From contig CAVSGG010000009.1 of NCBI GenBank assembly GCA_963727455.1, positions 320,001-384,000 of the forward strand: a stretch of 64,000 nucleotides of DNA, given 5' to 3'. Of the stretch, positions 1-64,000 are shown piece after piece. Every line of letters starts with the position of its first letter. Positions within the stretch are counted from its first letter, which is position 1. The notes under the pieces are model-generated. The model was not told the DNA's origin and ran no database searches. It saw nothing but the letters and a program-made list of their open reading frames with translations. The DNA comes from Candidatus Krumholzibacteriota bacterium. GTDB taxonomy: Bacteria > Krumholzibacteriota > Krumholzibacteriia > JAJRXK01. Made by a program: the position numbers and the translations under genes.

Positions 1-1
1 C

Positions 2-1825
2 ATCCTGGGGGCCGCAATGAGCTGCCCCGATTGGCCGCTCTGTTACGGGGAGCTTCTCTCCACTCGCCCGGGGACGATTCTCGCCCAGACCCACCGCTAT
101 CTGGCGGCTGCTCTCGCCCTGTTCACCCTGGCTATCGCCATTGCGATCGCGCGCCGGCCAGCTCTGGATCGGGGACTCTTGGAGCTCAGCCGCTCTGCCC
201 TGGTGCTCGTCCTGCTGCAGGCGGCCCTGGGCGGTGTGGCCGTGATTCTGATGCTTCCCACTTTGATTTCGGTGGCCCATCTGGCACTGGGACTCGGGCT
301 CTTCGCGCTGTGCCTCTCCATGACCTTCCGCACCCGTCCGGAGTGGATCGCGCCGCCGGCCACCGAGGTGGATTCGAGGATCACCTCGCTGCACTCCTGG
401 GCCGATCTGGCGATCTCCGCGACCTTCGTGGAGATGCTCTTGGGAGCCTTCCTGCACCAGACCGGGGCCGGGTCCGCACTCGGACTGGGCAAGAGCGCGG
501 CACTTCTGGGCGTGGATCCCGCCACCTCGGTCCACGTCTTTTGGCCCGACGACGCCCCGGGACGCTGGAACATGATCCATCGGCTCTCGGCACTGGTCAC
601 CGCCACTTTGGTCGTGACCAGCGCTTGGAAGGGCCTTCGCTTCGCGCTGAGCGGGGCGGATCGTGGGAACTCCTCGCCCGGCGGGGGGGCCGACCGGGCC
701 GGCCTCATTCTCTCGGTTTCGGCCATGGCTCTGGTGGCAACGCAGCTCTTTCTCGGTGTTTTCGGGCTGATCCACAACCTGGCCCCCCTGTGGGTCTTTC
801 TCCATCTCGCGGTCGCGACTGCGCTCTTCGGGGTCCTCTTGGCCAACCGTCTTCACCTGGGCGCGAGCGTCTTGCCCGAGTTGGACGGACTGGACGCCGC
901 TCTGCGATCGCCTCGCGTCGAGGGCGCAACATCGCGGGGACTCTTCGGTCAAAGCCTGCTCGACGCCTTCGTCTTGACCAAGCCGCGGCTGGCCTTCTTG
1001 GTAATCTTCACTACCGCTGCGGGAATGAAGCTGGCGCCCGGTGGGCTGCCGCTGGGTGAGGCCGCGCTGACCATCCTGTTCGTGACCCTGGTGGTTGCCG
1101 CGGGGACGACCTTGAACATGTACCAGGAACAGGAACCCGACGCCAAGATGGAACGAACCAAGGAGCGACCGCTCCCCGCAGGACGTCTGCATCCACGCGT
1201 GGCTCTGATCCAGGGCTGGGTGCTCGCGTTGAGCGGTTTGGTCGGACTCGCTCTGGTCTCCAACCTGCTTACTACAGGTTTGGCCGCGCTGTCGCTCTTC
1301 GTCTACCTCGGCCTGTACACGCCGATGAAGTCGCGCAGCGTGAGCGCGGTCTATCTGGGGGCCATCCCCGGTGCGCTTCCCATCGCGATGGGTTGGACCG
1401 CGGTGACCGGCGGTTTCGACGGGGGCGCGATCGCGCTCTTCGCGCTTCTCTTCGTCTGGCAGATTCCCCATTTCATTGCGATTTCCCTGTACCGCAAAGA
1501 GGAGTATGCCGCAGCTGGCTTCAAGATTTTTCCCCTGGTCTATGGCGAACGTGTCAGCCTGCGTCACATTTTCGGCACCAGCGTGGGGCTTGCTCTCAGC
1601 AGCCTGTTCCTGAGCCGGTTCTTGGCGCTCCACCTGGGCCTCAGCACCGAGGGTAAGGGAGGGATCTTCTATTTCGCGGTCGCCCTCTCCCTGGGCGGCT
1701 TGATCGTGGCGTCGGCGGTGCGGGGATTTTCACCCCTACGGAACGAAAACTGGGCCAGACGCTTCTTTTTCATTACACTCGTTTACCTGCCGGTTGCGCT
1801 CGGCGTCTTGCTGCTCGACTCGTGA
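2..1825 (+). CDS. ctaB: Heme A synthase (COX15/CtaA) fused to protoheme IX farnesyltransferase (CtaB/CyoE); 5' partial
   Basis: N-terminal CPDWPLC and four His-bearing TM segments (THR, AHL, IHR, LHL). C-terminal LTKPR, DAKMERTKERPLPAG, YTPMK and WQIPHF motifs of CtaB. The frame is open to the window edge. Confidence 0.88.
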   Translation: MLGAAMSCPDWPLCYGELLSTRPGTILAQTHRYLAAALALFTLAIAIAIARRPALDRGLLELSRSALVLVLLQAALGGVAVILMLPTLISVAHLALGLGLFALCLSMTFRTRPEWIAPPATEVDSRITSLHSWADLAISATFVEMLLGAFLHQTGAGSALGLGKSAALLGVDPATSVHVFWPDDAPGRWNMIHRLSALVTATLVVTSAWKGLRFALSGADRGNSSPGGGADRAGLILSVSAMALVATQLFLGVFGLIHNLAPLWVFLHLAVATALFGVLLANRLHLGASVLPELDGLDAALRSPRVEGATSRGLFGQSLLDAFVLTKPRLAFLVIFTTAAGMKLAPGGLPLGEAALTILFVTLVVAAGTTLNMYQEQEPDAKMERTKERPLPAGRLHPRVALIQGWVLALSGLVGLALVSNLLTTGLAALSLFVYLGLYTPMKSRSVSAVYLGAIPGALPIAMGWTAVTGGFDGGAIALFALLFVWQIPHFIAISLYRKEEYAAAGFKIFPLVYGERVSLRHIFGTSVGLALSSLFLSRFLALHLGLSTEGKGGIFYFAVALSLGGLIVASAVRGFSPLRNENWARRFFFITLVYLPVALGVLLLDS

Positions 1826-1912
1826 GTCAAGCTGGGCTGGACCCGAAGCGGATGAAAGTGGCATGATGGGCCACGCTGGAATTTCCCCCCGATCTACGAT
1901 GAGGCCAGCCCC

Positions 1913-2362
1913 ATGACCGAACACGAAATGGAAATATTCCATGGCAGCCTGGAGCGCTGCCTGGGAGGGGACGGATTTGTCGAGAGGTTCTACGAACTGC
2001 TGTGCGACCGCTCCCCGGACATCGCCGAGAAGTTCAAAGACACGGATTTCAAGATTCAAAAGCGCAAGCTCACCTCCTCCCTCTACATGACGATGCTCTT
2101 GGACGATCAGACTCCCGAGGGCGACGTCCACTTCGAACGCATCGCTCAGCTCCACAGCCGCAATGCCCTCGACATCCGGCCCGAGTACTACACCGTCTGG
2201 ATCGAATGCCTAATCGAGGCCGCGCGCGAATACGACCGTTACTTCGATGAGGAGACGGAGAAGGCTTGGCGTCACTTGATGGCGCCGGCGATGGAATTCA
2301 TGAAAACGCGCTACCGGCGAAGCGCGGGGCCGACAGACGAGGATCTCGGGGTCGACTCGTGA
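1913..2362 (+). CDS. Single-domain globin
   Basis: 149 aa. FVERFYE (B helix), F at CD1, QKRKL (E7 Gln), IAQLH (proximal His), Y..W..CL and AW in helices G/H. Confidence 0.8.
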   Translation: MTEHEMEIFHGSLERCLGGDGFVERFYELLCDRSPDIAEKFKDTDFKIQKRKLTSSLYMTMLLDDQTPEGDVHFERIAQLHSRNALDIRPEYYTVWIECLIEAAREYDRYFDEETEKAWRHLMAPAMEFMKTRYRRSAGPTDEDLGVDS

Positions 2363-2422
2363 GTTTCTTCCGAACCCTACCAGACAACGTCCTCTTTCCC
2401 GTATGGGGGTAAAGCTGGATCC

Positions 2423-4648
2423 ATGTCCCTGCTCTCACCAAACGCGGCCGGCGGTTTCCCCGCGATAGCCTATGTTCTCGCCAAAGCGAGAGAGGCCGGG
2501 GGCCTCTTGCAGTTCGTGAAGCGGCTGCGCGGAAGAAACACCTGCAAAACCTGCGCACTGGGAATGGGTGGCCTTTCGGGGGGAATGGTCGACGAATCTG
2601 GCCACTTTCCCGCGATCTGTAAGAAGTCCGTCCAGGCGGTGGCGGGGGATCTGGCCGCCGCCATTCCCGAGGGTTTCTTCAATCGGAACTCGCTGCGCGC
2701 TCTGGCCGCGATGAGTTCGGCGGAACTCGAGAGCCTTGGCCGCCTTTCCTTTCCCATCTTGGCGCGTGCCGGTGATACCCACTATCGGCGTATCTCGTGG
2801 GAGGATGCGCTGAACCTCGCTGCACGCGCGTTCCGGCGGACTCGACCGGAGAGGACCTTCTTTTACGCCAGCGGGCGCTCCTCCAACGAAGCTGCGTTCC
2901 TCCTGCAGCTCGTGGCGCGGGCCTACGGTACCAGCAACGTCAACAACTGCTCGTACTATTGCCATCAGGCCAGTGGAGTCGCGCTCAGCAAGGTGTATGG
3001 CTCGGGAACTTCCAGCGTAGTGCTCGCTGACCTTGCGCGCACCGATCTCGCCGTGGTCATTGGTGCCAATCCGGCTTCCAATCACCCCCGTCTGATCACC
3101 CAGCTCATGCAGCTACGGCGGCGCGGGGGGCAGGTCATCGTCATCAATCCCCTAAAGGAGTTGGGACTGACGAGATTCCGCGTGCCCAGTGATCCACGCA
3201 GTCTTCTCTTCGGTTCGGAAATCGCCAGTCTTTACCTGCAGCCTCACGTGGGAAGTGACATTGCCCTGCTCAAAGCCCTGCTGAAGGGAGTGCTGGAACA
3301 AGGCGGACTCGACGAGACCTACATCGAACACTACACGAGCGGATTTGAAGCGCTGCGAGAGGACCTCGAAGAAAGCTCTTGGGGCGAACTGTACGAAGCT
3401 TGCGGGGTCGACCCTTACCAGATCGAGGGCGCCGTGCGGATGCTCTGCTCCGCGCGCAGCGGAATTCTGCTCTGGGCGATGGGACTCACCCACCATGCCT
3501 TCGGCGTGGACAACATTTTGGCCGTGGCCAATTTGGCGTTGGCGCGCGGCTGGTTGGGACGTCCGGGCTGCGGCCTCTTGCCGATTCGCGGCCACTCCAA
3601 CGTGCAGGGAGTGGGTTCGGTCGGAGTGACTCCGGCGCTGAAGCAGGCCTTCGCCGAGAAGCTGGAGGGCCTCTACGGAGTACCCACCACGCTCCCGCCG
3701 GGGATGGACACCTACGCCTGCATGGAAGCCGCACAGCGCGGAGAGATCGATGCGGCGCTGCTTTTGGGAGGAAATCTTTTTGGCGCCAATCCGGACGCGA
3801 ATTGGGCCTCTGCTGCGCTGAACAAGATCCCCTTTCTCATGCAGGTTTCCACCAAGCTGAACACGGGCCACCTGGCCGGACGCGGACGCGAGACTCTCGT
3901 GTTGCCGGCCCTGACCCGCGACGAGGAACTGCAGGCAACGAGCCAGGAAAGCATGTTCAACTTCGTGCGTCTCAGCGTGGGTGGAGAGCAATCGCCCGCA
4001 AGCGGACTGCGTGCCGCTACTCAGAGAGATCGGCCGCTGGAGAACGGGCGGGGAGCGCGGGGAGAGGTCCAGATCCTGGCTTCGCTGGCCCATCGGATTC
4101 TCCCCGAGGGGCGTTTCGATTGGAGCAAACTGAGAAACCACGAGTCGCTGCGCGAAAGCATCGCGGCGGTGGTTCCCGGCTACGAGGCGATCGCCAAGCT
4201 GGGCGTCGGGGGCGAGGAATTCCAGATCGCAGGAAGGACCTTCCATCGGCCCAGCTTCGCCACCGCGGACAAAAGAGCCCACTTCCACACGACTCCCCTG
4301 CCCCACTGGCGCCCCAAGGCCGGTCGTTTTCGCCTCATGACTCTCCGCAGCGAGGGGCAGTTCAATTCGGTGGTCTACGAGGAGGAGGACTTTTACCGCA
4401 ACTCCGCGCCGCGCAATGCCGCACTGATGGCGGCGGCAGATCTACGTCGTCTCGCGCTACGGAACGGTCAGCGAATCCGCGTAGAATCCGCCGCGGGCGG
4501 AATGGATGCCGTGGCCTGGGCAGCGGATCTGCCGGCCGGCAACATCGCCATGTACTATCCAGAAGCCAACGTACTCGTGCCCCGCAATCTCGATCCCCGC
4601 TCGCACACCCCTGCCTTCAAATCGGTCGAAGTCCGGATTCGGACTTGA
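2423..4648 (+). CDS. FdhF/YdeP-family molybdopterin oxidoreductase
   Basis: FYASGRSSNEAAFL, NNCSYYCHQASG, PIRGHSNVQG, TLRSEGQFNS, YYPEANVL and PAFKS motifs. Confidence 0.9.
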   Translation: MSLLSPNAAGGFPAIAYVLAKAREAGGLLQFVKRLRGRNTCKTCALGMGGLSGGMVDESGHFPAICKKSVQAVAGDLAAAIPEGFFNRNSLRALAAMSSAELESLGRLSFPILARAGDTHYRRISWEDALNLAARAFRRTRPERTFFYASGRSSNEAAFLLQLVARAYGTSNVNNCSYYCHQASGVALSKVYGSGTSSVVLADLARTDLAVVIGANPASNHPRLITQLMQLRRRGGQVIVINPLKELGLTRFRVPSDPRSLLFGSEIASLYLQPHVGSDIALLKALLKGVLEQGGLDETYIEHYTSGFEALREDLEESSWGELYEACGVDPYQIEGAVRMLCSARSGILLWAMGLTHHAFGVDNILAVANLALARGWLGRPGCGLLPIRGHSNVQGVGSVGVTPALKQAFAEKLEGLYGVPTTLPPGMDTYACMEAAQRGEIDAALLLGGNLFGANPDANWASAALNKIPFLMQVSTKLNTGHLAGRGRETLVLPALTRDEELQATSQESMFNFVRLSVGGEQSPASGLRAATQRDRPLENGRGARGEVQILASLAHRILPEGRFDWSKLRNHESLRESIAAVVPGYEAIAKLGVGGEEFQIAGRTFHRPSFATADKRAHFHTTPLPHWRPKAGRFRLMTLRSEGQFNSVVYEEEDFYRNSAPRNAALMAAADLRRLALRNGQRIRVESAAGGMDAVAWAADLPAGNIAMYYPEANVLVPRNLDPRSHTPAFKSVEVRIRT

Positions 4649-4664
4649 TCCTCCCCGGCCTCGT

Positions 4665-5414
4665 TCAGCTCTTCCGTTTGGCCTGATCGGCGACTGCCTT
4701 GGCTGCGGCCGCGATCGCGTCGGGATCTCCCAGATAGTAGTGCTTCAGGGGCTTCAGGTTTTCGTTTAGTTCGTAGACGAGAGGAACCCCGGTGGGGATG
4801 TTCAGGGAGACGATCTCCTCGTCGGAAACCGCATCCAAAAATTTTACCAGCGCGCGCAGACTGTTGCCGTGCGCGACAAGAAGGAGTCGCTGTCCGCTCT
4901 TCACCAGAGGCGCGATGTCCTGTTGCCACAGCGGCAAAAAACGTTTCACGGTTAGTTCTAGGCTCTCAGTGCAGGGAATCTCCTCTGGAGCGAGAGAAGC
5001 GTAGCGGCGATCGTGCCCTGGCCAACGAGGATCGCTCGTTTCGAGCGCGGGCGGCGGCGTGGCGTAGCTCCGCCGCCAGAGCATCACCTGCTCGTCGCCA
5101 TGTTTCTCGGCCGTCTCCGCCTTGTTCAGGCCCTGGAGAGCTCCGTAGTGCCGTTCGTTCAGCCGCCAGTCTCTGATCACCGGCAACCACATGCGATCCA
5201 TCTCCTCCATCACCAACCACATGGTCTTGATCGCACGCATGAGAACCGAGGTGTAGATCAAATCGAAATCGTAAGCTTCGGCCTTCATGATCCGGCCGGA
5301 TTGGATGGCCTCGTTGATCCCCTGTTCGGTGAGATCCACGTCAGTCCAGCCCGTGAAACGGTTTTCCAGATTCCAAGTGGACTGGCCATGACGCAAAAGA
5401 ACCAGCTTGTGCAT
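4665..5414 (-). CDS. gpmA: 2,3-bisphosphoglycerate-dependent phosphoglycerate mutase
   Basis: [38 protein letters not shown]. Confidence 0.97.
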
Positions 5415-5605
5415 ATCGATTCCCTTCGGGAAAGGACGGCGTGATCGACTGCCCGCTGGTCACATTCTAACACCTGGGCCGCCAGGATGCACCGACTCCG
5501 GCGCTCTCAGTTGCCCTTGTGACCGGGCCGTTCGCTGAGTAGGCTTGAGCCTTAAGGGGTGAGCTGGAGCGACCTTCCCACAATTCAGCCTCTGAACTCT
5601 CGGGA

Positions 5606-7144
5606 GTGAACATGGCGATCGTAGTGACGGGCAAGAACCTGCGGATCGAGGACCTTGTGCGCGTGGCACGGCAGGGCGAAGCGGTCGAACTTGATTCCGA
5701 TGCCCGGCAACGGATCTCTCAATGCCGCGAATTGCTCGAACGAAAGATCGACGAGGGCGAGGTCATGTACGGGGTCAACACCGGCATCGGAGAGCTCGCC
5801 AGTGTCGCGCTCGAGCCCGAGCAGGTGCAGAAATTCCAGCGCTACCTCATCTACAACCATTCTGCGGGGATCGGTGAGCCCGCACCCTTGGAGCATGTGC
5901 GCGCCGCCATGTTGGCGCGCGTCAACGTTCACGCACACGGGAATTCCGGGTGCCGTCCCATCATCACCCAGACTTACTTGGACATGCTCAACCGCGGAGT
6001 CACCCCGGTGGTCTGCGAGAAGGGCAGCGTGGGGGCCTGCGGGGATCTCGCGCCCATGAGTCAGATCGCGCTCTCCCTGATGGGAGAGGGAGAATGCTTC
6101 TACCGGGATCATCGCATGTCCACGCGGGAGGCCATGACACAGGCCGAGATCGAAATCCCCGGTCTTCAGGCCCGTGACGGTCTGGCCGCGATCAACGGTT
6201 CCAATCTGCTCACTGCGATCTCCGCGCTGGTGGCGTACGAGGCCGAAATCTGGCTGAAACACGCGGAAATTGCCGCGGCCATGAGTCTCGATGCGCTCGG
6301 AGCAAATCTCAAACCCTACGATCGCCGCCTGCACGAGCTTCGCGGTTTTCACGGGGCGGTCGTCTCGGCCGAGAACTTGAAGCTCGTTTTGGCGGGAGGA
6401 GATCTGGCCGAAGGCGGAAAACTGAAAGTGAAGGTCCAGGATTCCTACAGCATGCGTAGCACTCCCCAAGTCATTGGCGCTGCGCGCGATCAGCTTCGCT
6501 GGACCAAAGAACAGATCGAAGTGGAGCTGAACGGGGTCGGCGATAATCCCATTTTCTTGCCCGAGGAAGATACTGTGCTCACCGGCGCCAACTTCCAGGG
6601 GACGCCAGTCTCCTTGCCGATGGAAGGCCTGGGAGCAGCCATCACCATGGTCTGCGTCCTGAGCGAGCGTCGCCTCAATCGGCTCCTCAACCCCAAATTA
6701 TCGGACGGTCTGCCTGCGTTCTTGACCAAGGGCGCGGGGATGTTCAGCGGTCTCATGCTGAGTCAATACACGGCGGACGCGCTCATCGTGGAGCAACGCA
6801 TCCTCTCCACTCCGGCTTGCACACAGAGTATCCCGGCCGCGGCCGACCAGGAGGACTTCGTGAGCATGGGAATGAACACCGCACTCAAGAGCCGACAGAT
6901 CATGGACAATGCCTACGGAGTGCTTGGCATCGAGTTGATGGCCGCCGCGCAGGCTCTGGATTTTCGCGGGTGGAAGCCGGGCCAAGGCTGTGAGGCGGCA
7001 CGGGGCGCCATCCGGAAGCAGGTCGAACATCTGGAGGAAGATCGTCCCCTCTTCAACGACCACAATGCCATGAGCAAGCTGGTGCGAAGCGGAGAAATTC
7101 TCGCCGCGGTCGAAGGAAGTGTCGGTCCCCTCGCAAGTTCTTGA
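5606..7144 (+). CDS. Aromatic amino acid ammonia-lyase (HAL/PAL/TAL family) with non-canonical ACG MIO triad
   Basis: YGVNTG, GSVGACGDLAP, AINGS, QDSYSMR, DNP, NFQG and QEDFVSMG motifs. Confidence 0.9.
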   Translation: MNMAIVVTGKNLRIEDLVRVARQGEAVELDSDARQRISQCRELLERKIDEGEVMYGVNTGIGELASVALEPEQVQKFQRYLIYNHSAGIGEPAPLEHVRAAMLARVNVHAHGNSGCRPIITQTYLDMLNRGVTPVVCEKGSVGACGDLAPMSQIALSLMGEGECFYRDHRMSTREAMTQAEIEIPGLQARDGLAAINGSNLLTAISALVAYEAEIWLKHAEIAAAMSLDALGANLKPYDRRLHELRGFHGAVVSAENLKLVLAGGDLAEGGKLKVKVQDSYSMRSTPQVIGAARDQLRWTKEQIEVELNGVGDNPIFLPEEDTVLTGANFQGTPVSLPMEGLGAAITMVCVLSERRLNRLLNPKLSDGLPAFLTKGAGMFSGLMLSQYTADALIVEQRILSTPACTQSIPAAADQEDFVSMGMNTALKSRQIMDNAYGVLGIELMAAAQALDFRGWKPGQGCEAARGAIRKQVEHLEEDRPLFNDHNAMSKLVRSGEILAAVEGSVGPLASS

Positions 7145-7201
7145 GGGATCTTGGCAGAACCGCCCTGGGCGGAAGCGCTCGCGGCCTGGCCGAGGGAGGG
7201 C

Positions 7202-8236
7202 TCAGTAACTCGTTCCGTCCTCGCCGACTTTTCCGGCGAACTTGCGATACATCCAGCTCGAGTAGGCCATTGCGATCAACATTCCGGGGATCCACCAGTA
7301 GAGCCCCAGCTTGAGGCCCGAGAGCGGAGCGGCCGCGTTGTGAATATCGAGGCTCAATCCGGTGTCACCCAGGGCCGGAAGCACCAGGGGATAAACGCCG
7401 GCCACTACCGCACCCAGCATGCCCGCCAGATAGGCGCACGAAGCGTAGAATGCGCTCAGCTCCTTTCCACGGCGTGGAAACCAGAAAAGACCGAAGAGCC
7501 CGGCGAGCGCCAACAACGGGAAAAAGTAGCGCCAAGGCTGCGCGTTCAGGTGCTGCAGAATCACCGGCTGAATTCTAAAAGTGGCGACGGTGAGAATCAG
7601 GGTGAGAAGTAGCTGCACCGGCACGAGGATTCCAATCTTGTGCAGCGAGCGCTGCTGCATGGGACCACTCGTCTTCAGGTTCAACCAAGTGGCCCCCTGC
7701 AGCGTCAGCGCGACCACCGCGGTCACTCCCACCAGCACGGTATAGATATCCAGAACTCCCACGCTGTGACGCCCCCCCAGCCACATGGGCGCGAAGAACC
7801 TGCCGCTGGAATCCAGCGGGACGCCGCGCACGACGTTTCCCAGCGCCACTCCGAAGAACAACGCCAAGAGAAAGGAACTGAGCACGAAGATCGAGTCCCA
7901 CAGCGAACGCCAAATCGGGGCCTCGAGATGCGAGCGGAGTTCGATGGAAATTCCGCGACCCATCAAGAGCCACAACACCATGTTCAAGGGCAGATAAAAG
8001 CCGCTGAACGCGCTGGCGTAGAGTAGGGGAAAAGCGAAGTAGAGCGTTCCCCCCGCGGCCAGCAGCCACACTTCGTTGCCATCCCACACCGGCCCAATCG
8101 TGGCCAGGGCGAGACGACGCTCCTCGTCGCTTCGAGCGACGAGGCGATGCAGAATTCCCACTCCCAGATCGAAACCGTCGAGAAGCACGTACATCACGAT
8201 CATGAATGCCACAAAACAAAACCAGATCGTCTGCAA
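7202..8236 (-). CDS. cydB: Cytochrome bd ubiquinol oxidase subunit II
   Basis: YVLLDGFDLGVG, IGPVWDGNEVWL, FAFPLLYA; immediately downstream of cydA; TTG start. Confidence 0.95.
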   Translation of the reverse strand: MQTIWFCFVAFMIVMYVLLDGFDLGVGILHRLVARSDEERRLALATIGPVWDGNEVWLLAAGGTLYFAFPLLYASAFSGFYLPLNMVLWLLMGRGISIELRSHLEAPIWRSLWDSIFVLSSFLLALFFGVALGNVVRGVPLDSSGRFFAPMWLGGRHSVGVLDIYTVLVGVTAVVALTLQGATWLNLKTSGPMQQRSLHKIGILVPVQLLLTLILTVATFRIQPVILQHLNAQPWRYFFPLLALAGLFGLFWFPRRGKELSAFYASCAYLAGMLGAVVAGVYPLVLPALGDTGLSLDIHNAAAPLSGLKLGLYWWIPGMLIAMAYSSWMYRKFAGKVGEDGTSY

Positions 8237-8250
8237 GGGAATCCTCCCGA

Positions 8251-9582
8251 TCAGTGTGAAGTTTCGCTTTCGGGACCACGCTGGATTTCACGCCACATCA
8301 ACAGGATGAAGAGGAGCGAAAGCAATGTGTACATGCCCATGAACCCCATGAGGGTGAAGATACCGTTGCCCGCCGAGACCGTATCGCTATAGCCATCTTG
8401 CGTGCGCAACAGGCCGTACACGAGCCAGGGCTGTCGTCCCAGCTCCGCGGTGAGCCATCCCGCCGTGTTGGTGATGTAGGGAAAGGGAAACAAGATCACG
8501 AGCGCCCAGAGAAAGAAGCGGCTCTGAAAGAGCTTCCCCCGCGCGAGCCAAATCATGCTCAACCCCAAGAGCAGAATGAAGATCGTGCCCAGACCCACCA
8601 TGATGTGATACGCGAAATAGAGCAGCGGAATGTTGTCCGGCCAGTCACGCTTGGGGAAGGTGGTGAGCCCCGGTACCTCCGAGCGCAGCCGGCTGGTAGT
8701 GAGGAAGCTCAGCGCCTTGGGAATCTTGATCGGATTGTCCAGGCTCTGCCGCTCCACGTCCGGTTGACCGATCAGAACCAACGGCGCGCCCGCTTCACTC
8801 TGAAAGAGACCTTCCATCGCGGCGAGAGCGGCCGGCTGATGCTTCGCCACCATCCTTGCGTGAAAATCCCCGGTGGGAAAGGCCAGGGCGATGGCCGCGA
8901 TCAGCCCGGCCGGTACCCCCACGCGCAAGAAGCGTCTAGCGACTTTGACTTCACGATCTTGCAAAAGGTAGAAGGCACCGGCCGCGCTCACGAAGATGGC
9001 GGCGGTGACGGTGGTGCCCATCATCGTGTGGAGGTACTGCCAGAGTCCCCAGGGATTCAGAAGGAACTGGCCCAAACTCGTCAGGGCCACTCCCCCGTTC
9101 GCTGTGAGCTCGAAGCCGCGTGGATACTGCATCCAGGCGTCCGTGATCACGATGAAGTAACCGGACAACCAGGATCCGACGAAGACTAATAGTGAAGCGA
9201 CCCAGTGTACGCGTGGACCGAAACGCTTTTCACCGAAGAGGAGAATTCCCAGAAAACTCGATTCCAAAAAGAACGCGAAGACGCCTTCCATGGCCAAACT
9301 CTGGCCGATCACTCCCCCTGCGAAGATGGAGAATCGAGACCAGCTGGTGCCGAACTGGAACTCCAGAGGAATGCCGGTTACGACGCCCATCGCAAAATTG
9401 ATGGCGAAAAGTCGAATCCAAAAACGCGCGGCATGGTTCCACTCTTCCTTCTGCGTCCTGATGGCCAGGCTCTTCATCAAGAAGATGAGCAGGGCCAATC
9501 CCATGGTGAGTTGCGGAAAGAGGTAGTGGTAGGTGACGGTGAACGCGAAGTGGAAACGGTGAACGGCGAGCGCAGTGTCCAT
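8251..9582 (-). CDS. cydA: Cytochrome bd ubiquinol oxidase subunit I
   Basis: RFHFAFTVTYHYLF, GVVTGIPLEFQFG, AFFLES, QPAALAAMEG and ELGRQPW. Start moved to ATG at 9582 (MDTALAV). Confidence 0.95.
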   Translation of the reverse strand: MDTALAVHRFHFAFTVTYHYLFPQLTMGLALLIFLMKSLAIRTQKEEWNHAARFWIRLFAINFAMGVVTGIPLEFQFGTSWSRFSIFAGGVIGQSLAMEGVFAFFLESSFLGILLFGEKRFGPRVHWVASLLVFVGSWLSGYFIVITDAWMQYPRGFELTANGGVALTSLGQFLLNPWGLWQYLHTMMGTTVTAAIFVSAAGAFYLLQDREVKVARRFLRVGVPAGLIAAIALAFPTGDFHARMVAKHQPAALAAMEGLFQSEAGAPLVLIGQPDVERQSLDNPIKIPKALSFLTTSRLRSEVPGLTTFPKRDWPDNIPLLYFAYHIMVGLGTIFILLLGLSMIWLARGKLFQSRFFLWALVILFPFPYITNTAGWLTAELGRQPWLVYGLLRTQDGYSDTVSAGNGIFTLMGFMGMYTLLSLLFILLMWREIQRGPESETSH

Positions 9583-9847
9583 CTTTTCGTCTGTACCTTC
9601 CTGAGAAGAGGCCAGGACTTGGAACCCGGAGCCCGTAGATACTACGGGCGAACTCAGGCTCGTCCATCCGTCCCAAGAACGTCCCTGGCGAATGTGATAC
9701 AAGGGATTGCGCTAGACAAGAACTTCCCCCGCGAATACAGCGGAGTGCGTAGGCGCGGAAGGCGCCGCTGGCTTGCGGCATCCTCGATTCGCCCTTACTC
9801 TGGGCCAGGCCGCCGCCAATCGAGGATACCCACAGGAGGAAACATCG

Positions 9848-10435
9848 ATGTCCCTGGTCGGCAAGCAAGCCCCGGATTTCATTCTCGAGGGCTATTTCAA
9901 CAAAAATTTCGAGACCTTCAAACTCAGCGATTATCGCGGGAAGTGGGTCTATCTACTCTATTATCCGCTCGACTTCACCTTCGTGTGCCCCACGGAAGTA
10001 CTCGAGTTCAGCAAGATGGCCGCGGAGTTCCGCAAGTTGAACTGTGCTCTCTTCGGAATCTCCATCGACAGCAAGTTCGTCCACAAGGCCTGGGTGGATG
10101 GAAAGGCCGAGGATGGCGCTCTGGGTGGAAGCCTGGACTATCCTCTACTCGCGGACGTCACGAAGACGACGGCGGCCAACTACGGCGTCCTGCTGGAGGA
10201 GTCGGGAGTTGCCTTGCGCGGACTCTTCCTCATCAGCCCCGAGGGCGTCGTCATGCAGGAGACGATCAACAATCTCTCGGTCGGTCGTAACGCCAAGGAA
10301 GCAATCCGCTTGCTGAAAGCCTTCCAATACGTAACCAGCCACGAGGGCGAGGTGTGCCCCGCGGGCTGGGACGAAGGCGCGGACACCATGAAGGCCAGCT
10401 CAGAAGGCATGGCGGAGTATCTCAGCAGCCACTGA
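9848..10435 (+). CDS. ahpC: Typical 2-Cys peroxiredoxin (AhpC/TSA)
   Basis: YPLDFTFVCPTE and GEVCPAGW; AGGAGG RBS before ATG 9848. Confidence 0.92.
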   Translation: MSLVGKQAPDFILEGYFNKNFETFKLSDYRGKWVYLLYYPLDFTFVCPTEVLEFSKMAAEFRKLNCALFGISIDSKFVHKAWVDGKAEDGALGGSLDYPLLADVTKTTAANYGVLLEESGVALRGLFLISPEGVVMQETINNLSVGRNAKEAIRLLKAFQYVTSHEGEVCPAGWDEGADTMKASSEGMAEYLSSH

Positions 10436-10459
10436 GGACGAATCCAGCGCGATGAAAAC

Positions 10460-10483
10460 GGGCGGAGCCGAATGGTTCCGCCC
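10460..10483. terminator. GC-rich hairpin, probable intrinsic terminator between convergent genes
   Basis: GGGCGGAGCC-GAAT-GGTTCCGCCC, preceded by AAAA (a U-tract on the minus strand). Confidence 0.6.
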
Positions 10484-10656
10484 TCCTTGCGTTGATCTCC
10501 CACCGTCGAATTTTCGACCGATGAGACTGGCGCCATGGCGGACTCCACGACAACCGGTACTCTCATGCACGATTTTCTGGCGCCCTTCACGATCGTATTC
10601 GATGTGGGTTCTCGGCGGATCGCGTTCCTGCCACACGACGAGCCCGCAGCAGCGCC

Positions 10657-10938
10657 CTAGGGAATCTCGAGTTCCGCCAAGCGCTGCAAACTGCGCACGC
10701 GCTCTGTGGGGACGACCACGCGCGGTATTTCGCCGCGCTGGCCCACCATGCTCACTCGCTGTAGGTATTCCTGGCGGCTCGATGCGTTCTCTCCTTCAAC
10801 GTGGGCCTCCACGTCCAGAAGAACGACTTGCTTCGCAGTGATGGTGTCACAGCGTCCGACGAAGAGCTCCGGCCCATCGGTCACGACGACCACGGTGATC
10901 CCGTGCAGCTCTCCTTTGTCGTGGTGAAAGGTCCCCAC
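10657..10938 (-). CDS. Small hypothetical protein, possibly Sm/LSm-like fold
   Basis: 93 aa, GTG start preceded by AGGAG. Beta-rich pattern (ITVVVVTDG..FVG..D....VVLLD...RVVVP..V..L). Lies 26 bp downstream of the bacilliredoxin gene. Confidence 0.65.
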   Translation of the reverse strand: MGTFHHDKGELHGITVVVVTDGPELFVGRCDTITAKQVVLLDVEAHVEGENASSRQEYLQRVSMVGQRGEIPRVVVPTERVRSLQRLAELEIP

Positions 10939-10964
10939 GCGGTCTCTCCTGAGCTTCGTGCTCC

Positions 10965-11390
10965 CTAGGCCGTCACGCAGTGCTTCTGGAAGGCCTCGGT
11001 GAGTTCCTGTGCGATCTCTTGCGCGCTGCGACTCTCGATACGATGCCGGGGCAAGAAGTGCACGATCTCGCCGTTCTTGAACATCACCATGCTGGGGCTA
11101 CTCGGGGGAAACTCAGCGAAATGGGAGCGAGCCTGCGCGGTGGCCTCCACATCCTGTCCCGCGAAGACGGTGGCGACTCGGGCCGGACGCGCCGCATGCT
11201 GCAGAGCGAGCGCCACCGCGGGCCGCGCTTGGCCGGCGGCACAGCCGCAAACGCTGTTGATGATGAGGAGTCCGGGGCTGTCGTTCTCGGCTATCCACTC
11301 GTCCACCGCTGCGGCAGTGGTCAATTCCTGAACTCCGAGACGAGTGAGCTCCTCACGCATGGGAGCTACGAGCTGCGGATCGTACGGCAT
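10965..11390 (-). CDS. Bacilliredoxin, BrxA/BrxB (YphP/YqiW) family
   Basis: INSVCGCAAGQARP, TVFAGQDVEAT, PPSSPS and PRHRIE; about 141 aa. Confidence 0.92.
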   Translation of the reverse strand: MPYDPQLVAPMREELTRLGVQELTTAAAVDEWIAENDSPGLLIINSVCGCAAGQARPAVALALQHAARPARVATVFAGQDVEATAQARSHFAEFPPSSPSMVMFKNGEIVHFLPRHRIESRSAQEIAQELTEAFQKHCVTA

Positions 11391-11622
11391 GCAAATCACT
11401 CCTTGTGAACAAGCGCGGCCGAGGCTGCGGTATTGAAAACCGATTTCAATCCCCCACTAACTACGCCAAAAAGGCCTGCGCGGCAAGGCATACCGAGCTT
11501 TGGACTTGCCAAATTCGGTGCTTGTGATCTTCCTTTGCGGTCAGGGAAGCGGGAACAGGCCGGAGCCTGGTGCGTTTCAGACAGTGGGAGAATCCAGAGT
11601 CCTCCCCAAGGGGAAGGGAACC

Positions 11623-12348
11623 ATGATGGACCAATCGCGTTCCTTCGATCTTCAAGAGCGCCAACGCATCCTGAGCCACAGCTCGGTGGAGGCGCGAACT
11701 TCCTTTCTGAGCCAGGTCTACGCCTGGATGTGCACCGGACTGGTGGTGACCGCTCTCACCGCCTGGGGCCTGCTCCAGAACCGCGAACTGATGGCCCAGC
11801 TGGTGGGAGGCCAGGGTCGCTTTCTGCTTCTGATCGGGCTCCAGCTCGGAGCGGTGATCGTCCTGGCCGCAGCCTTCCAAAGACTCTCCTTCGCTGCGGC
11901 GGCCGGGCTCTTCCTGCTCTATTCGGCGCTGACCGGGGTGACCTTTTCCACCCTCTTCCTCGTCTACACCGGAGCCAGCATCGCCTCGGTGTTCTTCATT
12001 ACCGCCGGCACCTTCGGCGCGGTTAGTTTTTACGGTATGACGACCAAGCGCGATCTGTCTGGCTGGGGCTCCTATCTCTTCATGGGCCTCATCGGCATCA
12101 TCGTGGCTTCGGTGGTCAATCTCTTCCTGCACAGCGATGGACTGACGATGGCGGTTTCCTATCTGGCCGTCTTGATCTTCACCGGTCTGACTGCGTACGA
12201 CACCCAACGTCTGATGCTCGTGCACGAATCAGGGCGGGCCCACGGACGCGCGGGATCGAAGTTGGCAGTCTACGGCGCGCTGCAACTCTATCTCGATTTC
12301 ATCAACCTCTTCCTGGCGCTGCTACGCATCATGGGCCGGCGACGCTAA
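11623..12348 (+). CDS. Bax inhibitor-1/YccA-family membrane protein
   Basis: FL..VY.WM..GL, TKRDLS, GLTAYDTQ, GALQLYLDFINLFL. Confidence 0.93.
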   Translation: MMDQSRSFDLQERQRILSHSSVEARTSFLSQVYAWMCTGLVVTALTAWGLLQNRELMAQLVGGQGRFLLLIGLQLGAVIVLAAAFQRLSFAAAAGLFLLYSALTGVTFSTLFLVYTGASIASVFFITAGTFGAVSFYGMTTKRDLSGWGSYLFMGLIGIIVASVVNLFLHSDGLTMAVSYLAVLIFTGLTAYDTQRLMLVHESGRAHGRAGSKLAVYGALQLYLDFINLFLALLRIMGRRR

Positions 12349-12361
12349 AAGCGAGGGCCGC

Positions 12362-13612
12362 TCAGGGAGTTTGCGGGCTCTCCACCAAGCGATGGATCTT
12401 TCCCTGCGCGGCATATTCCAATACGTAGAGACTGCCGTCGGCTCCCAGGCCGAAGGAGGAGATTCGGAAGGGCGCGTCCAGGAGTTTCTTCAGATCCTGA
12501 CCCTCATGGTCGATGGCCCAGATGCGTCCGGAGGAATAGTCGCCAAAGACGTAGCGGCCCTCCAGCGTACTCAGACTGGCTCCACGTACCACGTAGCCGC
12601 CAGTGATCGCGGCGTTGCCTTCGGTGTGGGGATATTCGTACAGGGGATCCAGAAAGGGCCCAGCCGAGGCACACTGTGGAGAGGGGCCGCCTGGAGGCCC
12701 CAAATAGTCGTGGGCTCCCTCGCGACAATCCCAACCGTAATTGCCGCCGTTGACGATGCGATCGACCTCCTCCCACTCTCCCTGCCCCACTTCTCCCGCC
12801 CAGAGTTCGCCTCTTGTGGCGTCGTACGAGATGCGCCACGGATTGCGTAATCCGTAGGCGAAGATCTCTTCCCTGAAGCCCTCGCCATTGCCCACGAAGG
12901 GGTTGTCGGGCGGTATCCCGTAGTAAGGTGGGGTGCTCTCGTTGGCTCCTACGTCGATGCGCAGGATCGAGCCGAGATACTGGGTACGGTCCTGGGCGGA
13001 GTCGATAGGATTTCCGCCGCCACCCCCGTCGCCCAGACTCAAGTAGAGTTCGTTCCCCTGGCCGAAGCACATCCCGCCGCCGTTGTGGTTGGAAAAGGGT
13101 TCATCGAACTCCCTGAGGACCACCTCGCTGGAAGCCTGTGCGCTGAGTCCGTCACTCTCCGCGGTGAAGCGCGAGAGACGACCGTGATAGCCCGACGCAT
13201 CGGAAGTCGTGTAGTACACGTAGAACCAACGGGAGCTCTCGTAATCGGGGCGAAAGGCCAGACCCAACAACCCCAGCTCGCTGGACGCACTGGCGACGCT
13301 GTCGGCGATGTCCAGGAAGACCTTCGCGCTCGAAGAGTCGCCAGGATCGAGCACGAGGATCTTGCCCCGCTTCTCCACCACGAATAGCCGCTGGCCCAGA
13401 CCCGGGGCCGCGTACAGTCCGACCGGGTTCTCCAAGCTGAGCTGGGGATAGACGGTCTGAAGTTCATACTGGTAGACCTTGGGCGCGTCAGGAGTCGGGG
13501 ACACGGAGTCCGAGCAGCCGGAAACGGAGCCGACGAACAGGAGCATTCCGCAAGCGATGAAGAGAACGACGCGCGGCAAGGGGCAGCGAAGCGTGCGCGG
13601 GCGAGACGACAC
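12362..13612 (-). CDS. Glucose/sorbosone dehydrogenase-family (PQQ-dependent beta-propeller) lipoprotein
   Basis: Lipobox-like SVSGC; ELGLLGLAF.P, NHNGG, LGDGG, GLRNPWR, GGNYGW. Confidence 0.88.
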   Translation of the reverse strand: MSSRPRTLRCPLPRVVLFIACGMLLFVGSVSGCSDSVSPTPDAPKVYQYELQTVYPQLSLENPVGLYAAPGLGQRLFVVEKRGKILVLDPGDSSSAKVFLDIADSVASASSELGLLGLAFRPDYESSRWFYVYYTTSDASGYHGRLSRFTAESDGLSAQASSEVVLREFDEPFSNHNGGGMCFGQGNELYLSLGDGGGGGNPIDSAQDRTQYLGSILRIDVGANESTPPYYGIPPDNPFVGNGEGFREEIFAYGLRNPWRISYDATRGELWAGEVGQGEWEEVDRIVNGGNYGWDCREGAHDYLGPPGGPSPQCASAGPFLDPLYEYPHTEGNAAITGGYVVRGASLSTLEGRYVFGDYSSGRIWAIDHEGQDLKKLLDAPFRISSFGLGADGSLYVLEYAAQGKIHRLVESPQTP

Positions 13613-13708
13613 GAAGGGGCCTTTCGGCTGGGGAGAATCCAGACACAGTCTAGGCGAATCTTCGCGAAACTGCGCCTGCCGGCCTGCTGGGCGCAGTCAA
13701 AGTCAGAA

Positions 13709-16321
13709 CTACTGTCCTCCTCCGTCGTGGATTTCGATGGGGTCTGCGCGCAGAACGGGCTGCCCCGGCGACTGAAAGAGATCGCGCAGGAAACGCAGCT
13801 CCTGCTCGCTCAAGCCCATCCACGGACCCAGCGGGCGCACCGGACCCCCGGAGAGGGGATCGAGCGTGAGCTTTGCCTGCAGCGAGGGAAGCAAGTCCGG
13901 CCAAAGCGCGGCCAGATTGAAGGCTCCCAGACCGGGTCCCTCCAGCAAAGTCACCGGCTGCTGGGCGGGAATGCCCGCCATCTCCTTCGCGATACCAATC
14001 GCTGACCACAGTCCCCCGATCTCATCCACGAGTCCCTCGCGCACCCCGCGCGTCCCGCTCCAAATGCGCCCCTGCCCCACCGAATCGACGTGCGCTTCGC
14101 TCAGGCCTCTCCCCGTGGCCACCTGGCTCACGAAATCGCCATACATGGCGCGGATGATCTTCTCCACCCGCTCCTTCTCCATCTCGTCGAGGGGACGGTG
14201 CGGCACCGCCACGTCGAGGAAAGGAAGCACGATGCCACCGCCCATGTCGGCATGCGCGCCCCGTTGGACCTGACTGTAGTCGAAACCGATTTTCTTGGAG
14301 AAGCCATTGTCGTAAATCCAGCCCCCGATGACCCCGATGCTGCCGGTAAGGGTGAGAGGAGACGCGAGCAGGGAATCACAGTACATGCTGATCCAGTATC
14401 CGCCGGAGGCGGCGACGTTCCCCTGGCTGACGACGACTGGCTTTTCCTTCATCGTCTTGCGCATTTCTCGCGCGACCATGTCGCTGGGAAGGGGATCTCC
14501 GCCCGGAGAGTCGACGCGCAGGATCACCGCCTTGACCGCCGGGTCCTGCCGCGCTTGCTCGATCTGTTTGCTCAAGCGACGTCCTTCGATCCCTTTGTCC
14601 ATCGCGCACTCTCCGATGGCGTACAGGACCGCGATTCTATCCGGTTCGCCCCACTCGGCTCGCCGCCAACGCGGATCACCCGTGACACTCAGCAGAGCGT
14701 GCTCGCGCGCGGAGTGCGGGGACGGGGCCTGGGACTTCCCATCCTTCTCGGCGCCTTTGCGGGCTTCTTCATAGCTCCCCAACTTATCAACCAGGTGCAG
14801 CTGAAGCGCTTCGGGCGCTCTCAGGAAACCGCGGGTATCCACGATCTCGTCGAAGTTCTGGGCGCTCAAACCGCGGGCGGAACAAATCAGGGACCGTGCC
14901 TCTTCGTAGTAGTCGTCCAGGAGTGCCTGACGCTGCTCTCTGTCCGCCTCGCTCTGTGAGCTACGGGAGAGCACTTCGAACGCGGATTTGTACTTGAAGT
15001 AGCGCCAGGCCTCGACGCCCAGACCGAGCTTGGTCAGCGCGTTGTGGTAGTAGGTCTTGCCCCAGCTCAGTCCGCGCAGATCCAGATCGCCTTGTGGGTC
15101 GAGCCAGATCTCATCCGCACAACTCGCCAGCATGGTTCCCATGAGCGTCAGGCGATCGGCGTAGACCACGACGGTCTTTCCGCGCGCCCGGAATTCCTCG
15201 AGCTGTTTCCTCAGCTCCCAGAGCATGGCGCTGCTGATGTGCATGCCGGAGAGATTGAGCACGAGCCGGTCGACTCGCGGTTCATCGGCCCAATCGGAGA
15301 TACGTCTGAGAGTCGACAGGAAGGTGTTGCGATCGTCGAAATAGCGATATCGGCGATAGGGCATGGTTCCCTTCAGCGAGAGTTCCACCGTGGAACCGCT
15401 GCCCAAAGCGCCGCGCCACAGACGCAGTGGCGCATCCACTTGGGCGCCGAGCTGTACCGAGTGAACCTCTTGCAACACCCGGTTCTCATCCAATTCCACG
15501 ATCGAGCCGGCTTGCGATCCGCCGTCGAAACTCAAGGCAAGTCCAAAACCAAAGACTCCCCCGTCGCGGTAGCGCACGCTGGCGCGTAGGCCGGGGACGA
15601 TCTGACTCTCGATTCCCAGGCCACTGCGCCACTGCGCTTTCTTCGAGTCATCGGGGCGAGCGCTCAACTCACCGAAGAAAGTCCAGGCTGGCCCGAAGGG
15701 TCGAAGTCCCAGATCGGTCTGGCCCGCGAGGTCTCCCGTCTGCAGGTCCCAGTCGCCGCTGAGCCCAAAGGAAGCGAAGCGACGTCGCTCGATGAGTCCC
15801 GCGCTCAGGCGGCGATGACGCGGCATCAGGTCCCGATCGCCGCCGGCCCAGGAGTACGCCAGCCCGAGCGCATGGGAGCGGTCGCCTCCACTTAGGGCGA
15901 GGGAATACTCGTTCACGGTGGGAAGATCCACCGTCAGATCCTGCAAGAACGGTGAGCCGCTCGAGCTTCCGTCGAAGTCGAAGCGCCGGTAGGAAAAACT
16001 CAAGACGGGCAAGGAGACGATGGCGGCTAGATCGTGAGACTCCAACAGGAGAGGGCGATCGAAGGGGTGCGCGCTGAGCTGCTCGTTCCGCTTCCAGCCG
16101 AAGTAGATTCCCGACCTGGACCCGGTGCCGAAAGCCGCTGGATTGAAGAGCCCCGCCGCCAAGCTGGAGGACATTCCCGGCGGGCTCGAAAGCCAGCTCG
16201 ACTCCGTGGCGTAGTCGGGGAGGCCGTCGTCCTTTGCTGCCCGCGCAAAGCTCGCGGGAAACGACACGAGAAGCAAGCTCACGAGGCAAAGTAGCGGCGA
16301 ATACGGACCTGGGCTTCGCAT
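13709..16321 (-). CDS. sppA: Signal peptide peptidase SppA (tandem S49) with a long N-terminal extension
   Basis: KYKSA (Lys), RVDSPGG, AASGGYWI (Ser), TGSIGV, QGRIWSG, GLVD; N-terminal signal peptide. Confidence 0.85.
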   Translation of the reverse strand: MRSPGPYSPLLCLVSLLLVSFPASFARAAKDDGLPDYATESSWLSSPPGMSSSLAAGLFNPAAFGTGSRSGIYFGWKRNEQLSAHPFDRPLLLESHDLAAIVSLPVLSFSYRRFDFDGSSSGSPFLQDLTVDLPTVNEYSLALSGGDRSHALGLAYSWAGGDRDLMPRHRRLSAGLIERRRFASFGLSGDWDLQTGDLAGQTDLGLRPFGPAWTFFGELSARPDDSKKAQWRSGLGIESQIVPGLRASVRYRDGGVFGFGLALSFDGGSQAGSIVELDENRVLQEVHSVQLGAQVDAPLRLWRGALGSGSTVELSLKGTMPYRRYRYFDDRNTFLSTLRRISDWADEPRVDRLVLNLSGMHISSAMLWELRKQLEEFRARGKTVVVYADRLTLMGTMLASCADEIWLDPQGDLDLRGLSWGKTYYHNALTKLGLGVEAWRYFKYKSAFEVLSRSSQSEADREQRQALLDDYYEEARSLICSARGLSAQNFDEIVDTRGFLRAPEALQLHLVDKLGSYEEARKGAEKDGKSQAPSPHSAREHALLSVTGDPRWRRAEWGEPDRIAVLYAIGECAMDKGIEGRRLSKQIEQARQDPAVKAVILRVDSPGGDPLPSDMVAREMRKTMKEKPVVVSQGNVAASGGYWISMYCDSLLASPLTLTGSIGVIGGWIYDNGFSKKIGFDYSQVQRGAHADMGGGIVLPFLDVAVPHRPLDEMEKERVEKIIRAMYGDFVSQVATGRGLSEAHVDSVGQGRIWSGTRGVREGLVDEIGGLWSAIGIAKEMAGIPAQQPVTLLEGPGLGAFNLAALWPDLLPSLQAKLTLDPLSGGPVRPLGPWMGLSEQELRFLRDLFQSPGQPVLRADPIEIHDGGGQ

Positions 16322-16459
16322 CTCTCTCGCTTCCTGGTACCCGGTGGTGGTTTCGCTGCGGAGCCTAAGACTTTCGCGCCTCTCGGGCAAGACGAGCTGT
16401 CACTTGCCGGATGAGGACAGTGCGGGCATGCTCACTCCCCCGCAGAAAAGGAGACAGCC

Positions 16460-17146
16460 ATGCATCCTTCACGTAGTCTCGCGCTGTTCTCTCTCGCCTT
16501 CGCCTTCTTTCTATTGAGCCCGGCCTACCTCGTGGCCTCCGCGCCTCCTCACGGGCTGCTGCGCGTCGGGGACCTACTTGACATGCTCACTCCTCTGGCG
16601 CTCTTGCCGCTCTACGCTCTCCTCTTGTACCAACGCCACGGGGCTTGGCCCCGATGGCCCAAAATGATTTTGTTCTTGGTGCTCTCGGCTCTCTGGGTCG
16701 AAGGGCATTCGATGCACCTGGCCGCGAACGCGTTGGGGCACTTGCTCGACGCACGGCCGCTCACCGCGGCTTATCGCCTGGATTATTTTCTGGACGAACA
16801 CCTGAGCCACGTGCTGTGGCATGCCGCTATCATCCTGCTCGCAGTCCTGCTCTTGGTCCAAGCCAAACGCGAAGAAGTAGATTCGCCGGTGAGCTGCATC
16901 GTGGGCGCGGTGCCCTATGGCTTCAGCTACTTCGCGATCACGGTGGAAGGACAGACTGCGGCGCTAGGAATCCTCGCGGCGTTCGCACTCTCGGGGTGGA
17001 TCGCTTCGAGCTTCAAAGAGCGAAAGAAGGATGCGTACTCCGTCTTCTTTCTCTCAGCGCATCTGCTTGCACTCGCACTCTATCTGCTTTGGTACCTCAT
17101 GCACGGGGGACTGCCGCAATTCAGCGAAGTGGGACTGCTAAAATGA
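16460..17146 (+). CDS. Polytopic membrane protein resembling CLN6
   Basis: AGGAG RBS; about 7 TMs; VGD, GHSMHL, YFLDEHLSHVLW and VEGQ motifs in the same order as in human CLN6 (remembered sequence). Confidence 0.65.
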   Translation: MHPSRSLALFSLAFAFFLLSPAYLVASAPPHGLLRVGDLLDMLTPLALLPLYALLLYQRHGAWPRWPKMILFLVLSALWVEGHSMHLAANALGHLLDARPLTAAYRLDYFLDEHLSHVLWHAAIILLAVLLLVQAKREEVDSPVSCIVGAVPYGFSYFAITVEGQTAALGILAAFALSGWIASSFKERKKDAYSVFFLSAHLLALALYLLWYLMHGGLPQFSEVGLLK

Positions 17147-17270
17147 AGAAGAATGCTAACAGCAGCAACGAGAAGAGACCGCCCCCGATGGGAACGGTCT
17201 CTTGTTCGCGCTGCCGGCGCGACGCAGCTAACAGAAGGCGTGCGCCGTGGGAGCAGGAAAACTCGGGCTT

Positions 17271-17537
17271 TTACATGCTCACGAAATCGTGGGCACGTAC
17301 TGTTTTGCGGCCATTCGCCTTGGCGCGCTTCGCGGCCTGCTCGATGTACCAGTAGACAATGCCATTGAGACCATCGAGAGCGTCTCCGGCAACGTTGACC
17401 CCGTAGTTCTTGAGCGCGACTTTCGTCTTGCTTCCCACGAGCAACATCTCCATGGCGGCCTTCCTGGAAGCGGCCTTTTTTCTCGCCGTCTTCTTCTTGG
17501 CGGTCTTCCTCTTGGCAGCGGTCTTCTTCTTGGCCAC
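17271..17537 (-). CDS. Bacterial histone (short-alpha3 histone fold) with Lys-rich N-terminal tail
   Basis: AAGGAGG RBS 6 nt before GTG 17537; 88 aa. Core LLVGSKTK...GDALDGLN...A.KRAKANGRKTVRAHDF carries the histone RKTV...D signature. Tail AKKKTAAKRKTAKKKTARKKAASRKAA. Confidence 0.88.
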   Translation of the reverse strand: MAKKKTAAKRKTAKKKTARKKAASRKAAMEMLLVGSKTKVALKNYGVNVAGDALDGLNGIVYWYIEQAAKRAKANGRKTVRAHDFVSM

Positions 17538-17777
17538 AGTGGGCCTCCTTGGGTTTTGATTGTCAAACGAGGAGCCGGCACCACACCGGTCCTTCACGAT
17601 CGACAACGAGTCCGAGGGAAGTCCTACCCTTGGTGCAGTGCACCGTGATGGAGTGGGGTCCCATTGCGACCCGTGCGCTGTAAGAGCCGGAAATAACTCA
17701 ATCGCGCCACGACGGCAAGCGTTTTCGCGAGAACTCGTCCCACCGCGAGCGATGTTGCCTCGGCTTGGGCACCAAAC

Positions 17778-18920
17778 TCAGTGGGCGGCTGCCTCGCTCG
17801 CGGCCACGGATTTGCGAATCGCGACCAACTCGAGGTGCAGGATAAGCGGACTGTTTGGAGGAACGACTCCCGGGATACCCCGAACTCCGAATCCAAGCTT
17901 CGCGGGAAGAAAGACCCAGCGCTCCTCCCCCACCTGCATTTTCAGGAAATTCATCTCCCACTGCAGACCTCTGCGAGGCTCGCCGGCCACCAACACCTCG
18001 GGCTTTCCGTCCTGATACGTCGATTCCACCACTTTCCCGTCGGGAAGGTAGCAGGCGTAATTCACCACGATGGTCTGTCCCTTCTTCGGCTTCTCGCCAT
18101 TTCCACTCACGGTCTTGACCATGCGGCTGCCATCATCTTGCTTGCGTGATTTCTTGCGCAGTGGATCGACCCTCTCTTGGAAGCGCTGCGTGTGCAACCG
18201 GGCGAGTTGGGTCGCATCCAGGTCCTTGAGCTCTTGAAACGTGGCCTCGGCATCGAACTCTTGCGCCGCTTTCCCGCGCCGGATGATCTTCACCGACCGC
18301 AAGTGCACATCCTCCTCGGGTTTGTTGTCATTGGTGGGTACCGAAGAAATCGCGGAGACGACATCCATTCCCATCACCACGCGCCCGAAAATGCTGAATC
18401 GCCGATCGAGCTCGGACTCACGCTTCTCGGTGATGAAGAACTGGCTTCCGTTGGTGTTGGGACCCTGATTGGCCATGGCCAGGACTCCGGGACGATCAAA
18501 ACTGAGGCCCGGTACGATCTCATCGCGAAAGCGGTAGCCGGGTCCGCCGGTACCACGCCCGGTGGGATCGCCGGACTGGATGAGAAAGCCACCGATCACC
18601 CGGTGGAAGGTCAGACCGTCGTAGAAGGGTTGCTTCGTCGATTCGTCGGATTGCCCATCGACGCCGCTCCTGGTTCCCTCAGCGAGGCCCACGAAATTGG
18701 CGACCGTGAGGGGGACTCGCTGGAAGAAGAGCTTACATACGATGACGCCCAGATCGGTCTGGAGCACTGCGTACAGACCGTCGGCGGCGGTCGCTTCCTC
18801 CACCGTACCGTAACTCGGACCTGTCGCCTCGTCGGTGGCATTCTGCGCGTGAACGGGGCTTCTCAGTGGAAGGAGAAGCAACACGACGCAAAGGAAGACT
18901 CTTGCAGAAGCGCGGTGCAT
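17778..18920 (-). CDS. Exported peptidyl-prolyl isomerase, cyclophilin fused to an FKBP-like domain
   Basis: Signal peptide; FYDGLTFHRVI, IQSGDP, AMANQGPNTNGSQFFIT; C-terminal VNY..YL.DG...and LP..LGFG...VPPNSPL. Confidence 0.9.
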   Translation of the reverse strand: MHRASARVFLCVVLLLLPLRSPVHAQNATDEATGPSYGTVEEATAADGLYAVLQTDLGVIVCKLFFQRVPLTVANFVGLAEGTRSGVDGQSDESTKQPFYDGLTFHRVIGGFLIQSGDPTGRGTGGPGYRFRDEIVPGLSFDRPGVLAMANQGPNTNGSQFFITEKRESELDRRFSIFGRVVMGMDVVSAISSVPTNDNKPEEDVHLRSVKIIRRGKAAQEFDAEATFQELKDLDATQLARLHTQRFQERVDPLRKKSRKQDDGSRMVKTVSGNGEKPKKGQTIVVNYACYLPDGKVVESTYQDGKPEVLVAGEPRRGLQWEMNFLKMQVGEERWVFLPAKLGFGVRGIPGVVPPNSPLILHLELVAIRKSVAASEAAAH

Positions 18921-19077
18921 CGACGACGGACCTCCGGATTACGGTAGTGACGCCCCCCACGGGCGAACCTTTCGAATCTAGCATCAGCGGTGGATTTCCA
19001 ACAGGTCTTGCGGTTTTTCGCGCGGAGCTTCCCCGACCTGGCGCCCGAATGGCGGAACTGCGGTCCACTCCCGCAGC

Positions 19078-19133
19078 TTGAGAATTCAGGCAGCTGAAAC
19101 TACTCTAGAACACTCCGAAGTCGGCAATTCTCA
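19078..19133 (+). promoter_or_regulatory. Sigma70-like promoter flanked by an 8-bp inverted repeat
   Basis: TTGAGA(19078)-N17-TACTCT(19101). TGAGAATT (19079-86) and AATTCTCA (19126-33) are perfect inverted copies. Confidence 0.45.
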
Positions 19134-19157
19134 TTCGTTCGCGGATCAGGGAGCCCA

Positions 19158-20888
19158 ATGGACGCGCAAAGTGCACTGATCCTCGCCGCCGTGGCTCTCT
19201 GCTTCGGCCCCTTGATCGCGGGGGTGTTGCAGCGGCGATCCAATCTCCATGCCCTGCTGGATGGCTTCATCCTCGTGATGGTGGGAGGGCTGGCCCTTCT
19301 TCACCTCCTCCCCTACGCGCGGGATTCCATCGGTGCCTGGTGCATCCCCTTGGCTGCCATCGGCGCCTTCCTTCCGCTCTACACGGAAAAGAAGCTGCAT
19401 CGACACGATTCGGACGAATCGTCCTCGATCCTGTGGCTCGCTGTGATCGGTCTGGTGCTACACGCGGCCCTCGACGGTGCCGCGCTGGCCGCCAACCAGC
19501 ACGGCATGCACGAGCATCTCACCGAAGGGTGGAGTCTCCCCTTGGCCATTTTGCTCCACCGAGTTCCGGTGGGCCTGCTCATCTGGTGGTCGGTGCGACC
19601 TCAATTTGGATCGAAGATCGCGGTGACGATCCTGGCCGCGATTGGAGCCGCCACTTTCGTCGGTCACGGACTGAGCCGCTTCCTGCTTCCCCTCAGCGTT
19701 GGGCCGGTGTCGGGAATCATCTTCTCCCTCCTCGCGGGCGGCCTTCTCCATGTCGTGATGGACCACCGTCATCAAGGCAAGCATGGAGGCATTCGGGTGA
19801 GCCCTGCATGGGCTGCAACCGGCACAGTGCTCGCGTTGACGATCTTCTTCCTTTTGCCCGATACGGTGCCTCCCGTGCTCCAGCGCGGCTTCCGCAACAT
19901 GGGCTATCTGTTCATGGAAAGTTCGTACGCGGTGGTACTGGGCTTTCTGGGAGCGGGGCTGATGACGATGGTCCCCGCGCGCTCCCTCAAACAACTTCTG
20001 CGGGGAAGCACTGAGGCGTCCAGCGCACTCAAGGGAATCCTCTTCGGCCTGCCGCTGCCCATCTGTTCGTGCGGGGTAGTGCCGCTCTATCGCAGTCTTC
20101 ACGCGCGAGGAGTGCCCGCCGCGGCGGCGACCGCGTTCCTCGTGGCGACTCCGGAATTGGGATTCGACGCGGTTCTGATCTCGATTCCTTTGCTGGGAAC
20201 TTCCGTCACTCTCGTGCGACTTGCTGCGGCATTTCTCGTGGCCCTGATCGCGGGACTGGTGGCGGGAAAGCTCATGCCCTCCACCGCAGCCACCGCATCT
20301 CAAGATCCCGCCACCTTCCCTGCGAGGAATGATCTCAAAGGGGCTCTCGATTTCGGCGTCCGCGAACTTTTCGACGACTTGGGGCCGTGGGTGTTGGTGG
20401 GGATTCTGGTGGCAGGGCTCATCGAACCGATCCTGATGAATGGGCTGATCGCGCTCATTCCTGAAGTGATCCAGGTGCCGATCTTTGGGCTGGTGGCGAC
20501 CCCCTTTTACGTCTGCGCCTCGGGCGCAACGCCGATCGCTACGATTTTCCTGGCCAAAGGTGCCTCGGTGGGCGCGGTATTGGCCTTCCTCCTCACAGGT
20601 CCCGCCACCAACGTCACCACCTACGGTGCCATTAAGGGGGTCCACAAACGCCGCGCGGTATGGATCCTGATGTTCACGGTTCCTGTGAGCAGCATCCTTC
20701 TGGGTTGGCTCGTCAATCTTTTGCCCGGTCTCGCCGCGACGGTTCCCGAGCTGGGGAGCCACGCCCACGCCTATCACTGGTGGCAGAAGGCGGGAGTGGC
20801 TCTCTTCGCCGCGCTACTCTTGGGTTCGCTCTACCGACTCGGCCCACGGGGTCTTTTGCGCCAGGTGGGAATCGGTCGCGGAGCCTGA
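19158..20888 (+). CDS. Metal permease: ZIP-like N-terminal half fused to ArsP_1/DUF318 (SO_0444-like) permease
   Basis: N-half LLHLLP, LHAALDG, LLHRVPVG, GGLLHV. C-half PLPICSCGVVP, ATPELG, YVCASGATP, GPATN. His-rich linkers. Confidence 0.8.
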   Translation: MDAQSALILAAVALCFGPLIAGVLQRRSNLHALLDGFILVMVGGLALLHLLPYARDSIGAWCIPLAAIGAFLPLYTEKKLHRHDSDESSSILWLAVIGLVLHAALDGAALAANQHGMHEHLTEGWSLPLAILLHRVPVGLLIWWSVRPQFGSKIAVTILAAIGAATFVGHGLSRFLLPLSVGPVSGIIFSLLAGGLLHVVMDHRHQGKHGGIRVSPAWAATGTVLALTIFFLLPDTVPPVLQRGFRNMGYLFMESSYAVVLGFLGAGLMTMVPARSLKQLLRGSTEASSALKGILFGLPLPICSCGVVPLYRSLHARGVPAAAATAFLVATPELGFDAVLISIPLLGTSVTLVRLAAAFLVALIAGLVAGKLMPSTAATASQDPATFPARNDLKGALDFGVRELFDDLGPWVLVGILVAGLIEPILMNGLIALIPEVIQVPIFGLVATPFYVCASGATPIATIFLAKGASVGAVLAFLLTGPATNVTTYGAIKGVHKRRAVWILMFTVPVSSILLGWLVNLLPGLAATVPELGSHAHAYHWWQKAGVALFAALLLGSLYRLGPRGLLRQVGIGRGA

Positions 20889-20914
20889 TCGGGGCTCATA
20901 TGCTTCGTGCGCGC

Positions 20915-21505
20915 TCAAGCTGCCTTGGCGAGGGTGACGCTGAGGATGGCCTGGAGCAAGCCAATCACGAAGCCCAAGACGCCCCCAAAGAGCGTGATGT
21001 AACGAAACTGCTTGCGTGAGAAGCCCAGAATGAGCTCTTCGAGAGCGGCGATGTCCATCTCGTTGATGCGGTCTTCGATGCGGCGTGCCACGTCGAAGCC
21101 GCCATCCTGTTCAACCGCCTCCTCGGCCATCTCCTCGATCCCCTCCAGGAGGCGCTTGACGATCATGGGCTTGAAACCGGCGGCCATGGCGGCGATCGGT
21201 CCCAGACTGCGCAGCATTTCCTCGACCTTGGATTCGACCCTGCGGTGAACCTGCTCACCGGTGAAGAACTGATGGATCTCGCGGGTGGATAGGAGCTTCG
21301 TCTCAAAGGTCTCGGCGATGTTGCGCGCGATGACCGCTCGTTGCGCCGGAATCAAACCGGGCGTGAAGGGCAGACGCCAGGGGCCCAGCTTCCTTGCGGC
21401 GTAGGGGTGGAAGAGCATCCGGATGGCGATGTCGTTGGTGACCAGCCCGATCGCCGCCCCTACGAGCGGAAAGATCAGGAATTCCCAGGCAAAAACCGCT
21501 GGCAT
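20915..21505 (-). CDS. DUF445-family membrane-anchored protein
   Basis: GAAIGLVTNDIAIRMLFHP, FTPGLIP, ITLFGGVLGFVIGLLQ. Confidence 0.88.
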   Translation of the reverse strand: MPAVFAWEFLIFPLVGAAIGLVTNDIAIRMLFHPYAARKLGPWRLPFTPGLIPAQRAVIARNIAETFETKLLSTREIHQFFTGEQVHRRVESKVEEMLRSLGPIAAMAAGFKPMIVKRLLEGIEEMAEEAVEQDGGFDVARRIEDRINEMDIAALEELILGFSRKQFRYITLFGGVLGFVIGLLQAILSVTLAKAA

Positions 21506-21600
21506 ACATGGACCTCCGCGAAAGACAGAGCAGATACACTAGCCCTGGCAGAAACCAGCGCAAGTGGGCGCGAGCTGGAGTGAGGGAGACTGACATTTCC

Positions 21601-21720
21601 GTTTTGTTCGATATTATTAGTATTTTTGAGCTAACTATTATAATATTAGTCTAATTATATTACCACTCATTCTATACTTGTCGCTTTTTGAGCTTGGTTT
21701 TTTTATACTTATCCTATGGA
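21601..21720. other. AT-rich intergenic island, probable divergent promoter region
   Basis: 31 G+C in 120 nt (26%) by hand count; contains TATAAT within the palindrome TATTATAATA. Confidence 0.8.
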
Positions 21721-22387
21721 ACTTGTAAAATCTCTGCCCTCATACCTGGTTGTGGCGGGCGAGCTCAGCCTCCCCGCGACAGAATCGGTGGCCTCGCGGA
21801 AGCGGCTGGAAGCGGCCTTGGAGGAGGTGTCGCGCCTGCACCGGCGCCAACTGCGGACGCCCCTTGAATGGAGCGGGGAGCAGGGGCGCGTCTTGACCGT
21901 ACTGCGCCATCCCTCCGCCTTCTGCGAGCTGGTAGCGGAGCTCGAGTCGGAAGCCCAGGGGCTGTCCCTGCGCTGGGGGCTCGGATGGGGACCTCTCCGT
22001 GGAGAGCTTCGTCCGCGCGTGCACGGCATGGGCGGCCCATGCTTCGACCGCGCGCGCGCGGCGCTTGCCACCGCGCACCGGGAAAAAGCCTGGGCTGCGT
22101 GCGCGGGACTCGAGGAAGAGCAGGAGCGCGTGCTGAATGGCCTTCTGCGACTCCTCGGTGCCGTGCGCATGCGTTGGAAACCCAAGCAACGGGAAACGAT
22201 CGCTCTGGCGCGCGCACACGCGCGCCGCAAGGATGTCGCGCGACTACGCGGGGTGAGCGAAGCCACAGTGAGCCGTTCGTTGGATGGCGCGCTCTTCGCC
22301 CCCGTGCTGGCCGCGGAATCCGCGTTCACCACTGCCCTGTCCCTATTCACAGAGCAGCGCGCAAGCCCTCCAGGTTCGCGCGCATGA
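21716..22387 (+). CDS. SatD-family protein with C-terminal HTH
   Basis: LRWGLGWG, GPCFDRARAAL, W.PKQRE, ARLRGVSEATVSRSL. Confidence 0.72.
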   Translation: MELVKSLPSYLVVAGELSLPATESVASRKRLEAALEEVSRLHRRQLRTPLEWSGEQGRVLTVLRHPSAFCELVAELESEAQGLSLRWGLGWGPLRGELRPRVHGMGGPCFDRARAALATAHREKAWAACAGLEEEQERVLNGLLRLLGAVRMRWKPKQRETIALARAHARRKDVARLRGVSEATVSRSLDGALFAPVLAAESAFTTALSLFTEQRASPPGSRA

Positions 22388-23312
22388 CGCTCAGAAAATC
22401 TCCGTGGGCGGGACGATTCGCGCAGGGATCGAAGACGACGCTGTGAATGCCCATCTGCAGGAGCTTGCGCTTGCTCGCGGGCAAGGGCACGCCTTCCCAG
22501 ATCATCCAGTCTGCGGCGTCTTTCTTCCGAAGCTCGGCGAGGTGATCCCATTGCTCCTGGCTGGGGAACTCGCCGGGCTCCCACAGAACGGCCACCAAAT
22601 TCAGACCGTAGCGACGCGCGAAGTACTGGAAGATGGGATGAGAGGCGAAGAGAGTCTGGCCGCGGTGCCCCTGAGTGAGGGTGCGCAGGCCGGAATCCAG
22701 GTCCAAGAGGTCCCGCTCTAGAGCCTCGAAATTGCGCCGCAAGAGGAGACTGTCGGCAAAGTCGTGCGCGAGGAAAGCATCGTAGATCGCCCTCGCCTGC
22801 CGGCTCGCCTGGCGGAAGTCGATCCATGTGGTGAAGACGGTGCCGGCGTGCGAGTGCTTTCCCGAGGGTCCATGGGAGTGCGTGATCGCGTTGGGGATCA
22901 CGAGAAAGCTGTCCGCAAAGCTGGCGGAAGTGTCGACCAACTTCTCGGGAGGCAGGGTGGCCCGCTTGACCCACTTGGCATAGTCGGCGCCGTTCAAGAG
23001 GATCAAGTCCGCGCTTTGGTAGCGAAGAACTTCCTCCGCCGTGGGCATCCAAAAGGCGGGGTCCAAATCGGCGGGGGCTGGCAGGACGACTTTGATTCCC
23101 TGCCCGCCGATGCGCTCCGCGAAGTAGCTGAGCGGATAATTCACCGTGTACACAACGGGTTTGCCGCGCCGAAAGGAGGGTGTCCTTTCGCTCTGCTGCG
23201 AATCGTTGCCCTTCTGAGCGCAGCCATCGGCAAAAACCGATGCGAGCAAGAGAAGAGCCCAGAGCAGGACACTGGTTCTGCGTACTTTGAAAGAGCCTCC
23301 GATTGAAGCCAC
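22347..23312 (-). CDS. Metal ABC substrate-binding lipoprotein (ZnuA/TroA-like, atypical)
   Basis: Lipobox-like ADGC, YPLSYFAERIGG, ADLILLNG, His loop HSHGPSGKHSH, SHPIFQYFARRYGL. Exact start uncertain. Confidence 0.82.
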   Translation of the reverse strand: MASIGGSFKVRRTSVLLWALLLLASVFADGCAQKGNDSQQSERTPSFRRGKPVVYTVNYPLSYFAERIGGQGIKVVLPAPADLDPAFWMPTAEEVLRYQSADLILLNGADYAKWVKRATLPPEKLVDTSASFADSFLVIPNAITHSHGPSGKHSHAGTVFTTWIDFRQASRQARAIYDAFLAHDFADSLLLRRNFEALERDLLDLDSGLRTLTQGHRGQTLFASHPIFQYFARRYGLNLVAVLWEPGEFPSQEQWDHLAELRKKDAADWMIWEGVPLPASKRKLLQMGIHSVVFDPCANRPAHGDFLSVMRANLEGLRAAL

Positions 23313-23328
23313 TGGCCTGCCTCCCGCT

Positions 23329-24510
23329 TCAAGAGAGAATCAGACTGCGGATGATCGCCGAGCCGAAATGGGATGTCACCAGGGTCAGGCCACCGGCCAA
23401 GAGCACGCTCAACACCAGCACGGCGACGATCTCCGAGACCATGAGCGCGGCGATGCGTCGCTTCGATCCGCCGATTTTCACCATAGTGGTGATCTCGCGC
23501 CGGCGCAGCCGGAGAGACAGCATGAAGACCAGGATCGCCGTGGCCAGGGTGGCCAAGCCAACGATCAGCACGGCCGCGATCAAGTAGCTCTGCACGGTGA
23601 AAATTGTGGCGAGGAGATTGCGCATCACCTCGCGCGGGCTCACCAATTGCACCGGCTCCTTCTGTGAGAGATAGCGCCCACGCAGTAAAGTGGACGATTT
23701 TTCGTTCTTGGGGAGAACGATCGCAGCCGTGACCGGAAAGTCCTTCTTTTCGCCGTGGAAATGGAACGAGGCAATGTTCTCTGGGGTGACCTCGTTGTAT
23801 TGCATCAGCGAGGAACCGGCGACGACGGTGCTGCCGTCCTTCTGCACGACTCGCGTACCGCTTCCCGGTTTCGTCAGGTCCTGATGGCCGTGACCGATAC
23901 CCGCGATGATCCAGGTGGTCTTGAGATCGGTGAAGATCACGCGGTCGTCCGGCGTATAGCTGCGCTCCAATATACCCACGACACGCATCTTCAAGGGGTA
24001 GGCGCCGGCGAGATCGAATACGTTTTCCGCCGAAGACACCAGGTGGTCGCCGACCGCGACGCCCAGGCGATGCGCCACTTCCCAACCCACCACACACTCT
24101 CCCAACAGAGCCAGAGTGCGGCCGGACTGCAGCCGCAGACTACGGCATGCAAAGTAATCGAGGGTCGTGCCCACGATGGGAAAGCCGCGGCAGCGAAAGC
24201 GGGTGTAGAGAGGAATCGGCTGCGCCAGACCGGTAGAATCCACCCGTGAGATCTCGGCGTAGCGCATCGGGTCGGGTACGTCCGATTCGAAGTAGAGAGA
24301 ATTCAGGGTCAGCTCCAGAGGACTGCCCTTGGCCCCCAGCAACAGAGGGGTCAGCTTGGCGCGCGCGATCAATTCCGCTCTGCTCTGATTTGCCAGGACC
24401 CGCAAGCCGACCGGAAGATAGATGATGAGCGTAATCGAAGTCACCAGGATCGTGGTCTTCACCCGGTGGTAACTCAAGTAACGCGTGACGAGATAAATGA
24501 CCTCTCTCAT
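23329..24510 (-). CDS. FtsX/MacB-type ABC permease
   Basis: One N-terminal TM, a large periplasmic domain and three C-terminal TMs; GAKGSPL, RRREI..M..IGGS. Confidence 0.85.
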   Translation of the reverse strand: MREVIYLVTRYLSYHRVKTTILVTSITLIIYLPVGLRVLANQSRAELIARAKLTPLLLGAKGSPLELTLNSLYFESDVPDPMRYAEISRVDSTGLAQPIPLYTRFRCRGFPIVGTTLDYFACRSLRLQSGRTLALLGECVVGWEVAHRLGVAVGDHLVSSAENVFDLAGAYPLKMRVVGILERSYTPDDRVIFTDLKTTWIIAGIGHGHQDLTKPGSGTRVVQKDGSTVVAGSSLMQYNEVTPENIASFHFHGEKKDFPVTAAIVLPKNEKSSTLLRGRYLSQKEPVQLVSPREVMRNLLATIFTVQSYLIAAVLIVGLATLATAILVFMLSLRLRRREITTMVKIGGSKRRIAALMVSEIVAVLVLSVLLAGGLTLVTSHFGSAIIRSLILS

Positions 24511-25202
24511 AGGCCACCGTCCGCCGTTGAGGGCAGCCCGCTTGCCTCCGCATGGAAACGGCTGAAATCGACGACTCGCTCGAAGCGCTCGAGCAAATCA
24601 TGGTCGTGGGTCACGGTGAGCAGTGTCGCACCTTCGCGCTCCACGTACGAAAAGAGGATATCCAGGACCTTGCCCTTGTTGCGCGGATCCAGGTTTCCCG
24701 TGGGCTCATCGGCCAGAATCAAGCTGGGCCGGGGAAGCAGCGCGCGGCAGATGGCCACACGCTGCCGCTCGCCCTGGGAGAGCTGATCCACGTAACGATC
24801 CGAGTCGTGGGAGATGCCCACCACAGCGGCCAGCTCGGCTGCTCGCGCCTTCAGTGCCGGAGCCATCCTCAGCGCGGGATGAATCCGGTAGGGAAGCAGG
24901 ATGTTGTCGAGAACGGTGAGGTATTCCAGGAGTTCGAATTCCTGGAAGATGAGTCCCATGTTGAGAATGCGAAACGCCCTTCTCTCCGCATCGCTCAAGC
25001 TCGTGAGATCGGTTCCATCGTGCACGACTTTCCCCGCCGACGCGGTCACGATTCCGCCGACTAGGTTCAAAAAGGTCGTCTTGCCCGTACCACTGGGCCC
25101 GATCACGGCCACCGACTCCCCTGTTTCGAACCGGAGATCGGGGATTCGCAGGCTGAAATCGCCGTCCGGATAATGGAACTCGAGCTCGTCAACGAGGATC
25201 AT
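24507..25202 (-). CDS. ABC ATP-binding protein (LolD/MacB-like)
   Basis: GPSGTGKT, LSQGERQRVAI, LADEPTGNLD, VTHD; ATGA overlap with the permease. Confidence 0.92.
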   Translation of the reverse strand: MILVDELEFHYPDGDFSLRIPDLRFETGESVAVIGPSGTGKTTFLNLVGGIVTASAGKVVHDGTDLTSLSDAERRAFRILNMGLIFQEFELLEYLTVLDNILLPYRIHPALRMAPALKARAAELAAVVGISHDSDRYVDQLSQGERQRVAICRALLPRPSLILADEPTGNLDPRNKGKVLDILFSYVEREGATLLTVTHDHDLLERFERVVDFSRFHAEASGLPSTADGGL

Positions 25203-25221
25203 CGCACCTGCTGCCTTGCCG

Positions 25222-25920
25222 TCACCGGCTGTATCGGTCGTCGCGCCACGGATGCGCCGTATTGGAATAGCCTCTCTGCTCCCAAAATCCGGGCTGATCC
25301 TCGCTGAGGATCTCGATTTGCTGTATCCACTTGGCTCCCTTCCACGCATAGAGCTGGGGAGTGATCATTCGCACGGGCCCCCCGTGCTCATGGGGCAGAG
25401 CTTCTCCATTGGCTTCGTATACCAACAGGACGTCATCCTTGAGCGCCTCCTCCAAGGGGAGGTTCGTGGTGTATCCATCGTAGGCGTGGCAGAGCAGGTG
25501 ACTCGCGTCTTCTCGTGGTTCGGCCCGAGCCAGGATCTCGCTCACCCGGACTCCCTTCCAATGGATGTCCAGTTTGGACCAGGTCGTAACACAATGAAAG
25601 TCGCTGATGTCCTCCACCTGCTGGAAGGCGTGAAAACTCTCCCAGTCCAAGTTCAGAGGATTCTCGCAGGCACCGTCGACGCGCAGCCGCCAACTCTCGC
25701 GCGAGAGTTCGGGGCTCACACCCAGATCGAGCACCGGCCATTTCTTCGTTTCGGTCTGGCCCACCGGCAGACGCGGCATCCCGTGACGATTCTGGGGACC
25801 ACTTCCCTGAGGCTCTCGGTCGGAGGCGCCGGGCGTCTCCCGCATTTTGCGCAGAAAGCGCTCTCTGAGCTTCATGCGCTGTCTGACGATCCTCTCCTGG
25901 CTGGATTCTCGGCCGGACAT
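25222..25920 (-). CDS. Sulfite oxidase-like molybdopterin-dependent oxidoreductase (YuiH-like)
   Basis: RLPVGQ, DFHCVTTWS, YTTNLPL, EHGGPVR, YAWKGAKW, GFWEQRGY. Confidence 0.9.
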   Translation of the reverse strand: MSGRESSQERIVRQRMKLRERFLRKMRETPGASDREPQGSGPQNRHGMPRLPVGQTETKKWPVLDLGVSPELSRESWRLRVDGACENPLNLDWESFHAFQQVEDISDFHCVTTWSKLDIHWKGVRVSEILARAEPREDASHLLCHAYDGYTTNLPLEEALKDDVLLVYEANGEALPHEHGGPVRMITPQLYAWKGAKWIQQIEILSEDQPGFWEQRGYSNTAHPWRDDRYSR

Positions 25921-26073
25921 GCTCTTCTCCGCGTTCTCGGGGGAGGCAATCGAAGGAGGCGGGAGAAACTGGGACGAGACATAGTATGATCACGATGGAT
26001 GGAGCTCGCACCCGATAGGGGGATTCTGAACTCGATCGTGGAGCTGCCCCGGCACTCCAGGAAGGAAACGCAC

Positions 26074-27282
26074 TTGTCCTCACCGCTTCTGCGCGCTCTC
26101 GTGGCGCTCTACTGCGCGAGCCTGTTCTTGGCTTGGCCCTCGAGGACTCCACGCGCCCAGGAGAGCGGGCCCCGGGTTCGCTTCACATTGGTGGTGACCC
26201 TTCCGGATGCCACGCAACAAGACGAGCCGGTCTACCTCTCCACCGATCACGATGGATGGCGCCCGGACGATCCAAAGTACCGGCTGCAGGCGCGCCCGGA
26301 TGGACGATGGCAGCTGCACTTGAGCTCCCCTGTCGAACGACCGCTGCTGTTCTTGTTCTGCCGTGGAAGCTGGGACAGGGTCGAGGTGAACGCGGACGGC
26401 TCGTCTCTCGACGCGCGGCGATTGCGACCGCGAGACGGCGCGAGCTACGAGTTGACGGTGGCCCGATGGGCGGATACCGAGGTGTCGACGATCGCAGGAC
26501 ATGTCGAGTCTTTCGTGGCGCCTTCCTTCCTGCATGGTCGGCGCTGTTGGATCTACCTCCCGCCCGGCTATGCCGGAGGCGAGCGCCGCTATCCCGTGTT
26601 GTACATGCACGACGGACAAAACCTCTTCGACGAGGAGCGCTCCTACGCCGGGGAATGGCGGCTCGACGAAACCCTGGAGCGATTGATTTCCAAAGGAGAA
26701 CTTCCCGCACTCATCGTGGTCGGCATCGAAAATGGCGGCGCTGCGCGGATGCAGGAATACGGGCCCTGGTACGACGCGAAATGGAATGCCGGTGGCGGGG
26801 GGGACAGCTACCTGCGAGCGGTGGCGGACACCCTCAAGCCCGCCATCGATGCGAAGTACCGCACACTGCCCGAGCCAAAACACACCTACATGGCCGGATC
26901 CTCCATGGGCGGGTTGATCTCGGCCTACGCCGGCTTGAAGTACGCGAAGGTGTTCGGCGGTGGGGTCGCCGCCGTCTCCCCTTCCTACTGGTGGGCTCAG
27001 GAGCGCATTCTCGAAGTGGCCAAGCGAGCCGGCCGACCCGAAACCCGTCGTTTCTACCAGGACATGGGCAGCCTGGAATCCGGCGGTTTCGAGGACGAGA
27101 ACCACGATGGAGTCGAGGATTCCATCGGCAGACTCCGCGCCATGCGCGACATTCTCGTCGCCGATGGGATGAAGGAGGGCCAGAATCTCCTCAGCGTGGA
27201 AGCGGTGGGGGCCCGTCATCACGAACGCGACTGGGCGAAGCGGCTCCCCGAGCTCCTGCGCTTCCTCTTGGCGAAGGAGTAG
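26074..27282 (+). CDS. Exported alpha/beta-hydrolase (putative esterase) with CBM20-like N-terminal domain
   Basis: Probable TTG start after AGGAAGGA; signal peptide; RGSWDRVE; YPVLYMHDGQNLF, GSSMGG, H.E..W. Confidence 0.82.
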   Translation: MSSPLLRALVALYCASLFLAWPSRTPRAQESGPRVRFTLVVTLPDATQQDEPVYLSTDHDGWRPDDPKYRLQARPDGRWQLHLSSPVERPLLFLFCRGSWDRVEVNADGSSLDARRLRPRDGASYELTVARWADTEVSTIAGHVESFVAPSFLHGRRCWIYLPPGYAGGERRYPVLYMHDGQNLFDEERSYAGEWRLDETLERLISKGELPALIVVGIENGGAARMQEYGPWYDAKWNAGGGGDSYLRAVADTLKPAIDAKYRTLPEPKHTYMAGSSMGGLISAYAGLKYAKVFGGGVAAVSPSYWWAQERILEVAKRAGRPETRRFYQDMGSLESGGFEDENHDGVEDSIGRLRAMRDILVADGMKEGQNLLSVEAVGARHHERDWAKRLPELLRFLLAKE

Positions 27283-27444
27283 TCCCGCGCGCGGATTTGC
27301 TGCGCCGCGGTGGACCCGGGCCCGCTCCTCAATCTCAATACTTGTATACCCGGGTAGAAACGGATAACTCAGGGCGACGACTTTTTCCCGCGACCAAAGA
27401 GGCGTACTCTCCTTTCGCACCACACACTCTCGAAGGAGGATTCC

Positions 27445-28461
27445 ATGCTTCCACCGCCCCCCGAGTCGCACTGGAGCGGCATCCCCCGCCAACGCTTTGC
27501 CCAACTGCCTACCCCGCTCGTCGAGGCCCCTCGCTTGAGTGAGCGCCTGGGCGGGCCGCGCATCCTGATCAAGCGCGACGATCTGAGCGGCCTCGCGTTC
27601 GGTGGAAACAAGGTGCGCAAATTGGAATTTCTTCTTGGAGAGGCCCTGGCCCGTGGCTGCGACACCGTCATCACCGGAGGCGCGCAACAGTCCAACCACA
27701 GCCGTCAGACCGCGGCCGCCGCGGCGAGCTGTGGCCTGGCCTGTCACCTGGTCCTGGCGGGCGAGACCCCGACGGCGGTCCCCGAGGGAAATTTGCTGCT
27801 CGACCTGCTGTGCGGAGCGATTCCGCACTACTGCGGCGAGCATCGCAAGGGCGAGGACATTCCCGCGCTGGCAAAGCAGCTCGAGACCGAGGGCGCACGT
27901 CCCTACCTGGTTCCCTACGGCGGATCCAATCCCCTCGGCGCACTGGGCTTCGTGAACGCGGCGCGCGAGCTGGCTGAGCAGCTGAGCGAGCGAGGCGAGA
28001 AGCCCAGTCACGTGATCTTCGCCTCGAGCTCGGGAGGAACCCACGCCGGGCTGGCCCAGGGATTGGCCTGGTACGCGCCCGATGTCATTCCCTTCGGAAT
28101 TGGAATTGATCCGGAGGAGGGACGCTCCGAGGACTTCAAAGGCCAGGTGCTTGCGATCGCTCGCGGAGCAGCGCAGCTCCTCAAGAGCGAGTCCTCGCTC
28201 GACTCCAGAGACATTCACTACTCCGGCGAATTCCACGGCGAGGGTTACGGCGTGATAGGAGAGGGTGAGAAGGAAGCGCTGCGGCTGGTGGCCACCACGG
28301 AGGGGGTCGTCCTCGATCCGGTCTACACAGGCCGCGCCATGAAGGGGCTGATCACACTGATCCGGTCGGGGGAGTTTTCGTCCGACCAGACCGTGGTGTT
28401 TTGGCACACTGGTGGGCTCCCCACCCTCTTTCAACGCGCAAAGGAGCTGCTGTCTGCTTGA
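27445..28461 (+). CDS. D-cysteine desulfhydrase-family PLP enzyme
   Basis: KRDD, GGNKVRKL, QSNH, SGGTHAG. DPVYTG and HTGG give Thr/Thr at the positions where ACC deaminase has Glu/Leu. Confidence 0.88.
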   Translation: MLPPPPESHWSGIPRQRFAQLPTPLVEAPRLSERLGGPRILIKRDDLSGLAFGGNKVRKLEFLLGEALARGCDTVITGGAQQSNHSRQTAAAAASCGLACHLVLAGETPTAVPEGNLLLDLLCGAIPHYCGEHRKGEDIPALAKQLETEGARPYLVPYGGSNPLGALGFVNAARELAEQLSERGEKPSHVIFASSSGGTHAGLAQGLAWYAPDVIPFGIGIDPEEGRSEDFKGQVLAIARGAAQLLKSESSLDSRDIHYSGEFHGEGYGVIGEGEKEALRLVATTEGVVLDPVYTGRAMKGLITLIRSGEFSSDQTVVFWHTGGLPTLFQRAKELLSA

Positions 28462-28615
28462 GATCGGCGAGAGCCCAAAGCCGCCTCGAGCCATCTGGGA
28501 GCCGAGGCAAGCCAGAGTTTCGCTTGGCTGGAGCTCGAGTTGGTGCTAGGCCTTTAGGTCGAGACGAAACGAAGATAGTCTTTCGTTCCCCGGTTCCACC
28601 TAGAGAGGAGCTGTC

Positions 28616-30439
28616 ATGAAGATCACGAGCATCCAGAGGGATGCCAGCTTCGCATTCATCATTCTGTTCTGCGGTGTCCTCTTCGGACCATCCGGTTGCA
28701 GCGATAGCAAGACCAGCACCGAACCAACGACGAATCCGGTTGCGCCTCAGGTGGTGACCGTACAACCCAGCAATCTGGATGCCTCAGTGGATCCCATGCA
28801 GACAGTACGGGTGACCTTCGATCAGCCTCTCGACACCACTCAAGATCTGAGCGGACTCATCGGACTGGGTTCGGCCTCCGTCACCCAGGTCAACCGACCG
28901 GCAAACAACGTGATCGAGGTGGAACACACGAGTTGGAACCAGGGAGAGCACGTGATGGTGACGCTCGATTCGAGCATCAAGAGCGCCAGCGGCGGCACCC
29001 TGGGAAGCCCCTATTCCTGGAGTTTCTGGACCCAGACCAGTTCCGTGCTTTTCCTGAGCAGCATCCCCGCCGATCAAGCCACCGGAGTGAACACCAACGC
29101 GCAGATGACTCTGCTCTTTTCCACCACGATGGACGTCTCTTCGCTCTCCAGCGAAATCTCGGCACAAGAGGTGCTCCCGGATCCCCCGGGCGGATTCAAT
29201 GATCTCGCATTCCATGTCACTGCAGGGGGGGACAGCTGGATCACCCTGAGTTTTGATTCGGCGCTCCCTGCCAACGCCACGATCCGGGTGACCATTCCCG
29301 TCACGGCGCAGGCCGATGACGGGCGCAACCTCAGCACCCAAGCGGTCATCGAGTTCGAGACGGGGGCTACGGGGGATACCACGCCGCCGAATCTCGTGTC
29401 GATGGAACCGGCCAATGGCTCGACGATTTCACCAAACACCTCGTTCATTCGCTTCACCTTCGACGAGCCGATCGATCCGAACGACTTCGACCCCTCGGTC
29501 GTCGGGGCCCAGCTGTTCTTCCTGGTAAACTCGGCGGGACAGCAAACGCAGTGGTCGGACAATTTCACCGTCTTCACGGTTCCATTGCCCCACCCGCTCC
29601 CCAGTGGGCTTCCCCTGCGCGCCACCTTCGACCATTTCACGGACATGGCGGGCAACGCCAACACCTCGGGACTGGACCTCTCGCTCACCGTGAGCGGCGA
29701 TGTCGACTACTACCCCTTCCTCGACGGCTTCAAGTTCGGTTTCGAAAGCATCAGCTACTACGACCAGGGTTCTGGTCAGATGGGTCCGCAATTCTACGGG
29801 ACCTACGAGAGTCTGCGGCGTGAGGACGCAACGACCTGGAATCGCGTGAGCTATGACGATGTCTTCCAGACGGAGAACGGCTGGGACATCCTGAGCCGCA
29901 CCAGCAACGCCGTCAAACTCATGGGCTTCACCGAGTACGATGGCGGCACGCTGGTCGAGACAACGCTGAGCCCGCCGGTGGATTGGCTGAAACTCCCCCC
30001 CAGCGCCCAGACTTGGAGTGGAACCACCACCGCATCCAACACCGGTGGCACCATTCAGATCGAATACTCGGCGCAGCTCGTGGGGCAGGAGGATCTACCT
30101 CTGTCGCCCGACATTCCATTCAGCGGGCGGTCCGGCTGGCCCATCTTGTCCAAGCAGATTGTGGGACCACAGATCATCTGGTACGACTGCTGGAAGTGGA
30201 TCCTCGACTTCGCGATGAAGGACGGCGGGGTTACCGTCCAATCGGGCGCGGACACCCTCTGGTACGCAGCCGGCATCGGCAAGGTGTGGGAACGCGACCG
30301 GGAGGAAGATAATTCGGGCAACTGGGACTGGACGCAGAATTACCTCATGGATCTGTCCCTGCCGGGTTACGACTTCCCGGAGGCGAAGTCGGCCAAGATG
30401 ATAAAACCTGAGAGCTCCTCATTCTCTCGGTGGCGGTAG
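28616..30439 (+). CDS. Lipoprotein with three tandem bacterial Ig-like (Big_5/SbsA) domains and a beta-rich C-terminal domain
   Basis: GPSGC lipobox; repeated 'P.V....P......V......V.F..P+D' units; WYAAGIGKV near the C-terminus. Confidence 0.8.
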   Translation: MKITSIQRDASFAFIILFCGVLFGPSGCSDSKTSTEPTTNPVAPQVVTVQPSNLDASVDPMQTVRVTFDQPLDTTQDLSGLIGLGSASVTQVNRPANNVIEVEHTSWNQGEHVMVTLDSSIKSASGGTLGSPYSWSFWTQTSSVLFLSSIPADQATGVNTNAQMTLLFSTTMDVSSLSSEISAQEVLPDPPGGFNDLAFHVTAGGDSWITLSFDSALPANATIRVTIPVTAQADDGRNLSTQAVIEFETGATGDTTPPNLVSMEPANGSTISPNTSFIRFTFDEPIDPNDFDPSVVGAQLFFLVNSAGQQTQWSDNFTVFTVPLPHPLPSGLPLRATFDHFTDMAGNANTSGLDLSLTVSGDVDYYPFLDGFKFGFESISYYDQGSGQMGPQFYGTYESLRREDATTWNRVSYDDVFQTENGWDILSRTSNAVKLMGFTEYDGGTLVETTLSPPVDWLKLPPSAQTWSGTTTASNTGGTIQIEYSAQLVGQEDLPLSPDIPFSGRSGWPILSKQIVGPQIIWYDCWKWILDFAMKDGGVTVQSGADTLWYAAGIGKVWERDREEDNSGNWDWTQNYLMDLSLPGYDFPEAKSAKMIKPESSSFSRWR

Positions 30440-30444
30440 AAACG

Positions 30445-30475
30445 AGCGCGCGGGGCAGAACAGGCCCCGCGCGCT
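30445..30475. terminator. 12-bp perfect hairpin between convergent genes
   Basis: AGCGCGCGGGGC-7nt-GCCCCGCGCGCT. Confidence 0.7.
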
Positions 30476-31001
30476 ATTTCGTGAACTCGAAGTTCTGGGG
30501 ATCGTAGCCCGCCTCCTCCAAGCGAGAGAGGATGCGGGCGAGAGTCGCGTTATCGAGGGATGGCTGCCGGGCCAGAATCCAGCCGTACTTGCGCTGCGGA
30601 TGGCCCACGATCGCCCACTGGTAGTCCTCCCCCAAACCGATCACCCAGTAGTCTCCCCAGAAGAGCTGCTTTCCCAGGATGCTCACGAAGCTCACTTGGA
30701 GTCGTGCCGGGTTCCCTCCGCTGGCGATACGCGCAATCCCGCGGGCCTGCAGGATCTTCCCGTTCTCCTTGCGACAGCGATTGGTCACCTCGATGCGACC
30801 GTCGTTTCGCAGAGTGTACTCGGCCGTCGTGTTCGAAGCGCACTCGCGCTGGAAGCGGTTGGGTATGCGAGCTATCTCGTACCAGTGACCGGCATAGCGT
30901 TGCAAGTCGAGCCCGTCGACCACGCGCGGAGCATGCTCGGCGGTGGACTCCGCACGAGCACTGGTGGCCATCATGGCCAGAAAACACAGAGCAAGGATCA
31001 C
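30474..31001 (-). CDS. blc: Bacterial lipocalin (Blc family)
   Basis: DLQRYAGHWYEIAR, AEY, GDYWVI..DY, WILARQP. Confidence 0.9.
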   Translation of the reverse strand: MILALCFLAMMATSARAESTAEHAPRVVDGLDLQRYAGHWYEIARIPNRFQRECASNTTAEYTLRNDGRIEVTNRCRKENGKILQARGIARIASGGNPARLQVSFVSILGKQLFWGDYWVIGLGEDYQWAIVGHPQRKYGWILARQPSLDNATLARILSRLEEAGYDPQNFEFTK

Positions 31002-31552
31002 CTTGTTTCTCTCCTATCTCTTTCGTCCGGCATCTCCGCGAGCCTGGGGCGGGGACGGTAGAAGCTCTGGGAAGCAAGATAGCGCTCGTCGAAACGCAGA
31101 ATCCAGGACCACAGGAGAGTCAACAGGGCGCTCAGAGGGAGCCGCTGCGCGCGATAGTCTTCGATCAATCCTAGAAAGTGTGCCCTCTCCGGCGGGGAAA
31201 CTCGATCCTTGAAATAACCGAAGGCGTGCTCCAGCGCGTTGATGGTGCTGCCCGTCCGCGGAGTTCTGGCCAGTGCGCTTTTTAGTAATCGTCCGTACTC
31301 GGGTAGGATGTCTTCGAGGGGGCGCTGGCCGCAGGAGGCAACGAGCGGTCCCATGCGGCGCAAGTTTCCCTCATCGCAGGCGAGTAGAAGGTGCTTGTGC
31401 CGACGATGGAAGTCGACCAGAGCGCCGCGCGAGGGATTCTCGCGCAGCATCTGCCGAAATTCGGCCAAGGCGAAGCTCCGTGTCAGAAGCTGCTGCCGCG
31501 CGACCGGATCGTTGATCGTACTCAACGACTCAAAACAAGTTCTGGTTTGCAT
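30998..31552 (-). CDS. YbgA/DUF1722-family protein
   Basis: LVDFHRRHKHLLLA, NALEHAFGYFK, IEDYR, YLASQSFY.P.P. Confidence 0.85.
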   Translation of the reverse strand: MQTRTCFESLSTINDPVARQQLLTRSFALAEFRQMLRENPSRGALVDFHRRHKHLLLACDEGNLRRMGPLVASCGQRPLEDILPEYGRLLKSALARTPRTGSTINALEHAFGYFKDRVSPPERAHFLGLIEDYRAQRLPLSALLTLLWSWILRFDERYLASQSFYRPRPRLAEMPDERDRRETR

Positions 31553-33000
31553 AGCGTTCGAGGTATTCCTTCACGCGCAGCTTGCGCGCCGTGTTCTTGC
31601 AGCTCATGTAACGGATCTTGCCGAAGACCTCTCTCTCAGGTCCCCAGGCTCGGTCGTAGCGCCCCAGAACCCAGAAGATACCGCTTGATGGAATTGGGAT
31701 CGCGTCCATCCAGGGCATACTTGTCGTTCAGCTGCAGCATGGATTCGAGTGCTTCGCGGGGGCTAGAGCTCCAGTGCAGGATCTTCTTGCCCCAGAGCAT
31801 GCGCAGGTAGTTGTGGATTTCTCCTTTGCGCACGAGTTGTGTCTGCGCCGCATTCCACAGTGGATCGTGGGTCCGCGCTTCCTCAAATTCCTTCAAGGCG
31901 TAGCTATACGGACGCGGGTCATTTTCGTGCTCCTGCAGCGTCGCCCGCGCCCAGTCCGGCAGCGAATCGTATTCGCGTAGTCCTTCAAAAAGCGCGCCGC
32001 ATTGAATCCGACTTCCCTCCAGGTGATCAGTTGGTCGAGAAACGCCTCCGCACCTTCCGACATGCCCCACCACCCGTTTCGCGCACCCTTGCCTTTGCCC
32101 GCTGACCCGGGAGAAATTCCAGCCTTCGCGTTCGGCCAGGGCGGTGAAGATCTCGTGGGAGCGAATGTACCCATAGTGTAGATGGGCGGAGAGTCTGCTG
32201 CAGGCATGGAGCTCCGGCTGGTTGCGCTCTTGAAATAGCGGTCCAGTTTCGTCTCCAGGAAGTCTTCAGGGCGCGCCGCGCCGCCTTCGTGCCGCCATGA
32301 CGCTTCTCCACCCGCGCCACGCTGTGATCGATCGGGAGCGCGGAGAGCAGGGAATCGATGGATTTCTCGCGGAAAGGCGGGGCCAGCGCGTCTCGATTTC
32401 TTCAAGATCCGCGCGGAAGGGAAGCAGATCCGCCCGCGCAGAGGATCACACACGAGGGAATTCTCGCAGGGGCGCGCTCAGCTCTCGTTGCAGATGACGC
32501 CGGAAGTCATGAGCGCGAGCGAACGCCTTCTGGGACTGTGCCAGGGGCAAGATGCCGCAGGAGTCGACGGCATCCATCGCGAATCGACTTGCGTCGCAGC
32601 ACTTTCAGCATCCGCGGGTAGAAGAACCCGGGATGGTCGTCGGTCACCACACAGACTGCGCGCGCGGCGAGAGCAGCGAGGAGACCCGAGCCGGCGTCAG
32701 GCTTGGGCTCCACGTAGGGATAATACCCGACGCCACTGTTGCGTAGGGCCTCCTCGTGCTCGCGCATGCCCTCCAGCAGGAAGGCATGGTGCCGGTCGGA
32801 AGCCCACGGATAGTCGGTACGAAGGGCTTCGAGAATGAGCAGGGGCCGCCGTCGCTCCGCGGCGAGCGCGACGGCCCTCTGCAACGCGAAGTTCCAGACC
32901 AATCGCCGCTGAGCGACCATCCAGTACAGAACGAAGTCCCCTCAAAGCGTAGGGGACCCTCGTTCAGTACTCGGACTCGGATTGCCGGAACCACACGCAT
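31530..33000 (-). pseudogene. phrB: Class II CPD photolyase, split by several frameshifts (sequence error or pseudogene)
   Basis: Fragments in different frames: VLYWMVAQRRLVWNFAL, PYVEP, FLDQLITWRE, THDPLWNAAQ, IHNYLRMLWGKKIL, ALDGRDPNS, DRAWGPEREVFGKIRYM. Confidence 0.88.
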
Positions 33001-33034
33001 ACTTCTGGTCAACCCGCCTGCCGATGCGACTCAG

Positions 33035-33260
33035 CCGTGACCGAAGACGGTCGGGACTCCACTGCCAGCGCGAACGAATCTCTTGCCATTGAACGGCCTG
33101 ATACAGCGCGGAGACCCCGACCAGGGTATAGACCAACCGGCTGAGCGCGCTCATGTCCCCAAGATGGTGGCCACCAGGTCGAAACCGAAGAGACCGACCA
33201 GGCCCCAATTGAGACCGCCGACCACCAGAAGAATTCCACTGAGAGATCGAGCTGCTTCAT
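33035..33260 (-). pseudogene. DUF378-family small membrane protein, frameshifted
   Basis: GGAGG RBS and ATG 33260; LLVVGGLNWGLVGLFGFDLVA then SRLVYTLVG.SALY in another frame. The 3' end is approximate. Confidence 0.8.
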
Positions 33261-33283
33261 CTCTGTCCTCCGACTTTGAAAGC

Positions 33284-33377
33284 TTGTCCAAGATTTGTCC
33301 AACACCACGCGGAAATTTACGCGGGATTGGCCATATGTCAAGGATATGTCTTATTATTTCTAGACAATACTTGGACA
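33284..33377. promoter_or_regulatory. Candidate CarH/LitR operator: three pairs of 11-bp-spaced direct repeats
   Basis: TTGTCCAA at 33284 and 33295; TATGTC at 33334 and 33345; T..ACA (TAGACA/TGGACA) at 33361 and 33372. Sits between divergent carH and DUF378-photolyase genes. Confidence 0.68.
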
Positions 33378-33395
33378 AAAGGGGGTGGGGCTTTC

Positions 33396-33989
33396 GTGAT
33401 ACAGAAAAGGCATCCCATTCAAGTCGCGGCTCTGCGCGCCGGGTTGAGCCCGGAACTCCCGGGGGCCTGGGAAAAGCGCTACCAGGCCGTCGCCCGCGCG
33501 CGGACCGGGGCGGGCAGCGCGTCTATTCCGACTAGGAAATTCCTCGGCTGCGTCTTTTGCGGCTGGCGGCGGGACGGCGGATCGGGGGCGTCGCCTTCCT
33601 CACGACCGAGGAACTCTCGGCCCTCGTCGAAGAGGATCACACGCAGCTTGCCCAGCAGCGTTTTGCGACCGCCGCTTCGCCCACTGCAGAGGCCGTGGTT
33701 AGTGACTTATCTGGGAGCGGATCTCCCGCTGGAAGACGTTGCCGTAGCCGTGGTCAAGACGAAAGCCCAGGCTCTGGCCCTCAGCCTGGTCCACCCCGCA
33801 GCGGACCCCGAACTGCGCGAGGAACTCCTCAAACTCAGGCAACTACTTCCCGCGCAGGTGGCAATCATCGCCGGGGGCGCCGCAGCGGAGAGCTACCGGG
33901 AAGTCTGGAGCCAGATCGAGGCGCGAGTCCTCACGAATCCTCTCGAACTGAAGCACACCTTGGCAGAAATCGAGAGCGAGAAAAGCTGA
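33396..33989 (+). pseudogene. CarH/LitR-like MerR-family B12-binding regulator, disrupted and internally deleted
   Basis: HPIQVAA.R.GLS...AWEKRY and GQRVYSD*EI.RLRLL (MerR HTH); C-terminal YLGADLP...ALALS...IIAGG (B12-binding Rossmann domain); middle region missing. Confidence 0.8.
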
Positions 33990-34006
33990 TTCTCCGAAGG
34001 GAAAGC

Positions 34007-34416
34007 TCAGTCCACTTTCACCACCACGGTATTGGCGAGCTTGTCGCCCAGACGCTGACGCCGCTCTCCGAAAATGAAGATCCAGTCGATCCAATTCAGA
34101 ATGAGAGCGAGATGTTGCGAACGAAGGACTCGCCGAATCCACAAGGCCTTCCCGTAGTGGCATTGATCACGCGCGAATTCACGCCCTTCTTCCCCAAACT
34201 CTGGCCCTCGGGAAGTCCATCCTGAAGCAGGAGATAGAACAGGGCGGGGATGGATCCGAGCACGACCGCGACCGTTTCGCCCAGCATGAAGTGCAAAAGG
34301 AAAATCGGAATGAACACGAGCGCCACGTAGACGAGTCCATCCAGGAACTGACCTAGCCAGCGTTCGAAGCGCGTGGCGTAGCGATACTGTCTTCCGGCAA
34401 TTTCGATCTGGTCCAT
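34007..34416 (-). CDS. RDD-family membrane protein (one frameshift near the 3' end)
   Basis: R..A...R......D, GQSLGKK, RN, then QRLGDKLANTVVV in an alternative frame. Confidence 0.82.
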
Positions 34417-34562
34417 GAATTCGTCTCCCTTCCGAGTACGGACGGATGAACCAAAAAGGGGTTGGGCGCCAGTCTGTCCGAATCGCCGCGAGAAATCCAC
34501 CGTTCTTCAAAGTGCGCGCTGATGTGCTAAGCTTCCCCAGCTCGTGAGTCGTCCGTCTGTTC

Positions 34563-37500
34563 TTGCCGATCCACCCCCACGAGAGGCATCGAGCGCCATG
34601 TGTGACCGTCATCTGCGATACGCGAATCATCCTGATTCCATTGCTCTTCGTCTCGCTCGTGGCTGCTTCGATCGTCCACGCGGGCACCCCTTCTCCGCAG
34701 TCCTGGCGCGACATCACGGTTTATCAAATCGTGACCGACCGATTTTTCGACGGTGCAAGCTCCAACGACAATCTGGGCGGCAGCTACGATCCCTCAGACG
34801 GTTCTCGTGCACACGGAGGGGACTTCCAGGGACTCCAGGCAAAGCTGGACTACATCGCGGGACTGGGAGTGGACGCGGTCTGGATTTCCCCGGTCGTGCT
34901 CAACGCCAACGGCGAATACCACGGTTACGCGGCGCGTGATTTCTTCACCATCGCCCCTCAAATGGGTGGACTCTCCGGACTTCAATCCTTCGTCTCCGCT
35001 GCACATGCGCGTGGTATCTACGTGATCCTCGACGTGGTCACGAACCACATGGGCAATCTCATCGGATCCTTCGATCCCGGTTATCCCGACTACGATCCCT
35101 CCGGCGGCTATCAGCTGAACTGGTGGAACGCCGCCAATCATTACGACCCTCCCTTCGACGATCTCTCGTGGTTTCATTCCAACGGAGAGATCCAGGATTA
35201 CTCCGACCCCGAGCAGATTGTGGGCGGGCTCTTCGGCCTGGATGATCTGAAAACTGAGTTGCCGGCGGTTCGCGACGTTTTGGCTGACGCCTATTCGCAG
35301 CTCATCCAGGAAACCGACTGCGACGGCTTTCGCATCGACACGGTCAAGCATGTGGAGATCGGGTTCTGGCAGGATTTCGCGCCGCGCATCCGCGCCGCCG
35401 CGCTGGCGGAGGGAAAGGACAATTTCCTGCTCATGGGAGAGGTCTACGACGGGGATCCGGCCAAGGTGGGCTACTACACGGGAACCCAGGCGGGTGGGGC
35501 CTATGCTCTGAACTCGGCCACCTGGTTTCCCATGTGTTTCGCGGCACGCTGGGTCTTCTCGGGCAACGGCTTCCCCGCGGTGCTCGACTGGGTCATGGCC
35601 GATTCGACGGCCTACGATCCCTCCACCCGCTGGCAACTGGGAAACTTCTACGACAACCACGACATGGGACGTCTCGCCGCGCAGGGCCTCGCCTGGCAAG
35701 ACGATACCCTGCTGCGCCAGGCGCTCACCTGGCTTCTGACCTGGCCCGGGATGCCCATACTCTACTATGGCACCGAGCAAGAATACGATGGCGGCGGAGA
35801 TCCCTGGAACCGAGAGGACCTGTGGGACGGGCAATGGGATTTCGGTCCGAGCCAGGGGGACGGCTACAACATGGCGACCCCGCTCTACGCACTCACCCGC
35901 CGCTTGCAGGACCTCCGTCATCAACTGCCGGCGATTCGCCGCGGGAAAATCAGCGTGCTGGCGGCGGATGATGCCGACCCCGGGGCCCTCGTGTACCTCC
36001 GCCCCGATCCCCAATCTCCCCAGCATGACGTCCTGGTGGCGATGAATACGTCCTGGATGGATACCACGGTGACGGTCCCGACTCGTTGGAACACTGGAGT
36101 GATCGTCGAGGACCGCTTGGGCTCGGGCAGAACTCTGACCGTGGGCGGCGGAGGCTACCTCGAGCTTCATCTGGCGTCGCGAGCCAACTTCCTCTTCACC
36201 CAAACGAATCCCGCGACGCGTCCGCGCATCCTGAGTCTGAGCCCTCATCACGACGGCTGGTTCCAGGACCAATACCAGAAGATCGAGATCGGCTTCGACC
36301 GGCCCATGCAGCCCGCGAGCAGCAGCTACTTCGACCTCGACCCTCCGGTTTCGTTCAGCGTGTACTGGCGCAACCAGGACACGGCGGTGATCACCCCCAC
36401 CTCACCCTGGCCCAACAGCGGCACCTGGCGCCTGCGCATCGACGCCGCTCTCACCGCACAGGACGGACAGCAGCTTGGATGAGGATTTCGAGAGCATCCT
36501 CCACAGCGGGCTGGGCGACGCCGGTCTGAACTCTGCCTTCGGGTTTCGCGGTCCAGGTGCTGATGCCGTTCAACATGCACCACCCTTTGGGTCTGGAAGT
36601 TCTACCCGGTGAGCTCACGGGACCGCATCCGCACGTGGACGATCCGCTGGTGGGCGACGTAGGAGCGCAAACGGATTCTGAGCATGCGTCCCAACCAGCG
36701 CGTATCCAGCTATGCGACACGCCCCGAGTTCCTCGACACCATTCTCTCCATCGACCGCGACGCAAGCGGCGATTTCGGAGCCGGACTCCTGGTGACGACG
36801 CCTTTCGAAGTCATGATGCAGGATGCGGATGGCGTATGGTCGCTACTCTGCACCCCCCCCAGCACGGTGGAAGCAGTCGTGGCGGGAACGGGTGCTCTGG
36901 CGGGCTACGCCTACCTGAGTTCCCCCTCGGCGGGAGGGCTCTACCGCGTCGCCCCGGGCGGCGGCAGCACGCTGTGGTCGACGGGCATGAGTCAACCGCG
37001 CGGTTTCGAGCAGGCTCCGGCCGGGCATCCGCTGGAAGGCAAGCTCGTCGTCTGTGACCCCGAGCTCGGTACGGGAGGTCGCGGCGAGCTGCTCGCAGTC
37101 GACTCCTCGGGCGCGTGGACGAGCTGGGTGGACGATCCCCTCATCGCCAACGGGATCGACATCGCCTTCGCCCCCTCCGGTCCCTTCGGCGAAGGGGTTG
37201 ACTATGTGGCCGACGCGTTCAACGAGCGCATCGTGGCGGTGAGCGCCGACGGCACGCCCTCGATCTTCGCCAGCGGTTTTGAAAACCTCTACGGCAGCGA
37301 CGTGCTGACGTTTGGAGGAGACGGTTCGCTCTACGTATTGGATCCGGGCGGATCGGAGAGCATCACCAACAGCGGCAGCACGGCCGAGCCGCGAATGCTG
37401 CGCATCAGCTCGCGTATCGCGACCGGCAGCCCCGCACCACGCATCAGCCGCCTCCGGCTGGCCGCGCATTCCAATCCCTTCAACCCGCGCGTGGAACTGA

Positions 37501-37721
37501 GTTACTCCTTGCCCTCAGCCGGACACCTGCGGCTCGACGTATACGCCGCCACCGGGCGGCACGTGGTAAGTCTGCTGGATGAAGATCGGCCAGCCGGTAC
37601 CGGACGTGTGCGGTGGGATGGCCATGACGCGAACGGAAGCCAGCTCTCGAGTGGCGTCTACCACACACGCATCCGCACCTCGACGCAGTCGGAAACGGTA
37701 AAACTGACCCTCGTGCGTTGA
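34563..37721 (+). CDS. Secreted GH13 alpha-amylase-family protein with Ig domain, beta-propeller and FlgD-Ig C-terminal domain; frameshifted around 36480-36690
   Basis: YQIVTDRF, GGDFQG, WISP, YHGY, NH, DGFRIDTVKH, GEVY, DNHD. The downstream ORF 36684-37721 ends NPFNP...WDG...SGVY...KLTLVR. Start uncertain. Confidence 0.82.
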
Positions 37722-37816
37722 CGGGGACGGCGCGCATTGCCTAGACTTTGCGCCGGTTGGGGCGCCGGTCCATTCGTCGCCGGGACCGCTGGTTGGTATT
37801 CGCGGGGGTTCTCACC

Positions 37817-38929
37817 ATGGCTCAGGTCTCGATCGAGAAGGTTTCCAAGACCTACGGGGGAACCGTGCAAGCGGTGCGCGAGGCTTCCTTTGTGGTGCAC
37901 GACCAGGAGTTCCTGGTACTGGTCGGCCCCTCGGGCTGTGGCAAATCCACTTTGCTGCGCATGGTGGCCGGACTCGAGGACGTAACCGAGGGTACGATTC
38001 GTATCGGCGATCGCGTCGTCAACGACGTTCCACCACGCGAACGCGACATCGCCATGGTCTTTCAGAACTACGCGCTCTACCCCCACATGAGCGTTTTCGA
38101 CAACATGTCCCTGGGACTGCGCATTCGGAAAGTTCCCCGGCAGGAGATTCAGGCCAACGTGCAGCGGGCAGCACGGGTCTTGGGCATCGAAACGCTTCTC
38201 TCGCGAAAGCCCGGTGAGCTCAGCGGGGGTCAACGCCAACGCGTGGCGGTGGGTCGAGCCATCGTCCGGGAACCCAAGGTCTTCCTCTTCGACGAACCAC
38301 TCAGCAACCTCGATCCGGACATGCGCGCCGAAATGAGGACCGAGATCTCGCGCCTGCACCATCAACTCGGCGCGACCATGATCTACGTCACGCATGATCA
38401 GGTGGAGGCCATGACCATGGGCAACCGGATCGTGGTCATTAAGGATGGGATCGTGCAACAGGTGGACACGCCGATGGCGCTGTACAATCGTCCGGCGAAT
38501 CGATTCGTGGCCGGTTTCGTCGGCACCCCACGAATGAATTTCTGGCCGGCACGACTGGGCACGGACGAGGGCGGTATGCTGCGGATCGGCGAGCACCGGC
38601 TGAAACTCCAAGGTACGATGCCAAAGTCTCTGGCCCAGCTGCGCGACCGCGAATTCATCCTGGGACTTCGGGCCGAGGACACTTCATTTGCTGCATCGGC
38701 TGGCTCGTCACCTCTCAGCACCGAACTCACGGCCACGATCGACGTGATCGAACCCCTGGGAAGCGAGACGCTCCTTTACTGGAACCTGGAAGGCGTCACC
38801 GCTACGAGCCGGGTCCCCTCCACCACGGGAGTCTCCGTCGAGCAGGAAGTTCCTCTCCGCCTCAACCTGAGCCGCGCCCATTTCTTCGATCCCCAGAGTG
38901 GAAAGACTCTCCTATCGCAACCGAATTGA
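37817..38929 (+). CDS. MalK/UgpC/MsmX-type sugar ABC ATPase
   Basis: GPSGCGKS, MVFQNYALYPH, LSGGQRQR, DEPLSNLD, YVTHDQVEAMT, TOBE tail. Confidence 0.93.
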   Translation: MAQVSIEKVSKTYGGTVQAVREASFVVHDQEFLVLVGPSGCGKSTLLRMVAGLEDVTEGTIRIGDRVVNDVPPRERDIAMVFQNYALYPHMSVFDNMSLGLRIRKVPRQEIQANVQRAARVLGIETLLSRKPGELSGGQRQRVAVGRAIVREPKVFLFDEPLSNLDPDMRAEMRTEISRLHHQLGATMIYVTHDQVEAMTMGNRIVVIKDGIVQQVDTPMALYNRPANRFVAGFVGTPRMNFWPARLGTDEGGMLRIGEHRLKLQGTMPKSLAQLRDREFILGLRAEDTSFAASAGSSPLSTELTATIDVIEPLGSETLLYWNLEGVTATSRVPSTTGVSVEQEVPLRLNLSRAHFFDPQSGKTLLSQPN

Positions 38930-39890
38930 GGCTTTCTTCGTTCCGCGAGGTGATCGACGGCCCGCGAGCGAGGCGTGGAGCGAAAGCGGAGGTCAACGCT
39001 TCGTGACCCTGGTGGACACCACCGCTACCCACGAGGACCAGTATGCCAAGGGACGCAGCAAGCTGGGCGAGGGTCTCGTGCTTCTGTCTCCCGGGGTTCC
39101 CGCGATTCTGCAGGGAACGGAATGGCTGGAGGACATCGGGTGGGGGCCGAACTACGCCGATCGCATCGATTGGAGCAAGAAGACCACCTACTCGGGAATC
39201 TTTGCGTACTACCGGGACCTGATCGCGCTCAGGGAAACCAACCCCGCGCTGCGATCGGGAGCTTCCTGGCAGGTCTTCCATTTGAACGAGAGCGGAAACG
39301 TCATCGCCTTCCAACGCTACGACAACGGGGGGAACGTGGTCGTTTGCGTCGCGAACTTCTCCAACACCGACTGCGGAAGTTACCGTGTGGGTCTTCCCCT
39401 CTCCGGGCGCTGGAAGGTGGCGGGCCACAGCCAGGACACGAAGTACGAGGGCCCGGGCCAGAACAACCCGGAGTACTTCGATGCTGAGGCGACCAGCAGC
39501 GACATTTTCGCACAGAGCGTGGCTCTCGATCTGCCGGCCATGTCCCTGGTGTCTCTGGTCAAGGTTTCCGACCCCACCACCGCACCGGCATTGCAAGGGA
39601 CCGGAACACAGAGTCGAGCCTGGTTTGAGAGTTCCTATCCGAATCCGACAGCGGGAAACACGAGTCTCAATTACCATCTTTTCCAGAGGTCCAGCGTCGA
39701 GATCCGCATCTACGATCTCGCTGGCCGCCTGGTGAAGACGCTGGCGAGCGGTTCGCAAGCGGCCGGAGTTCACACTACGAGCTGGGATGGACGCTACTCC
39801 CAAGGAGCATCGGTGGCATCCGGAGTGTATTTCGCAAAACTCGCCGCGGCAGGTATCGTGGACACCCAGCGCCTGGTTCTGGTGCGCTGA
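38898..39890 (+). pseudogene. C-terminal fragment of a GH13 (branching-enzyme/trehalohydrolase-like) protein with FlgD-Ig domain; N-terminal catalytic part absent
   Basis: PGVPAILQG.E, YRDLIALR..PAL, NVIAFQR, VANFSN, YRVGLP..G.W; ends YPNP...WDG...SGVY...RLVLVR. No signal peptide or catalytic-region motifs. Confidence 0.72.
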
Positions 39891-39892
39891 GC

Positions 39893-41566
39893 ATGCCACA
39901 ATTCGTCTACACCATGGTCAAGTTGGGAAAGGTCGTCCCTCCCAGCCGCATCATCCTCAAGGACATCACGCTGGGCTTTCTGCCGGGCGCGAAGATCGGT
40001 GTCATCGGTCACAACGGCGCCGGAAAGAGTTCCTTGCTGCGCATCATGGCCGGGCTCGACGATCATTTCGTGGGAGAAGCCAAGCCGGGAAACGGCGTGA
40101 GCGTGGGTATGCTCGCCCAGGAACCCGTCCTGGACGAAAGCAAGAACGTGGGCGGCATCGTCATGGAAGGCGTCGCAGCGGTGAAAGCGCTGCTCGACGA
40201 GTTCGAGCAGATCAGCGGCAAATTCGCCGAGCCCATGGATGAGGAGGAAATGAACGCGCTCTTGGAACGGCAGGGCCAGCTGCAGGACGAGATCGACGCG
40301 GCAAACGGTTGGGAAATCGAGCGGACCCTGGAAATCGCGATGGACGCCCTGCGCTGTCCCCCGGCCGAGGCCGAGGTGAGTGTCCTCTCCGGTGGGGAAC
40401 GGCGCCGGGTTGCCCTGTGCCGGCTACTTCTGCAAAAACCCGACTTGCTTCTTCTGGACGAACCGACGAACCACCTCGACGCGGAGAGCGTCGAATGGCT
40501 CGAGCAGTATCTCGACTCCTATCCGGGCACCGTAGTGGCCGTTACCCACGACCGCTACTTCCTCGACAACGCCGCGGGTTGGATTCTCGAGCTGGATCGC
40601 GGCCGGGGGATTCCTTTCGAGGGCAACTACTCTTCGTGGCTAGAGCAAAAGCAGCGGATCCTCGAACTGGAAGAAAAGCAGGAGAGCAAGCGAAGGCGCA
40701 CCCTGGCGCGCGAGCTCGAGTGGATTCGCATGACCCCCAAGGCCCGCCATCAAAAGAGTAAGGCGCGCATTGCGCAGTTCGACGAACTCTTGAGCGAAGC
40801 CGCTCTCAAGCGCCGACAGAAGTCGGAGATCCTCATCCCGACCGGCAGACGCCTGGGCAAGTCCGTTCTCGAGCTAAAGCATCTGCAAAAGGGCTACGGC
40901 GACCGTCTGCTCATCGACGACCTCTCGTTTTCGGTGCCTCCCGGAGAAATCGTGGGGGTGATTGGCCCCAATGGTGTCGGAAAGACCACCCTCTTCAAGA
41001 TGATCGTGGGGCAGGAGAAACCCGATGGTGGAGAAATCCATCTGGGAGAAACGGTCGATTTGGCCTACGTCGATCAGAGCCGCGAGCAGCTCGACGCGGA
41101 AAAGACGGTGTGGGAGGAGATTTCCGGTGGCTTGGAGATGATCCAGGTCGGCAAACAGGAGATGAACTCGCGCGCCTACTGCGCATCCTTCAATTTCAAA
41201 GGCCCGGACCAACAGCAAAAAGTTGGCAAGCTCTCCGGAGGTGAACGCAACCGACTCCATCTGGCCAAACTGCTCAAGAGCGGCGGGAACGTCCTCTTAC
41301 TGGACGAGCCCACCAACGATCTCGACGTGGATACCTTGCGCGCCCTGGAGGATGCCTTGGTGGAATTCGCCGGTTGCGCGCTGGTAATTTCTCACGATCG
41401 CTGGTTCCTGGACCGCGTCGCCACGCACATCCTGGCCTTCGAGGGGGAAAGCCAGGTGCGCTACTTCGAGGGCAACTACCAGGATTACGAGGACGACCGG
41501 CGTCGCCGCCTGCAGGGCGACGCACTCCGTCCCCACCGCGTGAAATTCAAGAAATTGGAAGCCTGA
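39893..41566 (+). CDS. ettA: Energy-dependent translational throttle protein (ABC-F)
   Basis: Q(F)[39 protein letters not shown], two ABC cassettes, PHR.K.K.L end. Confidence 0.96.
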
Positions 41567-41572
41567 GTCCGC

Positions 41573-42253
41573 TCAGCCCTGCTTCTTGAAGCTCTTCACC
41601 AGGGCCCGCAGCCCCGCTTCCATTTCGGTCGCGGTCTGCTGTGGTCCGACCAGCTTGAAGAACACGCTGCCCTGCGGACCCTCGACGATAGCCCCCACCA
41701 TGCGATAGCCCTCGTGAGGACCGGCATCGTTGCTCATGCTGCCCGCATTGTAGGTCCCGTCCACCGACACGATGTGCACCGGCATCCCGTCCACTTCCAT
41801 GTTCTCCCGCTTGGCAGCGTCCTCGGAGCTCGAGCCGTCCGGCTGCGTCATCTGGCCGATCCAGCGCGCGATGTTGGCATCGACGCCACCGCCATTTTGG
41901 GGACCGAAATAGAACACGGTGACCTCAGCCGGGGCTTTGTCGCCCGCCACGGGAGGAAGCTGGAACTGGGCGGCGCGCATGCCGGCCGGACCCCCATCGA
42001 CCCACTCCTGCGGCACGGTGTAGCTGACTCCCGCAATGACGGTGGGCGATTTCCCGCCCGAGGCATTGGGCTGCATGCCCTCGATGGGAGGATGACCGGC
42101 CGGGAGCTCCTCATCGCCACGCACCGGCGCCTGCTTCTGCATGGAAGCCTGGTCGTTTGCGTTGGGATCCTTGGTGTTCTGGTTGCAGGCCACGAGAAAA
42201 CACGAAATAAAAGCAAAAACGACGATCGCGGCGAACGCGAATGGGCGACGCAT
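41573..42253 (-). CDS. Hypothetical lipoprotein
   Basis: LVAC lipobox; LPAGHPPI, MRAAQF, GGGVDANIARWIGQ, FFKLVGP. Confidence 0.75.
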   Translation of the reverse strand: MRRPFAFAAIVVFAFISCFLVACNQNTKDPNANDQASMQKQAPVRGDEELPAGHPPIEGMQPNASGGKSPTVIAGVSYTVPQEWVDGGPAGMRAAQFQLPPVAGDKAPAEVTVFYFGPQNGGGVDANIARWIGQMTQPDGSSSEDAAKRENMEVDGMPVHIVSVDGTYNAGSMSNDAGPHEGYRMVGAIVEGPQGSVFFKLVGPQQTATEMEAGLRALVKSFKKQG

Positions 42254-42414
42254 CGAGCTCCTCCTGTGAAAAAAGCACCCCGAAGGGGAGGGAACAGCGC
42301 TGCTGGGCAGCCGGCCAAGTCATGGCGAATCTCAAGACGTATATCCTAGTGAAACGCGCGAAAAACCCAAGCGATTCTTGATTCCGGCTCCCGCTGCCCC
42401 CAAGCTGCCCCTCC

Positions 42415-43239
42415 ATGGCCCACTATGTCATCGGCGACATTCACGGCTGCTCGCGGACGCTGGCGCGCCTTCTGGCTCGCTTGCCCCTGCGGTCCGGTCG
42501 GGACCGTCTGCTTGCGACTGGCGACCTCGTGAACCGGGGGCCCGATTCCCTCGGGGTTCTGCGCTGGGCCATGCAGCAGCACAGCGAGCTGGTCTGCGTG
42601 CTGGGAAACCACGATCTGCATCTCTTGGCGGCGGCCTGGAAGGTGCGGGGATATTCGCGGGCCCGTGCCTTGCGTGAGGTTCTCGCGGCCGGGGATGTGG
42701 CAAAACTCCTGCAGTGGCTGCGAACGCGTCCCCTCTTGGTTCGGGAGGAAGAGAGCGGTGTACTGCTGGTCCACGCCGGTCTGTTGCCGGCGTGGACGGC
42801 CCAAGAGGCCTTGGAGCGGGCCGCCCAGTGCGAAGAACTCCTCGCGGGGCCCAATGCCCCGGCCTTGCTCGCTGTCATGAGAGCTGTCGAAGCGGGATCG
42901 ATGGCCGAGCGGTCGGACGAGCTCGTCGAGGCGGCGTCCTTCCTGCGCGTGGTCACCGGCCTGCGCGTCGTGGACCAAGAGGGCGCGATGGTGCCCTCCT
43001 TCAGCGGCGCCTTGCAGGAGCGTCCGGCCGGCAGTCGAGCCTGGTTCGCGGCGGAAGAACGGCGGACCCGCGGACAGAGGATCCTCTTTGGCCACTGGGC
43101 TCGTCTGGGATTGATGTTGCGCGAGGACGCCTGGTGCCTCGACTCGGCCTGCGTCTGGGGTGGAGCCCTGAGTGCGGTCCGACTGGAGGACGGCGCGGTA
43201 TTTCAGGAGCCCTTTGCCGACGGTGGATCCAGCTCCTGA
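42415..43239 (+). CDS. apaH: Symmetrical bis(5'-nucleosyl)-tetraphosphatase
   Basis: YVIGDIHGC, GDLVNRGPDS, LGNHDLHLL, VHAG, FGHW, LDSACVWGG. Confidence 0.93.
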   Translation: MAHYVIGDIHGCSRTLARLLARLPLRSGRDRLLATGDLVNRGPDSLGVLRWAMQQHSELVCVLGNHDLHLLAAAWKVRGYSRARALREVLAAGDVAKLLQWLRTRPLLVREEESGVLLVHAGLLPAWTAQEALERAAQCEELLAGPNAPALLAVMRAVEAGSMAERSDELVEAASFLRVVTGLRVVDQEGAMVPSFSGALQERPAGSRAWFAAEERRTRGQRILFGHWARLGLMLREDAWCLDSACVWGGALSAVRLEDGAVFQEPFADGGSSS

Positions 43240-43289
43240 ACTCTAGGCCGCGGCCCTCGCGACGCCCCGCCCTCAACCCGAGCCTCGAA

Positions 43290-44750
43290 TCAGTAGCGAT
43301 AGTGATCGGGCTTGTAGGGCCCATCCACGGGAATTCCCAGATACTTGGACTGTTCCTCGCTCATTCGCGTGAGCTTCACACCGAGATGGTCCAGGTGCAG
43401 ACGCGCGACCTCTTCATCCAGCTTCTTGGGCAGCACATGCACGCTCTTGCCGTAGCTCTCGTGGTTCTTCCACAACTCGAGCTGCGCCAGGACTTGATTG
43501 GTGAAGGACGCGGACATCACGAAGCTGGGGTGGCCGGTGGCACAACCCAGATTCAGAAGGCGGCCTTCGGCGAGGACCAACACGCTGTGCCCGTCGGGGA
43601 ACACCCACTCGTCGTACTGCGGTTTGATGTTCACGCGCTGGATGCCACTGGTTCGCTTGAGACCGGCCATGTCGATTTCGTTGTCGAAGTGACCGATGTT
43701 GCCGACAATGGCCTTGTCCTTCATGCGCGCCATGTGCTCGGCCGTGATGATGTTGAAGTTGCCCGTAGTGGTGACGAAGAGATCCGCCCGCTCGACCATC
43801 TCGTCCATGGTCTTGACCTCATATCCTTCCATCGCGGCCTGCAGCGCGCAAATGGGGTCGATCTCGGTAATGACGACGCGGCAACCCTGCCCTCGCAGCG
43901 CCTGCGCGCAGCCCTTGCCAACCTCTCCGAAGCCCGCGACGACCGCGACCTTGCCGCCCAACATCACGTCGGTGGCGCGCATGATTCCGTCCGGCAGACT
44001 GTGCCGGCAGCCGTAGATGTTGTCGAATTTGCTCTTGGTGACCGAGTCGTTCACGTTGATCGCGGCGAACGGCAGCTTGCCCGCCTTGGCCATCTGGTAG
44101 AGACGGTGGACCCCGGTGGTGGTCTCCTCACTGACACCGCGGATGCCCTTTTCCACCTCGGTCCAGCGGGAGGGATGGTTCTTGGCGCTCTCACGCAGTG
44201 CGCTCAAGAACGCGCCCCACTCTTCGCTGTCCTTCTTGGAATCGAATTCGGGGATCTTGCCCGCGCGCTCGAACTCTGCGCCCTTGGTGACCATGAGCGT
44301 GGCGTCGCCACCGTCGTCCACGATGAGATCGGGACCGCTTCCGTCGGGCCACATCAAGGCCTCGGAGGTGCACCACCAGTACTCGGGCAGGCTCTCCCCC
44401 TTCCACGCGAACACCGGCACTCCCTGCGGGGATTCCACGCTGCCCTCGGGTCCCACCACCACGGCCGCCGCCGCTTGATCCTGGGTGGAAAAGATGTTGC
44501 AGCTCACCCAACGCAGGTCCGCGCCGAGTTCCCTCAGGGTCTCGATGAGGACTGCAGTCTGAACGGTCATGTGCAGGCTTCCCATGATCTTGGCGCCCTG
44601 GAGCGGCTTGTCTTGCGCGTAGCGCTTGCGGACGGCCATGAGGCCTGGCATTTCGTGCTCCGCCAGGCGGATTTCCTTGCGCCCCCTCTCGTGCAGAGTG
44701 AGATCGGCCACCTTGTGGCTGAGGCGAGTCGAGGTAGGGGTCGTCGTCAT
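43290..44750 (-). CDS. ahcY: S-adenosylhomocysteine hydrolase
   Basis: [56 protein letters not shown]. Confidence 0.98.
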
Positions 44751-44956
44751 GGGGTCTCCGTTCGGACTCTCGGGCTTTGGGCCCTCGTGAAGGGGTGGGC
44801 GAAAGCTCGGGGCAAAGGCCAGGCTTTGGCCGAGCTACAAATCTCGCCAAAAAACTATCCTTTCTGCGGTTTCGCGCAATGTTTGGCGGCTTGACAAGCC
44901 GAATCCCCCACCGGAAGCTGCAGTGCGCGCTTCACCCGCTCCCGCACCTTCCTCAT

Positions 44957-46420
44957 ATGTCCTGGATTGCACCCATTCTGAGCCTGGCGGCGATTCTCTT
45001 CACCACCGGCATGCGATACCGCGCGGTGGGATTGCGCCATGCCGCCCCCTTTCCCCTCTCGGAGGTCCTCTCCCCCGCGCTGGCAATTGCGGCCGGCATC
45101 GCTCTCTTCGCGCTGGCCGCCGCCCTGCAATTTCGTTGGCGGAGAAGGCTCGCGGCTCCGCAATCCAGCGAATCGGATGCGCCCGGAGCGCTTGCACAGC
45201 GCCGGGCACGGTGGCAGATGTACCTCTTCCCCGCTCTTTTCGCGCTGGTGTGGGCCTTCATTCCCTCCGGGGCGTGGCAAGCTCTCCATTACGGGCTCGT
45301 CGCCACGCTCGCGCTGCTCCTTCTGACTCTCTTGGTGAAGGAAGAGGGGTGGCGGGAGCTAAAGGGAAGCGCCACCGGCTTTTCGAAGTCCGTGCGCTTT
45401 CTGCTCTGGCCCACCCTGCTCGCCGCGACCGCGTGGATCCTGCTCGTGATCCTTTTGAGCCCGCACTCCGCGCGCCGGCTCTCCGCACTCGTGCCGCGCT
45501 GGCATTCGGTGCTGCTCTCTCTTTTGACCTATCCACTCTACGCCTTGCTCCAGCTGAGCCTATTCCTCTGCTTCGTCGCGGGGCGCCTGCGGGTGCTGGG
45601 AGCCGGCCCGCGCGCGCGGGTGCTCGTTCCGGCCGTCCTGTTCGCGCTCATCCACTGGCCCAACGCGTGGATCATGGGCTTCGCCTTCCTCGCCATGTTG
45701 CTGTGGGCGGTCTGTTACCGGCGCTGGCGCAGCTTGCCCGCTCTGGCCTTGAGCATGGCGCTTTTGGCCACGGTGGTCACGCAGGCTCCCCTGGAGAATC
45801 TCACCGAACACCTACGAACCGGACCGGGCTACGTCTTCAATGCCTATCTACAAGAACTCTATCGTTACCAGGGTGAGCTGGAACGAGAGTGCCTGAAGAA
45901 CGACGGCTCGGTGCGGGACGACTCCGCCCTCTACTTCCGCGAGATCCTGGGCCAAGAGAAGCTCGGACAGGAGTATGAGCGCTGGGTCGCGCGCTGGGAA
46001 CGGGAGTGGCGCGCGCGATCCGCCGCCGACTTCTATCGCGGCCTGGCCAAGGGTTCAAACCTCCCCTATGACGAGTCCTATTGCCTAGCGCATGGCCGCG
46101 CCTGGTCGAGCGAGAAACGCTGGCACGATTGCGGCGAGAATTGGCGGAACTTCATCACGGCTCTCTACCGTGAAGTGGGGAAGCGCGAACCGGCGTCTGC
46201 CGAACTCGCGGCTTGGGATCCGCACCCCTCGGTGGGGCTGCGCAAGACCATGATCCACCGGCTCTTCAAATCTCCCGAATATTTCGCGCGCCGGGGAACG
46301 CCCGCGTGGAGAATCGCCCATCTCGCTCCCCTCATTCCCCCGCGCGAGCATCCCCTGCTCGACCCGAAGGAGGCCGCGCCAGGTCGAACCGTCACCCGGG
46401 AGAATGAGGGCATTCAGTGA
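44957..46420 (+). CDS. Membrane protein: degenerate CPBP/Abi-like TM region with DUF4214-like C-terminal helices
   Basis: About 9 TMs; LFALIHWPN and YRRWRSL..L; C-terminal FITALYREVGKREP...AAW and FKSPEY. Confidence 0.55.
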   Translation: MSWIAPILSLAAILFTTGMRYRAVGLRHAAPFPLSEVLSPALAIAAGIALFALAAALQFRWRRRLAAPQSSESDAPGALAQRRARWQMYLFPALFALVWAFIPSGAWQALHYGLVATLALLLLTLLVKEEGWRELKGSATGFSKSVRFLLWPTLLAATAWILLVILLSPHSARRLSALVPRWHSVLLSLLTYPLYALLQLSLFLCFVAGRLRVLGAGPRARVLVPAVLFALIHWPNAWIMGFAFLAMLLWAVCYRRWRSLPALALSMALLATVVTQAPLENLTEHLRTGPGYVFNAYLQELYRYQGELERECLKNDGSVRDDSALYFREILGQEKLGQEYERWVARWEREWRARSAADFYRGLAKGSNLPYDESYCLAHGRAWSSEKRWHDCGENWRNFITALYREVGKREPASAELAAWDPHPSVGLRKTMIHRLFKSPEYFARRGTPAWRIAHLAPLIPPREHPLLDPKEAAPGRTVTRENEGIQ

Positions 46421-46514
46421 GTTCTCCTCCCCTTCGATCGAGAGCTTGAGTCCACCCTGGCCGCGCCGTACTCTGTGGCCAATTCGTCCGCATGGGCTCG
46501 TCCGGTAGGAGGTA

Positions 46515-47081
46515 GTGATGAGACGTCCATCCCTTTGGGGCATCCTGGTTCTCACGATCGCATTGGCCACGGCAGTTTCCCCCGCCATGGCAAACCGTCT
46601 CGGGGTCGAAGCCGGTGGGCTGTTTCCCTTCTCCAGCTTGAACGATCGTATCAATGTCTCCCCCTACTTTGGCGCGACCTTCGACATTCAGGAGATCAAC
46701 CCCTTGGGACAGATGGCCCTGCTCGGCGTGTATCTCCACGCGGCCTATTCGCCGCTGACCGTCGACAAGGAGACCAAGGACGCCCTGGTTCAGCTGGGCA
46801 ACAGCGACACCAGTGCCTCCTACTTCGAGGGGACCATCGGCCTCAAAGCCCACGCCAAGACCTCGCCGATCTTTCTCACGGTGCAGACGGGTTATGCACA
46901 TTACGACGCGCCCGGCGGAGGCTCCAAGGGCGGCATCGCGGGCGGCGTGGGAGTGGGAACGGCCTTCGGCGGACCGGCCTTGCATCTCACCATCGAGGGC
47001 CGCATGAACGTCGCCTTCCTGAAGGAAATCGACGACCTGCAGTTCTTCACCCTCACCGCCAGCCTGGGCTTCCCTTTCTGA
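46515..47081 (+). CDS. Small outer-membrane beta-barrel protein
   Basis: AGGAGG RBS, signal peptide (AMA), alternating amphipathic strands, C-terminal LGFPF. Confidence 0.72.
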   Translation: MMRRPSLWGILVLTIALATAVSPAMANRLGVEAGGLFPFSSLNDRINVSPYFGATFDIQEINPLGQMALLGVYLHAAYSPLTVDKETKDALVQLGNSDTSASYFEGTIGLKAHAKTSPIFLTVQTGYAHYDAPGGGSKGGIAGGVGVGTAFGGPALHLTIEGRMNVAFLKEIDDLQFFTLTASLGFPF

Positions 47082-47143
47082 GAAGCTGGGGAGGACTATC
47101 TTAGAGAGGTACGCTGAAGCTTCGGCCAAAACAGGAGAAGACC

Positions 47144-48487
47144 ATGCCTACGCTCTCTTCGCACTTCGAGGGACGTCAACCTTCGGCCATTCGGGTGGCG
47201 AGCATCCGTTTCGCGGAAAGGGGCGGCGACACCGAGGCGATCAACGTCGCCATCGGCAACGTATCCCTCCCCATGCATCCCGCGCTCATTGCCCGCATGA
47301 ACCAGCTCGGCGAGGAGAAGAGCCCGTTTGCCCGCGGCGTGGTGCGCTACACGCCGACGTTGGGACTGGCAGAGACGAACCAGGCTTTCCTGAACATTCT
47401 CGCCGCGAGTGGCTGCGTCACCGAGGGCCTCTACTCACAGGTCACCGATGGCGGAAGCCAGGCCATGGAGCTGGTGATTGCCGGGATTTGCGGAGCGGCC
47501 GGAAGCAAGGATCGTCCGCTGCTCCTCATCGACCCCGCCTACACCAACTACACCGCGTTCGCGAGTCGCTTGGGGCGCGCGACCGTCACTATTGCGCGCC
47601 GCCTGGACGAGAGCGGAAGATTCGCCTTGCCCGCGATCGACGAGATCGAGAGCGTCATAAAGAAAGAGCGGCCGGCCGGGATGGTCGTCATTCCCTACGA
47701 CAATCCCACCGGCCAACTCTACGCGCGCAAGACTCTGCTGCAGCTCGCGCGTCTCTGTGTGAAGCATGATCTCTGGCTGATCAGCGACGAAGCCTATCGC
47801 GAGCTGTACTACACGGGGGACGAATCTCTGAGCGTGTGGCAACTCGGCGAGTCCGAAGTTCCCGGCATCTCCGGTCGCAGAATCAGCATCGAGACTGCGA
47901 GCAAGGTGTGGAATGCCTGCGGCCTGCGCATCGGCGCCCTGATCAGCGACAACGAGAGCTTCCATCGCAAGGCGGTCGCCGAGAACACCGCGAGTCTGTG
48001 CAGCAATCACATCGGGCAGTGGATCTTCGCTGCGCTCGCCCAGGTCGACCACTCCGATCTGCGCGAGTGGTTCCAGCATCAGCGCGAGTATTACGGGGAC
48101 ATGCTCAAGGATTTCGCGGACGAGATGAAGGAGCGCCTGCCGCGCGCCATCGTCTCCTCTCCCGACGCGGCCCTCTACACGGTGGTCGATTTGAGAGAAG
48201 CGGCGGCGGACGGTTTCGACGCCATGGACTTCGTGCTCTTTTGCGCGGAGAAGGGAGAAGTCCGGATCGAAGGCAAATCCTTCACTCTTCTGACCGCGCC
48301 GATGGCGGGCTTCTACGCGGTTGACGCGGGCGCGGCGAATCCAGGTAAGACCCAGCTGCGGATCGCCTACGTGGAAACTCCCGAACGCATGCGCTTGGTT
48401 CCCCGCCTCTTGACCGAGCTCTTTCAACTCTACGAACACGAGAGATCGAAAACAGAGGTCAAAGGCGACGTGGCGGCCTCCCGATGA
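47144..48487 (+). CDS. PLP-dependent aminotransferase class I/II
   Basis: DPAYTNY, DNPTG, SDEAY, SK...CGLRIG, LRIAYV. Confidence 0.88.
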
Positions 48488-50031
48488 GTCGCGGCAACTC
48501 TCCAGCGAAGATCGTACTGAAGAAGGGAGAATTGAGCTGGCGCGACTTGCGGCGCGTCGAAGAGGGCCAGGTAGAGCTGGAATTGCGCGCGGAAGACTAT
48601 GAGCGGATCGAGGCGGCCCGCACCACGATCGAGAACATCCTCGGCCGCGACCAGATTGTCTATGGAGTCAACACCGGTTTCGGACTTCTCGCACAGACCC
48701 GCATCCCCGCCGGCGAACTGGCGCTCCTGCAGAGAAACCTGCTGCTCTCCCACAGCGCGGGCACCGGGGCGCCGCTCGACGACGCTACAGTTCGCCTGAT
48801 CCTGGTCCTGAAGATCGCGAGCCTCGCGCGCGGCCACAGCGGAGTGCGGGTGGAACTCGTGCGCGCCCTGCAGTCGCTCTTGGCTGCGGACGTCTTGCCC
48901 TGCATCCCCTCGCAGGGTTCTGTCGGTGCTTCCGGCGATCTCGCCCCCCTGGCCCATCTCGCCGCCACACTTCTTGGCGAGGGGCGTGTGCGCGTGCGGG
49001 ACAAGGAACTGCCGGCCGCCGAAGGCCTCGCCCAAGCGGGAGTCTTCCCGCTCGAGCTCGCTCCCAAGGAGGGGCTGGCGCTCATCAATGGAACGCAAGT
49101 GTCCACCGCGCTCGCACTGCGGGGACTGTTCGCGGCGGAGAATGATCTGGCGGCGGGGGTGATCGCGGGCGCTTTGAGTATCGACGCGGCCAAGGCCAGC
49201 CTTGCTCCCTTCGACCCACGCATCCACGAACTCCGTGGCCTGAAGGGGCAGATTGCGGTCGCGCGCGCGGTTTTGCGACTTTTGGAAGGTTCTCAGATCC
49301 ACGAGAGCCACCGCAACTGCGATCGGGTGCAGGACCCCTACAGCTTGCGTTGCCAGGCCCAGGTCATGGGTGCATGTCTCGATCTCCTCGAATTTTGCGC
49401 CGCACAGCTTTCACGCGAGGCGAATGCGGTGACCGACAACCCACTCGTCTTCCCCGAGAACGGCGAGGTCATCAGCGGAGGAAATTTCCACGCGGAGCCG
49501 GTTGCCTTCGCCGCCGACACTCTGGCCCTCGCCCTCGCGGAAATGGGAGCCATGAGCGAACGCCGCATTGCGCTGCTCACCGATCCCAAGATGAGTGGCC
49601 TTCCGGCGTTCTTGGTAAAAGAGAGCGGAGTCAACTCCGGCTTCATGATCGCGCACGTTACCGCCGCCGCTTTGGCGAGCGAAAACAAGCAATTGGCCCA
49701 TCCCGCTTCGGTCGATAGCCTCCCCACTTCCGCCAATCAAGAGGATCACGTGAGCATGGCCACACACGCCGCGCGCCGCCTGCTCCCGATGGCCGCGAAC
49801 ACCGCGGGGATTCTGGCCATCGAGCTCTTGGCTGCATGCCAGGGCATCGAATTTCATGCCCCGCATCAATCTTCACCGCCGCTACGGGAAGTTCTCCAAA
49901 GAGTGCGCGAAAAGGTGCCGTTCTACGAGACGGACCGGCGATTCTCTCCCGATATCGACGCGATCAAGGCGCTCATTCAGAGCGGCGCTTTCACCCCGTG
50001 GGTCGAGGAGCTCTTACCCTCCCACACTTGA
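48484..50031 (+). CDS. hutH: Histidine ammonia-lyase
   Basis: [50 protein letters not shown]. Confidence 0.96.
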
Positions 50032-50058
50032 GAAAAAGCTGTGCGAGAGAGGTGCGCG

Positions 50059-50559
50059 ATGCGGATTCGTTTTTGGCCTCTACTGGTGTTCGCGTTCAGT
50101 CTAGTGGCGTCCGCGGGTTGCTCACACCACGACGAACCCACCGCGCCAGCCATGCCGATCGATCCCGGAGCGGACACCGTCCGGGACGGAGTGATGCTCC
50201 AGGAGACTCGAATCGATTGTCCCGCAGGCGCCGATTGCCTGGGCTTCGTCCAGGTCCTCTTCGACGGCGAAATCCGAGTGAACCCGCTCGGGAACCCGGC
50301 GGTCGTCACCGGCATCGACACGCTCGTCAGTACGCAGTTACAACAGGTGCACAACCTCGCCCTCGACTCTTCGATGATCGAGATCTTCAAACAGGCGGAA
50401 GCGGGTTGCACCAGCGCGAGCGATACGGTGGAGGTCATGAGCCTGCGCAGTGAGAACGATGTATTCAAGGTGAAGATCACGGGCTGTACGAGCGGTGCGG
50501 CGGCCGAGCTCCGTGAACTGCTCCTGGATCTCGCCGAGGAGTACTTCCCCCGGCCTTAA
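50059..50559 (+). CDS. Hypothetical lipoprotein
   Basis: ASAGC lipobox; four further Cys; follows hutH. Confidence 0.65.
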   Translation: MRIRFWPLLVFAFSLVASAGCSHHDEPTAPAMPIDPGADTVRDGVMLQETRIDCPAGADCLGFVQVLFDGEIRVNPLGNPAVVTGIDTLVSTQLQQVHNLALDSSMIEIFKQAEAGCTSASDTVEVMSLRSENDVFKVKITGCTSGAAAELRELLLDLAEEYFPRP

Positions 50560-50614
50560 AGATCTTAGAAATGGACCGCTGTTCGAGCGGGAGAAGCCGA
50601 ACTCGCGGCCGAAC

Positions 50615-51488
50615 TCACTTGCGTTCGAGGATGGTCCGCAGGTCGCCGATGCCTTCCACCGAACACACGACTTCGTCCCCGTGCTGCAGTGGGCTCACTC
50701 CCTCCGGGGTTCCCATGAGGACCATATCACCCGGGTAGAGCGTCAAGTGGCGCGAGAGGTAGGCGATGGCGTGCGGAATATCCACCACCCAGTCCCGAGT
50801 GCTGGCGTCCTGGCGCAGCTCTCCATTCACCCGGGCTTGAACGCGTAGATCGGAGATGTCGATCTGTTCTCGGGGTACCAGGCACGGACCCAAAGGACAG
50901 AATCCGTCCAGGTTCTTGCCGCGAAACCAAGGGAATTTCAATTCGCGATCGCGCCCTTGCAGACTGCGCGCCGTAAGATCGTTGGCCACGGTGTAGCCAG
51001 CGACATAGCTCATGGCTTCCGAGAGCGTGATGTCCTTCCCTTCGCTCCCTATCACCAGCGCAACTTCCGCTTCGTGATCGACCCGTTCTTCGTACCAGGA
51101 AGGGACCGTGACGGTGGCGCCGCTGGGACGCAAGAGCTCGGGCAATTTGTTGAAGAACAGAGGCTCCTCGGGGCACCTCTTCTCCAAACTCCGCCGCATG
51201 GGCGCGGAAGTTCTTGCCCAGTGCGAGGATCTTGCCCACCCGCGATGCCGCAATGGGGGTATCCAACTCGAGCGCAGAATCCCGCGGCGGCGAAACTTCC
51301 TTCCAGCCTCCACTTCGAAGCCGGGCCGAGAGTTGGGAGGGCGCGAAGAAACCTCGGCGGGACAGCTCGAGGAACTCGGCGGGCAGACCCTCTTCGGCCA
51401 GATGAGCACTCAGATCGAGGAAGCGGTCCTCTGTCTCGAGCACCAGAGGATGCTCCGGGGCGGCGAGACGATAGATGCGGGCAATCAT
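50615..51488 (-). CDS. Fumarylacetoacetate hydrolase-family protein (one frameshift near 51175)
   Basis: KILALGKNFRAHAAE, then EEPLFFNK, DHEAE, GYTVANDLTAR, K..DGFCPLGP, PGD..LMGTPEGV. Confidence 0.88.
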
Positions 51489-51610
51489 GGTCACCTCGTA
51501 CATTCAAGGAGGGTGTATCCTGCGCCGTTTTTCGCGCTCTGGCAAGGCTTGCAGCGCGGAGACGGAAGTGCTTGCATGCAGGGGTGTCCTTCAATCGGGG
51601 AGAGTCACCG

Positions 51611-54381
51611 TTGCGCGGACTGCATGTGTCGCTGTGTTTCTTGTACCTGTTGCTCGCGACGCCCATCCGGGCGGAAACTCTGCGCCTGCCCGCCACGGCC
51701 GACGTTTGGCTATCGCACGCCACGCCACGCGAGAGCGATACGGGCGCCGGAGGCAGCCCAGTCTTCAAGTTGAAATCCGTGCAGGAACTGGCAGCAATTC
51801 GTTTCGACCTCACATCGATTCGCACGAGGCCTCTCCTCGCAGCGCGTCTTCACCTGCGCGGCCGAGGTACCTACGCGCCCCGCTGGTTACGCGTGTCCAC
51901 CGTGAGCTCACAGTGGACGGAAGGAAGGGCGGAGCGCGCCTACTCGGGACGTGACGGCGCAAGTTGGAACTCTCCCGACATTCCCCGACGGCGACCAGCT
52001 GGTCCTGGCCGGGCTCCTCCTTTTGCGACGTCTGCATGGGCGCGGGCAACACCGAAGTGCATACCCTCGCGGTACAGAGGGACGCGGAGCGCTGGATCAG
52101 CGTCGAGCTGCCTACTTCCTTGGTGGAGGCCATGGCCTGCGGCATCAGCGACGGATTGGCACTGATGGAGGGCGGCTCGCCCTACATGCGGAACTACTAC
52201 TTCCAGAGCGCCCAATCTTGGGAAGGAGTGCCGTGGTTGGAGCTAGAGTGCGAGACCCATCTTCTGGACCACCCCCTACCGCTCCACAGCTGAGTCTTTT
52301 CGCCGACGAGTCCCGCGCCAGCCTTGATAGGAGGAGCGACGCGCGTGGCCGTTGCGTACGACTGCGCCGCCTTCGCGTACCGCGGGTGGCTCGATGGCAA
52401 AGCTCTGGAGAACTGGCAAATTCCCCGTCCGCTGCAACGGCGACTCGACGGTCTTCTGGCTGAAGGGTCTGCAAGCCGGCACTCGCCATACTCTCTCCCT
52501 GCAAGCCCTGTCGAAAGTGGGACTTGCCTCGTCCCGCATCGAGACTCAGCTTTCGGCCCAGCGAAGCGCTGCCCGAACCGGCGCCCCTGGCCAGGAGCGC
52601 TCGCACGCCTCGAGAGAACGCGCCAGCCAGACCACCCTCCGTATGGGCCGAGCCCGCGCTGGCCAAGCTCGATCCGGTCGCTACGCTCCGACTCGACGAA
52701 AGGGGGCTCGAGGCTCTGAGACCCTGGGTATCGAATGCGGTATGGGATGGGAAGAGAGTGCGGCTGGCGGGAGCGCGGCGCGAAACACTGTCCTTTCAAC
52801 TCGTGGTGCAGAGCGAGGGAGAGGATTCTCTAGGCAGCGTGACGATCCGTCCGCGAGATCTGCTATCGGTGAACGGCGACACGCTTTCTCATTCCAGTTT
52901 CAAACTCTATTCGCTCTGGTACGTGCAGCGTGCCGACACGAGATGGCAGCCCTCCTACCTCGTTCCGTTCGAAGCTGGCGTGCCCGTGGACCTCAGCCCG
53001 AAGTAGCAATGGACCCGCGCGCGCGTCCAACCGCGCCTGTTCATCGAGTTGGAGCTTCCAGACGACGCCACGCCCGGAGTCTACCGCGGTGCACTGACGC
53101 GTCGAGTGGCAAGCAGGAGGAACCCAACAACTCCCCATCGAACTCGAACTGGTGAATTGGAGTCTGCCGCGCACGCCGGGCTTTCGAATCGAGCTCAACG
53201 CCTACCATGTGCCCAAGACCGCCCTCAGCTACTTTCGCATCGCGAGACAGAACCGTTGCGTGTTCACTCCCTGGGTCCTGAGCCCGCGCCTGCGCAAGGG
53301 TCGCGCTGGACCCTCTCTCGATTGGTCCGAGTACGACCTCCTCGCCGATTCACTCCTCACCGGCAGCGCCTTTCCCGACGATCCCCGGCCCCTGGAAGTC
53401 CTTTATCTGCCGTTCTGGGAATCGTGGCCGACGACGATCACTCCCGCGAACTACCACTATCGCGGTCGCTGGCCCAAGCGCGGGGATCCCTACCGCTGGA
53501 TGTGGGATCACCCCGAAAGCGCACCGAGGATCGATCGGGCCTTCGATGCCAGCTATCTGCGCGCGTTCGCGAAGGTGGAAGGATCCTTCGTGGATCACTT
53601 CGAGCAGAAGGGCTGGAACCAAACCGAGTTGCATTGCTTTTTCGGTTCCAAGATGCGGCATCGTACCGACTACGGACGCTCGACCTGGTGGAATACGGAC
53701 GAACCACTGTACTGGACCGATTGGTCGGCCCTCGGCTTTTTCCTTTCTCTCTTCGATGAGAACCTCCCGCCACAAAAGCGTTCGCAGTGGCTCACGCGCG
53801 CGGATGTGTCGCGACCGGAGTGGCTGGAGGGCGCCCTCGATTCGCGGGCACGGATCGTCTATACCGGCGGCCAGACTAGTGCGGCGCAGGCCCGGCGCTG
53901 TCGTGAACTCGCGCGTTCGCTGCACTTTCGCTGGCAGGTCTATGGCGCGGTGAATCAGGAAGACGCCCCGGTCAGCGACACCGTGGCGTGGATCGCAAGA
54001 GCCTGGTTGGACGGAGCGCGCGGGGCTCTGGTCTGGCTCAGTTTGGGAAACGCAGACTCCTGGGCGAACTACGATCCGGACGATGCTCCCGGAACGGCGC
54101 TGCTTCTGGCGCCGAGCCCCGCAGGGCGGGGCCGAGTGGTGGGGGATTTACGCTTGAAGGCCCTTCGCGATGCGCAACAGCTCAGCGAATGGCTGAAACT
54201 GCTCGAGACGAAGGAAGGACTGAAGCGACCCCAAATGGAGAGTCTGGTTCGTCCCTTTCTGCAGAGGGGGCCGACGGACGCGCGGAAAGTCGAGCCCGAC
54301 GGTCTCCCAATGCCAGATCAGGGGTTCTCCACGCGCTCTCTGGAGGAGCTGCGCATGGCGATTCTGCAGCGCCTCTTCTGA
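51611..54381 (+). CDS. Large secreted protein, multiply frameshifted: DNRLRE-like N-terminal domain with a GH123/DUF4091-like glycoside hydrolase-like region
   Basis: Signal peptide, TADVWL...RFDL...W.EG; AGARRETLSFQLV; ELPDDATPGVYRG; DEP; LRLKALRDAQQ. Pieces lie in ORFs 50957, 51964, 52524, 53049 and 53152. Confidence 0.55.
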
Positions 54382-54485
54382 GCTAGGTGGCTGGAAATCG
54401 CCGAGGTGCTTGTGTCATACTCTCCTCGCGTCCCGGCGAATTCCCCTGAACTTTCCGAGCCATCGAATCCGCGAGATTTCCGAGC

Positions 54486-56663
54486 ATGAAAGCCCACACT
54501 CTCCTACTCCTTTTCGGGTTTGCGCTGTTCGGCGTCACGGCTTCTTCCGCTGCGAATTTGCACCTGATCCTCCGTGACCAGGACAGCGGCGAGGCTGCGG
54601 CTGCCAGGCTACAGGTCTTTTCGCAAGAGGGCGACGCACTGAGTGTTCCCGATCCTTCGCTCCACACCCATCTCGATCTGACGAATCGGCCCTATCTCTA
54701 CGCTGAGGGTGAGCTGACACTCGAACTTCCGCCCGGCGTGTATCGCGTATGCGTGCTGGGCGGTCCGACTCGTATTCCGCGTCAATACACCGTCGATCTC
54801 GCGGGAGACCGTGAACTGATTCTGAGCGTCGGACACTGGATCGATCTTCGCGAATGGGGCTGGATCTCCGCCGACCCACACGTTCACCGTACGCACGCTG
54901 ACGGTTCGAGCGTGTATCCCCTTCCGAGCGTGGAAGAAGTGGGTAAAATGGCGCGGGCGGAGGATCTCGATCTCCTGTATCTCCTGGACAACCACTTCGA
55001 TACGCCGAGTGGAGCGGTCCGCTTCGACCAGAGGGGATCGTTGATCGTATGGGGGGAAGAATTTCGAAGCGGTTTCTGGGGACATGTCGTGGTGCTGGGC
55101 GCGAGAACGCTCGTCACCGTGGACGGGAACCCCTGGGCCAACGGTCCCAGACTTCCCGCCTGGCCCCTCCTGCAGAAGGTTCTTGCAAACGCCAGTCCGC
55201 CGCTGGCGTACATCGCACATCCGCACACCGGAGGAAGCTCGCAATACGTTCTGAGTTGGCCCGACACGGGCGAGGCACGCGAACTGGCTTCGCTCGCCAT
55301 GGGCTCTCAGGTGGCCGGCGTGGCGACGGCGAGTTGGAGCAATGACCCAGCTCGGCGCTGGAACCTGCAGTCGTTGATCGATGGATTGGAGGCCGGTGCA
55401 CACTGGGCGAGCCTCGGCGAGACCGATGCCGTGCTCGACCGGCCCCTCATTCCTCCCGTAGGGTCCCTGCGCACCTATGCTCAGATCGACAATCCGGCTC
55501 AGCCGGCGCACGCCCTACTCGATCGCCAATGGCGGGATGCGGTGGTGGCTCAGCGCTGCTATGCGTCGAACGGTCCCCTACTGCTGGACTACCGTTTGAA
55601 CGATGCCTCCCTCGGCGATCGGCTGCAGCTTTCCAGTGACTCGGCCGTACTGCAACTCCACCTCGTTTCCTGGGCGCCGATCGAACGCGTTACGATTCAT
55701 GGCAGAGCTGGCCGTTGTCAAGACCTACCGTTCGATCCCTCGGACGCGAACGATTTGAGCGTGAGCGCGACGCTTGACTTTCCGCGCGACGACGCGGTCT
55801 TCGTGGAGGCGGTGGCTCAAGGCGGAAGCTGGTTCGCGCCACAGGACAGTCTTCGTCTCGTGAGTTCTCCCATCTACGTGGAGAGAGGCATCCCGGCCGA
55901 GGTGTCGATCGAGATTGCGCGGAGCAGTGCCGACGAGTTGGCTTCCTTCTATCAACAGAGTTTGAAACGGCGTGGCTACCCCACTGCGGCCGACAGCCTG
56001 GCGGCGCGCGAAATCCTGTTGGGCGATGCCGCAAAATGGGAAGCTCTGGCCGACGATCCCCCGGGTGAGTTTCGTCTGCTCTGGCCCGAAGAGGGTCGCG
56101 TCATGGGCGAGAGTGGCTTTCGGATTTCTTGGCAGCACGCCCGGAGCTACGACGGCGAACGAATCCGCTACGTGGTGGAAGTGGATCAATCAGCCGAATT
56201 CGACGCGCCGCAGGTCTATCCGGCGCAAGAAGATACGGTTCTCGACCTTCGCTCACTCGAGCCGGGACAGAAGTACTGGTGGCGGGTCCGCGCGCAAGAG
56301 GACGATGGAGACTCCACCTGGAACCAAGAAGGCCCCCGGAGTTTTCAGCTCGCGCTGCAGGTGGTAGCCGCTCCCGTTGCCACCGGTGCCTTCCTGCGCA
56401 TTTCCCTCTTGGGCAGGACCGCGCGCGGGCTGCGCTTCTCTCTCGAGCTGAGCCGTGCCGCAGAGGTCCGCTTGCGCTTGGTGGACGTCAAAGGACGGGT
56501 CGTGCGGGAGCTAGAGCGACGGGAATTCTCCGCTGGACAGCATGAGATTTCGTGGGACGGCCGGGATGACCGGGGAACTCGGGTCGCGGCCGGGGTGTTC
56601 TGGCTGCTCGCCGAATCCGAGGGAGAGCGCCGCTCCATCTCCGCAGTGCTACTCTCGCGTTGA
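54486..56663 (+). CDS. Secreted CehA/McbA-like (PHP-fold) metallohydrolase with FN3-like and FlgD-Ig C-terminal domains
   Basis: Signal peptide; GWISADPHVH, GEE, GH, IAHPH, ETD, RTYA, ASNGP; YWWRVRA; WDGRDD.G...GVF. Confidence 0.78.
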   Translation: MKAHTLLLLFGFALFGVTASSAANLHLILRDQDSGEAAAARLQVFSQEGDALSVPDPSLHTHLDLTNRPYLYAEGELTLELPPGVYRVCVLGGPTRIPRQYTVDLAGDRELILSVGHWIDLREWGWISADPHVHRTHADGSSVYPLPSVEEVGKMARAEDLDLLYLLDNHFDTPSGAVRFDQRGSLIVWGEEFRSGFWGHVVVLGARTLVTVDGNPWANGPRLPAWPLLQKVLANASPPLAYIAHPHTGGSSQYVLSWPDTGEARELASLAMGSQVAGVATASWSNDPARRWNLQSLIDGLEAGAHWASLGETDAVLDRPLIPPVGSLRTYAQIDNPAQPAHALLDRQWRDAVVAQRCYASNGPLLLDYRLNDASLGDRLQLSSDSAVLQLHLVSWAPIERVTIHGRAGRCQDLPFDPSDANDLSVSATLDFPRDDAVFVEAVAQGGSWFAPQDSLRLVSSPIYVERGIPAEVSIEIARSSADELASFYQQSLKRRGYPTAADSLAAREILLGDAAKWEALADDPPGEFRLLWPEEGRVMGESGFRISWQHARSYDGERIRYVVEVDQSAEFDAPQVYPAQEDTVLDLRSLEPGQKYWWRVRAQEDDGDSTWNQEGPRSFQLALQVVAAPVATGAFLRISLLGRTARGLRFSLELSRAAEVRLRLVDVKGRVVRELERREFSAGQHEISWDGRDDRGTRVAAGVFWLLAESEGERRSISAVLLSR

Positions 56664-58547
56664 CTCGCCCGCGCTGGCGGCGATGAGCTCGTTGATCCGA
56701 CGCGCGAATGCGGCCGGATCCTTGGGTCGGGAGCCCTCGGCAAGTACCGCTTCGTCGTAGAGAAGGCGACCGAAGGCCTCGACGCGCGCATCCGTGCTGT
56801 CGCGCTCGTACAGCGACCTGAGTGCCTGCACCGCGGAGTGCTCGGGATTCAATTCCAGAATCCGCTTGCTCTCGGGTAGCTCCTCATCACGTCCCATCCT
56901 CTCCAGCAGCCGCTCCATGTGCGAACCCAGTGCACCCTCCGCCGCCACCAAACACGCCGCGCTCTCGCGCAACCTCGAGCTGAGGCGCACTTCGGAAACC
57001 TCTTCGATACGGGAATCCAGATACTCAAGGACGGCCTCGTAGCTCTCTTTCGTGAGCTGGGAGATCTCCTCGTCCTTCGTCTCCTCGCGGTCCACTGCGC
57101 GCAGGGGCTTGTCCTTGTAGCTGGGCAGGGAGTGAACCAGGAATTCGTCCACCGGATCGGTCAGAAGCAAGACCTCTTGCCCCTTGGACTTGAAAGACTC
57201 CAGATAGGGCGCGTTTTCTAGCTGGGACCGTTCTTCGCCGATCAGATACCAGATCGCCTCCTGATCCTCCGGCATGCCCGCCACATAGTGTTCCAGCGTG
57301 GTGGTCTCTCCGGCCTGGGTGCGCGTACTCTCGAAGAGCAGAAGCTCGGCCACCGCGTCGTGGTTCTCGAAGTCGCGGGTGATACCCTCTTTCAGAACGG
57401 GTCCCATGCGCTTGAAGAACTTCTCGTACTTGCTGCGATCCTCCGATTTCATTTCGGCCAAGCTCTTCAGAATTCTCTTGGTGAGGTTCTTGCGGATCTT
57501 GTGAACGAGCGCGTTCTCTTGCAGGAGCTCCCGCGAGACGTTCAGCGGCAGGTCCGCGCTGTCGACCACCCCGCGCACGAAACGCAAATACGGTGGGAGC
57601 AGTTCCTGGCAGTCGTCCATGATGAATACGCGCTGAATGTACAGGCTGAGTCCGCCACTGGATTCGCCGAAGAGCTGGTCCCAGGGCGGCGCCTGTGGAA
57701 TGAAGAGAAGCGATTTGAACTCGATGACACCCTCTGCGCTGTAGTGGATGGTCGAGAGGGGATCTTGGAAATCGTGCGCGATCTGTTTGTAGAATTCGGC
57801 GTAGTCGCTCTCGGAGAGTTCTTTGGGCGATCTGAGCCAAATCGCTTTCCCACTGTTGAGCCTCTCCTCTACCGCCTCTTCTTTTCCGTCGGATTCTTTC
57901 GTGATCTCCATTACCACGGGATGTTCGATGAAGTCACTGTACTTGCGAACCAAATCCATGAGCCGATGGTTCTCTAGGTATTCCTGTGCATCCTCCCTCA
58001 GGTGCAGACGAATCTCCGTGCCCACCTCCGGCTTCTCTATGTCCACCAGCGTGAACTCGCCTTCCCCGCGGCTGGTCCACTCCACACCCTGGCTCTCGCC
58101 GGCGCGGCGCGAGGATACCGTAATTTCGTCGGCGACCATGAAGGCCGAATAGAAACCTACCCCGAACTGGCCGATCAGCTCGGGACGATCGGCTGACTTG
58201 GCCTGTTGGAGTTGTTCCAGGAAGGCCCGGGTGCCGCTCTTGGCGATGGTGCCAAGATCCTCCACGATGCTCTCACGGCTCATGCCGATACCATTGTCAC
58301 TCACGCTCAAGGTCTTCGACTCTTTGTCCGCCGAAATGCGGATCTTGAGTTCGCCATGCTCCTCCCGCAGCTGGGGACGGGTCAGAGCTTCGAAACGAAG
58401 CTTGTCCAGAGCATCGCTCGCGTTCGAAATGAGTTCGCGCAGGAAGACCTCGCGGTGACTGTAGAGCGAATGGGTGATGATCTCGAGGACCTGACGCAGG
58501 TCGGCCTTGAACTGGAGGGTCTCTTTGCTGGACTTCGCTTTTGCCAT
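56649..58547 (-). CDS. htpG: Molecular chaperone HtpG (Hsp90)
   Basis: HSLYS..EVFLRELISNASDA, DNGIGM, LGTIAKSGT, IGQFGVGFYSAF, LPLNVSRE. Confidence 0.98.
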   Translation of the reverse strand: MAKAKSSKETLQFKADLRQVLEIITHSLYSHREVFLRELISNASDALDKLRFEALTRPQLREEHGELKIRISADKESKTLSVSDNGIGMSRESIVEDLGTIAKSGTRAFLEQLQQAKSADRPELIGQFGVGFYSAFMVADEITVSSRRAGESQGVEWTSRGEGEFTLVDIEKPEVGTEIRLHLREDAQEYLENHRLMDLVRKYSDFIEHPVVMEITKESDGKEEAVEERLNSGKAIWLRSPKELSESDYAEFYKQIAHDFQDPLSTIHYSAEGVIEFKSLLFIPQAPPWDQLFGESSGGLSLYIQRVFIMDDCQELLPPYLRFVRGVVDSADLPLNVSRELLQENALVHKIRKNLTKRILKSLAEMKSEDRSKYEKFFKRMGPVLKEGITRDFENHDAVAELLLFESTRTQAGETTTLEHYVAGMPEDQEAIWYLIGEERSQLENAPYLESFKSKGQEVLLLTDPVDEFLVHSLPSYKDKPLRAVDREETKDEEISQLTKESYEAVLEYLDSRIEEVSEVRLSSRLRESAACLVAAEGALGSHMERLLERMGRDEELPESKRILELNPEHSAVQALRSLYERDSTDARVEAFGRLLYDEAVLAEGSRPKDPAAFARRINELIAASAGESTRE

Positions 58548-58726
58548 CTCATTACACCTCTTGGGCCTTGATCACTCCCTGCATTTGCGCGAGCGTCCTC
58601 TCGACTCGCCTGGCTGCGCGGGGCTCTGCCTTCGCTCTGCGCCAAGACTTTAGAAAACCCCGCCACAGCTCGCAAGCTCGATGTGCGCATTGCCTTTGAC
58701 GGAACAGTCGCTATCATCCCCTGACC

Positions 58727-60087
58727 ATGAACCACCCCTTCGACCAGGAACGGCTGAGCCAGAGACGAATTCTCATCTTCTGGCTACCCCTGGCCGCCAC
58801 CTGGCTGATGATGGCGTTCGAAGGCCCATTCCTCGCGGCCATCATCGCACGGCTCGTGGAGCCGAAATTCAATTTGGCCGCTTACGGGGTCAGCTACGCC
58901 TTCGCGATCATCATCGAGTCGCCGGTGATCATGATCATGAGCGCCGCGACTGCGCTGGCCGCCGATGGACCGAGCTTCCGCCGTCTGAGGCGCTTCACTT
59001 ACCTGCTCAACGGTCTGATCACCGCGTTTCAGATCGTCCTCCTCGCCACTCCCCTCTTCGACTGGGTCACCGGAACCCTGATGAACCTGCCGCTGGAAGT
59101 GCGGCAGCTCACGCGAGTCTCGCTGTGGATCATGCTTCCCTGGCCGGGCGCGATCGGATACCGGCGGCTCTACCAGGGAGTGCTGATTCGCGCAGAGTTT
59201 CACGCGGCGCGTCGCCTACGGCACGGTGGTTCGTCTGCTCAGCATGAGTTCGGTGGCGCTGGTGCTCTTCTGGTTGAGGCCGGTTCCGGGAGCTTACGTG
59301 GGAGCCGCCGCGCTGGCCTGCGGCGTCTGCGCGGAGGCCCTGGCGAGCCGGCTCATGGCGCGAGCAGCGCTTGAGGCGATTGGCGGAGCCGGAGGATTCA
59401 CTTCCGGGTCTCGGATATCTGGAAATCGTCCGTTTCTACCTGCCGCTGGCTCTCACCTCGACGATTTCCCTCGCCGCGCATCCCATGGTGACCTTCTTCA
59501 TGGGACACGCCGCCTACAGTCTCGAGTCGCTCGCGGTTCTTCCGGTGGTGAATTCCCTATCCTTCATCTTCCGCAGCCCCGCGCTCGCCTTTCACGACGT
59601 GGTGATTGCGCTCATGGGCAATCGTTGGCGCCAACTCGTTCCCTTGAAGACCTTCGCGAAGTTACTCGCTCTGGTGAGTCTCTCTCGGTTTCGCACTCAT
59701 CGCCTTCACCCCACTCGCGGAGATTCTGGTTCGGTACCTTGAGCGGGCTCGAACCGGAACTCATCTCCTTTCGCCCTCCCTCCCACGCGAATCCTGGTTC
59801 TCTTTCCGGCCCTTTCGGTTCTTCTCTCGTTCGAGCGCTCCATTCTAGTGTGCGGACGCCGCACTGAACCCATCTCCTGGGCGACCGCGGCCGAGTTGTT
59901 CGCAATCGCGACCGTCCTCTGGCTTTCGATTCACTTGCTCTCGCTGCCCGGTGCCACCTGCGCGGCCATCGCCTATCTCGGGGGACGGATCGTGGGAAAC
60001 CTCACGCTGATCCGACCTGTGCTGCGAATCCTCGCGACCGCCTACTGCGGTCCCCGCAGAGGATTGCTCATGATCATCCGCAGATAG
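58727..60087 (+). CDS. MOP/MATE-superfamily transporter, ANKH-like; several frameshifts
   Basis: Two internal repeats beginning IFWLPLA and RFYLPLA; LAAYGV; pieces in ORFs 58727, 59226, 59371 and 59848. Confidence 0.65.
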
Positions 60088-60299
60088 AGCTCGCGGGCGC
60101 GTTCGGTTGCCTTCTGCGAGGCCCAGAATGGCGCATTCTTCAGGAAGATCTGCCTCTGCAATTTCGCGAAATTGAGCGTGGCCATGACGGACGCGCTGTC
60201 TCTCGGCGCGATGGCGGGGAGACGGCCGGACTGCAGAAGCGAGCCGAAGCTCAGGGGAATCGATCCCTCTGAGCCGCGGCGCGGAGGACTCTCGGGGCT

Positions 60300-60683
60300 T
60301 CACAGCTCGTCGCTGAGCCGATAGCCCCGCGTGGGATCCCAGGCAAAATCGCTCTCGCCCTCTCCCCTCCTCGGGGGTTCCTTGTCCAGCGCTACTTTCT
60401 GCGGGTGCGGGGATGGACGAGCGCGGGCTGCGTTGGCTGGAGTTTGCCAGTCGCGGCGCGCCGGAAAGAAGGCGCGGGTCGATGAGTTGCAGGCTTTTGT
60501 CTTCGGCGAAATAGGGGGCAAGGCTGCGAGCCAAGTTCGCCCTTCACGAGTCTCTCGATGATCGAGAAGGAGCCACATTCGCGGGAGCAGTGCGATCAGC
60601 AAGGTGGCCAAAACGAGCGCGGCGAAGGCCGGCCCGCGGTAGTCGACCCGATGCCGTCTCCATCTGGCAAGAGCGGTGGACAT
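60300..60683 (-). CDS. Hypothetical protein with one N-terminal TM, possibly frameshifted
   Basis: ATG 60683 preceded by GGAG; hydrophobic stretch AFAALVLATLLIALL; no family recognised. Confidence 0.4.
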   Translation of the reverse strand: MSTALARWRRHRVDYRGPAFAALVLATLLIALLPRMWLLLDHRETREGRTWLAALPPISPKTKACNSSTRAFFPARRDWQTPANAARARPSPHPQKVALDKEPPRRGEGESDFAWDPTRGYRLSDEL

Positions 60684-60853
60684 GATCTCTCCGATTCGCG
60701 CGACGACGTCGATTCGAGGATACCAGAGAAGTGATGCGCCCGAAATCGCGCCCCCGGACCAGCGGAGAGCGACGGCCTGTTCTCGACGCGCCTCCCCCAT
60801 CGTTCTACACTGAGGTCTCGAATTCGATCCCCCTTGGACATCGGGAGTCGCGT

Positions 60854-61832
60854 ATGAAACTCCAGCGCGCCGGTGGGATACTCCGCCTCGCACTCTGCCT
60901 CGTTCTCTGCGGCTGTGCGCTGCTCGGCGTCATCGCCTGTGCCACTTCCTATGGAACCAGCGCTGCCAGCAGTGAGGCGCGCCTCGGCGAAGACCAGACC
61001 TACCGGCAGGAAATCGACGCTTGGCATGCCAGACGCGTCGCTCGGCTCCAACGCGAGGACGGTTGGCTTACTCTGGTCGGTCTCTACCCGCTCGTCGAAG
61101 GCGACAATACGGTCGGATCGAGCGCGGACAGCCAAGTGCAACTTCCTCAGAGCGCGCCCGACTCACTCGGCGTCATCCATCGTACTGGTACGAGTTTCAG
61201 CTTCACTCCGAGCGGGAAAGGCACGGTGGAGAGCGCGGGAAATCCGCTTGTGGGTGATATTGCTCTCCTTAGCCGACGTTTCGGAGAATCCCACCGTTCT
61301 GCAAAGCGGCAGCCTCCGCTTCTATCTCATCGATCGGGGCGATGAGTACTTCGTGAGAGTCAAGGACAGCGAGAGCGAAGTACGGCGCAACTTCGCTGGG
61401 ATCGAACGATTTCCGGTAGATTCGAGCTGGCGTATTCGCGCGCAATGGAAGCCCTATGACCCTCCCAAGGCCCTGAAGATCCGCAACGTCTTGGGACAGG
61501 TCTCCAGCGAACCGCTATACGGGGTGGTCGAGTTTTCGCGTGAGGGAAAGACGATCCAGCTGCAAGCAAGCGGTAAACCCAGCGAGGAACTCTTCTTGGT
61601 CTTCGGTGACGCGACGAACGGACTCACCACCTACGGCGGCGGCCGCTTTCTCTATCTCGATCCTCCCAAAGAAGACGGAACCATCATCCTGGATTTCAAC
61701 AAGGCCTATGATCCTCCCTGTGTATTTACTCCCTACGCGACCTGTCCTTTGCCGCCGGAGGGAAACGTTCTCCCCTTCGCGGTCACGGCCGGCGAGAAAA
61801 TGTGGGATGGCGCGCACCACGAGGGCCCCTGA
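60854..61832 (+). CDS. DUF1684-family exported protein (one frameshift near 61260)
   Basis: DGWLTLVGL, then VRVKD, F.D.TNG..TYGGGRFLY, LDFNKAYDPPC.FTPYATCPLPP..N. Confidence 0.88.
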
Positions 61833-61953
61833 GAATTTCCATCGCGGCTTGACTCCGGTCACAGGGCGCCTCGCTGCGCCGTAGTGAGAATGGACGCGGC
61901 GATGACTACTGTGGTGCCATCGCCTCCCAAGCCCAAGAATCGAAAGGAAGATC

Positions 61954-62394
61954 GTGGATCGAGAATCCCTGGCTGGACGAAGGCTCTGGCTCTCGTGGGC
62001 CGCCCAGATCCTGGCTGCCGCCATTCTGGGGCAGACTCTCTACTTCAAGTTCCGTGGCGCGCCGGAAGCGGTCGCGATCTTCACCCGTCTGGGTGTCGAA
62101 CCATGGGGCCGTATTGCAACCGCAGTGCTGGAGTCGATCGCGGTAATCTTGCTCTTGAGCCCTCGATTGGCTGCAATGGGCGGCGGACTGGCGACTTGCC
62201 TCATGCTAGGCGCAATCCTCTCCCATCTCACAGTCTTGGGAATCAGCGTCGACGCGGATGGCGGTCTGCTGTTCGTCCTGGCTTGGGTGGTTCTCGCCTG
62301 CAGTCTGTCGGTGCTCTGGTTGCGCCGCCGGCAGATTCCCCTGATCGGAGCCCGGCTCCGTCACACGGAGACAGCCACCTCGACGAGAGCCTAG
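61954..62394 (+). CDS. DoxX-like membrane protein
   Basis: AILGQTLYFKF.GAPE, LG.EPWGRI, GAILSHLT.LGI, DGG.LF. Confidence 0.85.
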   Translation: MDRESLAGRRLWLSWAAQILAAAILGQTLYFKFRGAPEAVAIFTRLGVEPWGRIATAVLESIAVILLLSPRLAAMGGGLATCLMLGAILSHLTVLGISVDADGGLLFVLAWVVLACSLSVLWLRRRQIPLIGARLRHTETATSTRA

Positions 62395-64000
62395 CGAACG
62401 AGCACGAGTGGGGTCGCATGCACTCCCCTCCCGGGTGCGCAGCACCGCATGATATACGCCGCTACCCACCGCGAGGCCACTGCTGTCCGTTCCATCCCAG
62501 CTCGTCTGTGAGCTTCCCGCCGGCTGATAAGCGCTGGCCAAGACTTTGATACGACGTCCGCGCTGATCGACCACCAAAAGTTCGACGTGTTCTCCCCGCG
62601 AGAGAGTGAAGGGAATGACCACTCTGGGATTGAAGGGTTGGGGATGTGCGGGTCCCAAGCTCAGGAGACTGCGCACCGGAGGAGCTTGGGTCGAAGGACC
62701 GGCCGTGAGCACCACGCGCGCCGTCTCTCCATCGTGCGCGAGGTCAAGTACCTGGGTCGCGGGGTCGTAGCGCCAACTTCGATCCAGAGGCGCACCGGGT
62801 GCCGCCGGGTCGATCCATTCGTCGTTCAGGAGTACCCCGTAGGGAGCAGCCGCGAGCTTGAAATGCGCTTCACCCGGCGCGTCCCAAGCGACCAAGATCT
62901 CGCTGGGGGAATACTGCACGGAGGTGGGCTCGGCGTCTTGGTAGGCGATCAGGTGGTTCTCTTCGTTGGGCGCCAATTCGGGCGCCAAGCCGAAAGCCTG
63001 GAGCATGTATTTCACGGTGTTGAAGTTCTGTTCGTACCAGGTCCCCGGGAGAAAGCTCGGGTCGGTCAGTTCGCGGATGGTCGTGAGCATTCGTCCATCC
63101 CCGTCGGGGGGCGCAAACTGACCCTGGCCGTAGGTCAGGGTGTTGAGTGCGCCGATGGCGCGCTGACGCCAGAGGGTGTCATTCGCGGCCGTTCCCGCGG
63201 TCAAAGCATCCAGCCGCAACTGCATCCATGCCCACTGTCCGGTGGCCGAGTAGGTGGAATGCGGCCAGTGATCCCATTCGAGAACTACCGGCGCGTAGGC
63301 GTCGTAACCGTTTTCCATGCTCCAGGGCGCCAGGTAGCGATTGGTCGACCAGTTTATGATCTCGATCGCCTTGTCCAGGTCGCCCGGATCATTGCGGTCG
63401 AGCAGGTACTCCAGAGTTTCTTCGGCGCTGTAGTGATCGAGATCACCGATCATCTCTTCCGGCGGTACGTCCTCGTAGAATCCTTCCCAATACATGTATC
63501 GCGGACTCGTGGGCTCAAGGGGATTGGCAAAGAGCCATGCCATCGCTCTGTCCGCCGCGGCGCCGTAACCGTTTCCGGGATGGTCGGTTTCCAGGGACTG
63601 CAGCAAGCGCACGGCGGGAATCAGATGGCTGGTGTAATCCTGAATCACCAGTCCATCTGAGGGACGCACCCGGAAAGGCCAGCGTCCGTCGTCCTCGACG
63701 CCTCCGCTGAGCTGCGTAGCTACGTAAGTGTCGGCAATCTGCAGCGCGGCATCGAGAAAGTGGGCCTGCCCGGTGATGCGATACAGACGCAAACAACGGA
63801 GGGCTACCATGGCGGGCTTGTCGCTCATGACGGACTCCCCATCGAAGCCCCCACCCATCACCCCATCGGTCTGCGTGGAGTAGGGCCAATTGCCGTACGC
63901 GTCGGAAGCGGGAGTGCGCCGATCGAGCAGCCAGTCCATCATCGTCACTGCCCGATCCAGAGCATCCAGGTCTCCCGAATAGCTCCACCAATCCAGAAAT
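62391..64000 (-). CDS. Secreted protein, possible alpha/alpha-toroid glycosidase-like domain with FlgD-Ig C-terminal domain; 5' partial, 1-nt frameshift near the end
   Basis: Frame open to the window edge; LYRITG...LDAA..IAD helices; PQPFNP...WDGTD..G..V.SGVY. Removing one base near 62425 gives ...TPLVLVR* with stop at 62391. Confidence 0.68.

What the first reader, a model, noticed from the sequence alone, without database searches (positions are those of the whole stretch)
17271..17537. Bacterial histone carrying a eukaryote-like Lys-rich N-terminal tail
Seen: an 88-aa ORF with a strong AAGGAGG RBS. The last 60 aa (EMLLVGSKTKVALKNYGVNVAGDALDGLNGIVYWYIEQAAKRAKANGRKTVRAHDF) carry the histone-fold RKTV...D signature and a truncated alpha3. 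In front is a 27-residue tail, AKKKTAAKRKTAKKKTARKKAASRKAA (11 Lys, 3 Arg, no acidic residues), encoded by degenerate 15-18 bp tandem repeats. Known: short-alpha3 histones exist in Bdellovibrio (Bd0055/HBb) and Leptospira (HLp), and as I recall them they lack a long basic tail. The GDAxDGLN...KR...N.R.TVR..DF pattern is closer to the Leptospira face-to-face tetramer type. Inference: this may be a tailed bacterial histone whose tail binds linker DNA or accepts acetylation, methylation or phosphorylation, meaning tail-regulated chromatin in a candidate-phylum bacterium. The TARK string also occurs in the H3 tail, but this may be a low-complexity coincidence.
Basis: partly seen in the sequence, partly recalled or inferred. 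Interest (0 to 1): 0.9.

Follow-up and report, generated by a model that had tools for sequence, protein, structure and literature searches.

The report
Lysine-tailed face-to-face bacterial histone
A small gene in an uncultured wetland-type bacterium encodes a histone of the tetramer-forming "face-to-face" kind with a floppy lysine-rich front tail; such tailed bacterial histones are already described in published surveys, so this is a clear but ordinary new member whose tail function nobody has yet tested.

Summary
Window 17271-17537 (minus strand) is an 88-aa ORF with a GTG start, an AAGGAGG Shine-Dalgarno 6 nt upstream and a strong hairpin after the stop. Residues 30-88 are an alpha3-truncated histone fold. 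The best solved relative is HLp of Leptospira perolatii (phmmer E 4.4e-10; Foldseek target TM 0.96, rmsd 0.7 A). The face-to-face (FtF) tetramer residues R71/N75/R77 are present and conserved in the family, and a homotetramer model passes its controls (0.92 vs 0.02).

Residues 1-29 are a disordered tail (pLDDT about 50) with 11 Lys, 3 Arg and no acidic residue.

The tail is not unusual. All 120 single-fold sequences in the top-hit set (query plus 119 hits) carry a basic tail of 12-51 residues, and 97 begin MAKK. Schwab et al. [quoted passage not shown]

Verdict: a new member of a known kind, probably in Krumholzibacteriota. It coexists with a tail-less paralogue and three HU/IHF genes. Interest is low to moderate.

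The parts
17271..17537 (-). Complete coding sequence of the tailed FtF histone (88 aa, GTG start, TAA stop at 17273-17271)
   Evidence: Homology. Fold.
17451..17537 (-). Codons 1-29: disordered Lys/Ala-rich N-terminal tail (11 K, 3 R, no acidic residue; net +14)
   Evidence: pLDDT block means are 48, 51 and 68 for residues 1-30. Composition. A basic tail is present in all 120 single-fold sequences of the top-hit set.
17271..17450 (-). Codons 30-88 plus stop: alpha3-truncated histone fold (alpha1 35-43, alpha2 53-74, alpha3 82-85). It carries the R77-x-T79-x4-D84 motif and the tetramer residues R71 and N75.
   Evidence: pLDDT block means 86-97 over residues 31-88; 55 of 88 residues are at pLDDT >=90. 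(HLp target TM 0.96). (N75 and R77 invariant; R71, T79 and D84 in >=90% of 119 sequences). (tetramer interface includes residues 67, 70-71, 73-75, 81, 83-84, 86-88).
17544..17550 (-). Shine-Dalgarno AAGGAGG, 6 nt before the GTG start
   Evidence: The duplex with a generic anti-SD motif is -11.4 kcal/mol here and -8.0 to -11.9 across all 11 loci tested.
17488..17534 (.). Degenerate 18-bp (6-codon) tandem repeat inside the tail-coding part
   Evidence: 2.9 copies at 77% matches; 1.9 copies at 94%.
17538..17665 (-). Putative 5' leader. Contigs from RNA libraries bridge it into the tail codons and stop at 17645-17665. This is only a weak hint of a transcript 5' end.
   Evidence: X11 record 1 (17443-17665, 3 other letters), X19 record 14 (17494-17645, 1), X23 record 31 (17503-17662, 1). 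No sigma-70-like promoter was found and no Rfam family.
17173..17203 (-). 14-bp GC-rich hairpin about 70 nt after the stop, terminator-like with a weak U tract
   Evidence: minimum free energy -38 kcal/mol for the 56-nt stretch, z -7.16, 0 of 200 shuffles fold as well. It was not flagged by the simple terminator scan.

Best explanation
The gene encodes a nucleoid-associated histone of the alpha3-truncated, face-to-face (FtF) class, the class whose solved bacterial example is HLp of Leptospira perolatii.

Shown here by computation: residues 30-88 adopt the histone fold. They are predicted to form the handshake dimer and, through the C-terminal end of alpha2, loop L2 and the stub alpha3 (R71, N75, R77, F85), a dimer of dimers.

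Inferred by homology to HLp, which Hu et al. 2025 report to be tetrameric in solution and to bind DNA around its rim: the tetramer wraps DNA using S36, K37, K39, K43, G51 and T79.

Shown: translation most probably starts at the GTG behind the strong SD, so each subunit also carries a 29-residue disordered Lys/Ala-rich tail. That is +14 per chain and +56 per tetramer.

Inferred: the tail acts as a sequence-independent polycationic arm that raises DNA affinity and neutralises flanking or neighbouring DNA. This promotes compaction or bridging, in the manner of the Lys-rich extensions on some bacterial HU proteins and the C-terminal domain of linker histones (both recalled, not tested). The tail evolves by slippage of short codon repeats, with composition conserved and sequence and length not conserved.
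For: Fold and class:
- phmmer against PDB gives HLp (9qt0) E 4.4e-10, HBb (8cmp, 8fvx) about 3e-4 and HTkC (9f2c) 3.6e-3.
- The AF2 model has mean pLDDT 81.1, with block means of 86-97 over residues 31-88. Helices are 35-43, 53-74 and 82-85.
- Foldseek top hits are 9qt1_A and 9qt0_A (target TM 0.96, rmsd 0.7 A, 46% identity), then HBb (0.85-0.89) and HTkC (0.88-0.89).

Tetramer residues:
- The alignment is ungapped, and paper numbering +22 gives our numbering. HLp R49, N53 and R55, which Hu 2025 (section 7) call conserved in tetrameric FtF histones, correspond to R71, N75 and R77.
- Of the six interface residues named there, 4 are identical (S52 is A74 and T61 is H83).
- In alignment A1 of 119 sequences, N75 and R77 are invariant and R71 is >=90% conserved.

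Tetramer model (four copies of residues 29-88):
- ipSAE is 0.92 against a best control of 0.02.
- The tool's mark was reached by 20 of 30 proteins solved as pairs of one chain and by 1 of 23 solved as single chains.
- The runs share >=98% of their contacts, and the partner pLDDT is >=93.
- The second interface uses residues 67, 70-71, 73-75, 81, 83-84 and 86-88.

DNA contacts: 6 of the 9 HLp contact positions listed in Hu 2025 section 9 are identical here.

Tail is real:
- The SD is stronger at the upstream start in 11 of 11 loci.
- All 9 family orthologues keep an open, Lys-rich, in-frame tail despite 2- and 8-codon length differences.
- 120 of 120 single-fold sequences have tails >=12 residues, 116 of 120 have K+R >=0.35 and 117 of 120 have no acidic residue.
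- 97 of 120 begin MAKK.
- Near-identical contigs from RNA libraries of two studies span leader plus tail codons.

Disorder: pLDDT is 48-51 over residues 1-20.
Against: - No experiment exists on this protein or, in my searches, on any tailed bacterial FtF histone. The solved HLp was made as the 63-residue form because its SD fits the short start.
- The tetramer pass may reflect the model's memory of the solved HLp/HTkC tetramers. The tool's calibration was for two copies, not four.
- Pfam finds no family. NCBIfam archaea_histone scores 15.4 bits against a 50-bit cut-off.
- Met sits at codon 29 in 63 of 120 and at codon 31 in 118 of 120. A purine-rich AGGAAGG lies 5 nt before ATG29 (-6.5 kcal/mol). 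Internal initiation giving a tail-less product is therefore not excluded.
- The RNA-library contigs cannot prove transcription, a 5' end or translation.
- Tail non-synonymous codon changes about equal synonymous ones (2/2, 7/6, 5/5), against 13/4, 15/6 and 16/6 in the core. The tail sequence is thus weakly constrained. That fits a charge-only role but argues against specific recognition sites.
- The genome also has three HU/IHF genes, so the histone need not be the main organiser.
Confidence: 0.75

Rival explanations
1. Eukaryote-like regulated tail. The Lys/Thr/Ser-rich tail is a platform for reversible acetylation, methylation or phosphorylation that switches DNA binding, giving tail-regulated chromatin in this bacterium. 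This is compatible with the best explanation and adds a regulatory layer to it.
For: - The tail has 11 Lys, 3 Thr and 1 Ser in 29 residues.
- Four Hist_deacetyl-family genes are present in the genome.
- Recalled, not tested: Lys-rich tails of mycobacterial HupB are acetylated and methylated.
- Schwab 2024 calls such tails H3-like.
Against: - No tail motif is conserved beyond MAKK. TARK occurs in 7 of 120 and is absent from the closest orthologues.
- Non-synonymous changes about equal synonymous ones in the tail.
- No SET or SIR2 gene was found in the 88.85%-complete genome.
- HDAC-family genes occur in 36 of 41 relatives whether or not they carry the tailed histone.
- No modifying enzyme lies next to the gene. 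The neighbours are an S49 peptidase, a CLN6-like membrane protein, a cyclophilin-FKBP isomerase and a permease.
Confidence: 0.1
2. Tail not made, or two isoforms. Translation starts mainly at Met29 or Met31, so the working protein is a tail-less 58-60-residue histone like HLp. Alternatively both tailed and tail-less chains are produced from one mRNA.
For: - Met is at position 29 in 63 of 120 and at position 31 in 118 of 120.
- AGGAAGG lies 5 nt before ATG29.
- Hu 2025 chose the short form of HLp on SD grounds.
- Tail-less relatives begin exactly at this position (L038, L047).
Against: - The SD duplex is stronger at the upstream start in 11 of 11 loci, and in four of them it is as weak as -0.8 to -1.9 kcal/mol before codon 29.
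- A non-coding leader would not keep an open frame, a Lys-rich composition without acidic residues and an MAKK start across 120 sequences whose cores differ by up to about 35%.
- Codon 29 is CAG in L010 and L011.
Confidence: 0.1
3. HBb-like dimer. The protein acts as a DNA-bending dimer, like the Bdellovibrio 'bacterial dimer' histone, and not as a wrapping tetramer.
For: - HBb is a clear structural relative (target TM 0.85-0.89; E about 3e-4).
- The RKT motif (R77-K78-T79) is the form that Schwab 2024 describes for bacterial dimers and nucleosomal histones.
Against: - R71 and N75, which bacterial dimers lack according to Schwab 2024, are present and conserved.
- HLp is the closer relative by sequence and by fold.
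- The tetramer model passes its controls.
Confidence: 0.05

Closest known systems
HLp, the face-to-face histone of Leptospira perolatii (PDB 9QT0/9QT1/9QT2; Hu et al. 2025, PMC12701072; sections 6, 7 and 9 and searched passages read)
   Same: - Same alpha3-truncated fold (target TM 0.96, rmsd 0.7 A, 46% identity over 57 columns).
- Same tetramer residues R, N, R and terminal F.
- 6 of 9 DNA-contact positions are identical.
   Different: - HLp was studied as a 63-residue protein with only about 7 disordered N-terminal residues. This protein has a 29-residue Lys-rich tail backed by a strong SD.
- Per Hu 2025, Leptospira lacks HU and has one histone. This genome has three HU/IHF genes and a second histone.
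Tailed bacterial FtF histones as surveyed by Schwab et al. 2024 (PMC11390915; searched passages read, supplements not visible)
   Same: This is the same category. [quoted passage not shown] That matches what searches show for this subfamily.
   Different: The passages I saw name Spirochaetota, Planctomycetota, Bdellovibrionota and Myxococcota, not Krumholzibacteriota. A search for 'Krumholzibacteriota' plus 'histone' found 0 papers. Supplementary Figs 13, 19 and 20 may already contain this subfamily, but I could not see them.
HBb / Bd0055, the 'bacterial dimer' histone of Bdellovibrio bacteriovorus (PDB 8CMP, 8FVX, 9EZZ)
   Same: Alpha3-truncated fold and the RKT...D motif.
   Different: HBb has S and D where this protein has R71 and N75 (alignment). 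It has no long tail, and it is reported to bend DNA as a dimer.
HTkC, the archaeal FtF histone of Thermococcus kodakarensis (PDB 9F2C)
   Same: FtF fold (target TM 0.88-0.89; E 3.6e-3).
   Different: Archaeal FtF histones generally lack tails (Schwab 2024).
Lys-rich extensions on other DNA organisers: HU of Mycobacterium (HupB), Streptomyces (HupS) and Deinococcus, Ku of M. smegmatis, and the eukaryotic H1 C-terminal domain (recalled; titles and abstracts only seen in the listing)
   Same: Low-complexity Lys/Ala/Pro/Thr-rich, acid-free, disordered segments attached to a folded DNA-binding core. The tail composition here is K 44%, A 28%, R 6%, T 6%, S 4%, P 4%.
   Different: Here the folded core is a histone fold, and the segment is N-terminal.
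Tailed histones of Asgard archaea and the eukaryotic core histones
   Same: A basic, disordered N-terminal tail on a histone fold.
   Different: Those are nucleosomal histones with a full alpha3 and four-helix-bundle contacts. This protein is an alpha3-truncated FtF histone with a different dimer-dimer interface (Hu 2025, section 7). No tail motif is shared beyond chance.

Membership tests
alpha3-truncated prokaryotic histones (Schwab 2024) | Histone fold: alpha1 - L1 - long alpha2 - L2 - alpha3 | tested here: met
   The AF2 model has helices 35-43, 53-74 and 82-85, with pLDDT block means of 86-97 over residues 31-88. All nine top Foldseek hits are histones of this class.
alpha3-truncated prokaryotic histones (Schwab 2024) | alpha3 reduced to 3-4 residues | tested here: met
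   The alpha3 helix spans residues 82-85, four residues. The definition is quoted.
alpha3-truncated prokaryotic histones (Schwab 2024) | RxTxxxxD motif (RD clamp plus L2 threonine) | tested here: met
   R77-K78-T79-V80-R81-A82-H83-D84. In 119 sequences R77 is invariant and T79 and D84 are >=90% conserved.
Face-to-face (FtF) histones | Conserved Arg and Asn at the end of alpha2 that make the dimer-dimer contact (R41/N45 in D4GZE0; R49/N53 in HLp) | tested here: met
   R71 and N75 have the same spacing to R77, T79 and D84 as in the published motif. N75 is invariant and R71 >=90% conserved.
Face-to-face (FtF) histones | Confident homotetramer prediction with two separated interfaces | tested here: met
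   The score is 0.92 against a best control of 0.02. The tool's mark was reached by 20 of 30 solved one-chain pairs and by 1 of 23 single chains. The runs share >=98% of contacts, and the partner pLDDT is >=93. The second interface uses residues 67-88. Caveat: like complexes (HLp, HTkC) are solved, so this shows likeness, not binding.
Face-to-face (FtF) histones | Tetramer in solution and DNA wrapping | not testable with these tools
   This needs SEC-MALS, native MS and DNA-binding assays on purified protein.
Bacterial dimer histones (HBb-like) | Lack of the tetramerisation Arg and Asn; no confident multimer beyond the dimer | tested here: not met
   Both residues are present and the tetramer model passes. 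HBb aligns S and D at these positions.
Pfam CBFD_NFYB_HMF / DUF1931; NCBIfam archaea_histone (NF043032) | Score above the curated cut-off | tested here: not met
   Pfam returns only a sub-threshold DUF6465 hit on the tail (9 bits against a 26-bit cut-off). NF043032 scores 15.4 bits against 50. These curated models do not capture this subfamily. The tail-less paralogue just passes DUF1931 (22.5 against 21.8).
Eukaryote-type histone tail (H3/H4-like) | Conserved tail sequence motifs that are read and written by dedicated enzymes | tested here: not met
   No motif is conserved beyond the MAKK start. TARK occurs in 7 of 120. No SET or SIR2 gene was found in the 88.85%-complete genome. Actual modification is not testable here.

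The most novel reading that the evidence does not exclude
The tail is a built-in linker-histone-like module that was born by extension upstream of the ancestral start Met and grew by slippage of 15-18-bp codon repeats.

The ancestral Met (codon 29 or 31) is retained, and the Lys/Arg codons before it are SD-like. The cell could therefore make both tailed and tail-less chains from this one gene. Together with the separate tail-less FtF paralogue, it could set the number of tails per tetramer. That would be a bacterial counterpart of histone variants, tuning compaction by charge dosage.

The tailed gene would be a horizontally mobile accessory. It is found in only one family of its phylum, yet close relatives occur in several other phyla.
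Probability: 0.1. Interest if true: 0.6.

Novelty: new member of a known kind. Interest (0 to 1): 0.3.

Why it matters
Bacterial histones have only recently been recognised, and only two bacterial ones have solved structures: HBb and HLp.

This locus adds a clean, well-supported example of the tailed FtF subclass in a candidate phylum that the passages I read do not name. The evidence that the tail is translated is explicit: a strong SD, a conserved MAKK start and an open frame kept through length changes. That is the same criterion that led Hu et al. to discard the long form of HLp.

It also shows that this subfamily is very large (1876 clusters at 90% identity matched at E<=1e-3) and that its members almost always carry tails.

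The open question is what a +14 tail does to a DNA-wrapping tetramer, and whether it is modified. That question is untested in the literature I could search. This protein is small and could be made recombinantly with and without the tail.

The finding does not change the current picture. Tailed bacterial histones are already in print.

Tried and rejected
**Family libraries.** Pfam and NCBIfam gave no family above cut-off, so classification rests on PDB sequence and fold matches.

**Promoter and RNA families.** The promoter scan found 0 sigma-70-like sites. Its terminator scan found only two plus-strand hits inside the gene, which I regard as noise. The real hairpin was found by folding. Rfam at E<=1 gave 0 matches in 17000-18000.

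**Writers and erasers.**
- SET: 0 hits. SIR2: 0 hits. Both in an 88.85%-complete genome.
- Hist_deacetyl: 4 hits in G000. The family is in 36 of 41 relatives, including those without the tailed histone.
- I rejected this as evidence for tail modification.

**Reads.**
- Most of the 219 laid contigs (7 + 30 + 15 + 167) are 31-57-nt pieces on the low-complexity stretch 17483-17535. They probably come from other organisms' Lys-rich genes.
- The parts of the stretch without cover (17000-17440, 17680-18000) say nothing.
- The 3-nt 'left out' variant at 17515 may likewise belong to other organisms.
- Only the four 152-223-nt contigs with 1-3 other letters were used, and only as a weak hint.
- Small-share runs were not used for habitat.

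**H3 likeness.** TARK was rejected as a low-complexity coincidence.

**Synteny.** The PPIase and S49 peptidase neighbours are conserved only within the genus (L004, L005, L006, L008). They are not found next to the gene in L007, L009-L011, L015 or L017. No functional link is suggested.

**Not attempted.**
- A phylogeny to test horizontal transfer, because the core is only about 57 residues. The patchiness claim rests alone.
- A complex of the tailed protein with the tail-less paralogue.

**Papers.**
- Schwab 2024: passages found by term search only.
- Hu 2025: term passages and sections 6, 7 and 9.
- All other papers: search listings only.
Schwab's Supplementary Figs 13, 19 and 20 on tails could bear on novelty.
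Full report
**What is there**

On the minus strand, window 17537-17271 is an 88-codon ORF. It starts with GTG, ends with TAA and is preceded by AAGGAGG (17550-17544) with a 6-nt spacer. About 70 nt after the stop lies a 14-bp GC-rich hairpin at 17203-17173. The 56-nt stretch folds at -38 kcal/mol with z -7.16, and 0 of 200 shuffles fold as well.

The upstream gene on the same strand is a cyclophilin-FKBP isomerase that ends 240 nt away. The flanking genes are unrelated to chromatin: an S49 peptidase, a CLN6-like membrane protein and a permease. The gene looks monocistronic.

- The 27-residue tail has 11 K, 3 R and no acidic residue.
- The tail is encoded by degenerate tandem repeats. TRF finds an 18-bp period with 2.9 copies at 17488-17534.

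**What the core is**

- Curated family models miss it.
- phmmer against all PDB chains finds four histones and nothing else of note: HLp of Leptospira perolatii (9qt0, E 4.4e-10), HBb of Bdellovibrio (8cmp and 8fvx, about 3e-4) and HTkC of Thermococcus (9f2c, 3.6e-3).
- An AlphaFold2 model built on 119 homologues has pLDDT block means of 86-97 over residues 31-88. Its helices are 35-43, 53-74 and a four-residue 82-85, which is the alpha3-truncated histone fold.
- Foldseek ranks HLp first (target TM 0.96, rmsd 0.7 A, 46% identity), then HBb and HTkC.

**Which subclass**

Schwab et al. 2024 separate face-to-face (FtF) tetramers from 'bacterial dimers' by an Arg and an Asn at the end of alpha2. 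The dimers lack both. Hu et al. 2025 show these residues (R49, N53, with R55) making the tetramer interface of HLp.

The ungapped alignment maps them to R71, N75 and R77 here, whereas HBb has S and D at the first two. In the 119-sequence alignment N75 and R77 are invariant and R71 is at least 90% conserved.

A four-copy model of residues 29-88 gave the following:
- It scored 0.92 against a best control of 0.02.
- The tool's mark was reached by 20 of 30 proteins solved as pairs of one chain and by 1 of 23 solved as single chains.
- The runs share at least 98% of contacts, and the partner pLDDT is at least 93.
- Besides the handshake dimer, it shows a second interface using residues 67, 70-71, 73-75, 81, 83-84 and 86-88.

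Because HLp and HTkC tetramers are solved, this pass shows likeness and may come from memory. The calibration was also for two copies, not four.

Six of the nine HLp DNA-contact positions are identical here: S36, K37, K39, K43, G51 and T79. The other three differ as A to G35, T to V49 and T to K78.

I therefore file the protein as an FtF histone.

**Is the tail real?**

This question matters because Hu et al. rejected the longer database form of HLp on SD grounds. Here the same criterion points the other way.
- In all 11 loci examined (nine orthologues of the same GTDB family, one of them present twice as L009 and L015, plus one Acidobacteria MAG), the anti-SD duplex is -8.0 to -11.9 kcal/mol before the upstream start. 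It is -0.8 to -6.5 before codons 29 and 31.
- All nine family orthologues keep the frame open through 2- and 8-codon length differences.
- I took the query plus the 120 best of the 1876 database matches and set aside the one tandem doublet, P0005. Every one of the remaining 120 has a tail of 12-51 residues with a median of 24. The 51 is an over-extended gene call. K+R is at least 0.35 in 116 of them, and 117 have no acidic residue.
- 97 of the 120 begin MAKK.
- The model leaves residues 1-20 at pLDDT about 50, which marks them as disordered.
- Near-identical contigs from RNA libraries of two studies run from the tail codons across the start into the leader and stop at 17645-17665. This is only a weak hint of a transcript with a leader of about 125 nt. 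It cannot show translation.

Against a simple picture, Met occupies codon 29 in 63 of 120 and codon 31 in 118 of 120, and tail-less relatives begin exactly there. The Met may be a relic of the ancestral start, and some internal initiation is not excluded.

**How the tail behaves in evolution**

Its composition is K 44%, A 28%, R 6%, T 6%, S 4% and P 4%. Beyond the MAKK start no motif is conserved.

Between close orthologues, non-synonymous codon changes roughly equal synonymous ones in the tail (2/2, 7/6, 5/5). In the core the counts are 13/4, 15/6 and 16/6. Length changes occur in repeat units.

TARK occurs in 7 of 120 tails at different places and is absent from the two nearest orthologues. 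It is a low-complexity coincidence.

This pattern fits a charge-and-length function, at +14 per chain and +56 per tetramer, better than a code of specific sites.

**Genome and distribution**

- The window lies in an 18-contig, 3.46-Mb genome that is 88.85% complete with 6.68% contamination.
- A genome of the same family carries a locus 100% identical over 3273 bases to a record titled Candidatus Krumholzibacteriota. The organism is therefore probably of that candidate phylum.
- The genome also has a second, tail-less FtF-type histone (C5:132991-133158). It has the same R-x3-N-x-R-x-T signature and just passes DUF1931.
- It has three ordinary HU/IHF genes without Lys tails. This is unlike Leptospira, which Hu et al. 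describe as lacking HU and having one histone.
- At E<=1e-20 the tailed gene is in 9 of 208 genomes of the phylum, all in one family (8 of 9 plus the own genome). It is in 0 of 198 genomes of the other eight families.
- Cores 56-77% identical occur in MAGs labelled Acidobacteria, Elusimicrobia, Verrucomicrobiales, Bdellovibrionota and Myxococcota. Their tails range from 4 to more than 30 residues.
- This patchiness suggests horizontal spread. I did not test it with a tree.

**Comparison with what is known**

Passages of Schwab et al. [quoted passage not shown] The central claim of the finding, a bacterial histone with a eukaryote-like basic tail, is therefore already in print.

My searches found no experimental study of such a tail, and no paper pairs Krumholzibacteriota with histones.

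Lys-rich extensions on HU, Ku and linker histones are functional analogues that I recall. I saw them only as titles and abstracts.

**Verdict**

The histone fold, the FtF type and the tail are real. The novelty and the H3 likeness are not supported, and regulation by modification is untested.
- This is a new member of a known kind.
- The most useful follow-up is biochemical: compare full-length protein with the deletion of residues 1-29 and determine the true N-terminus.

The tools listing of cluster members and the search of earlier findings were closed, so no earlier findings entered this report.

Noticed in passing
G000:C5:132991-133158 (+) = L002:1498-1668: A second, tail-less FtF-type alpha3 histone in the same genome. 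It is 56 aa from its ATG, about 39% identical to the core of the tailed one, and has the same R-x3-N-x-R-x-T-x4-D signature. It just passes Pfam DUF1931 (22.5 bits against a 21.8-bit cut-off). Second matches also occur in 7 of the 9 other genomes of the family.
   Followed up: partly
Proteins P0167, P0177, P0262, P0269: Tandem-doublet alpha3 histone-fold proteins that begin with a hydrophobic, signal-peptide-like segment. They may be exported or periplasmic histone-fold proteins. In all, 28 of the 150 best 50%-identity representatives are doublets, and most of those have no tail.
   Followed up: no
Phylum-wide: The long-tailed subfamily is confined to one family of its phylum: 9 of 208 genomes carry it, and 0 of 198 outside that family do. 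Close relatives sit in MAGs of several other phyla. The distribution is patchy and looks like horizontal transfer. No tree was built.
   Followed up: partly
window 17645-17665 (-): Contigs from RNA libraries of two studies, plus one library that is probably DNA, all stop within about 20 nt of each other, roughly 110-128 nt upstream of the GTG. No sigma-70-like promoter was found upstream. This may be a transcript 5' end, and the promoter type is unknown.
   Followed up: partly
window 17778-18920 (-): A single 380-aa ORF that fuses a cyclophilin-type and an FKBP-type peptidyl-prolyl isomerase domain and has a hydrophobic N-terminus. It lies next to the histone gene only within the genus.
   Followed up: no
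window 16460-17146 (+): A 228-aa multi-pass membrane protein that matches Pfam CLN6, an otherwise eukaryotic family, at 32.7 bits against a 27-bit cut-off.
   Followed up: no
G000: Four Hist_deacetyl-family genes in a 3.46-Mb genome, two of them in open frames of about 600 aa. Relatives have 0-3. There is no link to the histone: the family is present in 36 of 41 relatives whether or not they carry it.
   Followed up: partly
window 17000-18000: Apart from the run that may be the source, four DNA runs from four studies hold 0.22-0.56 of the sampled words. Three are labelled wetland metagenome and one salt marsh metagenome.
   Followed up: no
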